39,845 nt of DNA from a virus (lineage: Duplodnaviria > Caudoviricetes): IMG/VR virus record IMGVR_UViG_3300028585_000500, positions 1 to 39,845 of that record; one strand, 5' to 3'. The position numbers and the translations under genes were made by a program. Below the pieces are notes generated by a model, which was given only the letters and a program-made list of their open reading frames with translations, was not told the DNA's origin and did no database searches. Below, piece by piece: positions 1 through 39,845 of this stretch (within the stretch, counting starts at the first letter, position 1; each line of letters opens with the position of its first letter).

Positions 1-774
1 TCAGGGCTTATCCTTCTGAAGGTTGTCATTGCCCAGGCCACCGATAAACGGCAGACGCAGCCGGAACGGCGTGAAATCGAGCCCCATGTTAAGCCCCAGC
101 AGGTTCACTTCAAATCCCTCCTCTGCTCCCAGCGTTACACCCGCCACGCCCAGAATTGACACCTGCACACCGCGCCCGGATGGCGGCAGCCCGACCGGAC
201 GCCACAGTGGCCGGTAATCTTTACCCAGTGCGTTAGCGGGCAGATCAAGCCTTAAAGCCGGAACTTCGCGGCCAATGTGCGCCAGGAAGGTATTGCTGTT
301 CGGTCCGGGCCAGGCGCGATAGGTTGTCGGCCAGGGATAGGATTTAATGGCGGCTTCAATCTGCGGGATCATCGCTTCGGCTTCCGGTCCGCGATGTTCC
401 ACCAGCAGTCGCGGTCTGGCGCCATACCAGTAACCATCAGGCAGGTTGGTGTTGCGCCGGACCTTGTCGCCACTGCCCCAGCTAATCACTTCATAGCGGG
501 TGAATCGCGTTTCACCGGCGCGTTTGAAGATGATCCACGGATGCACCGCTACCGCCCCTTTCCAGCCATAGGTCGGCGCGGCATAAACCTGCACGATAGC
601 CAGGTTAGATAACGCGCGTGGATCAGGTGCTATCCCGGCCGAATCGCGCCGGGCGGTCGCCCAGCCGCCCCGCTCTGCGGTTTCGCTATGACGCGTTGCC
701 TGCGCGATGCTGGCTCCCAGCGATAGCAGCAGCACGCCAATAAAAAACAGGCTGAACACTTTGAGTGAGAGCAT
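1..774 (-). CDS. Host DUF3750-family exported/membrane protein
   Basis: ORF track 1..891. ATG at 774 has an AGGA SD and starts a hydrophobic signal/TM segment. Motifs AVHPWIIFKR, RYEVISWG and YRAWPGPNSNTF are typical of DUF3750. Lies outside the att site. Confidence 0.75.
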   Translation of the reverse strand: MLSLKVFSLFFIGVLLLSLGASIAQATRHSETAERGGWATARRDSAGIAPDPRALSNLAIVQVYAAPTYGWKGAVAVHPWIIFKRAGETRFTRYEVISWGSGDKVRRNTNLPDGYWYGARPRLLVEHRGPEAEAMIPQIEAAIKSYPWPTTYRAWPGPNSNTFLAHIGREVPALRLDLPANALGKDYRPLWRPVGLPPSGRGVQVSILGVAGVTLGAEEGFEVNLLGLNMGLDFTPFRLRLPFIGGLGNDNLQKDKP

Positions 775-1023
775 AGCAACATTCCTGATGACGTAAGAAT
801 CACGAAACGCCTGATCAGCAGGCGGTTTCAGTAAGCGGCGGCTTTGGGATACGGACGATCGGTGAAAGCGGCGGGTAAAAGCGGAACACAACGTATGGTA
901 AGTGCCAGCTTTTACTGCATGGAGGATAGCGTAATTCCTGGCAAAGTGAACAGAAAACCGCCATAGGCAGGCGTGGATGTGGTGAAAGGTTAAAACAGCA
1001 AGTCTGCGTACGGTCAGAGCAAT

Positions 1024-1049
1024 AAAAAAGCCCGCTGGGGAGCGGGCTT
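1024..1049 (-). terminator. Rho-independent terminator, original guaA terminator
   Basis: AAGCCCGCT-GGGG-AGCGGGCTT stem with an A-run at 1024-1029 (U-tract on minus), just downstream of the guaA-like stop. Confidence 0.8.
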
Positions 1050-1083
1050 CAGAATTATCAGGGATTAACTGGCTGAGGCCCGG

Positions 1084-1101
1084 CTATTCCCACTCAATTG
1101 T
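1084..1101 (-). other. guaA: Prophage attachment core: displaced 3' end of guaA (TIEWE-stop)
   Basis: Minus strand reads ACA ATT GAG TGG GAA TAG = T-I-E-W-E-stop, the conserved GuaA C-terminus, with no guaA body upstream. epsilon15-like phages are known to integrate at guaA. Confidence 0.85.
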
Positions 1102-1113
1102 GTTTTGCTGTGT

Positions 1114-1137
1114 ATAGCCTTTGAATTTAAAGGCTAT
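1114..1137. repeat. Inverted repeat in att arm
   Basis: ATAGCCTTT-GAATTT-AAAGGCTAT. Confidence 0.6.
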
Positions 1138-1155
1138 TTAAATGGACTGAATGCA

Positions 1156-1177
1156 CCATACCGTCTGCCATACCGTC
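1156..1177 (+). repeat. Tandem direct repeat, probable integrase arm-type sites
   Basis: CCATACCGTC at 1156-1165 and 1168-1177 (12-bp period), about 55 bp inside the att core. Confidence 0.65.
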
Positions 1178-1204
1178 ACCAGATAAAGGTGACTATTTTT
1201 CAGG

Positions 1205-1750
1205 CTATTTACGGGAAGGTTTAAGAGATGAATTGCGGATCGCATCGTATGACCTTTCGCAGGTTAAGGCAACACGTCCGCGCCGGTCAGCCTCTGCCGC
1301 CAGCTCTCCCGCTGTTGAGTCAATTTCTCGGTACAACTGGGCGAGCAGATCGCCTGGGTTTCTCCCAGCCTTGCCGTTGCTGGTAGTTCCGGTATCGCTG
1401 CCACGTCGCTGCTGTAGTTTGGCGATGGCGTTCTGTATTCCTGACTGCAGCCGGTCAGCAGCACGCTCAGCAACAGCGCGCTGAGCATCAGCCTTACGAT
1501 TCTCTTCATCTGCTTCTCTCTGAATATTGTTAATTTCCGCCTGTCGGCTTAGCTCAATACGGCGCTGCTCCTGGGTAAACTCCAGCTTCGCAACGGCATC
1601 AGCTTTATCTCGCAGATCCCACTTCTCCTGCCATGACCGATCCGCTATCCCGTAACCCACCCGCAGAAGCATCAGCGACCCAACGGCTGCCAGCAGCAGC
1701 GCAACAAGCGGCCGCCAGTAAGCCTTCAGAAAAGCAGCAGCGCCTATCAT
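1205..1750 (-). CDS. Rz-like inner-membrane spanin (DUF2514-like)
   Basis: N-terminal TM helix, long coiled coil, C-terminal ALTCERSYD. Follows the endolysin. Confidence 0.85.
   Translation of the reverse strand: MIGAAAFLKAYWRPLVALLLAAVGSLMLLRVGYGIADRSWQEKWDLRDKADAVAKLEFTQEQRRIELSRQAEINNIQREADEENRKADAQRAVAERAADRLQSGIQNAIAKLQQRRGSDTGTTSNGKAGRNPGDLLAQLYREIDSTAGELAAEADRRGRVALTCERSYDAIRNSSLKPSRK
1264..1509 (-). CDS. Rz1-like outer-membrane lipoprotein spanin, embedded in Rz
   Basis: Signal MKRIVRLMLSALLLSVLLTG-C with lipobox and Pro-rich mature part, nested in another frame of Rz. Confidence 0.8.
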   Translation of the reverse strand: MKRIVRLMLSALLLSVLLTGCSQEYRTPSPNYSSDVAAIPELPATARLGETQAICSPSCTEKLTQQRESWRQRLTGADVLP

Positions 1751-2334
1751 GCTGCAGCCAGCCGGTCGTATGCTGCTGCCATTTTTACGTCGTATCGATT
1801 TGTGGCATAAGCCGGGCCATTGTAGCGCCTGGCGAATTTCGCCCAGTTCTTATCACGAAGCGCCGCTACCAGGACTTGATCTGCCATGATGAACCGAATA
1901 AACGCATCCAGTTGTGCAGACTCTCCCTTGTACATGGCATTCACGAAATCTTGCAGCGATGGATATCCCAGGGCTTTCCAGTGATAGCCCATGATCTGAA
2001 ATGCTCCCCAGCTGCATGACTCCAGAGCACAGTTACGGTTTATCGCCACAGCAAGAGCAAGTCGATCATGCTCGCCTGGTCCTGTGCTATATCCACCGGG
2101 CTTCGAGCTGACTACACCCGGCCACTTCAGAACGGCAATATCTGCCTGCGCCTGACCGGCAGCAGCTTTATAACGCTGGTACATCACATGACGTTCAAAA
2201 AGAATCTTTGGCCGCCCATCAGGAAGCATGCCATCACCATTGCTTTCTACTGTCGCTACGGCCTGAACTGCATACACTGAACAACCAATGATATCGGCTG
2301 CGCGCTGATAATCAGCGACTGACACCTTTCCCAT
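1747..2334 (-). CDS. Endolysin, N-acetylmuramidase (DUF3380 family)
   Basis: AVATVESNG, GRPKILFERH, SWGAFQIMGYHW and FARRYNGPAY motifs. Confidence 0.92.
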   Translation of the reverse strand: MGKVSVADYQRAADIIGCSVYAVQAVATVESNGDGMLPDGRPKILFERHVMYQRYKAAAGQAQADIAVLKWPGVVSSKPGGYSTGPGEHDRLALAVAINRNCALESCSWGAFQIMGYHWKALGYPSLQDFVNAMYKGESAQLDAFIRFIMADQVLVAALRDKNWAKFARRYNGPAYATNRYDVKMAAAYDRLAAA

Positions 2335-2623
2335 GTTTCCCCCGGTGAGCGATAGTGAAGAGTTGCATGACGTTGCCGCGCGTTTTCAGCACGGCACCAC
2401 ACAGCAGAATTTTGATGAGGAGATCGGCGTAGTCAGTGCTGACGTGGTAGCCGTAGGCGATTCGGATAGGTACGGAAGCGCAGATTACGATAATGGCGTA
2501 GGCCAGCCAGCCCCCAGCCGGTTTGTGCGTTGCCGTCTCGCGGCGGAACGTCACCAGGCGGATAACGATAACCCCGCACAGCAGGGCGTTTATCGCTTGA
2601 AGCAGGTCATAACTTGTCATCAT
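2312..2623 (-). CDS. Putative holin/antiholin (about 3 TM)
   Basis: Start moved to ATG ATG at 2623/2620 behind a GAGG SD. Hydrophobic, ends RGNVMQLF, directly upstream of the endolysin. Confidence 0.7.
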   Translation of the reverse strand: MMTSYDLLQAINALLCGVIVIRLVTFRRETATHKPAGGWLAYAIIVICASVPIRIAYGYHVSTDYADLLIKILLCGAVLKTRGNVMQLFTIAHRGKHGKGVSR

Positions 2624-3020
2624 CGGAGCCTCTCTTGAGAGCTGCCTGAGGATCACCCGATCGCTTATACAGACGCATCAAGAGCTTTACAGCCACAACT
2701 GACATAATCAGGGCCGAAGCAGCATAGGCAGACTGAACCTCTACTGAACCGGGTGCCACGTCTGCCCATTTAGAAATGATGGCAATAATCAAAGCCGCAG
2801 CAGGACGGGAAACAATCACTCCCGCAATAAAACTGATCAAAGCCAGTATGAGGCGCTTCTTGATCGGGTATTCCTGAGCAGCGGTTACGAAAATCACTGA
2901 ACCCGAGAACGCGCCAAGCACCACTTCAGGCGGGACACCATAAAAAAAAGCCAACCAGGCCGACCCACTCAGCCCGCTGATTACAGCGGATGTCCCTGTT
3001 ACGGATAGTGGATCAGTCAT
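2607..3020 (-). CDS. Putative holin
   Basis: Start moved to ATG 3020 (MTDPLS) behind GGTGG. Several TM segments, VVLGAFSGSVIFV motif, charged C-terminus. First gene of the lysis cassette. Confidence 0.75.
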   Translation of the reverse strand: MTDPLSVTGTSAVISGLSGSAWLAFFYGVPPEVVLGAFSGSVIFVTAAQEYPIKKRLILALISFIAGVIVSRPAAALIIAIISKWADVAPGSVEVQSAYAASALIMSVVAVKLLMRLYKRSGDPQAALKRGSDDDKL

Positions 3021-3071
3021 GGAAACCACCTGCATAGCGCATAGCACACCTCCATCGTAGTTAATGTCGGT

Positions 3072-3108
3072 ACTATACACAAATATGCATATACGGGTTA
3101 TTGGTAAT
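3072..3108 (-). promoter_or_regulatory. Candidate late promoter of lysis cassette
   Basis: Minus strand ATTACCAA-N9-TATGCAT-N7-TATAGT. The same upstream motif precedes the tailspike gene. Confidence 0.4.
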
Positions 3109-3202
3109 TTTAAGGTTTATCTTAAATTTGTTACACTATTGCAAATTGTAAGGCCATATCTTAATGGCTGGATATATATGATTGAAATAAAAGGATATTT
3201 TA

Positions 3203-4999
3203 ATGCTTAGGCGGAATAGAACTTTATCGATACTTTTTATAGTAATTGGCTCTATTTTTTATGCTGTACTATCGTACATGGTTGGCGCAAACAGCGACAA
3301 CATGTCGTCGCTTCTCATAGCAAAGGATTTAGCAGACGGTAATATCTCTTTATCAGGCTGGCACCTTTCAACTCAATCATATTTGTTTTCGGATATTATC
3401 TGGACTGCTTTGGTTATAAAGGTTTTCGGTTTTAGCCAGATTTTATCTCATGTAATGCCTGCGATATTTTATTCATTCTTCTCATACCTTTCCTTCAGAA
3501 TTGTTTATGAAAAAAACAAGAGCGGGATATTATTAATAGCACCTGTAGTATTGATACCTAGTTTTTTTATCATTGCGAATGCAATAGAGCTTAATATACA
3601 TGGTGGCATATATCTATTATCAATGATATGCCTATATTGCATATCTAAAGAATCATTAAGGTCACCATTAATAAAATTGCTAATAGCATCATTACTATGT
3701 GGTATTTTTGCAGAGTCTGATAAGTTAATTATATTCATTTTTATAATACCCTGCTTCATTTCATCCTCCATACAATTTGCTGTTAAAAGACAAAACAAGG
3801 ATTTTATTATTGCCCTGGCTTGCTGCCTGTCAATAATGGTTTATTTGATATTATCGTTAGCCCTTCCTTCATTTTTCGATTATAACGTTCCAGGCATAGG
3901 CTCTCAGTCGATAGCATCTATTCATGAGATCGCTGGTAACGCAATGCTTGCCATTCAAGGGTTGCTATTATATTTTTCAATAAATTTCGATAGCGACTCA
4001 ATAGGAATAATTATTTCTATTGCAAAAGCTATGCTTTTGATTGTTTACGTTGTCCTTTTTGTAGTTGCAATGGTTAGAGGGTTTGGTAAAAACGCCATTG
4101 ATACACTTCTGATATTTACTACAGCAGTACCATTCGGTGCATTTATTTTTAGCAAAGTCGCTATAGATATTACTTCCACCAGATTCCTTTTTTTCTCTGT
4201 AGTAAGTGCTACTTTGCTCATTGCCAGAAACATAGAGGTTAAATTTAAGGCATACAAAGTATCATTGATTATATTATCTATTTGTAATCTTGCCTGGTTC
4301 TATAACAAGCCTGAAACCGAAGAAGTATATTACTCCAGACTTGGAGACTACTTGCAATCTCAAAACCTTTTAAATGGCTATGGTGAGTTCTGGAAAGCAT
4401 CTATAGTTACAGCAGTTAGTAAGGTTAACATCTACCCAGTAGATACAGATGGCAGCATAAGACCTCGTAACTGGCTTTCAAGAGAAGACTGGTATTCAGG
4501 GAATGGAAATTTCTTCATCTCAAGAGACAGCGGTGAAATTAAAACTGCCATAGATCAGTTCGGCCCCCCATCAAAACATCTTAAGTATCAATCAATGAGC
4601 ATACTTGTTTGGAATGAAATGCCCATGCCTCCACATGGCGTATCTTTTAAGAGGATAAATGAAAATAGTTTGCCATTGCGGAACTATAACATCGATCCTG
4701 ATGGGGGAGTAAGAAGCAATGGGCAACATGGCTTTTTCTTATCCGGGCCTTATGTGAAACTTAATAAGGGACATTACAGAATTATTATGAGCGGCATAGT
4801 GTATTCTGGAAATCCCTATGCGGAAATTTTCTCTGCCAAAAAATCTGTTTCAATAAAGCTTCCATTAAGTAACCTGGGTAATGGTAATATTTTAGATACT
4901 CAAACGTACATTGATAATGATGTTGATGATTTGGAATTAAGATTGAACATTCAAAGCAATGAAGAAGTAAAGTTATACGGTTACACTATTCATAAGTAA
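3203..4999 (+). CDS. Multi-pass membrane protein, GT-C/GtrII-like putative surface-glycan modifying enzyme (moron)
   Basis: About 10-12 hydrophobic segments, NSD loop after TM1, GYGEFWKAS motif, soluble C-terminal GPYVKLNKGHY domain. Visibly AT-rich, opposite strand to its neighbours, in the slot where epsilon15/phiV10 carry conversion genes. Confidence 0.6.
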   Translation: MLRRNRTLSILFIVIGSIFYAVLSYMVGANSDNMSSLLIAKDLADGNISLSGWHLSTQSYLFSDIIWTALVIKVFGFSQILSHVMPAIFYSFFSYLSFRIVYEKNKSGILLIAPVVLIPSFFIIANAIELNIHGGIYLLSMICLYCISKESLRSPLIKLLIASLLCGIFAESDKLIIFIFIIPCFISSSIQFAVKRQNKDFIIALACCLSIMVYLILSLALPSFFDYNVPGIGSQSIASIHEIAGNAMLAIQGLLLYFSINFDSDSIGIIISIAKAMLLIVYVVLFVVAMVRGFGKNAIDTLLIFTTAVPFGAFIFSKVAIDITSTRFLFFSVVSATLLIARNIEVKFKAYKVSLIILSICNLAWFYNKPETEEVYYSRLGDYLQSQNLLNGYGEFWKASIVTAVSKVNIYPVDTDGSIRPRNWLSREDWYSGNGNFFISRDSGEIKTAIDQFGPPSKHLKYQSMSILVWNEMPMPPHGVSFKRINENSLPLRNYNIDPDGGVRSNGQHGFFLSGPYVKLNKGHYRIIMSGIVYSGNPYAEIFSAKKSVSIKLPLSNLGNGNILDTQTYIDNDVDDLELRLNIQSNEEVKLYGYTIHK

Positions 5000-5003
5000 A
5001 AGC

Positions 5004-5021
5004 ATGGCCCGAAAGGGCCAT
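5004..5021. terminator. Hairpin/terminator between convergent genes
   Basis: ATGGCCC-GAAA-GGGCCAT, followed on the minus strand by GCTTTT. Confidence 0.65.
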
Positions 5022-5024
5022 CCT

Positions 5025-7205
5025 TCATGGAGTCATTGTTATTGTGGCCCTGTGATAAGAAACGGATGAGCCAGCGTCGGTAATTACCTGTAAAATTACA
5101 TTATCACCATCACTGACTGTTATTGTTGGACTAGCAACCAGTGAATATGAACCTCCAGTGATACTCCCTAAAGAATAAGAAGTACTGTTGACAATAATAT
5201 TATAAGCAAAAGTACCACCTGGGTTACTTGATACTGCTACCCTGACTCCGGTGATAACCCCCGATGAAACAACAGTTGCGGCAGGATTTACATCCGTTGA
5301 TGAACCAAAAGCTGCAATGTAGCGGGTTGTGCCTGCGGGGATAGTTGTACCTGAATTTAAAGATATTTCCCGTTTCTGTGTGCTGTTGATGATTGCAGAA
5401 CGCAAAGGGAGATTAGATGTGAACAACCCCGCTATGGCTGCGCCAGAACGAATATTAACTGGAGCGAACCCCGTCCCATATGAGCTAAGATCGCAATTTA
5501 ATAAACGAAAATTCGTGGATGCTGTAGATGCCAGGAAATCAAAACCATAAGCTTGGTAGTGGCTGGTTGACCCCGGCAGATTACCAATCACACAGCTGTC
5601 AAATGACATATTATTGCTTGATCCGTCAATAACCACGCCTGAATAGTTAAGTGAGTTATTCATACTATTGTTATTGATAGTCGCTCCCTGAAACTGGATA
5701 AAAGAGCCTCCTGATATCTGAACCCCGAAAGTTCCGTTGTCACGAATTGTTCCGTTCTTCCAGTTGATGTCTGACGGATTTCCTTTTATAACCAGCCCAG
5801 CATTACCCGAGTAAGAAGACCAACAATTCTGCAGGAGTAAATCACGCAGATCACCCCCCAGGGTTTGATCTATCATCCAGCCATCAGCAACTGAAGTATC
5901 ACCCAGAACATTGTCCATCCAGATATGACGCACCCAGCTGGTTGCTGTTGGTTTGAAAATAACAGCGTATCCCGTTCTCTGAACATCAATATCAGAGAAG
6001 AATTCACCCGAACCATATTGCACAAGAATTCCTACACTGTCTCCGACAGGGCCGGTGTATCCCGTATTTCCGATTTTACCGACATGAAATTGAGCGCCAT
6101 TACCAGCAGCTTCTCCGGGGCTGCCCGTATAGGGAGCCAGACGAATGCCCCACCCAGCAAACCACATTATGCGAAAATTTGTGAAATAAGGTTGATAGCA
6201 GTTTCTTACGTCAATACCGTTGTCGTATCGAAGAACTTCAAAATCATCACAAAGGAAGTTGTCGTTAGAATTGATTACTGTTAACCCAGTGCCGTAAGAC
6301 CCGTGGCTCTGATCGTCAGATTGCGTGCTGCGTGCAGTAATTGAAATGCCTCTCACTCCTCCGCCCTGCGAGTAGTTCAGGTCATATACTATACCGTTTG
6401 CATTCTCATTAACGTTGATAAGTGTTGTGACGCCCTTTCCATCACCTACCAAATACACGATCTTTCCTGTAATCCTTAGCTCAGCATTATGCAGATATTT
6501 TCCTGCAGGTATGAGAAGGCGTCCTCCGGGATTTAAGGCATTTATAGCTGCTTTTAAAGCTGCTGTGTCGTCCTTTACACCATCCCCAATAGCACCAAAA
6601 TCTTTTACGCTGACTGTGTCCCGCATCTTATCCTGGAAGGTCCGATAAACAGCCCCTGACCCAAACTGGAGAAACCATCCAAATCCGCCCACAACCCCAG
6701 CTATTGCAGCGTCAACATAGGCGCGCATTGATCGATTATTGACTGCATCCTGCGCATCGGCTGGGTCGGCAAGATTGGCGATCCGATTACCCTGAGCATC
6801 GTAGTAGCGTGATATGAAGGATGGTTTTCTCAGCGCAAGCGAGAAGAATGAAAGGGATTTCTGCACCAGCATTGTCAGGTAATCAAATGCATCTTCATGC
6901 GTTTCTGCAAAGAAGCGCCCCTGATTTCTGAGATCTGTCTCTTGCACTGCAGGGAGGTCACGTTCCAGAGAGATTTGCCAGTTTTCAGGCAGAGCATTCA
7001 CTAGCACTACTGTGCCGCCTGATACCAGCCCTACGCCAGTAATTTTATAATCCGTATCGAGAGAAAGGGTTCTGATAGCTCCGTATGTATCGGATACCGT
7101 CACGACCATATGGCTACTGCTAAGTATTCGAAAACGATAAGGAAAAACGGTTGTAGTACCATTACCCACATATTGCTCATGGTTTACGACAGTTGATACG
7201 GTCAT
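5025..7205 (-). CDS. Tailspike with beta-helix polysaccharide depolymerase domain
   Basis: Conserved podovirus anchor MTVST..YVGNGTTTVFPYRFRI..QETDLRNQGRFFAETHEDAFDYLTML, then VSVKDFGAIGDGVKDDTAAL (pectate-lyase-3 start) and an Asn/Gly-rich beta-helix. Confidence 0.92.
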   Translation of the reverse strand: MTVSTVVNHEQYVGNGTTTVFPYRFRILSSSHMVVTVSDTYGAIRTLSLDTDYKITGVGLVSGGTVVLVNALPENWQISLERDLPAVQETDLRNQGRFFAETHEDAFDYLTMLVQKSLSFFSLALRKPSFISRYYDAQGNRIANLADPADAQDAVNNRSMRAYVDAAIAGVVGGFGWFLQFGSGAVYRTFQDKMRDTVSVKDFGAIGDGVKDDTAALKAAINALNPGGRLLIPAGKYLHNAELRITGKIVYLVGDGKGVTTLINVNENANGIVYDLNYSQGGGVRGISITARSTQSDDQSHGSYGTGLTVINSNDNFLCDDFEVLRYDNGIDVRNCYQPYFTNFRIMWFAGWGIRLAPYTGSPGEAAGNGAQFHVGKIGNTGYTGPVGDSVGILVQYGSGEFFSDIDVQRTGYAVIFKPTATSWVRHIWMDNVLGDTSVADGWMIDQTLGGDLRDLLLQNCWSSYSGNAGLVIKGNPSDINWKNGTIRDNGTFGVQISGGSFIQFQGATINNNSMNNSLNYSGVVIDGSSNNMSFDSCVIGNLPGSTSHYQAYGFDFLASTASTNFRLLNCDLSSYGTGFAPVNIRSGAAIAGLFTSNLPLRSAIINSTQKREISLNSGTTIPAGTTRYIAAFGSSTDVNPAATVVSSGVITGVRVAVSSNPGGTFAYNIIVNSTSYSLGSITGGSYSLVASPTITVSDGDNVILQVITDAGSSVSYHRATITMTP

Positions 7206-7237
7206 TTTGCTGGCTCCGAATGTTTAATATCACATCA

Positions 7238-7276
7238 AGTTTACAGCATTCAATGCATAAAAGAATATTTGGTAAT
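7238..7276 (-). promoter_or_regulatory. Candidate late promoter of tailspike
   Basis: Minus strand ATTACCAA-N9-TATGCAT-N9-TAAACT. Confidence 0.4.
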
Positions 7277-7314
7277 GATGGTTTCCAGTTTATAAGCTAA
7301 TCTTTTTTGTTACG

Positions 7315-7358
7315 TTTGCGGCCAAAAGCTTGTGCTTTATACTGTATGAATATACAGT
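7315..7358 (+). promoter_or_regulatory. Sigma70 promoter with LexA (SOS) box
   Basis: TATACT -10 at 7338-7343 overlapped by CTGTATGAATATACAG (7342-7357, CTG-N10-CAG). AGGAGG SD follows. Confidence 0.9.
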
Positions 7359-7379
7359 TTATTCAGGAGGGCGATCATT

Positions 7380-7640
7380 ATGAAAAATGACAGTGTGTAC
7401 CACTATCCCGGAAATGATAATTACACGGAAAAATTGTACAGCGATGAAGGAATTAGACGCTTAGCGCAGGATTCAAAAATCATCAGATTGCTTGAAGAAC
7501 TTGAACGCCACGGGAACAACGTAGGCGGCGCGCGGGATGAGGTAAACGCACTGTTTAATTATGTGTCTGCCACAAAGAAGGTCAAAGCAGATATGATTAC
7601 GCACCTTGAATATATGAAAGCCTGCATCGAAAAGGCCTGA
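7380..7640 (+). CDS. ant: SOS-inducible antirepressor (SPC32H Ant-like)
   Basis: 86-aa helical protein with its own LexA-boxed promoter, next to the tailspike as in SPC32H. The repressor in this window lacks an autocleavage domain. Confidence 0.75.
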   Translation: MKNDSVYHYPGNDNYTEKLYSDEGIRRLAQDSKIIRLLEELERHGNNVGGARDEVNALFNYVSATKKVKADMITHLEYMKACIEKA

Positions 7641-7674
7641 CGGTTATTACCTTATTTGATTTATGACCTAAATA

Positions 7675-7691
7675 ATTACTCAAAAGGTAAT
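7675..7691. promoter_or_regulatory. Putative repressor operator
   Basis: ATTACT-CAAAA-GGTAAT, one mismatch to ATTACC-N5-GGTAAT. Confidence 0.5.
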
Positions 7692-7713
7692 AAAAAGCCC
7701 GCATTGCGGGCTT
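7692..7713 (-). terminator. Rho-independent terminator of the virion operon
   Basis: AAAAA-GCCCGC-ATT-GCGGGC-TT. Confidence 0.8.
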
Positions 7714-7897
7714 AGCTATATCTGGAACACAGCAGGATGGCGATGAAAACCACGACAAAGCAAATCGCGGCTGCTCCCTTATCGTTAATGATCTTCCTGT
7801 TGAGCAGCCATATTATTAATGACCAGCAGGCTATGCTGCCCACGACAACAGCCACAAACCAGCCGAAAATCACCGCCAGCTTAATTAAGATTTCCAC
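7712..7897 (-). CDS. Small 2-TM membrane protein
   Basis: 61 aa, two hydrophobic helices, GTG start overlapping the stop of the upstream gene. Confidence 0.6.
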   Translation of the reverse strand: MEILIKLAVIFGWFVAVVVGSIACWSLIIWLLNRKIINDKGAAAICFVVVFIAILLCSRYS

Positions 7898-10662
7898 TAA
7901 TCACCTACGGCCTTTCCTAAATCTGGAGCGCGGCGCGGCTCAGTATCGCCAGGGTTCCACCAGCTCGTAACATCAAACTGATTTTGTGCCCTGTCTCTAA
8001 CCCGGTCGTTATAGCCGGGATTCGCCATCTCCTGCAGTTGCTGCAGGATGAGGTGGTTTGTCACGGCCTTTGTATACCACAGGTTAGCAAACGGGGTAAT
8101 CATCCTGGCGGTTTTGATAGCATCAGCACCGAAGGACGTTTCTTCGCCCTGCATCGCTTTCTGAGGGTTGGTGATCAGCAACTTCATCAGGGATTCAGCC
8201 AGGCCTAAGCTTGGTCCGCCCAGCGTGGCCGCAATACTCGAACCGTACTGGGTGTGATCCTGAAACAGGAAATCACCGTAGATGCCGAACCCGCCTCCCT
8301 TCAGAGTCGCGCCAACCCATGCGCCGGGCTTAGTCATATCGATAGGGTCATTACCTGACAGGAGAGCATTCAACTGATTGGCAAACATGCCGGTCAGTGT
8401 GGTGCCGCCGATATACGCCGCGAGGAATTTCAGCGCCGGAACGCGATCGAGGTTTTGCGCCCGGGTCACCATCTGTCGGAACCCGGCAAACGGCGTCGTT
8501 TTGAAGAGCATGAATGACTTATACAACTCGCCACCCTGATCACGTGCGTAGGTGTCGATGCCGGTTGCGGTGGTGATCGCCTGGGTCATCTCACCATGCG
8601 TCACTCCCAGCAGCTTCTGGGCTGCCTCGGCACGCGCGTTACGCACCATGCGGCTAACTGTCTGCTCAACCTCTGCATCATAGGCCTGGCGGAGATTGGT
8701 AGCGCGGCTGTCAGTCATGGTACCCAGATTAGCCAGCGCCTCGTCAGCACCGGCTCGCACTCGCTCAATCTGCCCTGCCAGGATCTCCCTGACTTTCTCA
8801 TCGGGTACCGCGTAGATAGCGTCCGGAGTCATTCCCATGTGGCCGCCGGAGGTGAGCGGCTTCAGTTCTGCTGCGTTCATGATTGCCCAGTCTTCAGCTC
8901 TCCAGCCCTTGGATGAAAGCAGCGCTTTATCAGAACCTTTTAGGGCGTCCAGGGTGGAATAGCGGCGTGTCAGCTCACCGATATTTTTATACATCAGCAG
9001 ACCGAATGCCGCTTTATTGGCGCGGTCCATCGCAATCAGCCCGGACCACTTCAGCGTTTTCTCAGCAAACCAACCGGTGACGCCGCGGGTAAGATCAAAG
9101 CCGCCCATCTTGGCGATCACTGCTGAGTGTGCATCCACCAGTAAACCCAGCTCAGCATTTGCACGCTTGGCATCGCCGCTGAACAGGTTGCGGATTGTGG
9201 TGGCAGATAGGCGCATTCCGTTGCGGTCAAAGCCGAGCGCCTGCGCCGCTGCGCGCATGACTGCCTGATCTGATGTAGCGGTGATGACGCTGGACCCAAG
9301 CATTGCGGATGTCATCAGGTTACGCAGGCCGCCGACTGCCGATGAGAATACGCTGGTGCTGTTCACACCGTTCAGCCCGGCCATAGAATCAAACATGCGC
9401 TGCACCAGCTCACGCTCTTTATTCATCTCTGCGATGGGGTGGCCGGCACCATCAACTTTAACCGCGTTCTGATAGATGCGATCGGCGATTAGTTTGAAGT
9501 TGGTGGCAGCGTCCGGGCCAAATGCTTTGACGACGCCCAGATCACGCGATGCAGACTGCAGGTGCCCCATCATCACGCCGACCACTGGCTGCTGGGTATA
9601 TTTTTCCATATAGCCGAAGTGGCTTTCTGCATCCTTAAACGCCAGCACCCTGCTCTGCGAGCCACGATTTTTCAGGCCACCGCTACCAGCGAAAGCACCG
9701 GGATCGAGTTTCTGAGCGCCGTCCGTCGCCTTGGTTTCAAAAATGTACTCGAGTGCCTCCCGGTACTGCACATCATTCATGGGTGTGCCGTCCGGATTAA
9801 CGAACTGCGACCGATCCTGTGTATTGTAGATATCATCCACCCAGGCGCGCCGCGCCCAGTCGCCCGGTGGCATGCGCCCAGCCAGCCGTGCCTGTGTGCG
9901 TTCCGCCAGCGGCAGTGTGGCCAGCCACTCCTCGCGGCCTGCAGCGCGTACCAGATCAGCGTCATCAACATAGGGAAGATGCCAGTCATCGCGTAGGCCG
10001 ATATCAAAGCCGCTATCGTTCATCTCCTGGCGCGCACGCGATGTTACGTCTGACCAGATGCTGGCGATCTTCTTCGCTGCCGGGTTACCGGTGTCTTCAC
10101 CGTAGATTTCCTTCAGCAGTTGCAGTTGCGATGATTTGCCCACCCGCTGATCAAACATGTTCCGAAAGCACTGTTCGCCCAGCGCCTGAGCCTGCTCGAA
10201 AAACTTCTGAACATCCCCGCCCGCCGCCGTCATTTCGGCACTGAGCTGGCGTGACCAGTCCTGAAAAGCTCCCGTAGCAAGTTCTTCCGCTGAGACAACA
10301 TCGATCTCTTTGCCATCGGCAACGCGGCGCCCGGAGAAAATAAACTGAGTCAGATTTTTAGGGGTCTGCTCAGCCGCCGGAACGTTGCGGTTCAGCGTTT
10401 CTGTGACGTTGTTAATGGCGATCGCATTCTGGGCCAGCCGCTGACGCTTTTTAAACACGTCATGCACAACCTTGCGGGCAGCCAGATCGGCAGCCTGTTT
10501 ATAGGTATCCGCGTCCGGGAAGCCGCTTTTGCCCGCCCGGGCGTTCATTCTTGAGACCTGACGGACTGAATCGCTAATCAGGTCTTCAATATTTTTCAGT
10601 TCAGACGCCAGCGGCTGTCGGCCCAGAGTCTGGGTAATGGCATCGACACAGGCTTGTTTCAT
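7897..10662 (-). CDS. Internal virion/DNA ejection protein (epsilon15 gp17-like)
   Basis: 921 aa, begins MKQACVDAITQTLGR, ends TPFANLWYTKAVTNHLILQQLQEMANPGY..SWWNPG. Synteny. Confidence 0.8.
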   Translation of the reverse strand: MKQACVDAITQTLGRQPLASELKNIEDLISDSVRQVSRMNARAGKSGFPDADTYKQAADLAARKVVHDVFKKRQRLAQNAIAINNVTETLNRNVPAAEQTPKNLTQFIFSGRRVADGKEIDVVSAEELATGAFQDWSRQLSAEMTAAGGDVQKFFEQAQALGEQCFRNMFDQRVGKSSQLQLLKEIYGEDTGNPAAKKIASIWSDVTSRARQEMNDSGFDIGLRDDWHLPYVDDADLVRAAGREEWLATLPLAERTQARLAGRMPPGDWARRAWVDDIYNTQDRSQFVNPDGTPMNDVQYREALEYIFETKATDGAQKLDPGAFAGSGGLKNRGSQSRVLAFKDAESHFGYMEKYTQQPVVGVMMGHLQSASRDLGVVKAFGPDAATNFKLIADRIYQNAVKVDGAGHPIAEMNKERELVQRMFDSMAGLNGVNSTSVFSSAVGGLRNLMTSAMLGSSVITATSDQAVMRAAAQALGFDRNGMRLSATTIRNLFSGDAKRANAELGLLVDAHSAVIAKMGGFDLTRGVTGWFAEKTLKWSGLIAMDRANKAAFGLLMYKNIGELTRRYSTLDALKGSDKALLSSKGWRAEDWAIMNAAELKPLTSGGHMGMTPDAIYAVPDEKVREILAGQIERVRAGADEALANLGTMTDSRATNLRQAYDAEVEQTVSRMVRNARAEAAQKLLGVTHGEMTQAITTATGIDTYARDQGGELYKSFMLFKTTPFAGFRQMVTRAQNLDRVPALKFLAAYIGGTTLTGMFANQLNALLSGNDPIDMTKPGAWVGATLKGGGFGIYGDFLFQDHTQYGSSIAATLGGPSLGLAESLMKLLITNPQKAMQGEETSFGADAIKTARMITPFANLWYTKAVTNHLILQQLQEMANPGYNDRVRDRAQNQFDVTSWWNPGDTEPRRAPDLGKAVGD

Positions 10663-12548
10663 TATGGATTCCTCAGGAAGCAGGTTGCGGCCACGCTATA
10701 AACTTTCGATTCTTTCTGCACGGTGGCAATTTGATTATCGAGATCTGCCAGCGCCTGCGCCAGGCTTACAGTCTCGCCTGTATCAGGGTGTGCAATCATG
10801 ATATCTGCATTGGCCTGTGACATGTCACGCGCCGCCGTCAGGTCATAGCTGTTTGAGGATATTGACTCACCAGTGACCGGGTCGGTGCTGATTTGTTCAG
10901 GTGCTGACGTTTCCGCAGTGCGCCCGCCAGCAAAGGCACTGCCCTCCCGGACCGGTGGAATAGCTGGTTCAGCGGCCTGTGGCACGGTTTCCGCTATTCC
11001 GTTTTCCCGGTATGCCTCACTGATGGTCGCACGCTGAGCCTCGCCGGTAGCTATTGCATCGGGCCGCGCAATCCCGTCCAGACCCCGGATCTGAGTAGAT
11101 ACGTTCACTGGCTCGCCTGACATCAACTGGCGTGATGCCTGGTCCATCGCAGCAACATGGCTGTTGAGGCTTTCATTGCCGGAGTGAACGACAGGAGACG
11201 ACTCAAGATCGTAATAAAGCCCCTCGTTCATGACATGTGCCGCATCCACATCACTCGGCTTAATCTGTGCTTCTGGTACCAGGCCGCGCATGCTATCTGG
11301 GATCAACCCCTGCTCAATACGGGAAAGGTCAGACCGTGCTTCATAGAATCGGCCGCCGGGACTGCTGTCCGCCAGCGTGGCGCTACGCTGATCAATCTGC
11401 TCTCTCAGCAGACCCATGCGTAAATCCAACTCGTTCACCTGGGCGGTGCGTTGCGCCCGCGCCTGTGAAAGCGCTTTACCGCTGCCGCTTAATGGAGTGT
11501 TCTTTAATTCCTGAAGCTGCGTTGTGGCCTGGTCATATTTGAATTGCAGGTCATGGACCTCCTGAGCGATCGCTTTTCGGTCACCCCGACTGACAACCTG
11601 TCCGGCTAAATCCTGCAGATCCGCAACGCGGGACTCATAGGTGGCCGCCGCCGGTTCACCCGGTGCCATCGCATCGGTCTGCGCCGGCGCATCTGCGGTT
11701 ACGGATGGTTCCGCACTGATCGGCGATTCAACTTCAGCCGTCGGGCTGGCAACTGGATCTGTCGCAGCGGGTGCAGGGTCTGCCAGCGGGGTATCAGCAC
11801 GCTGCGCCGTCAGATGATGCACGCCGCCGAACGCGGCACCGAGCACGCCATCCACCAGCAGCGCCTGCTTATCCCAGACGCGATACTGCTTCGCCAGTTC
11901 GTCATAGCCGTTTTCTTCCAGGGTCTCACCCAGGGCAAAGCGGTTAGCCGCACCAAATCCCGTATTAATCCCGATACCGGAAAGCAGCCGTGTTGCCAGT
12001 CTACCGCCGACGCCTGCAGGCAATGCCATACCCAGAGCATTCGCACCGGCCTGCTCCAGCGCCAGGGTACCGGCAGTATCTTCGTTGACGCCTTTCCCCA
12101 GAAAGTCCTGGCGTGTTGACTCGTAACTGCTGCCAAATGCTACGGCACCACCTGCCACCGGGCCTGCTAATGCTGAGGCGGCAATAGCCGGGGCGAAAGT
12201 CCCCAGACCTTCAAGGATTTCAGCCGCCATACCCTGGCTGTTTGGTGCAGGTTTTACGGCGTTGCGTGCATCGTTCAGGGATTTCTGAACCGTCGAAAAG
12301 TTCTGATCAACAATCTCATCCAGCTCTGGCAAATCACCGCGCAATGCGCTGTATGTCGGCGACAGCTTTGCTGTCTCTACCAGCGTCTGACCCAGACCGA
12401 TACTACCTTCAGCAGCACCACGAAACAGTGCCGACCCGCTGCCAGCGTACCAGCGAGGATCATAATCATCAGGCTGTGCCTGCTTGTTTGCGGCCTGATC
12501 GTCAGCCCACGCCTGCCCTTCAGGGGCCAGTGAAAATAAGTCTGACAT
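10662..12548 (-). CDS. Internal virion/ejection protein (epsilon15 gp16-like)
   Basis: 628 aa, Ala/Gly-rich hydrophobic N-half, ends AATCFLR. Synteny. Confidence 0.75.
   Translation of the reverse strand: MSDLFSLAPEGQAWADDQAANKQAQPDDYDPRWYAGSGSALFRGAAEGSIGLGQTLVETAKLSPTYSALRGDLPELDEIVDQNFSTVQKSLNDARNAVKPAPNSQGMAAEILEGLGTFAPAIAASALAGPVAGGAVAFGSSYESTRQDFLGKGVNEDTAGTLALEQAGANALGMALPAGVGGRLATRLLSGIGINTGFGAANRFALGETLEENGYDELAKQYRVWDKQALLVDGVLGAAFGGVHHLTAQRADTPLADPAPAATDPVASPTAEVESPISAEPSVTADAPAQTDAMAPGEPAAATYESRVADLQDLAGQVVSRGDRKAIAQEVHDLQFKYDQATTQLQELKNTPLSGSGKALSQARAQRTAQVNELDLRMGLLREQIDQRSATLADSSPGGRFYEARSDLSRIEQGLIPDSMRGLVPEAQIKPSDVDAAHVMNEGLYYDLESSPVVHSGNESLNSHVAAMDQASRQLMSGEPVNVSTQIRGLDGIARPDAIATGEAQRATISEAYRENGIAETVPQAAEPAIPPVREGSAFAGGRTAETSAPEQISTDPVTGESISSNSYDLTAARDMSQANADIMIAHPDTGETVSLAQALADLDNQIATVQKESKVYSVAATCFLRNP
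10817..10828. repeat. GTGACATGTCAC palindrome, copy 1
   Basis: Perfect 12-bp palindrome, also at 25441 and 28422. Confidence 0.6.
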
Positions 12549-15058
12549 TACTGAACCCTCACTGTGATTGGCGCGCCAGTTTTAGGATCCGTAGCCCAGC
12601 GGCCACTGCCGGTCACAAGCCGGTACTGGCTGTCACCCACGTTGACCGGCACAAAGTTAGACTGGCTGGCCGGATTAAGCCCGGCGGATTTAAGCGCATC
12701 ACCGGCGGCGGCGGTGTAGCGATCTTTGAACGTGCTTTTGTCCATGCCAAATGGCATCACAACGTCACCACCGTTGAACCCTTTAATCACACCACCTGTT
12801 GCCATCTGGATCGCTTTCTCTGCGATATCGCTGTCAACGGATTTGGTGTTTACGCTATCGCTATCACCGCTGGTGTACGCCAGCCCGGCATAGGCAGATT
12901 TATAAATTGACCATGCCATCTGGCGAGCCTGGGGGTTGTGGGAAAACGCATTGCCGATTTCATCATCAAAGGTCTGTTTCAGCTTGTCATCGGCAGGCAG
13001 TTTAACCGCGCTGATACCCGCATCCTTTTGTGCTTTAGTGGGATTAATCAGCTGATCACCCTGCAGGATAGTTTTGGCGACTTCGTATTTGTTCATGGTC
13101 GGCTTGTAAGCCACGAACTGGCTATACGGAATCGACGGAGAGCGATTGTTGTACTGATTGTCATCCGTGCCAAGGATAAGCGCAGAATAAGCAGTAGCGG
13201 CGCTGTCAGGAGCTATTGAAGCTGCCACGCTGCGCAATGCCTGCGGCTGAAGGCCGCGACCAAATGACTGCAGCAGGCTGATAGACTGGTTAACGTCTGT
13301 CGTACCGCGCACGCGCTCGCTGATTGTGGCTGCTTCCTCCTTAGACAGGATTGGCGCATTGATGCCCAGCGATTTAAGCTGATCTGTAGCCGCGGTGCGG
13401 TTCTTGATCTCACTGGTTATATCAGACGGGTTGGTGCTGGCAATCGGCTTGTATACGCCCATGTCCATCGCCGCCTGGTAGGGGTTCGACTCCCTGAGAT
13501 TGATCACCTGTTTCGCTGCTGCCTCAACATGGTCAAAGGCGTCGGCACGACCGGCAAACCCCTCACCGGTACCCAGTTGCGTTTTCAGATCGGCAACGTA
13601 GGTGGTGATGCTGCTGCTGGGCATGTTCCGGAATGAACCAATGTACTGTCCGGCGACACGCTGGTTTTCCAGATCGGCAAAGCGCTGATTGCCCTCACGG
13701 TAGCCATAAGCTGAGATCAGTTGCGCCTGGCTCGGCGGGTTCGGATACTCGACGCCCTTCATGTATGAGGCTTTTGCATCACTGATCACATCTGTCAGCT
13801 GCGCTTTAAGCTGAGTGCGCGCCTCACCCTGGAGAGATTTAGCCTGGCGAAGATATGACGCCTGAGCCTGCGTGCTGGCCGCATCGAAAGCCACGTTACC
13901 GGTATAGCGTTTAGGGCTATCCAGCGAAGTCAGGCCCAGCGCAGCGCGAAGTCCGGTATCCAGCTGACCATCGCTGTAGGGAATGCTGCCGTTTTCATGC
14001 TTCACAATCCCGGCGCTGAGCTTTTTCAGTACATTCAGATCACTGAGGTTGAGCTGATCATCAGGCTTAACGCTGAGCTGTTCACACAGCGCCTTCACAT
14101 AGGCCGTGGTGTTATTGCCATCAGAGGCCGGTGCCCAGCGGTTGACGATCTCATTGACCGTATCGAAGCCCTTATCACCATATGCCAGCAGGTTTTTACC
14201 CAGCGCGCGTATCCCGTGTTCAGGCGTGACGAATTTGGCAAACCGGCCATCACTGCCTGCCTGCCCTTCCCAGTTATTCTGTCCCGCTTCAATGTTGCCC
14301 GGGTTGTTATTGCGCAGCCCGCGTGCGTCACCAGTGATGCCGCTCACCCGCACAGCTCCGTCATAGTCGCCCGGCTCGCCATTTGCGGCGATGAAGTCCA
14401 TATAGTTCTGATTAGCTGCCGCCGACAGGGCACCATCAGCAGAACGTTCTTTCAGCTGGTTTTTGGCGTTTGCCCGCTCCTCATCGCTCCAGCCATGTGC
14501 CTCAGCAAACTGGTCAATCGCGGTGAAACCCTGCTTAACGGTTGAGGTAAACGCCTGCGGATCGTTGTACTGCCCCTGTGCGGCTGTAACAGTCGATTCC
14601 TGCAACGCTTTAAACTGTCCTTCCTCATACTGGCGGACCTGGCCGATTTCATAGGTGCTGGCCTGCCGCTTGTACTGCTGCCCGGCCTGGTTGATCTGCT
14701 GCATGAAATCACGGCGCATACTCTCAGGCACTTGCTGCGCCAGCTCATCAGCCTTACCGCGAATATTATTCAGTACTGCCTCTGACTGCCCGACAGCGTT
14801 TTTACCCTGCTTCGTATACAGGCCAGAGTCAGTATTGTTGAACTGATCATCGGCAAATGACTGGAACTGAAGTACTGCGTCCTGCGTCTGCGCAACGTTG
14901 GCTTTATGCTGCTCCTGAGCGAAGATGCCAGCAATGCGCGTGCCTACTTCACCCAGCCCGGCACCGAACGTATCGGGATTGGTCTGAACGCTGACCTGCG
15001 GCGCTGGCAGCCCCTGGTCAACTGTCTGGCGGGAATTGTACGTTGGTACCGTTGGCAT
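12548..15058 (-). CDS. Internal virion/ejection protein with lysozyme-like domain (gp15-like)
   Basis: MPTVPTY start. Internal RGLRNNNPGNI..FVTPEHGIRAL..IVNRWAP..NNTTAY segment typical of virion muralytic domains. Confidence 0.8.
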   Translation of the reverse strand: MPTVPTYNSRQTVDQGLPAPQVSVQTNPDTFGAGLGEVGTRIAGIFAQEQHKANVAQTQDAVLQFQSFADDQFNNTDSGLYTKQGKNAVGQSEAVLNNIRGKADELAQQVPESMRRDFMQQINQAGQQYKRQASTYEIGQVRQYEEGQFKALQESTVTAAQGQYNDPQAFTSTVKQGFTAIDQFAEAHGWSDEERANAKNQLKERSADGALSAAANQNYMDFIAANGEPGDYDGAVRVSGITGDARGLRNNNPGNIEAGQNNWEGQAGSDGRFAKFVTPEHGIRALGKNLLAYGDKGFDTVNEIVNRWAPASDGNNTTAYVKALCEQLSVKPDDQLNLSDLNVLKKLSAGIVKHENGSIPYSDGQLDTGLRAALGLTSLDSPKRYTGNVAFDAASTQAQASYLRQAKSLQGEARTQLKAQLTDVISDAKASYMKGVEYPNPPSQAQLISAYGYREGNQRFADLENQRVAGQYIGSFRNMPSSSITTYVADLKTQLGTGEGFAGRADAFDHVEAAAKQVINLRESNPYQAAMDMGVYKPIASTNPSDITSEIKNRTAATDQLKSLGINAPILSKEEAATISERVRGTTDVNQSISLLQSFGRGLQPQALRSVAASIAPDSAATAYSALILGTDDNQYNNRSPSIPYSQFVAYKPTMNKYEVAKTILQGDQLINPTKAQKDAGISAVKLPADDKLKQTFDDEIGNAFSHNPQARQMAWSIYKSAYAGLAYTSGDSDSVNTKSVDSDIAEKAIQMATGGVIKGFNGGDVVMPFGMDKSTFKDRYTAAAGDALKSAGLNPASQSNFVPVNVGDSQYRLVTGSGRWATDPKTGAPITVRVQ

Positions 15059-15070
15059 GGTGATCAGTCC

Positions 15071-15649
15071 TTAAAATGTGAAGCTGTTGCTGCCGTATGA
15101 CGAATTTTTCAGGGAGCCAAACATGCTGCCTGAATTACCGGCTCCGCCCGCGCTGCTGGCGCTGGATGCGGTCAACGAAGAACCGGCCAGAGAACTGTAA
15201 GAGCCATAGGCACCCAGCGCGCCATTAAGCAGGGTCAGCCCAGCCTGCTGGTTGCCGAATGCAGTTGTTGCCTGCGCCTGAGAACGATTACCCGACGCCT
15301 GCGCCTGAAGCCCATAAGCCTGGCGCTGCGCATTGTTCACTGTAGTCAGCGCATCCAGTTCACCCATCTGCGCTGTGTCGCCGAAGATATCAACCGCCGT
15401 GCCGCCGCCAAGGTCTACGCCACTGGCAGCCAGTGTCGCCGCCTGCGTTCCGGCCATTTGTTTGGCTCGCTGACGTTGCTGTGCAGCCTGCGCATTACCA
15501 GCGTTAACAGCTGCATCAGCTGACTTTTCCTGAACGTCGGCGTTGTAGTTGGCTAACTTCGACTGATACTTTGAGTTCTGGCGCTGGCTGTAAGCTGAGG
15601 CAGCTGCTGCTGCCACCATCGCTACCCCTACCGCTACTGGTCCGCACAT
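15071..15649 (-). CDS. Internal virion protein (T7 gp14-like)
   Basis: Start moved to ATG 15649 (MCGPVAV) behind GGAG. Ala/Gln-rich with LAASGVDL motif. Confidence 0.75.
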   Translation of the reverse strand: MCGPVAVGVAMVAAAAASAYSQRQNSKYQSKLANYNADVQEKSADAAVNAGNAQAAQQRQRAKQMAGTQAATLAASGVDLGGGTAVDIFGDTAQMGELDALTTVNNAQRQAYGLQAQASGNRSQAQATTAFGNQQAGLTLLNGALGAYGSYSSLAGSSLTASSASSAGGAGNSGSMFGSLKNSSYGSNSFTF

Positions 15650-16113
15650 GATTTTTTCTCCATAGTGAAGCGATGAAACAGCATGCCGTTTGGCCCGGCC
15701 GGAACGGGGTCGTAAAGCCTGAAACCCATCCAGTGCAGCCACTGCTTCGCGGCAATGTTTCTGGCATCTACATAATTCTCGAGACGCGGGAAGGTCTCAA
15801 GGATTCCAGCGAGTAATGGCCTGCTGTGCCGGATAAAAGCACGCGAATATTTATCGAGTCGGTCTGATGCTATGAGCCATGGCGTTCCTGAACCGGTCAG
15901 AATGCTGGCAGGCGTAACACCAAAAATCGTCACCACCTCACCATCTGCCAGCCCGGCCCAGCAAAACGCGGAGTGTTCCAGCCCGTAATTCAGAACCTGA
16001 TCAGGAGTCATGCCCCATCCGGATTCGAACTCATCAATATCTGCCTGGCGGACATGTGGTAGCAACTCCTGCGCATGCTCAAGTGTGGCCGGGATAACCT
16101 GAACGATTGGCAT
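15634..16113 (-). CDS. T7 gp13-like, acetyltransferase-fold virion assembly protein
   Basis: VRQADIDEF, GTPWLIAS, LENYVDARNIAAKQWLHWMGF. Confidence 0.75.
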   Translation of the reverse strand: MPIVQVIPATLEHAQELLPHVRQADIDEFESGWGMTPDQVLNYGLEHSAFCWAGLADGEVVTIFGVTPASILTGSGTPWLIASDRLDKYSRAFIRHSRPLLAGILETFPRLENYVDARNIAAKQWLHWMGFRLYDPVPAGPNGMLFHRFTMEKKSCADQ

Positions 16114-18587
16114 CAGCGGCCCCCTACAGAAATGGATGGGATAACTGCAAGAATGGACAAAGGAAGAGGATCGCTCTGCCTGACGTAGATGCGGCCGCCC
16201 TTACTCCAGTTTGCATCAATGTTGATATCAATGGTGCCGGTAGCATCTTCAACCGGGCGATCGTAAAACTCATATTCACGCTGGGCATACTCAAACATAT
16301 TTTTACCATCAGTACCGGCCAGAACGCCGCGGCTGGAATTAACCAGCAGGCTGACCTGCGGGATGATGATTTTCTTATCGAGCAGCGTTTCCTGATTGGC
16401 AATATTGATGTCCAGTGTTTCAAATTCCGCAGTGATTGGCAGTCCGACATGGACAACTGCGCCTGGTGAGTCCAGCGTGATTGAACCGCCGCTTACCACC
16501 TTCTGAGTTTCAACGTTCGCATCTGCCAGGATGCTCACTGTTTTACCTTCAAGGTGGCCTAATCCGGCAAAGGCTTTGCGCGCAAAACGCCAGTTAGCAG
16601 TTGTTGCCGACTGAAGAACAGATGGGATGTCCCGGCTGGCCTGAGCAACAATCTGATTACCGCTGCTGACTTCGAGAATGGTCATGCGGATAGATTTATC
16701 GATGACATCATCCCCTTCTGTCTCCGTGTACGGGAAATGAATTTCATCTCCAACGTTCGTTGCGGAAAAGTAAGCGGCGCCAGACACAGATACAGTGAAC
16801 GGACCAGCCCAGCCCCATGACCCGCCGGGGCTGGAGATCGTCATCTGACGCGCCGGATCACCATTGCGGCCGTCATAGCTGAGTCCGCTATCAACGAAAA
16901 ACGCGTCGATGTCACTATTAAACTGGCGGGATGAAAGCCGTTCGATGTAGCGCTTCACCTGCCCGTTGACGGTTCTCTGCACGCTGAAGTAAACACCATC
17001 CTCGGTTCCTTCGCTGATGCTGCACGTAGACTCGAATTTTCCATCGGTAGGCTGTGGTGACCAGGCAAAAACCTGCTGATCACGGAGATAGGTCAGTGTC
17101 AGCAGAGTGCCATCATTTCGGATAGCCCAGGCTGCGGAATAAGGCACAACGGTAAATGACCAGTCCACCAGCTGATAGCCCTGGAAAAGGTGATTTGCCA
17201 GAACAGTTAGATCACTACCCTGGTACCCATCCACATCGAAGGAGTACGCCAGATCGCGCACAACACTGCCCTTTTCCTGAATGAACAGGGCGATGTTGCT
17301 AACAGTGATCGGAGGCGTAGAGCTGGCCCCGTCAGAACCCTGTGAGCTGAAAGAGAATGAACTGGGTGTAAGGACGTTGTTCTGATCACCCTTAATCTGG
17401 AACTGCCCGCCGGAAGTCAGCGCCACCAGCGAACCCACGTCTATCAGGTGCCGGATCTCATTCACCTGCCGCCCGGCGTAGGTGTAAGTTATCCGGTCAT
17501 CATCAGCGATAGGCGAACTCTTTCCGAAGTCTTTATAGTCACCTGAACGGCTGGCCCAGATAGTTTGCGGGTAAGCAATTGAGGCTGCAAAGAACAGCCG
17601 TTGCTGATAATAGACAACCGTACCCGGATAACCGTTGACGCTGTTCCAGGCATAGCGCGCCCATTTATAGGAAGCCTTGCCGCTACCAACAACGTTCGAA
17701 GGTATGCGCGATATCACGGAAGCTGTCGCAGCCCGGCCGTCCGCAGCAACGCTGACGATTCGGCACAGGCCATTTCCTGAATGCAGATACTCCCACTGCA
17801 CACCGGTATCATCAGTACCGGATCCGCCCCATCCATCCCATGCCATACCTTCTGTATGCGAAGGCCTGAGTGTGCCGGTTTTACCAGCAGTATTCGCCCG
17901 GTAGTAATTGCTGTCCGCGCGCCTGATCAGCCCTACCGTTACTGATTTGCTGGTTTCCCATACAGAGACAGAATCTGTGGACGGTTGCTCAATATAGAAA
18001 AGCTTACCGGTCTGCTCTGCGGTGAAGATTGGCGCGCTTGCTGTCAGCGTAACAGTGCCGGTTTCTCCACTGGCATACACGGTTCTGGATTGGTCAATAT
18101 TGATGTCTTCAAATGGCCCGTTATTGGTGACTACTTCCACCAGTGCCCAGTTATTGTGGGCATAACGCTGCAGTTCGCGCGGTGCGTAATTTTTGTGGCA
18201 GATAGTCATCACATCAGCTGACTGCGTGAACTTCAGTTCAAACAGGTCAGCTTCAGTATACGGCGTGGCAATCTCATAAACGGTGTTGCTTCCGGTCAGT
18301 ACCTGCCCGCCATCTTTGAAAACGCGCATGTACAGGTGGCCAAACTCCAGCGCATAGGTCTGCACCGTAGAAAACTGGAACGGGATCAGGCGGCATTTTC
18401 GGTCTGTATATTTGGCTTCAGCGATAAAGCGGGTACCCGGTCGGTTCTCGACACCGCCATACTGACGGACGATGAAATTACGGCAGCGGCGAAGCGCTAC
18501 CGCATACTTTGCCAGGTCAACCCGGCCATATACGTTTGGTGAAATCTCACCGCCGGCAAAAGACGGCTGAATCAGACTATTTGGCAT
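16113..18587 (-). CDS. Tail tubular protein B / nozzle
   Basis: QPSFAGGEISP..GRVDL, GGVENRPGT, YPGTVVYYQQRLFFA. 824 aa. Confidence 0.88.
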   Translation of the reverse strand: MPNSLIQPSFAGGEISPNVYGRVDLAKYAVALRRCRNFIVRQYGGVENRPGTRFIAEAKYTDRKCRLIPFQFSTVQTYALEFGHLYMRVFKDGGQVLTGSNTVYEIATPYTEADLFELKFTQSADVMTICHKNYAPRELQRYAHNNWALVEVVTNNGPFEDINIDQSRTVYASGETGTVTLTASAPIFTAEQTGKLFYIEQPSTDSVSVWETSKSVTVGLIRRADSNYYRANTAGKTGTLRPSHTEGMAWDGWGGSGTDDTGVQWEYLHSGNGLCRIVSVAADGRAATASVISRIPSNVVGSGKASYKWARYAWNSVNGYPGTVVYYQQRLFFAASIAYPQTIWASRSGDYKDFGKSSPIADDDRITYTYAGRQVNEIRHLIDVGSLVALTSGGQFQIKGDQNNVLTPSSFSFSSQGSDGASSTPPITVSNIALFIQEKGSVVRDLAYSFDVDGYQGSDLTVLANHLFQGYQLVDWSFTVVPYSAAWAIRNDGTLLTLTYLRDQQVFAWSPQPTDGKFESTCSISEGTEDGVYFSVQRTVNGQVKRYIERLSSRQFNSDIDAFFVDSGLSYDGRNGDPARQMTISSPGGSWGWAGPFTVSVSGAAYFSATNVGDEIHFPYTETEGDDVIDKSIRMTILEVSSGNQIVAQASRDIPSVLQSATTANWRFARKAFAGLGHLEGKTVSILADANVETQKVVSGGSITLDSPGAVVHVGLPITAEFETLDINIANQETLLDKKIIIPQVSLLVNSSRGVLAGTDGKNMFEYAQREYEFYDRPVEDATGTIDINIDANWSKGGRIYVRQSDPLPLSILAVIPSISVGGR

Positions 18588-19192
18588 CAGCTCAACCTCG
18601 CGCTGGTAAATTCGCTCAGCGGCTCTACAGGTTCCTGACTTTCATTCATGGAATGAGAGCCAGCACTGCGGATGATCTGTGCGTACATGGTCAGGCAGTT
18701 CTGCACGAGGTTAGGAGCAGAAGCCATAGGCATGCCAATTTCACTGGCAAGCTTCCATGACAGCGCGCTGCGGAACAGAGGGTCAAACATGTTGGGATCA
18801 GTAATGTCGCTGACATAACGTAGCCAGGCATCTTCCTGGTCGCTATAGATGAGCCGCCCTGTTCCATCATTGTCAGAGCCAACCTGATACTCAATCCTGC
18901 AGCGTTCTGGCGGGTTACGCATGCCGGGCACCAGGATATCAACGATACGCTGGCAGTCAGTCGGATACCGGTAAGCATACTGCCAGTCATTTGGCGCGCT
19001 GCCGGTATCAGCCAGCGCGACACGTTTGATAGCAAAGTTCCAGTCGAAGTCTGCAAGCACCTCAAGGCGGGCAGACTCATAATGCAGGTCACATAACCCG
19101 GCCTCTTTGCTCTTTTCACTGAGGCTGTTGATCGTCCGGCTATTGCCGAGGCGGCTCAGCGCGATATTGCAGATTTCGATAACGGAAGCCAT
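18587..19192 (-). CDS. Tail tubular protein A / adaptor
   Basis: MASVIEICNIALSRLG..WNFAIKRVAL..YAYRYPTDC..FDPLFRSALSWKLA. Confidence 0.88.
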   Translation of the reverse strand: MASVIEICNIALSRLGNSRTINSLSEKSKEAGLCDLHYESARLEVLADFDWNFAIKRVALADTGSAPNDWQYAYRYPTDCQRIVDILVPGMRNPPERCRIEYQVGSDNDGTGRLIYSDQEDAWLRYVSDITDPNMFDPLFRSALSWKLASEIGMPMASAPNLVQNCLTMYAQIIRSAGSHSMNESQEPVEPLSEFTSARLS

Positions 19193-19518
19193 CAGTCATC
19201 CTCCGATCCGTAAAGGGTGGCTGCTGCTGTTTTTGGTGGAGTGACATCGGATGCCTCCATGCCAAAATCAGTGATCTGCAGGTCGATATGGCTGTGAGAT
19301 TCCCCGCCTTCTGATTCCCGCGTGCTGACGCCGACGATTTTTGCCATGCCACCGATCGCCATCATGTCACCAACTTTTGGCAGTTCGGCACCCAGCTTTT
19401 TGAGCGCATCGCCATTCAGCGAGATACGCAGCCCCCACGGGTATTCGTCGCGGGTTTCAACGGCGCCGTTCTCACCTTCAACAGACTCGGTACCGGTTTT
19501 CATATTGACGACTTTCAT
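19192..19518 (-). CDS. Capsid staple protein (epsilon15 gp10-like)
   Basis: MKVVNMKTG..YPWGLRISL..LQITD..LY closely matches the recalled epsilon15 gp10 pattern. Confidence 0.8.
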   Translation of the reverse strand: MKVVNMKTGTESVEGENGAVETRDEYPWGLRISLNGDALKKLGAELPKVGDMMAIGGMAKIVGVSTRESEGGESHSHIDLQITDFGMEASDVTPPKTAAATLYGSEDD

Positions 19519-19530
19519 TTATCGCTCCTG

Positions 19531-19555
19531 AAAAAAAGGGGCCATCCGGCCCCTT
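19531..19555 (-). terminator. Rho-independent terminator after head genes
   Basis: A7-GGGGCC-ATCC-GGCCCC-TT. Confidence 0.8.
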
Positions 19556-19567
19556 ATTCATCGCCGG

Positions 19568-19966
19568 TCAGAGACCGAGTTCGCTGCGCTTCTCTGCAAT
19601 CTTCTTGCGGAGTGTTTCGGCCTTCACGTTGTGGTGTGGTTTTTCCTGGAAGAGCTGTTCGTACTGCTCCTGAAGCTCTGCCAGATTTTCATTACCTTCA
19701 CCGTTTCCGCCATTGCCGCCCTCAGGGCCGGGCTGGTTACTGTTTCCGCAAAGGACTGGTTGGTTACCGGTGCCGTTAGGCATGATGGTTTTAGCGGCTT
19801 CACCTTTGCGCTCTGCTTTCTCTTTCGCTGCTTTCGCTGCGTCATTGATTGGCTCCAGAGCGCTGCCAGGCTTGCCGTCATACTCCACTTCTGAACCTTC
19901 TGGCCACAACTGGTTATGGATGTGGGAGAGGCGCAGAACGCGGTATTTTGCTTTTTCCTCTGACAT
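19568..19966 (-). CDS. Conserved phage protein (gp9-like)
   Basis: KYRVLRLSHIHNQLWPEG N-domain, low-complexity linker, YEQLFQEKPHHNVKAETLR C-terminus. Confidence 0.7.
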   Translation of the reverse strand: MSEEKAKYRVLRLSHIHNQLWPEGSEVEYDGKPGSALEPINDAAKAAKEKAERKGEAAKTIMPNGTGNQPVLCGNSNQPGPEGGNGGNGEGNENLAELQEQYEQLFQEKPHHNVKAETLRKKIAEKRSELGL

Positions 19967-19977
19967 TTACCTGCCCC

Positions 19978-20415
19978 TTAACCAGTGATGCGAGAGCGGA
20001 TCGGATACGGTGAGTTGTTATCCACATCCAGATTGATGCCAGCGGTGAATGCGCCAGCGGTGAGCGGGCCGGTGCCGACAACGTAGTTAACGCGCAGATA
20101 GCGCTGTACGCCCTGCGGTACCTTTTGTGACCAGACGCGCTTGCCAGATGTCAGGGCGCTCAGAGCCAGATCGCTGGTTGATGCCAGCGTGGTCCATGCG
20201 CTGTTATCGGGACTGGTCTGCAACTGAATGTTTACCGTTGCAGCGCCAGCGGCTGCTGCGGTGGTATTTACGTTCACGAACAGTTCCAGCGGATACCCCA
20301 CGCCGATATCACGGCGGGTGCCGTCGATCGGCCCGAGGTCAATCACATCAGTTGAAGCAGCAGACGCGGTAACCGCCTGCGCTTCGGAGAACATCAACAG
20401 TTTGTCGAGGATCAT
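19978..20415 (-). CDS. Bbp16-like capsid cement/decoration protein
   Basis: MILDKLLMFSEAQAVTASAASTDVIDLG..QRYLRVNYVV..GAFTAGI, directly after the capsid gene. Confidence 0.8.
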   Translation of the reverse strand: MILDKLLMFSEAQAVTASAASTDVIDLGPIDGTRRDIGVGYPLELFVNVNTTAAAAGAATVNIQLQTSPDNSAWTTLASTSDLALSALTSGKRVWSQKVPQGVQRYLRVNYVVGTGPLTAGAFTAGINLDVDNNSPYPIRSRITG

Positions 20416-20468
20416 AATTCTCTCTCCATTTAGCGGGGCGTCATTGCCCCGCTGAGTTGGTCAGGGGG

Positions 20469-21455
20469 TTAAACGACGCGCGCTTCTGTTTCGAGAATCG
20501 CATCAACTTCACGGATCGGAATGCCGCGGAATGAAGTCCACCAGTCGCCTTCAGTCTCTTTTACAGTCAGAGCCAGAGATGCCTTATCCAGGGACTGCAG
20601 ATCAAGCGCCTGGCCAAGGGTCCGATTCATGTAGAACACCGGCTTACCCATGCCGCGGTTAGGGACGCGGTGTAGGGCTTTGATCATCAGGGTGACGATG
20701 TTGGCGGCAGAACCAGGCACCGACAGATCGCTGACATCAATATTCGCGATGCGAACCACATAGCGCCAGTCACGCAGGGTCAGGCCGTTATCCCACTTAT
20801 AGTGAGAACGGTAGCCCTGGTATTTGCCGCCGTTGGCATCCTGAAGCGTTTGCTCGCCCAGATCCTGATGCTGCAGGCCTGCTTTCTGGCCTTTCGGGAA
20901 GATGCCGTGAACGGTATTTTCACCCCAGACCACCAGCCAGATTGAGGTGTTGTCGGTACCGGTACCGCCAGCATCGATGATGTTCTGCCCGTTGCCAGCG
21001 GCTTTGCTGGAATAGCGAGAAGACAGGCCCATAAACTGCTGAGGGTTAACACTGGTGTCGCCGTAAAACAGCGTCTGCGCCATCTGCTGATTCATCGCTT
21101 CAATAAACGCGCGGTCTTCAGAAAGGCGGAATTCAGAGGTGTTACCGTTCAGGTCAGCCAGAGATTTATCCACCTCTGCATAAGCTTCCAGCATGCCGGC
21201 AGAGTCGGTGATCTGCACGGTGGTTGATTTGCTCGGCTGCACACCGTAGTTCAGCAAACGCCAGGTCGCCGTAGGCAAACCTGAGCGCACTGTGGTGCGG
21301 TGCCCGGTAGGAAGGTTGCCTTCAACAAACGGCATGTCTTCCAGAATCGGGTTGGTCTGGCCGAGAAGCTCAATGATTTTGTCGATCTTCCCGTTTGGAT
21401 CTACGCGCTTACCCCAGTCAGCCAGCGTCAGCGCAGTTAAGCCTTTAACAGCCAT
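20469..21455 (-). CDS. Major capsid protein (epsilon15 gp7 / BPP-1 Bbp17-like)
   Basis: LTLADWGKR..TNPILEDMPFVEGN..TTVRSGLP..DWRYVVRIANID..FRGIPIREVDAI. Confidence 0.93.
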   Translation of the reverse strand: MAVKGLTALTLADWGKRVDPNGKIDKIIELLGQTNPILEDMPFVEGNLPTGHRTTVRSGLPTATWRLLNYGVQPSKSTTVQITDSAGMLEAYAEVDKSLADLNGNTSEFRLSEDRAFIEAMNQQMAQTLFYGDTSVNPQQFMGLSSRYSSKAAGNGQNIIDAGGTGTDNTSIWLVVWGENTVHGIFPKGQKAGLQHQDLGEQTLQDANGGKYQGYRSHYKWDNGLTLRDWRYVVRIANIDVSDLSVPGSAANIVTLMIKALHRVPNRGMGKPVFYMNRTLGQALDLQSLDKASLALTVKETEGDWWTSFRGIPIREVDAILETEARVV

Positions 21456-21466
21456 AATTTATTTCC

Positions 21467-22210
21467 TCAGTTTTTGCCATACAGAACATCGGCCGCCGAA
21501 CGCTGGCCTTTCTCATTTGACGTAACCAGACTGTCTTCAGACATGGCCGCGCCCACTTTTACAAACACTCGAATCAGTTCGGGATGGTTGCCCATACCGG
21601 TTGTTTCCAGGAACTCACGCAGCTGCGGCGTGGCGAATTTATCCATCGCCTGCTTTGCCCGCGTCAGGTTCCCATCAAATTTGTCGCCGCCGATCTCCTC
21701 ATCTTCTTTCGCGGAGGTTCCCCAGTCGGCGACCTGTTTCTGCCAGGTATCGGCCTGCTGCTTCATCAGCTGCGGCATCACCTTGCTGCCGTACAGATCA
21801 ACCAACTTTTGCGCCTGCTCCAGAGACAGATTCAGTTCGCGGGCGATTGGCTCAAACTGGGCAACGGCGTCTTTATCCAGTTCCGCACCCTCTGGCGCTT
21901 TGAACTCATAGGTTTCCGGCGCGCCTTCAGGCTTCTTATCGCCATCTTTCTCACCGTCTTTGTTGTCGCCAGTTTTCTCAGCGTCCGGCTTTTCACCTTC
22001 TGCATCAGGCTTCTGGGCTGCGCCTTCGCCTTCAGGTTTTTCACCACCAGCCTGCTGCTCTGCCTGAGTGCCTTCCTGACCCGCTGGCGCTGACTCATTG
22101 CCGGTGTTAGCAGCTGGTGCGCCTGCGTCGCCGCCAGTGGCTGGTGCTTCAGCAGCTGATGCCTCTGACTGATAGCGCGTTTGAAAAAGCATTTTTAATA
22201 AGGAGTTCAT
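21467..22210 (-). CDS. Capsid scaffolding protein
   Basis: Acidic low-complexity N-terminus, PETYEF, ARELNLSLEQAQKLVD, TGMGNHPELIRVF, AADVLYG. Confidence 0.8.
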   Translation of the reverse strand: MNSLLKMLFQTRYQSEASAAEAPATGGDAGAPAANTGNESAPAGQEGTQAEQQAGGEKPEGEGAAQKPDAEGEKPDAEKTGDNKDGEKDGDKKPEGAPETYEFKAPEGAELDKDAVAQFEPIARELNLSLEQAQKLVDLYGSKVMPQLMKQQADTWQKQVADWGTSAKEDEEIGGDKFDGNLTRAKQAMDKFATPQLREFLETTGMGNHPELIRVFVKVGAAMSEDSLVTSNEKGQRSAADVLYGKN

Positions 22211-22226
22211 AGAGCCTCTTATGCGA

Positions 22227-22550
22227 TCAGGTTGGGATTGTTTTGGCTTTCAGTTGGGTCAAAACAGATGCCAGTGTTGTTCTTAATGCTGAGGTATCAC
22301 TCAGCAAAGCGTTGTATTTGGTGACAAGGTCGTTGTGGTCTGCCAGTAAACCAGCCACATCCGTTGCCGATGATGCTGTATCTGCAGTGGCCGTCGCCGC
22401 TGCTGGTGCCGAAACTGCTGCGCCTAGTTTTACTCCGCCGTAATCAGTGCTGGTTGGGGCGCCGATAACTGCTGGTGAAGGATCTGGAACTTCGACTACC
22501 TGGTTAGCGCCGTCCAATCTGATAATTCGTTGCGTCTGCGTTTGCGACAT
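22227..22550 (-). CDS. Head-fibre-like protein
   Basis: Start moved to ATG 22550. PTSTDYGGVKLG motif, Ala-rich linker, C-terminal coiled coil. Confidence 0.5.
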   Translation of the reverse strand: MSQTQTQRIIRLDGANQVVEVPDPSPAVIGAPTSTDYGGVKLGAAVSAPAAATATADTASSATDVAGLLADHNDLVTKYNALLSDTSALRTTLASVLTQLKAKTIPT

Positions 22551-22551
22551 T

Positions 22552-22848
22552 TCAGTTTTCCTCTCTGGCTTCATTCGCCATGGTCAGATAGAGATCCGGG
22601 CAGTGAGTCATCACCTCGTTAAACAGGCGGAGTCCTTCACTGCGGCGTCCCTCATTGAAATTTGTGGCCGCGTTATCGCCGGTGAATGACAGCGCAAACA
22701 CACCGGCATTACTGAGAAGCAGCCAGATAAGGCGGCGGCCCTGCACTGAAGACATGACGTGCTTTAGGTCGTCGCGCTGGCGTTCTGCAGCCAGCTTCTG
22801 ATCCTGCTCGGCATCTTTCAGGCGCTGTTCATCATCGAGATCGGTCAT
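22552..22848 (-). CDS. Bbp19-like conserved phage protein
   Basis: VMSSVQGRRLIWLLL..FNEGRRSEGL, follows the portal. Confidence 0.75.
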   Translation of the reverse strand: MTDLDDEQRLKDAEQDQKLAAERQRDDLKHVMSSVQGRRLIWLLLSNAGVFALSFTGDNAATNFNEGRRSEGLRLFNEVMTHCPDLYLTMANEAREEN

Positions 22849-24506
22849 TGCTGCATACCTCCCGCAATGGCGCTGAGCGCGTTTGGACCTTCCAGATTCG
22901 CCTGGCTGAGGTCTTTAGCACCGGCCACTGCGGCCTGTGCCATCTGCATTTGTTGCTGCTGCTGTATCTGCTCGGCACGCGCCTGGCGGATTTTCTGAAC
23001 TTCCTCATCAGGCACGATGACAGACGGCGAAACGCCGATAGAGTCGCCATAGCTGTCAATGATTTTGTCGATGTCCAGTTTGTCGAGCGCTTCAGGCTTG
23101 GCCTGTGCCATGCCGCCCACGAAGCCCACGAAGCGCTCCATGCTGTTGACGCCGATCGACTTCTGCGCCTGAGCCATGACGGAGATATATTCGATGCGCA
23201 ACGCGGTACCCTGCAGAACCTCTGGCGCTGGCGGCAGCATGCCTTTGCGCTGCATGATGGCGAACGCGCGGTCAATCAGCGGATCAAGGAACTCATCGTT
23301 CAGGCGCTCAAGCACCGGCCCGAGCATCAGCAGTTTCTCTTCGCGCAGCTCGTTAACTGCTTCCACCGGCATGCTGCGGGTGTTGATGTTCTGGAGCATC
23401 AGGAACAGGTCAACGAAGTAGGAACTGCGGATAATGTCGCGTGTGTCCTGAATGTCGTTCAGCAGATCAGCCGTGTTCGGGTTGACCATGTAGAGCGGCT
23501 TCAGTCCGTCCTGACCGGTCAACTGATCAACGTATGTGACCGCGCCAGGCAACTGGGAAACACGCTGGCTCTTCAGCGAAGAAGGCCCGACCATAGGCGG
23601 GTTTGTGGCTTTGTCGATCAGCTGGCTTTTGCGCTTCTGCTCGAGCTGCAGCGCTTTGACCTGTCCCAGCGCCGTCATGCCCGGGCAGTTGCTGCCATAG
23701 GCGTCTTCGCCATTCACTTCCCAGCGTGGCGCCAGGATCGGAAACTCATCAAAACCGGATTCACGCAGGATCTTGTCATCACCCGCTTTCTCAAAATAAA
23801 CCGATTTGTAGCGCTTATTTTTGGCGTCCATCTTGCCGGTCTGGCGGTTCACGTTCGGGTAAACAGCATGGATAACGTCATGCCAGGCTTCCGTGGTCTG
23901 GGTAGCCCACTGCCCTTTAACCGTTTCGCTCACGTTGTCCAGGCCGAACTGCTCCACCAGCTGGCGGGTGGTCATGCGGAATTCACGGAAAACCGTGTCA
24001 ACACTCAGACGCGCGCTGTTCGACACGTAATAGCTGCCGATCGGGAATGGGTAAGTGCGGATAATGTCTTCGTCATCTTCCAGTATCGCCATGGCGGCAG
24101 TGCCGTAGGTGCCGAGCTGTGCATAAACAATGGGAAGCGATTGATAGAGGTTGGACTTATTGAACACCTCATTCATGCGGCGCTGCACATCCTCCAGCCA
24201 GACTTTCACCGGGCCATAGTCTTTCATCGCCGGATCTGAAACTGACAGCGTGAACCACGGGCGGGCCGGGCTGGTGATGCCCGACATCATGCCGCTGGAA
24301 AGCGTGCGCTCTGCCAGTGTGCAGGTCGGATCAACAATGCTGGTATTGCGGCGGTTATCCCGGTTGGCATCAGAAACGAGAAAGCGACTGGAACGCGGGC
24401 TGATGTAATCAGACAGCTCGCGCCAGTGTGAATTAAAAGTGGTCCGCTCATCGGTGAGCATTCCCAGCTGTTTGTTTAATCGCTGCTTCAGCGTTTCTTC
24501 GGCCAT
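22845..24506 (-). CDS. Portal (head-tail connector)
   Basis: LSSGMMSGITSPARPWF, PRWEVNGEDAYG, EKLLMLGPVLERLNDEFLDPLIDR, IEYISVMAQAQK. Confidence 0.93.
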   Translation of the reverse strand: MAEETLKQRLNKQLGMLTDERTTFNSHWRELSDYISPRSSRFLVSDANRDNRRNTSIVDPTCTLAERTLSSGMMSGITSPARPWFTLSVSDPAMKDYGPVKVWLEDVQRRMNEVFNKSNLYQSLPIVYAQLGTYGTAAMAILEDDEDIIRTYPFPIGSYYVSNSARLSVDTVFREFRMTTRQLVEQFGLDNVSETVKGQWATQTTEAWHDVIHAVYPNVNRQTGKMDAKNKRYKSVYFEKAGDDKILRESGFDEFPILAPRWEVNGEDAYGSNCPGMTALGQVKALQLEQKRKSQLIDKATNPPMVGPSSLKSQRVSQLPGAVTYVDQLTGQDGLKPLYMVNPNTADLLNDIQDTRDIIRSSYFVDLFLMLQNINTRSMPVEAVNELREEKLLMLGPVLERLNDEFLDPLIDRAFAIMQRKGMLPPAPEVLQGTALRIEYISVMAQAQKSIGVNSMERFVGFVGGMAQAKPEALDKLDIDKIIDSYGDSIGVSPSVIVPDEEVQKIRQARAEQIQQQQQMQMAQAAVAGAKDLSQANLEGPNALSAIAGGMQQ

Positions 24507-24523
24507 GATTGCCCCGGTTCCTG

Positions 24524-24730
24524 TTACTGACCCAGCAGCGTTTTATTGCTGGTGTTGGCCTTTGAAGTGTCACCCTGTGAACCAGTCAGCAGAGTTGAAG
24601 CACGTCCGGCAGCAGCACGGCGGCGGCGTTCTTCATCGTCTCGGGCGCTGACAACGGCATCATCCTGCGCCTGTGGCGCGGCCTGAACTTCTGGGGCTGA
24701 CGGTACGGAAGGTTTTGAACCCATGCACAT
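24524..24730 (-). CDS. Small conserved virion-associated protein (gp3-like)
   Basis: MCMGSKPSVPSAP..GRASTLLTGSQGD..KTLLGQ, with AGGAG-type SD. Confidence 0.8.
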   Translation of the reverse strand: MCMGSKPSVPSAPEVQAAPQAQDDAVVSARDDEERRRRAAAGRASTLLTGSQGDTSKANTSNKTLLGQ

Positions 24731-24805
24731 GGCTGTAACTCCCTTGGATAATTACCAAAATTAAACCATATACGCATTATTTTGACCACTAATAAGCAAA
24801 AGCAT

Positions 24806-24834
24806 TTGACATCAGTTACCATAATGGTAATAGT
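24806..24834 (+). promoter_or_regulatory. Sigma70 promoter with repressor operator in the spacer
   Basis: TTGACA (24806-24811)-17 nt-AATAGT (24829-24834). Operator GTTACC-ATAAT-GGTAAT at 24815-24831. Confidence 0.75.
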
Positions 24835-24839
24835 TAGGC

Positions 24840-25251
24840 CGTGGAGAGAGCTGACATCGACTCACAGCCCGGAGTACCGCAGCAGTTTATTGGGCTTAAA
24901 AGTAAAGGCGGTGGATAAGCCGGGCATCATCCCGGCACCAGATTGAAAGATGCTTATGGAGCCGCGACAAAGTGTGGCGCACTAAGGTGCTAAGTATCTT
25001 TCCATGTGGTGAATGCGGCCAGCGCACGCGGAAGACTGACAAAGATTGCACACAGTCTAAGAGTTTCCGCTCTGGAGTTTGTCAGTTTGACCAGAGCACC
25101 GGGAGGCACCCGGCACCACACATATCAGGCGAGAGCATTTAGCGGGCGTTCAGGAGCGCCACAGAGGCGCTGAGTGCTCTCACCTGATGTGCCGTAGTAC
25201 CGTTATCCATGATGCTGTGTTGATTAGCCCGCCCCGTGCGGGCATTTTTTT
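24840..25251 (+). ncRNA. Putative multi-domain structured non-coding RNA cassette
   Basis: No substantial ORF, four consecutive folded domains with G-U-compatible stems, bounded by a promoter and a terminator. Confidence 0.65.
25227..25251 (+). terminator. Rho-independent terminator
   Basis: GCCCGC-CCCGT-GCGGGC-A-T7. Confidence 0.8.
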
Positions 25252-25264
25252 ACCTGGAGGAATA

Positions 25265-25438
25265 ATGGCAAAGCAAGTTAGCCCGACAGAACAGCGTGAA
25301 GCTGATCAACTAAAATTCCGAGCAAAACTGGATGTTTTATCACAGGTGTTAGCTCGTTCCGCAGATGGCTCTTCAAAGGCGCGCGCTGAAGATTTAGCAG
25401 AAATCATTAATGCCGCATTTGAGAAGATCAACCCTTAA
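25265..25438 (+). CDS. 57-aa helical hypothetical protein
   Basis: GGAGG SD before ATG 25265 (MAKQVSPTEQ...), followed by its own terminator. Confidence 0.7.
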   Translation: MAKQVSPTEQREADQLKFRAKLDVLSQVLARSADGSSKARAEDLAEIINAAFEKINP

Positions 25439-25440
25439 TC

Positions 25441-25452
25441 GTGACATGTCAC
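25441..25452. repeat. GTGACATGTCAC palindrome, copy 2
   Basis: Intergenic, 2 nt after the stop codon and before the terminator. Confidence 0.65.
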
Positions 25453-25455
25453 ACA

Positions 25456-25480
25456 GCCCGCCACTGAGCGGGCTTTTTTA
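25456..25480 (+). terminator. Rho-independent terminator
   Basis: AGCCCGC-CACTGA-GCGGGCT-TTTTT. Confidence 0.8.
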
Positions 25481-25521
25481 TCCCCTGCGAGGGATGAGCA
25501 CCTTCCCATCCCCTGCAGCGG

Positions 25522-26994
25522 TTAGGCGTAGGGATCGTACTCAGTTTCGCTGCGACCCTGCTCATTACTGCCGACATAATGCAGCTTCTTGACTACCGGG
25601 AAGGCGAAAGTAAGCGCCAGTGCGTCAGCATCGTTGGGTGATTTACCCAGGCGCTCTTTGATGCTCACTTTGTCTTCCAGCACAATGCGGCTGTCTTTCA
25701 GCCTGACTTTGTACTCCGCCGCTGATAACTCTTCCGCCACCTGCTGGCTGTCCAGTTGCCCGCCATCCTTCAGCCACGTCTTAACAGCGTTGTACATCTC
25801 GCCGCGTTTGTTCGCCATCTGCGGATCGGTTGAGCCACCGCCGAACTGTATCAGCTGCCAGTTGCGTCCCCAGTTGTCGCCCACAGACTTCAGGCCAGTG
25901 CCATAGCCATAGTCGATGAACACGGCATCAGCGCGGTACTCATCCTCAAACTGCGCGATGGTTTTGGCAAACAGCACGTCATCAGTGGTGCGCTGGTACT
26001 CGCCCAGCTTTTTGGTGTGCAGCCCCTGCCGCAGGTAGATTACCGCCGGGTCACCGCCCTGGTGCGCCGGGTCAACGCCGATGACTGTCGCAGCGTGCGC
26101 CACCTGACCGGGTGTGATCACCCTGCCAACTGCCGCGTCTGTCAGCCCGGTTGGGATGAACTGCGCCTCTGACGCTGACGGGAACAGGCCGCGCACACGG
26201 ACCTTCACAAAGTCGCTGTCTTCGCCATAGTCGTCCACCCATTTCTGAATCTGCTCTTTGTTCGTGCCCTCAACCGAGCGGCTGTCTATCTGTGCCGTCT
26301 TCCAGCGGTGGCGCAACTTGCGGAAACACTCACGGAAGCGACCGGTGTTACGCGTCGGGTTACCGAACGCCACCCAGATAATCTCTGTGTTCTCATCGGT
26401 CAGCGCACCCTCTGCCACTTCCCACACCAGATCGGAGATGTTCGACGCTTCATCGAATACCAGGATGATGCGCTTGCGCTCGTTGTGCAGGCCCGCGAAT
26501 GCCTCGGTATTGTTCTCAGACCATGGGATTGCGTCAGCGCGCCACGATTTGGCGTGAGATGGGTCATTGCTGTAGATAGCGGTAGCGGTGCAGGTGAACC
26601 AGTCCTGTGTGATGCTCAGGCGCTGCCATTTGGCAATCTCTGGCCACGTCTTCGTGCGCAGCTGGTTTTCGGTGTTGGCGGTCACCACCACCTTGCAATC
26701 CTCGCAGGTGTCCATGCCCCACTTCACCAGCATTGAGATAAACGCAGATTTGCCGATACCGTGTCCGGAAGCCCTGCCAATCATCAGTGGCTGGTGCCGG
26801 GTCACAGGGTTCTGCAGGTGTGCACCGATCTGCTTAAAGGCGTCCTCCTGCCACTGGCGCGGACCTTTGGAGTAAGCCAGGTCAGTACCCTCTTCACCCC
26901 ACGGGAACGCATACAGCGCATAGCCAAATGGATCATGCGTGAACGCGCCGATGTCCTCAATCAGTTGCATCTCGAGATCGGCGGCACTACTCAT
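25522..26994 (-). CDS. terL: Terminase large subunit
   Basis: Walker A ASGHGIGKS, Walker B ILVFDEAS, FGNPTRNTG, nuclease IGVDPA..D and SPNDADALALTFA. ATG 26994 preferred over GTG 27003 because of GGTGG SD. Confidence 0.93.
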   Translation of the reverse strand: MSSAADLEMQLIEDIGAFTHDPFGYALYAFPWGEEGTDLAYSKGPRQWQEDAFKQIGAHLQNPVTRHQPLMIGRASGHGIGKSAFISMLVKWGMDTCEDCKVVVTANTENQLRTKTWPEIAKWQRLSITQDWFTCTATAIYSNDPSHAKSWRADAIPWSENNTEAFAGLHNERKRIILVFDEASNISDLVWEVAEGALTDENTEIIWVAFGNPTRNTGRFRECFRKLRHRWKTAQIDSRSVEGTNKEQIQKWVDDYGEDSDFVKVRVRGLFPSASEAQFIPTGLTDAAVGRVITPGQVAHAATVIGVDPAHQGGDPAVIYLRQGLHTKKLGEYQRTTDDVLFAKTIAQFEDEYRADAVFIDYGYGTGLKSVGDNWGRNWQLIQFGGGSTDPQMANKRGEMYNAVKTWLKDGGQLDSQQVAEELSAAEYKVRLKDSRIVLEDKVSIKERLGKSPNDADALALTFAFPVVKKLHYVGSNEQGRSETEYDPYA

Positions 26995-27580
26995 CTTTGC
27001 CACCAGCAGCGGCGCGCTTACGGGCAGCGGCCAGCTTATCAGCCAGGCTGACGTTGATATTAAGCTCCTGCACCTCTTTGAAGGCGCTTACGCCGACGTG
27101 CTTACCGATCAGCTCGAGGTTCTTCACCTTATCTGGCCACTTCACTTTCTGCATGGTCGATTCGATATCCTCTTCGCCGTCACCACCGGCCATGCGGATC
27201 CGGTTGATGTCCATGGCGCTGAGCGATGTGCGCCAGACTTTGGGCCACTGACTGACGGGCTTCAGGCCGCCTTCATCGGTCAGTATGTCGAGCACGTCCA
27301 TCTGGTCGATCTCCACCAGCCGCTTCAGCACGTAATCGGCATCAATCTTTGTCCGGCGGCTACGGGCCTGGCGAAGGTGTGCAATCCGATCCTTTATTCG
27401 CTGGTCAGCCATAAGACGGCTTGCCTGATAAACGGCTGTGTCTGGTGAGTACCCGGCGGCGATAGCGCAGGCTGTCTGGTCGTCAGGGTTTTTCACGTAC
27501 TCCTCGCAGTAGCGCACCATCTGCTCGGTTAGTGGCCTGGTCGATTGCGGCTTGGGTCTATTCGATTGCGGTTTAGGCAT
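26987..27580 (-). CDS. terS: Terminase small subunit
   Basis: YCEEYV..AIAAGYSPDTA..ASRLM, IDADYVLKRLVEIDQMDVLDIL, KVKWPDKVKNLELIGKH. Confidence 0.92.
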   Translation of the reverse strand: MPKPQSNRPKPQSTRPLTEQMVRYCEEYVKNPDDQTACAIAAGYSPDTAVYQASRLMADQRIKDRIAHLRQARSRRTKIDADYVLKRLVEIDQMDVLDILTDEGGLKPVSQWPKVWRTSLSAMDINRIRMAGGDGEEDIESTMQKVKWPDKVKNLELIGKHVGVSAFKEVQELNINVSLADKLAAARKRAAAGGKDE

Positions 27581-27598
27581 GGTAACACCTCAAAATTT

Positions 27599-27615
27599 AT
27601 TACCGTTTTGGTAAT
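27599..27615. promoter_or_regulatory. Repressor operator upstream of terS
   Basis: Perfect ATTACC-GTTTT-GGTAAT. Confidence 0.75.
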
Positions 27616-27649
27616 AGTACCATGCAAATAACAGCAGCCAAATGGCGGG

Positions 27650-27889
27650 TTAACTTCGCTTGACGTGATGGGCGTGCGCGCAGAGGAATGCAGCGTTCTC
27701 TGTATCGAACTGGTGACAGGCTATCTCCTCCCAGTCGCCGGAGAATTTCCAGCGCACGTCCCATTTGCCATTGCTTCGCGGCCAGATGATGTAACCGCTG
27801 GTGAAGTCCCGCGATGCGTGGATGTCGGGCAGCTTTTCGCCCTTCTCCATGAAGTAAAATCTGGTGCCGCCTGAGTTGAAAGTGCGCAT
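27650..27889 (-). CDS. 79-aa hypothetical protein under a LexA-boxed promoter
   Basis: ATG 27889 (MRTFNSGGTRFYF...). Aromatic-rich, beta-strand-like core with C-terminal helix FDTENAAFLCAH. Confidence 0.7.
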   Translation of the reverse strand: MRTFNSGGTRFYFMEKGEKLPDIHASRDFTSGYIIWPRSNGKWDVRWKFSGDWEEIACHQFDTENAAFLCAHAHHVKRS

Positions 27890-27906
27890 AAAAAAGCCCC
27901 GAAACA

Positions 27907-27952
27907 CTGTTTATAAAACCAGTAATTTAGTCCTGATTTTTGGTTGAGGCAA
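27907..27952 (-). promoter_or_regulatory. Sigma70 promoter with LexA (SOS) box
   Basis: Minus strand TTGCCT (27952-27947)-17 nt-TAAATT (27929-27924), then A-CTGGTTTTATAAACAG-T (CTG-N10-CAG at 27907-27922). Confidence 0.8.
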
Positions 27953-27953
27953 T

Positions 27954-27977
27954 AAAAAACCCCGCCGGGGCGAGGTT
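27954..27977 (-). terminator. Rho-independent terminator of the early-right accessory operon
   Basis: Minus strand AACCTCGCC-CC-GGCGGGGTT-TTTT. Confidence 0.7.
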
Positions 27978-27997
27978 CTTATGATGGTTAATCTACG

Positions 27998-28168
27998 TTA
28001 GCGGGACATTTCACGCCGTGCGTGTGATATAGCTTTCTCCATTCGCTCCAGAGAAGCAGATGGCAGTGGGATTTCTCTTTCGGTGCAAATCTCTTTTATC
28101 AGGCCGTTAGCAATGACCAATTCCTCAAAAAGAGAAGCTATAAGCTCCCTTTGCTCATTCTCGTTCAC
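27998..28168 (-). CDS. 56-aa hypothetical protein, not in the ORF track
   Basis: GTGA overlap with the theta stop, AGGAGG SD, reads [56 protein letters not shown]-stop. Confidence 0.65.
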
Positions 28169-28410
28169 TTTCCTTCCTCCTTCTGATAAACCGGGTCAGT
28201 GCCGCGCGGGTACTGCTGCGCAACGCTCCTGTAATGCTGCAGCCGCTCGCGGAAGTACTCCTTCAGCGCTTCCGGCTGCTGCATCTCCACTTGCATGGCG
28301 ATAACCGGCATATTCATACGCTCCTTGTATACAACTCCTGACGCGGCTAAATCCACGTTAATCCTGTCGCGCTCTTCACGGCTGAGGGCCGCTAGATTAT
28401 GTGATGGCAT
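28165..28410 (-). CDS. holE: DNA polymerase III theta subunit homologue (HolE/Hot-like)
   Basis: [47 protein letters not shown] matches the HolE signature. Start 28410 or 28428. Confidence 0.88.
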
Positions 28411-28421
28411 TTTTTCGCCCT

Positions 28422-28433
28422 GTGACATGTCAC
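28422..28433. repeat. GTGACATGTCAC palindrome, copy 3
   Basis: Extends to the 14-bp TGTGACATGTCACA, between a stop codon and the theta start. Confidence 0.65.
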
Positions 28434-28434
28434 A

Positions 28435-28713
28435 TCAATTATCTGGATGACTGAAGAAATGATAGTAGTCTTCTTCTAACCCAACGTAATGCAGATCAAA
28501 TCTTGTGCCTTTTTTCTTCTGTACGAAAGTCACAGCATTGCCGCGACTCAACATTGAACAGAATGCGGCTACATGTGCCTCTGTCGCCAGGGAAAGCTTT
28601 ACTCCCTGCACCGTCGCGCCATTATGCTCCACCAGCTCTGATGTGATAATGGCGTCCAGTGGGACGCCAGGGTACTCAAGAATTGTGACGATGGTTTTGT
28701 TATTGCGCGCCAT
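28435..28713 (-). CDS. Hypothetical protein
   Basis: 92 aa ORF overlapping the upstream stop. Confidence 0.6.
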   Translation of the reverse strand: MARNNKTIVTILEYPGVPLDAIITSELVEHNGATVQGVKLSLATEAHVAAFCSMLSRGNAVTFVQKKKGTRFDLHYVGLEEDYYHFFSHPDN

Positions 28714-29056
28714 TAGTTTGCCTGGTCAATTTCAGGTTATGCCAACCCGTAGTCACCCAGCATGCCATCTCACCACTGCATGGGCAATCCTGCACCGGCA
28801 GTTGTTCTTTGCACTTCCCGCACTGCTGCTGTGCCAGCGATTCAATCTGCTTCGCCAGCTCAGCGGCATCTTTGCGAATGAGCAACGCTATGTACTCGTT
28901 CAGCTCATACGGTTCGCGACCGGGGCGGCGTGCGGCGCAGTTCTGCGCCAGCATCTCCAGTTCCTGACTATCCAGCGCCAGCTCCAGCTTTTTACCACCG
29001 GCAGCGGCCTGCCTGGCACGCTGCGCTGCTTTGCGTTCGGCGGGGGATTTAGGCAT
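28700..29056 (-). CDS. Conserved phage protein, putative ribbon-helix-helix plus Cys-rich Zn site
   Basis: MPKSPAERKAAQRARQ basic arm, KKLELAL strand plus two helices, CGKC-x7-CPC-x5-CW. Confidence 0.65.
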   Translation of the reverse strand: MPKSPAERKAAQRARQAAAGGKKLELALDSQELEMLAQNCAARRPGREPYELNEYIALLIRKDAAELAKQIESLAQQQCGKCKEQLPVQDCPCSGEMACWVTTGWHNLKLTRQTNGAQ

Positions 29057-29343
29057 TAACCCGCCTCCTTAAAGTTTTCTTTCCAGCCCTGATTCAGCAT
29101 CCAGCTATAACGGTCGTTACATTTCCGGGAGTAGCCGGAGCTGTCAGAAAAACGACGACGGTCTTTGTTTGGAAACCAGCGAGACCAGCCATAACGATCA
29201 AATTGATACTCGGTGCCGTCCGCCAGAATTATCCGGCGGTGCTGTACTTCGTTCTTTCGGGTGCCATCCGGCAATACGTTGCAGCTGCTGCCGTTCAGGT
29301 CGAACTTCGCACCGGTAAAATCGATCATGGTCTTTGCCATCAC
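29056..29343 (-). CDS. Hypothetical protein
   Basis: 95 aa, coupled to neighbours, GGAGG-type SD. Confidence 0.6.
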   Translation of the reverse strand: MMAKTMIDFTGAKFDLNGSSCNVLPDGTRKNEVQHRRIILADGTEYQFDRYGWSRWFPNKDRRRFSDSSGYSRKCNDRYSWMLNQGWKENFKEAG

Positions 29344-29759
29344 TCCACCTCCGGCGCTGCTGCAAGCATGGCGCGATAACCGGCCTGAATCCCACCAATA
29401 CAGACACCCTCAAAATTGGCGTCTACCATTTCCTGTGTAATCTCAACCGGCACCAGTTTCCATCCCTCTGGCACTCGGTGAGCGGCGGGCACTGACTTAA
29501 TACGCATTGGGTCATCGTAGCAATCTGACAAGAACATCCGACCGAGCTTTGTCACTCGGTGAGCTTTCGGAGTAATAAGCCCCAGCTCAACCATGATTGT
29601 CGTGATGGTGTGGCCACAATGCCAATGGCACGCCTTCTTCAGCACGCTGTAACCCAGGAATGCCCGATAATCAGTGCGCCCGAAATTGGTTCCTTCGAAT
29701 GCGGTCATGATTACTTCATCAGTGATTTGGGGAGCGTGGCGCATGGCATCAGGCTTCAT
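29340..29759 (-). CDS. Eaa-type mosaic accessory protein
   Basis: C-terminal VPEGWKLVPVEITQEMV..YRAMLAAAPEVE module common in lambdoid ea genes. Confidence 0.65.
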   Translation of the reverse strand: MKPDAMRHAPQITDEVIMTAFEGTNFGRTDYRAFLGYSVLKKACHWHCGHTITTIMVELGLITPKAHRVTKLGRMFLSDCYDDPMRIKSVPAAHRVPEGWKLVPVEITQEMVDANFEGVCIGGIQAGYRAMLAAAPEVE

Positions 29760-30001
29760 TTCGCCTCCTTGATATCAGCCCGGAGGTGCAACTCACGACC
29801 ATCAGGCAGCTTAAAAACTTTGATGTCGTCGGACTTCATCAGATGAAATGCGACGGCATGAATAGCCTGGTCGGTTACATCCTGCTTCTCTCCAGTGAAA
29901 ACACGAGCGTCAGGATTACCGCCCTTAAGCGGCTTGGAGCGGCCTGCAAAAATTTTATTAGTTATACCGCTGAGGGCCACAGTGATTGGATTAGCCATCA
30001 C
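29756..30001 (-). CDS. Hypothetical phage protein
   Basis: 81 aa, overlapping start/stop coupling on both sides. Confidence 0.65.
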   Translation of the reverse strand: MMANPITVALSGITNKIFAGRSKPLKGGNPDARVFTGEKQDVTDQAIHAVAFHLMKSDDIKVFKLPDGRELHLRADIKEAK

Positions 30002-30525
30002 TCACCATCCTTACCGGCGCGGAGTTGGGCGGCGAATTTTACAGCCTCGCTACTTGCATGCTGGTGGAGTTGCTCGCCATAACAGCCAGGCGATTCAACA
30101 CGATATTTTTCGGCAATCGCATCATGTAGCTCTGCAAACATCTCCACACCCTCAGCCCGCACCGAGTTGAGGTAGGCGTCGGTGGCTGGGGTTTCTGATT
30201 TAAATCCGGTTGCCCCGATAAGTTCACGCATAGCGCCATTCTCAGCCGCCAGCGCGTCCCGTTCTGCTTTGAGTTCGGCAATCGCTCTGACGACACAACC
30301 TACCCCATCCTCGCCAATAGCGGCCATCATAGTTTTTTCCCAAACCATCTCTGCTTGCATGCAGGCATCACCACGCACCAGCGCGCAATCCAGACGGGTT
30401 GCCAGCACACTAACCATTTTCGCAATCTCGATCAGCGGCGTATCCATGCCGATCGCTTTGGCAAACGCATGCCCTGCAGCGACTAACTCTTTTCCCTTAA
30501 CATCACTTAACTTGCTATTTTCCAT
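29998..30525 (-). CDS. Ead/Ea22-like accessory protein
   Basis: LAAENGAM..ETPATDAYLNSVRAEGVEMFA..FAAQLRAGK modules. Confidence 0.7.
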   Translation of the reverse strand: MENSKLSDVKGKELVAAGHAFAKAIGMDTPLIEIAKMVSVLATRLDCALVRGDACMQAEMVWEKTMMAAIGEDGVGCVVRAIAELKAERDALAAENGAMRELIGATGFKSETPATDAYLNSVRAEGVEMFAELHDAIAEKYRVESPGCYGEQLHQHASSEAVKFAAQLRAGKDGE

Positions 30526-30605
30526 AAATATTTTTCACCTCAGACCGTTATCTAAAATCACAATTTTTGGGGTTAACACGCTTTTTGCTGCGCTGGTTAA
30601 CCTGT

Positions 30606-30953
30606 TCAGAACTCTTCAACGTCCCATCCCGCGGCTTTTGGCTTGGGGTAAACCGCTTTGAAGGCGAATGGGTACGAGTCCGCCGCGACCTTCATTTTCA
30701 CCCTGGCGTCATCGCTGAAGATCCGCTTTGAGCCTTTGACGTCGTGCATTTCGAGCTGGCCACTGGCATACATCACGGCGAAATCGACGGTGATAAAGCA
30801 GCTGTCAGCGAGGCGCAGTTTGATACCTTCAAACCGGTACCAGAGGATGATCCCGGCGCGCTTCTGCAGCTCGAGGTGAGCGGCATAGGCGGTTTCGGAT
30901 TTGTTCATCTGGCCGGTTTTGAGTCTGCCCAGTGCGTAAAGGCGCTTCTGCAT
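30606..30953 (-). CDS. DUF1064-like PD-(D/E)XK endonuclease, putative resolvase
   Basis: MNKSETAYAAHL, ITVDFAV..EMHDVKG..KMK. Confidence 0.75.
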   Translation of the reverse strand: MQKRLYALGRLKTGQMNKSETAYAAHLELQKRAGIILWYRFEGIKLRLADSCFITVDFAVMYASGQLEMHDVKGSKRIFSDDARVKMKVAADSYPFAFKAVYPKPKAAGWDVEEF

Positions 30954-30956
30954 ACT

Positions 30957-31000
30957 GTTACCTCATTGGTTACTATTACCATTTTGGTAATACTTAGCAA
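30957..31000 (-). promoter_or_regulatory. Promoter with two tandem repressor operators
   Basis: TTGCTA-17 nt-AATAGT on minus. ATTACC-ATTTT-GGTAAT at 30975-30991 and GTTACC-TCATT-GGTTAC at 30957-30973. Confidence 0.75.
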
Positions 31001-31159
31001 GTAAAAAAATGCGCTCATTTGCGCTTTCTCGCTATGCCCTTAAAACGCTCTGTATCGCGTTCTGCGAGTATTTACCGCGTTACCTGCTCCTTGCCTGCCC
31101 TGATACCAGATAATTAAATCTGATGCGGCTGGCGCGGGATTATTACTGATTTGGAACAG

Positions 31160-31963
31160 TCACCCTCTCCACCCGTCCGGGATTTCTTTGTCTGGCACGG
31201 GCATCACCGTGATGTCACGCTGGCGGTTCGCTGTTGCCGATGAAGCCGCCGGTCTGGCTCTTCGCTGTGAAACACTACGCGCAAGCTTCTGCTCCCACTG
31301 GGACTGGGTGAAAAACTTACCCTCCCCGATCCAGTACGTCACGAACTCAGCAATCTCAGTTTTCTCTGGCGGGGTCTTCAGGATGATCCCCCAGACAGCT
31401 GCCCGCCGCTGAAGATCCTCATCGGGTAGCCAGTCTTCGAACATGGAGAACTTACCGCCAGTGGCAGGGGTATTAATCACGACAGGTTCAACAGCAGGAA
31501 AGTTATCCACAGGAGCAGATAATTTTTCTTCGCGCGCGCTGTGTGGGGTTTCTTCCATTTCCCTGATCCCTGATCCCTGATCCATTCCCAATGGTAGCTC
31601 TACGGTAGTGCTACTGTAGTCGTACGGTACAAGCTCAAGACACTTGATTTTACTGGGCCGGGGCTTGTTCACGACCTGGTGGCGGCCGAAATTGCAGATG
31701 TGTCCAAAATGCTTGTTATCGGACGTGGAATACATGGCGATGTAACCACAGTTGGAAAGCTCCTGTATCAGTACCGGAATGCTCAGGGAGGGTTCACGAA
31801 TAGGGAATACCGCTGCGCGGATGAGTTTAGGGTTAGCATTAAAATAACCTTCATCGTCGGCATAATTGAGCAGCCCAATCGCCAGTAAGCAGGCTGGCTC
31901 TGATAGTTCTGACATATCCTCATCAGTCCAGAACTCGGGTTTAATAGTCCTGATACGAGCCAT
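31160..31963 (-). CDS. Replication initiator with DnaT-like C-terminal domain
   Basis: MARIRTIKPEFWTDE..GLLNYADDEG N-domain, KFSMFEDWLP..EFVTYW..QSQWEQKLARSV C-domain. Confidence 0.85.
   Translation of the reverse strand: MARIRTIKPEFWTDEDMSELSEPACLLAIGLLNYADDEGYFNANPKLIRAAVFPIREPSLSIPVLIQELSNCGYIAMYSTSDNKHFGHICNFGRHQVVNKPRPSKIKCLELVPYDYSSTTVELPLGMDQGSGIREMEETPHSAREEKLSAPVDNFPAVEPVVINTPATGGKFSMFEDWLPDEDLQRRAAVWGIILKTPPEKTEIAEFVTYWIGEGKFFTQSQWEQKLARSVSQRRARPAASSATANRQRDITVMPVPDKEIPDGWRG
31503..31630. repeat. Putative replication origin inside the initiator gene
   Basis: DnaA box TTATCCACA (31503-31511), (CCCTGAT)x3 at 31561-31581, 11-bp iterons GGTAGCTCTAC / GGTAGTGCTAC / TGTAGTCGTAC at 31593-31625. 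Confidence 0.7.
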
Positions 31964-32172
31964 CAGATAACCTCCGGCGAAGTAGTTCCCGCGGCGCTAT
32001 CCATGATCTGCTTAATCTCAGCCTGGCGGCGCAAACTGGAATCCATCGCACACTTAACGCAGTGGCCGTTATAGACGTAACGCTCGCTTTTATGGCCGTG
32101 CTTACACAGCTTGCCAGTGTAGTAGCGCTTGAGACCTGCTTTCGCAGCCTCCATGCGAGTAATGATTTTCAT
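31963..32172 (-). CDS. Small basic Cys/His Zn-binding phage protein
   Basis: YYTGKLCKHGH..RYVYNGHCVKC, with GAGGT SD. Confidence 0.75.
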   Translation of the reverse strand: MKIITRMEAAKAGLKRYYTGKLCKHGHKSERYVYNGHCVKCAMDSSLRRQAEIKQIMDSAAGTTSPEVI

Positions 32173-32299
32173 TTTGTTACCTCAACCTACGTTTACTATT
32201 ACGACTATTTTCGCCTAACAAGAAAACAAATCAAGGCTCATTTGCATATTTGGTAACGATTGGTTGTTTTATAAGGATTTTTAGTAATGGGAGTGTAAT

Positions 32300-32321
32300 A
32301 AAAAGCCGCCATGTAGGCGGC
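32300..32321 (-). terminator. Terminator after cro
   Basis: A5-GCCGCC-ATGTA-GGCGGC. Confidence 0.7.
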
Positions 32322-32344
32322 CTTCGGTGCAGGGTATGTGGTGG

Positions 32345-32572
32345 TTATGCGGCAGAGTAGAAGAAGGAAAGCAGCTGCTCTTTACTGATATTTGGGTTAA
32401 TTCCGATGACAGCTTTATGCAATTCCGTCATATAGTTACGACTCGGAACGCGGCGGGCGTACACCAGGTGAGTACGGATATAATTCACTGTCGTGCCAGC
32501 CTCTTTAGCCAGCTGCTTCTTTTCTTCCAGCGACAGTCCCTGCCAGAACTCTTTGAAGTCAAACGGCTCCAT
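32345..32572 (-). CDS. cro: Cro-like HTH regulator
   Basis: 75 aa, KQLAKEAGTTVNYIRTHL HTH, divergent from the repressor. Confidence 0.8.
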   Translation of the reverse strand: MEPFDFKEFWQGLSLEEKKQLAKEAGTTVNYIRTHLVYARRVPSRNYMTELHKAVIGINPNISKEQLLSFFYSAA

Positions 32573-32604
32573 TGGGGCCTCCAGATAACGATTTCATCCA
32601 CTGA

Positions 32605-32672
32605 ATTGTTACCTAACTGGTGGCAGTTATCAACCTGTATTACCAATCTGGTGCATTTACCAGAAAGGTAAC
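32605..32672. promoter_or_regulatory. Genetic switch: cro promoter and three operators
   Basis: Minus strand TTGATA (32633-32628)-17 nt-AACAAT (32610-32605). Operators at 32608-32624, 32639-32655 and 32656-32672 (TTTACC-AGAAA-GGTAAC). Confidence 0.7.
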
Positions 32673-32731
32673 ATCGGCTTTAATTGCACCTAAATAGCCT
32701 AATAATCATCAATCATGTATCAGGGAAACAA

Positions 32732-33307
32732 ATGAAGCCGATTTCCGGGATCCGACGGGCAAATCTAATCTATCTGCTTGAGACGCGATTCGAAGGGAAC
32801 CAGACGCAGATGGCGAAAGCCCTGGGTTCACTGCCAAACCTTATCAGCCGCTGGACGCGCGATAAGCCGATGGGCAGCGCAGCGGCGCGCAACATTGAGC
32901 GTGTGCTGAAACTGGAAGATTACTGGCTGGATAACGACCGGGACAATGTGCCGCCCGTCGCCCAGGACGTGGAGATCAGCGACGTGGTTTCGCATAACCT
33001 GCGCCTCTGGATGGACAAATCTGAAGACCTGAAAACACAGGGTAAAGTTCACCGCGCAAGCGGCGTGAACCAGTCAACTGTGGGCCGCGTTCTGAATAAA
33101 GAGATCGACCCCACCATAAGCACTGTTAACTCTATTGCCAAAGCGTTCGGCCGCAATGGCTATGAGCTGCTGATCCCGAATACTGACGCCCGTCAGATCC
33201 AGTATGACCGTGACCTTTATGAAAAGCTGGACCCGGCAGACAAAGAGAAGATCACCAGCTTTATTGAGTTCGTTATCAGCCAGGCACAGAAAGAGTCAGA
33301 TCAGTAA
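32732..33307 (+). CDS. Prophage repressor, two HTH-like domains, no S24 peptidase (SPC32H Rep-like)
   Basis: ATG 32732. RRANLIYLL..NQTQMAKALG..ARNIERVLKLEDYWLD and a second HTH TQGKVHRASGVNQSTVGRVLNKEIDPTISTVNSIAKAFG. Confidence 0.85.
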   Translation: MKPISGIRRANLIYLLETRFEGNQTQMAKALGSLPNLISRWTRDKPMGSAAARNIERVLKLEDYWLDNDRDNVPPVAQDVEISDVVSHNLRLWMDKSEDLKTQGKVHRASGVNQSTVGRVLNKEIDPTISTVNSIAKAFGRNGYELLIPNTDARQIQYDRDLYEKLDPADKEKITSFIEFVISQAQKESDQ

Positions 33308-33314
33308 ATACCGC

Positions 33315-33355
33315 GGCTTTATGACGGTATGAGTCAGCCATATACCGTCAAAGCC
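33315..33355 (+). repeat. Inverted repeat after the repressor
   Basis: GGCTT..TGACGGTAT / ATACCGTCA-AAGCC, followed by a C-rich, G-poor tract to 33420. Confidence 0.6.
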
Positions 33356-33420
33356 CGTACAGCCGCCACCTAATCCAGCCCACTCAACACCTACCCGATG
33401 CCATAACCCCCTCCCTTTCA

Positions 33421-33530
33421 GTTACCATTATGGTATTTTTTTCTTGTGATAACGATTGACACACCCTGAAAAACGCTTATTATTAGCCTCAAGTGTTACC
33501 AATTTGGTAATAGCAAATCGCTCTTTAACA
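33421..33530 (+). promoter_or_regulatory. pL-like early promoter with two operators and boxA
   Basis: TTGACA (33456-33461)-16 nt-TATTAT (33478-33483). Operators at 33421-33437 and 33495-33511. CGCTCTTTAACA boxA at 33519-33530. Confidence 0.8.
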
Positions 33531-33650
33531 ATCCGAAACGGGCAATCACAACCCACAATCTGGCCGCCCACCAGATGGCACGGCTACCCCGTAGAACCGG
33601 AACGCCTGCCCGGAAAGTGAACATCCCTATCCCTTTTTCGGAGACAGATC

Positions 33651-33842
33651 ATGACCTTTAATGATGTGACCGGAGAGCCTTTTGTAATAGTCCGCATAGC
33701 CTGTGGCTACCTCTGGAGAATGACAAATGTCCAGACGCGCTTCAGTCAGACAGTTAACCGTGACCAGTTCCGGAAGATCGCCTTAGCCGCTTATGGGCTT
33801 AAAGGCTCTTTGTCATGCAACCAACTATTACCAAAACGGTAA
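33651..33842 (+). CDS. Hypothetical early protein
   Basis: 63 aa with GGAG SD, first gene after the early promoter. Confidence 0.6.
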   Translation: MTFNDVTGEPFVIVRIACGYLWRMTNVQTRFSQTVNRDQFRKIALAAYGLKGSLSCNQLLPKR

Positions 33843-34000
33843 TTCTGGATTCAGAAATGAAATATCGTTACCAGAACGGCAAGTACACCTTTACCGCCTG
33901 CGTGCTTGGCATTGAGCGTCAGTTCTCTGACTTCAGCGCAGGCATTGAGTGGGTATTCACACAGAAAATGGCCGCCAGCTGCGCGGCAGACATGGAGTAA
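33815..34000 (+). CDS. Hypothetical early protein
   Basis: 61 aa overlapping the upstream ORF. Confidence 0.55.
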   Translation: MQPTITKTVILDSEMKYRYQNGKYTFTACVLGIERQFSDFSAGIEWVFTQKMAASCAADME

Positions 34001-34005
34001 CGGTT

Positions 34006-35082
34006 ATGTCCAACAGCACAGAGCTTGAAGTAATCAGCATCACCGAAGATCAGGCGCCAACGCTTTACGTTGAAAACGGTCTCGATCAGTACCTCGAAAA
34101 AATTCGCCAGGCAGTTAATGAAACGCCTGACCTGACCACCAAAAAAGGCCGTGACCGTATCGCATCGCTGGCGGCAAAGGTGTCACGCAGTAAAACGGCG
34201 ATTGAAAAGCCAGGCCGCGATTACCTGAAGCGCCTGAAAGAACAACCAAAGGTTATCGAAGCTGAGTTGCGCCGCTTCACTGCCGAATGTGACCGGATCC
34301 GCGATGAAACGCGCCAGCCACTGACCGAGTGGGAGAATGCGGAAAAGGCCCGCGAAGACGCATTAAAGCAGCGAATTACTGAACTTCGCGCCCTCGCAGA
34401 TGTAGTCGATGCGATGGGTAATTACCTGCCATCTGATGACGTCAGCGCCCGACTGGCCACCGCAAAATCCGTGACGCTGGATGACTCCTGGCAGGAGCTG
34501 AGCGCCGAGGCTGGTGTTGCAAAAGACGCCACCGTACAGAGGCTGGAGTTATCTCTGGCTGAAGCCAAAAAGCGTGAAGATGCCGCAGCTGAGCTGGAGC
34601 GCCTGCGTAAAGAACAGGAAGCAGAAGCACAGCGCAGACGCGATGAGCATCTGAAGCGCGAAGCGGCAGAGGAAGCAACCCGCCAGGCTGAGCTGAAAGC
34701 GCAGCAGGAGCGAGAGGCAGCGGCTAAGCGTGAAGCAGATTTAAAAGCTGAAGCTGCTCGCATTCAACAGCAGCGCATCGATGCAGAACGCCGTGCTGAG
34801 CAGGAGAAGGCTGATGCCATGGCTAGAGCAGAGCGCGAAAAGCAGGAAGCTATTGATGCTGAGCGCAGACGCGCTGCAGAGGCTGAAGCCTCACGCCTGG
34901 CGGAAGAGAAACGCATCGCCGATGAAACGGCACGTCGCTCAACTGACAGAGAGCACCGCCGGCTGATCAATCAGCAGGCTATCACTGACCTGGTGGCAGC
35001 AGGTCTCACCGATGAGCAGGCTAAAGCCTGCATCACAGCAATCGTGATGGGCAAAGTTCAGGCCGTCACCATCAACTACTGA
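34006..35082 (+). CDS. Coiled-coil phage protein (often labelled TolA-like)
   Basis: ATG 34006 behind GGAG. PDLTTKKGRDRIASLAAKVSRSKT N-domain, E/A/R/K-rich coil, VTINY end. Confidence 0.8.
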   Translation: MSNSTELEVISITEDQAPTLYVENGLDQYLEKIRQAVNETPDLTTKKGRDRIASLAAKVSRSKTAIEKPGRDYLKRLKEQPKVIEAELRRFTAECDRIRDETRQPLTEWENAEKAREDALKQRITELRALADVVDAMGNYLPSDDVSARLATAKSVTLDDSWQELSAEAGVAKDATVQRLELSLAEAKKREDAAAELERLRKEQEAEAQRRRDEHLKREAAEEATRQAELKAQQEREAAAKREADLKAEAARIQQQRIDAERRAEQEKADAMARAEREKQEAIDAERRRAAEAEASRLAEEKRIADETARRSTDREHRRLINQQAITDLVAAGLTDEQAKACITAIVMGKVQAVTINY

Positions 35083-35089
35083 GGTGCTT

Positions 35090-35377
35090 ATGGGTGCATA
35101 TGCACAGCACGACATCGCCGAAGAGCAGCGCTGGCAACAGCATGATGCTCAGGTCGGAAAAGATGAGTGGATCCGTGACCGAGCGGAAACACTTAAAGAG
35201 TCATGGCCGGAAGGAGTTGAAAAAATCCGCCATCCATTCACTTCACATCCCATGGCTGGAATTGGTCTCGAGGGCGCGCAGGATGCTTACGCAGAGATGG
35301 TCGAAAAAATCTGCCTGGCACAAGCAGAGCTTGACTGGCAGGACATGAGCTGGCTCGGACAGGACTGGACGCCATGA
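35090..35377 (+). CDS. Hypothetical protein
   Basis: ATG 35090 behind GAGGTG, coupled to recE. Confidence 0.65.
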   Translation: MGAYAQHDIAEEQRWQQHDAQVGKDEWIRDRAETLKESWPEGVEKIRHPFTSHPMAGIGLEGAQDAYAEMVEKICLAQAELDWQDMSWLGQDWTP

Positions 35378-36228
35378 CCGCGATGCCTGAAATCAAACTG
35401 GCCCCGAGCGATCCGGGGCTTTACTTCAACATACCCAACGAAGCCTATCACGCTGGCCCCGGCGTCAGTAAATCGCAACTGGACGACATCGCCATTAACC
35501 CGGCGGTGTTCCAGTGGCGCAAAACAGCGCCAGAGGATGAAGAGAAGAAAACGGCGCTCGATATGGGTACCGCCCTTCACTGCATCCTGCTGGAGCCTGA
35601 AGAGTTCGGCGCGCGCTTTATTGAGGCACCACCATTCAATCGCCGCACGAATGCCGGGAAGGAGGCTGAAGCCGAATTCCTGAAAGATTGCCTCTATACC
35701 GGCAAAACGGTGCTGGAGCACGAGGATCACCGCAAGCTGAAGCTGATGCGCGCCAGCGCATTCGCACACCCGGCGGCGCGGTTCTTCTTGGAAGCCGATG
35801 GCCACTGCGAAGCGTCGATTTACTGGGACGATGAGCAGACCGGCGAACTTTGCCGGATCCGCCCGGACCGGTTCCTGAAAAATCAGCCGGTAATCGTGGA
35901 CGTGAAGAAAGTGGCGGACATGGAGCGCTTTGCCCGTCACGTCGATGAGTTCCGCTACCACGTACAGGACGCCATGTACCGCGACGGCTTCTATCAGCAC
36001 TTCAACGAATACCCGCAGTTCGTTTTCATCGCTGTCAGCGAGAGCATCGATTGCGGCCGCTACCCGGTGCGCGTCTTTCAACTCGACGCGGAAGACGTCG
36101 CCGTAGGTCACGATCTTTACCGGCGTGACCTGAACACCTATCACCAGTGCCGCCTGACCAATACCTGGGGCGGCGTTGAATCACTTTCCCGCTCGGCATG
36201 GGCGCGCAAAAAGGACAATCAGGCATGA
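35374..36228 (+). CDS. recE: RecE-like exodeoxyribonuclease VIII (DUF3799)
   Basis: NEAYHAGPGVSKSQLD, GTALHCILLEPEEF, CRIRPD..IVDVK, YHVQDAMY. Confidence 0.92.
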   Translation: MTAMPEIKLAPSDPGLYFNIPNEAYHAGPGVSKSQLDDIAINPAVFQWRKTAPEDEEKKTALDMGTALHCILLEPEEFGARFIEAPPFNRRTNAGKEAEAEFLKDCLYTGKTVLEHEDHRKLKLMRASAFAHPAARFFLEADGHCEASIYWDDEQTGELCRIRPDRFLKNQPVIVDVKKVADMERFARHVDEFRYHVQDAMYRDGFYQHFNEYPQFVFIAVSESIDCGRYPVRVFQLDAEDVAVGHDLYRRDLNTYHQCRLTNTWGGVESLSRSAWARKKDNQA

Positions 36229-37232
36229 GCACTAACTTAGTCACCAACGAAACCACCAGCACCGCCGCCACCATCTTCAACCCGCAAAGCCTGATGCAGC
36301 TGCAGCAGTTCGCGCAGGTGATGTCTGAGGGTGTTGTTGCCATTCCGCAGCATCTGCGCGGTAAGCCCGCTGACTGCCTGGCAGTGACCATGCAGGCGGC
36401 GCAATGGGGCATGAACCCATACGCAGTGGCACAAAAAACGCACATCGTGAATGGCGCGCTGGGCTATGAGGCGCAGCTGGTAAACGCGGTCGTGTCGTCG
36501 TCCAACCTTCTTTCCAGCCGGATCAATTACAGCTGGAGCGGCGACTGGTCGAAGTGTACCGGCAAGAACGATAAATCAGACTTCCTGACCGTCACTGTGT
36601 CGGCGGTGATCAAAGGTGAGGCTGAGCCGCGTGAGCTGACCATCAGCATGGCGCAGGCTGGTGTGCGTAATTCGCCGCTGTGGGAGCAGGATCCGAAGCA
36701 ACAGCTGGCATACCTCTGCACGAAGCGCTGGGCGCGCCTGCATGCTCCTGACGTTCTGCTGGGTGTGTACACGCCGGATGAGCTGGACGAAACGCCACGC
36801 GGCGAACGTGACATCACGCCGCGCACCACCTCTGACCTGAACAGCATGATCGGCAGCAGCAGTGAGCCAGTTCCGGCGGCTGAAAAACGCGACGATGACG
36901 TGGTTGTAGCTGGCCTGCAGGAAGAAATTGAGCAGGCTGACACGCTGGAGAAAGCCGTGGCCATCGGTGAGAAGATCAGCCAGTTCAAAGATGCCCTGAC
37001 TGAGTCAACTTTCCGCTCACTGCGTGCCCGCGCTGGCAAAGTCTATAAGCACCACGACGCGCGCCGCCAGATTGAAGCCGCGATCAACAGTCTGGACGCC
37101 AGCGCGCCGGATGCGAAAGAGACCTTTATGAAGGTTGAAGCGGACCTGCAGCGTCTGAAAGCAGCTCTGGGGGATGAGCTGCACGAAGGTTTCAGCATCA
37201 CTCTTGGCGACATGCGCGCCGAATACGTTTAA
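36225..37232 (+). CDS. recT: RecT-family single-strand annealing protein
   Basis: ATGA overlap at 36225. IPQHLRGKPADCLAVTMQAAQWGMNPYAVAQKT, RNSPLW..DPKQQLAYL..WARLHAPDVLLGVYTPDEL. Confidence 0.9.
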   Translation: MSTNLVTNETTSTAATIFNPQSLMQLQQFAQVMSEGVVAIPQHLRGKPADCLAVTMQAAQWGMNPYAVAQKTHIVNGALGYEAQLVNAVVSSSNLLSSRINYSWSGDWSKCTGKNDKSDFLTVTVSAVIKGEAEPRELTISMAQAGVRNSPLWEQDPKQQLAYLCTKRWARLHAPDVLLGVYTPDELDETPRGERDITPRTTSDLNSMIGSSSEPVPAAEKRDDDVVVAGLQEEIEQADTLEKAVAIGEKISQFKDALTESTFRSLRARAGKVYKHHDARRQIEAAINSLDASAPDAKETFMKVEADLQRLKAALGDELHEGFSITLGDMRAEYV

Positions 37233-37251
37233 CCAACACCAGTGAAAACTC

Positions 37252-37277
37252 AGGGGCCATAGCGGCCCCTTTTCTTT
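37252..37277 (+). terminator. Rho-independent terminator
   Basis: AGGGGCC-ATAGC-GGCCCCT-TTTCTTT. Confidence 0.75.
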
Positions 37278-37291
37278 GGAGAGAAAAAATT

Positions 37292-37567
37292 ATGAAAGGT
37301 GCAATCCGTAAAGATCAGCTGCTCGAGCGCGTGCCGCTGTCTGAGTACACCATCAATCAGATGGAAAAGAATGGCGAGTTCCCGAAACGCTTCCCGCTCA
37401 CCAACCGCACTGTAGCCTGGAACGTTGACGAGGTTGAAGCCTGGCTCGATGAGCGCCAGCGCAACGCCAGTGCTGCACAGCGTGACCCGTCACTGGCTGC
37501 GAAGTTCGAAGCCAATCCCAACCACCGTAAAGCCGCTGAGCGTTCAGCGATGAGAATGGCGGGCTGA
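37292..37567 (+). CDS. AlpA-family regulator / probable excisionase
   Basis: VPLSEYTINQMEKNGEFPKRFPLTNRTVAWNVDEVEAWL. Confidence 0.88.
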   Translation: MKGAIRKDQLLERVPLSEYTINQMEKNGEFPKRFPLTNRTVAWNVDEVEAWLDERQRNASAAQRDPSLAAKFEANPNHRKAAERSAMRMAG

Positions 37568-37569
37568 TC

Positions 37570-37929
37570 ATGACATCGAAAGAATTAATCCTCACCTATC
37601 TGCAGGAGCATGGCGGATCCCGGTCCGTCGATATTCACGCCCACTTGGCGGAGCAAGGTCTGAAGCGTGAAAGCTCAATGTCAGCGCTGAGCAAACTGGT
37701 GCGGGCCGGTGAAGTTATTCGCGCCCGGTTCCGCCAGGACTACATCTGCTGGCTGAAAAACACCAACGTGGTGATCAGCCCGAGTGAAATGCGCAACCGG
37801 CTGAGCAATGCAAACCGCCGCCTGAATGCGATGAACAGCATCAACGTGGTGTTTGATGAGTGCCGGGCCAACAGCCAGGTATACCGGATGGATCAGCTGC
37901 TGCGTTCGGCGCGTGAGGTGCGGGCATGA
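37570..37929 (+). CDS. Winged-helix-like hypothetical protein
   Basis: ILTYLQEHGGSRSVDI..SALSKLVRAGEVIR, then VFDECRANS. Confidence 0.65.
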   Translation: MTSKELILTYLQEHGGSRSVDIHAHLAEQGLKRESSMSALSKLVRAGEVIRARFRQDYICWLKNTNVVISPSEMRNRLSNANRRLNAMNSINVVFDECRANSQVYRMDQLLRSAREVRA

Positions 37930-38627
37930 ACTATCAGCTGATTTATGCCGACCCGCCCTGGTCATATGGCAACACAGTCAGCAACGGTGCCGCGGATAAC
38001 CACTACTGCACCATGTCGATGGCAGACCTCAAGCGCCTGCCGGTCTGGTCGCTGGCTGCGCCAGATGCTGTGCTGGCGATGTGGTACACCGGCACACACG
38101 CTGAAGAAGCTATCGCGCTGGCTGAGGCATGGGGATTCGATGTGCGCACGATGAAGGGGTTCACCTGGGTGAAGCTGAACCAGCTGGCTGAGCAGCACAT
38201 CAACAAAGCGCTGAGAGATGGCGAGATCGAAGATTTCTATGACCTGCTGGCGTTGCTGAACACCCAGACACGCATGAACGGCGGCAACTACACCCGTGCC
38301 AACACGGAAGACTGCCTGATCGCAGTGCGCGGTGCGGGACTGGAGCGCCTGAACGCGTCAATCAAACAGGTGATCTACAGCCCTCTGGGTGAGCACAGCG
38401 CCAAACCGTGGGACGCCCGCCACCGCCTGGAGCTTCTCTATGGTGACGTGTCACGCATCGAGTTGTTCAGCCGTGGCGATGCTGAAGGTTGGCACCATTG
38501 GGGAAATCAAAATCCACACAATAACGTTGAGTTGGTGCCTGGCGGATTTGAGGTAAACGACAAACAGTCGCGCAGGATAGAGGTTACGCGCGGAATGGTG
38601 CAATTAGCGAGAGGTAATGCAGCATGA
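37926..38627 (+). CDS. MT-A70-family adenine methyltransferase
   Basis: YQLIYADPPWSY, FTWVK, YTRANTEDCL, EHSAKP, RIELFSR, GWHHWGNQ. Confidence 0.92.
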   Translation: MNYQLIYADPPWSYGNTVSNGAADNHYCTMSMADLKRLPVWSLAAPDAVLAMWYTGTHAEEAIALAEAWGFDVRTMKGFTWVKLNQLAEQHINKALRDGEIEDFYDLLALLNTQTRMNGGNYTRANTEDCLIAVRGAGLERLNASIKQVIYSPLGEHSAKPWDARHRLELLYGDVSRIELFSRGDAEGWHHWGNQNPHNNVELVPGGFEVNDKQSRRIEVTRGMVQLARGNAA

Positions 38628-38944
38628 ACAAACTAACCCCTGGCGGCATGGCCGTCATCGTCGGCAGCAGTAGCGAAGCCTTCAAGAACAACGTTGGCCG
38701 CTTGGTGCGTACGGTATGCCGTGAAGGCATGCTGAAATCTAAAGTCACTGGCATAGTGAGCGATTGTTGGTTTATCGAAGTGCCTGATGGCGCTAAACCT
38801 CTGAACGGCAAAATGCCGGATGGCCGGGTGAGCATGTCTTACTGCGGCAATATTCCGGCAGCGTTACTGATGCCACTTAATAATAACGACCCCGACGCAG
38901 AACTCAGCGCATCGCCGGTATATGGCAGCATGGGGAAGCTATGA
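38624..38944 (+). CDS. Hypothetical phage protein
   Basis: 106 aa, ATGA-coupled on both sides. Confidence 0.7.
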   Translation: MNKLTPGGMAVIVGSSSEAFKNNVGRLVRTVCREGMLKSKVTGIVSDCWFIEVPDGAKPLNGKMPDGRVSMSYCGNIPAALLMPLNNNDPDAELSASPVYGSMGKL

Positions 38945-39675
38945 TCAACTTACTTCAAGGTGACTGTTTTGATGTTTTACCAACGATAGCTGCAGGAAGT
39001 ATTGATCTTGTTTGCGCTGACGTGCCTTACGGTACCACTGAATGTAGATGGGATTCAGTTCTCGACCTCGATCGCATGTGGGTCGAGTTATATCGTGTGG
39101 CTAAGCCAAACGCGGCAATCGTCATATTTTCAGCGCAGCCATTTACCAGCATTTTAGTAGCAAGCAACTTAAAGCACTGGCGCAGTGAATGGATATGGGA
39201 GAAAGGAAACGCTACTGGCTTTCTTAACGCCAAAAAGCAGCCATTGCGCGCCCATGAAAATATAGAGGTTTTCTACCGCCGACAGCCAACATACAACCCG
39301 CAGTTCACCCACGGTCACGAGCGACGGACAAGTAAGCGCAAAGCCGTAAATTCAGAATGTTATGGCAAGGCTTATACGCTAACCGAATACGACTCGACAT
39401 CACGGTACCCACGCGATGTGCAGTTCTTCTCGAGTGACAAACAGAAAGGTAATTTTCACCCAACCCAAAAGCCGCTGGCATTGCTGCGGTACGTAATCGA
39501 AACCTACAGCAATCCCGGAGATACAGTGCTTGATTTCACAATGGGTAGCGGTACCGCAGGAGTCGCCTGCCAGGAATCGGGGCGCAGCTTCATAGGCATT
39601 GAGAAAGACCCAGCCATTTACCAAGTAGCATGCGATCGCACCGGGTACCGCAAAGAAATTACGGAGGCAGCATGA
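38941..39675 (+). CDS. Site-specific DNA methyltransferase (N6/N4, beta class)
   Basis: SIDLVCADVPYG motif IV, HPTQKPLAL, VLDFTMGSGTAG motif I, RSFIGIEKD. Confidence 0.92.
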   Translation: MINLLQGDCFDVLPTIAAGSIDLVCADVPYGTTECRWDSVLDLDRMWVELYRVAKPNAAIVIFSAQPFTSILVASNLKHWRSEWIWEKGNATGFLNAKKQPLRAHENIEVFYRRQPTYNPQFTHGHERRTSKRKAVNSECYGKAYTLTEYDSTSRYPRDVQFFSSDKQKGNFHPTQKPLALLRYVIETYSNPGDTVLDFTMGSGTAGVACQESGRSFIGIEKDPAIYQVACDRTGYRKEITEAA

Positions 39676-39845
39676 TTGCACTGTCGATTTACCTGATCAT
39701 TGCCGCATACCTTCTAGGCAAGCTGGAAGACGGACCGCACTCCCCGCAGTCAATCTTTATCTGCCTGGCATGGTTCCCGGCAGCACTGATTTACCTGTCA
39801 GCGCTGCTGGCGGACAAAACACTCGGCGATCACCCTGAACGTTGA
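39672..39845 (+). CDS. 57-aa small membrane protein
   Basis: ATGA overlap at 39672 behind GGAGG, two hydrophobic segments, TGA at the window end. Confidence 0.6.
   Translation: MIALSIYLIIAAYLLGKLEDGPHSPQSIFICLAWFPAALIYLSALLADKTLGDHPER

Follow-up and report, generated by a model that had tools for sequence, protein, structure and literature searches.

The closest described relatives of the locus reported here are two prophage leaders of E. coli K-12, dicBF of Qin, which contains DicF (RF00039), and the kilS region of Rac. Both combine the same stem with a terminal small RNA and a unit of the type named C below. In the case of Qin this unit follows dicF (positions 2453-2585 of our Qin locus, L086), and in the case of Rac, KilS follows an R-type stem and precedes the C-type unit. 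Other phage RNAs are tRNA-shaped and matured by RNase P, as in the case of the C4, CI and CA immunity RNAs of P1, P4 and N15. The dicBF leader is a repressor-controlled polycistronic RNA from which RNase III yields a 190-nt DicF precursor (10.1101/2023.04.14.536235). In addition, the anti-sRNAs AgvB and AsxR, 51-60 nt in length, are primary transcripts made behind PR' that counteract sRNAs of the host (PMC4104026).

Here we analyse a non-coding locus in a 39,845-nucleotide stretch of phage DNA (the window). A previous reading of the letters alone (the sequence-only reading) had proposed an early precursor cut into several small RNAs, which it could not assign to a named family. Such an assignment is now possible in part, as one unit is a sub-threshold relative of STnc100 and the array follows the plan of the dicBF and kilS leaders, to which, judged by its sequence, it is kin. 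We put at roughly 0.6 the probability that the locus is a stand-alone, repressor-linked cassette of five swappable RNA modules that is cut into small RNAs acting on the host. DicF, KilS and STnc100 are already known as pieces. For the array itself, motifs A, B and D and the RprA mimicry, no published description was found, a result that is provisional because coverage of subscription journals was poor. The accessible parts of the component literature (STnc100 vesicles, phage sRNA review, RNase III sites, anti-sRNAs, PigU/LrhA) do not describe the array, and those of the Pas preprint describe neither arrays nor epsilon15-type gaps.

The locus and its control elements

The window is that of an epsilon15-like temperate podophage (PHROG annotation; portal with ~71% identity to epsilon15 and SPN1S). 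Pantoea is the likely host, since one genome of this genus (G212) has the whole cassette at 95% identity and phage AH07 of Pantoea matches module C at 97% identity. The cassette (plus strand, ~410 nt, non-coding, five folded modules) lies between the gp3-like gene and terL, and its features are as follows:

24524-24730, minus strand: flanking gp3-like gene (phrog_831; epsilon15 gp3 homologue)
24806-24834, plus strand: sigma70-type promoter TTGACA-17-AATAGT, 10/12 consensus (TTGACA at 24806-24811)
24816-24830, palindrome: predicted phage repressor operator TTACC-N5-GGTAA
24835-24865, plus strand: variable 5' leader, which differs among homologues retaining module A
24866-24913, plus strand: core of module A, a predicted H-type pseudoknot conserved in 28 sequences, with helices P1 (24866-24871/24891-24896) and P2 (24875-24880/24908-24913) and an A-rich loop (24897-24907)
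24919-24940, plus strand: 3' hairpin of module A, GCCGGG/CCCGGC plus ACCA, two pairs with two-sided changes
24945-25002, plus strand: module B, RNase III-type closing stem with a two-hairpin cargo (~24957-24990)
25005-25120, plus strand: module C, STnc100-related tRNA-shaped unit (sub-threshold match to RF02076), with a 7-bp terminal stem (25005-25011/25114-25120) stacked on a 5-bp hairpin (25099-25113) and the crossing helices a (25028-25033/25065-25070), b (25034-25043/25078-25087) and c (25070-25075/25091-25096)
25121-25191, plus strand: module D, long RNase III-type stem with a bulged-hairpin cargo
25192-25251, plus strand: module E, KilS/RprA-like small RNA with an RprA-type seed and an intrinsic terminator (25227-25251)
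25256-25438, plus strand: moron slot, GGAGGA plus a 57-aa orphan ORF (25265-25438)
25455-25479, plus strand: second intrinsic terminator, facing terL
25522-27003, minus strand: flanking terminase large subunit gene terL (phrog_2)

The four domains described previously, A to D, were recovered with all of their quoted stems at the coordinates given, and a fifth module at 25192-25251 had been overlooked. Of the description as antisense between terminase and portal, only the orientation stands, as there is no overlap with gp3 or with terL. For comparison, 79 distinct terL-gp3 gaps were gathered from the best 80 of 244 viral relatives, three named phages and the window; many of them are near-identical E. 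coli prophages, so that the counts given below overstate independence.

The promoter carries the operator in its spacer, as proposed. This operator occurs in six exact copies in the window (0.01 expected), the others lying at 27600 (upstream of terS), at 30976, and at 32657, 33496 and 33828, where they stand on both sides of a repressor-like gene (32684-33307). Within one mismatch it overlaps the promoter in 79 of 79 gaps, each with a TTG[AG]C -35-like motif 5-30 nt upstream, and the epsilon15 GenBank record annotates a repressor site at the equivalent position. We infer that the repressor binds at 24816-24830. The array ends in the expected terminator (stem 25227-25243 and T-run), and the T-runs of both terminators are on the plus strand only.

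In the case of epsilon15 and phiV10 (Uetakevirus), the terminase-gp3 gap is the same slot and likewise contains the operator, the promoter, the terminator and a moron. Module A is present in epsilon15, and the B cargo in phiV10, which carries tRNA-Arg in the position of C. In GenBank, the epsilon15 gap is marked only with the repressor site, an RNase III site and the terminator, and that of phiV10 with spurious-looking ORFs. Two hypothetical proteins annotated antisense over tRNA-Arg and module C, PhiV10p04 (L002:1561-1812) and AH07_39 (L003:2369-2605), are probably spurious. The moron slot holds unrelated ORFs in the relatives, and the 57-aa ORF of the window had no PHROG match and no phage match, its protein search returning only itself. 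In one related gap, the int-alpA RNA motif scored above cut-off in the moron part (L030:2264-2328).

Several other features of the window were seen. A second early promoter (33458-33650), with operators at 33422 and 33496, has a short leader, unlike the lambdoid leaders that contain an RNA array; it has a boxA-like motif at 33519-33531. In the tail region, a small plus-strand ORF (7380-7690; phrog_450, weak anti-repressor match) and a one-mismatch operator (7676-7690) may form an antirepressor unit like that of SPC32H. A 598-aa plus-strand moron beside the lysis genes (3203-4999), of a PHROG of no known function, is possibly a surface-conversion gene, and positions 28165-28428 encode a phage homologue of the DNA polymerase III theta subunit (phrog_1105).

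The layout of promoter, RNA, terminator and moron could also be that of one long cis-acting leader which controls read-through into the moron ORF by antitermination or attenuation, in the manner of HK022 put or of C4/CI. Such a leader would fit the terminator that separates the RNA from an ORF preceded by a strong Shine-Dalgarno sequence, and also the position of the array before early genes in lambdoid phages. However, both the order and the kind of the modules vary freely, relatives have unrelated ORFs downstream, and the phage's own pL has a short leader with a boxA-like motif. Furthermore, Rfam matched neither C4, c4-a1b1 nor isrK in the window, although it finds these families in mEp460, and no icd or ant gene lies downstream. 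The locus thus differs from the C4, CI and CA immunity RNAs, in line with the lack of a C4/CI pattern noticed in the sequence-only reading, and we regard a cis-acting leader as unlikely.

Plus-strand structure and exchangeable stems

Folding z-scores of the whole region were -5.6 on the plus strand and -3.6 on the minus strand; for the single modules the values were -2.4 and +0.35 (A), -5.3 and -3.2 (B), -3.2 and -3.3 (C) and -8.2 and -6.2 (D), respectively. Pairing is kept with covariation in A, B, C and D, with two-sided changes in all four, above shuffled and slid controls. The 12-bp closing stem of B with its two hairpins is 99.6% paired with six two-sided pairs (13 sequences), and the ~23-bp stem of D is 98.6-99% paired with five (11 sequences). 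One-sided changes in B and D left 51 cells as G-U against 4 unpaired, which favours the plus strand. Counting by hand gave three G-U pairs in B, three plus one C-A in the main stem of D and one more G-U in its cap, in agreement with the six G-U versus one C-A from which selection on a plus-strand RNA had been proposed; kept pairing and G-U bias bear this proposal out.

Alternatively, the stems might belong to the late mRNA of the minus strand (terS-terL-gp3-portal), providing it with sites for RNase III processing or for stability amid the packaging genes, and the plus-strand promoter might serve the moron only. This would agree with the RNase III site that the epsilon15 GenBank record annotates here on the late-gene strand, with the folding of B, C and D on the minus strand too (z -3.2 to -6.2), and with an RNase III consensus that is near-palindromic. 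Yet besides the G-U bias, A folds on the plus strand only, and the tRNA-Arg, the terminators and the RIL-seq reads described below are all plus. Lambdoid phages, moreover, keep the modules sense to the early leftward leader, far from the packaging genes. A role in the late mRNA is therefore very improbable in our view.

At the gathering threshold, Rfam gave no match in the window and only tRNA and int-alpA in 20 related loci, and ARAGORN found 0 tRNA genes in the window. Protein coding was rejected, as the ORFs that cross the modules lack conservation and the phages tolerate the loss of 34 nt of cargo. In public RNA runs, the best share of the sequence words was at most 0.16; the four inspected were contigs, one of them clearly genome-wide, and are thus uninformative about expression, strand or ends.

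That the modules are separable, as suggested before, is seen among the related gaps as exchange, reordering and loss of cargo. One stem scaffold, found in 74 of the 79 gaps, carries 16-17 unrelated cargo types. In the gaps, long stems take turns with tRNA-shaped units, and ACAAC and GTTGT motifs mark the joints. The unit after the stem is tRNA-Arg(UCU) in 55 gaps, C-type in 10 and other in 14, and the tRNA-Arg slot and C share a GTTGTGG junction. In two of eight close relatives (L007 and L009) the stem of B is kept and its 34-nt cargo deleted. The B cargo is present in 896 of 5426 E. coli genomes, the D cargo precedes C in the early leaders of lambdoid phages, and both cargos persist across genera in different scaffolds. 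The stem-unit junction was found in 24 species-level genomes, of which 23 belong to Enterobacterales as judged by their titles, and array parts in 31 of 75 Pantoea-genus genomes. The sole match outside Enterobacterales, in a Geobacteraceae MAG contig (L374), is probably mis-binned.

With regard to the cargos, the DicF hairpin is found in 61/79 gaps and absent from the window (Rfam E up to 10, and pattern), the model finding both DicF and KilS. The cargos of L016, L026 and L162 and DicF-like hairpins in many gaps have CU-rich, anti-Shine-Dalgarno-like exposed loops, which suggests that there are base-pairing small RNAs among the cargos. A CsrA-sponge function, considered for the GGA in the D loop, was rejected because the homologue loops are UUCG-like or GGC.

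The stems were scored with a published RNase III consensus (PMC4357697). In the Qin leader it predicts a cut at L086 2251/2252, ~190 nt from the DicF terminator end; this matches the RNase III-dependent 190-nt DicF species, the match of the coordinate numbering being our reading. The Qin stem has the same scaffold, with an ACAAC...GTTGT base, an internal loop, a 10-12-bp upper stem and the mapped cut, so that the RNase III-type character proposed for the stems has a counterpart in a homologous stem. Module D of the window reaches 6/7 on each arm. Module B has 5/7, a score that 1210 of 39836 positions in the window attain and that is weak by itself. Among stem clusters, 58 of 82 reach at least 6/7 at the predicted junction, against 41 of 5000 random positions; the 82 include ~15-20 opposite-strand duplicates or false stems, come from junction loci selected partly by the stem, and are not a count of families. 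Unlike dicBF, the array of the window is stand-alone between terminase and portal, lacks ydfABC/dicB and carries A, B and D.

Modules A and C

Over 28 sequences, 99.2% of cells in A are paired (P1 99.4%, P2 100%). Two-sided changes occur in three pairs, two in the 3' hairpin and one in P1. Since P2 shows G-U changes only, an H-type pseudoknot plus hairpin is likely, not proven; a rival rod fold requires hairpin sequence that is missing from half the homologues. The GCCGGG/CCCGGC-ACCA end of this domain was correctly recognised at first, and its extent (24840-24940) was not, as the conserved part is 24866-24936, with the predicted pseudoknot in it. The 48-nt core, loops included, is near-invariant across Pantoea, Salmonella and E. 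coli phages, and is retained where the 3' hairpin is swapped (L481, L482). Of 5426 E. coli genomes, 15 contain it, and the 12 rows listed show no annotation for it. A covariance model of A gave 0 matches in 151 Enterobacterales genomes, with 29 candidates scored per genome and no positive control. A loop-anchored metagenome scan returned 72 stretches, mostly chance, and its true A homologues contained no two-sided P2 change.

Module C is a relative of STnc100. The match to RF02076 reaches 29.3 bits (E 2.3e-4; gathering cut-off 47) and spans model positions 31-147 only; the tail and terminator (148-206) are absent, and module D follows instead. C has the STnc100-type terminal UGGUG/CACCA stem with the GAGGCAC hairpin; STnc100 and its relative PasD share with it this stem, the CCGGGAGGCACCCGG hairpin and the sequences of helices b and c. 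It differs from STnc100 in its 5' hairpin, and the Rfam structure is drawn without a pseudoknot. In the case of C, a chain of three mutually crossing helices was recovered in 13/13 divergent representatives, and 0-10 of 200 shuffles did equally well, for a topology chosen after inspection of the same sequences. Helix b has six two-sided pairs; most rows were found by searching with the 3' strand of helix c and the 3' hairpin, so that covariation there is uninformative. These helices survive wholesale sequence change.

From the cloverleaf-like unit described at first, the closing stem and the tRNA-shaped frame remain, and the simple cloverleaf gives way to the crossing helices. The tRNA consensus was not found in C: the hairpin loop AGGCA is not a T-loop, and only the 7+5-bp stack is tRNA-like. 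A tRNA-Arg nevertheless occupies the same slot in relatives, in line with the tRNA-like character noted before. This interchange and the stack make it likely that RNase P trims C.

Their invariant loops and pseudoknots suggest that A and C bind proteins. A more specific version would make decoys or sponges against host defence of the pseudoknotted modules, such as type III antitoxin mimics, tRNA decoys or binders of immune signals. Compact pseudoknots, invariant loops, the early promoter, the interchange with tRNA and a hypervariable cartridge layout beside a moron slot would all suit such decoys, and LrhA homologues regulate CRISPR-Cas (PMC10810281). On the other hand, deletion of rprA in Serratia was without effect on CRISPR-Cas (PMC10810281), no module is tandemly repeated in the window, and no ToxI/AbiQ-type antitoxin or CRISPR repeat was matched by Rfam at E up to 10. 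Among the 14 Rfam matches at that level, none assigned A or C to a type III antitoxin, riboswitch or ribozyme family, in a search by covariance models, which can miss pseudoknot-rich families. Altogether we give decoys and sponges little credence and retain the reading as a processed array of small RNAs.

Module E, RprA and the proposed mechanism

The seed of module E, TGCTGTGT (25213-25220), agrees in every letter with RprA nt 62-69 of E. coli and of two Pantoea genomes and is retained in 7 of 8 close relatives. In RprA, the region including these nucleotides pairs with csgD and ydaM (PMC3465796). KilS of Rac and RprA (RF00034) likewise have this seed upstream of a terminator; E is fused directly to the final terminator and lacks the long hairpin of KilS. 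The identity to RprA is only 8 nt in the window and up to 20 nt in other arrays. KilS-type modules in L367, L369, L373, L245 and others have 14-20 nt identical to the RprA 3' seed region and are better candidates for testing mimicry.

Prophage PP10 of EPEC E2348/69 has the same gap and contains module A; its tRNA-like slot is annotated pseudo-tRNA-Gly. Hfq RIL-seq recovered two plus-strand species from it, ending at the two terminators and always as RNA2 (PMC8550237). The seed-bearing one was ligated to the lrhA leader (2528233-2528300) in 59 fragments from 3 libraries (Tables S3, S5, S6), and RprA captures the same segment with 63 and 116 fragments. The second species (L393:2590-2700; record 2837262-2837365) ends at the final terminator, forms chimeras to cfa, perC, purA and yfiD, and is an unnamed sRNA candidate in Table S6. 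Among the rows looked up in the tables of the same paper, none was for the A-, B- or tRNA-like modules of PP10.

With the EPEC lrhA leader, the PP10 seed, RprA and E of the window can each form 11 contiguous pairs. Energies of the whole duplex separated neither window E (180 of 300 shuffles were as good with EPEC lrhA) nor RprA itself from shuffles and were not counted as support. In two Pantoea genomes the 11-bp site of lrhA is not clearly conserved, with 7-9 bp elsewhere in the leader. From the sequence match, module E likely imitates host RprA; by analogy with PP10, it likely binds Hfq and pairs via its seed with RprA targets such as lrhA. In contrast to AgvB and AsxR, with which the array shares its phage origin, a conserved scaffold with a variable part and a moron site (PMC4104026), E would copy a host sRNA seed, inside a processed array.

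The 3' part of the PP10 homologue was Hfq-bound in uninduced cultures, which puts early-only expression in doubt; some of this RNA must stem from leaky or internal promoters or from spontaneous induction. KilS possibly has its own promoter (PMC8175672), so that terminal modules need not arise by processing. One could go further and consider only the terminal Hfq small RNA, and the tRNA where present, to be functional, with A-D as processing or stability scaffolds or recombination debris. The experimentally supported array products are indeed all terminal (DicF, KilS and the PP10 3' species), and the B cargo is missing in 2/8 close relatives. Debris or mere scaffold would be at odds with the near-invariant core and loops of A in phages of Pantoea, Salmonella and E. 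coli, with the three crossing helices of C, which outlast wholesale sequence change, and with the persistence of the B and D cargos across genera in different scaffolds. We hold such a restriction to be unlikely.

According to the preferred reading, release of the repressor would give one ~410-nt transcript from the operator-overlapped promoter, and homology to dicBF suggests that this transcript is likely divided into individual small RNAs with effects on the host. RNase III would cut stems B and D near 25004/5 and 25184/5, or on the cargo side of D at ~25141/2, and RNase P likely trims C at the 7+5-bp tRNA-like stack. Released E would likely bind Hfq, its seed pairing with RprA targets such as lrhA, and A and C, both compact pseudoknots whose loops hardly vary, would, more speculatively, likely have proteins and not mRNAs as their partners. 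Overall, the cassette would be a multiplexed small-RNA operon that tunes host physiology on infection or induction.

DicF, KilS and STnc100, studied as isolated prophage RNAs, are thus indicated to be cartridges of one modular repressor-linked array. This type of array spans Enterobacterales prophages and escapes gene callers and, for the most part, Rfam. As the epsilon15-like array lies apart from essential genes, it is cleanly deletable and its function directly testable. In addition, module A is a near-invariant, likely pseudoknotted RNA for which no description was found, and module E is a tangible example of a phage RNA that likely imitates a host sRNA, a homologue of it being backed by RIL-seq. 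As a tentative extension, temperate phages of Enterobacterales may share a general, recombination-shuffled RNA cartridge system whose casings release cargos that include copies of sRNA seeds and protein-binding pseudoknot aptamers. RNase III stems and tRNA-shaped frames would be the casings, from which host nucleases would free dozens of different cargo RNAs. If this were true, A and C would bind host or defence proteins, and such arrays would be the RNA counterpart of anti-defence gene hot spots.
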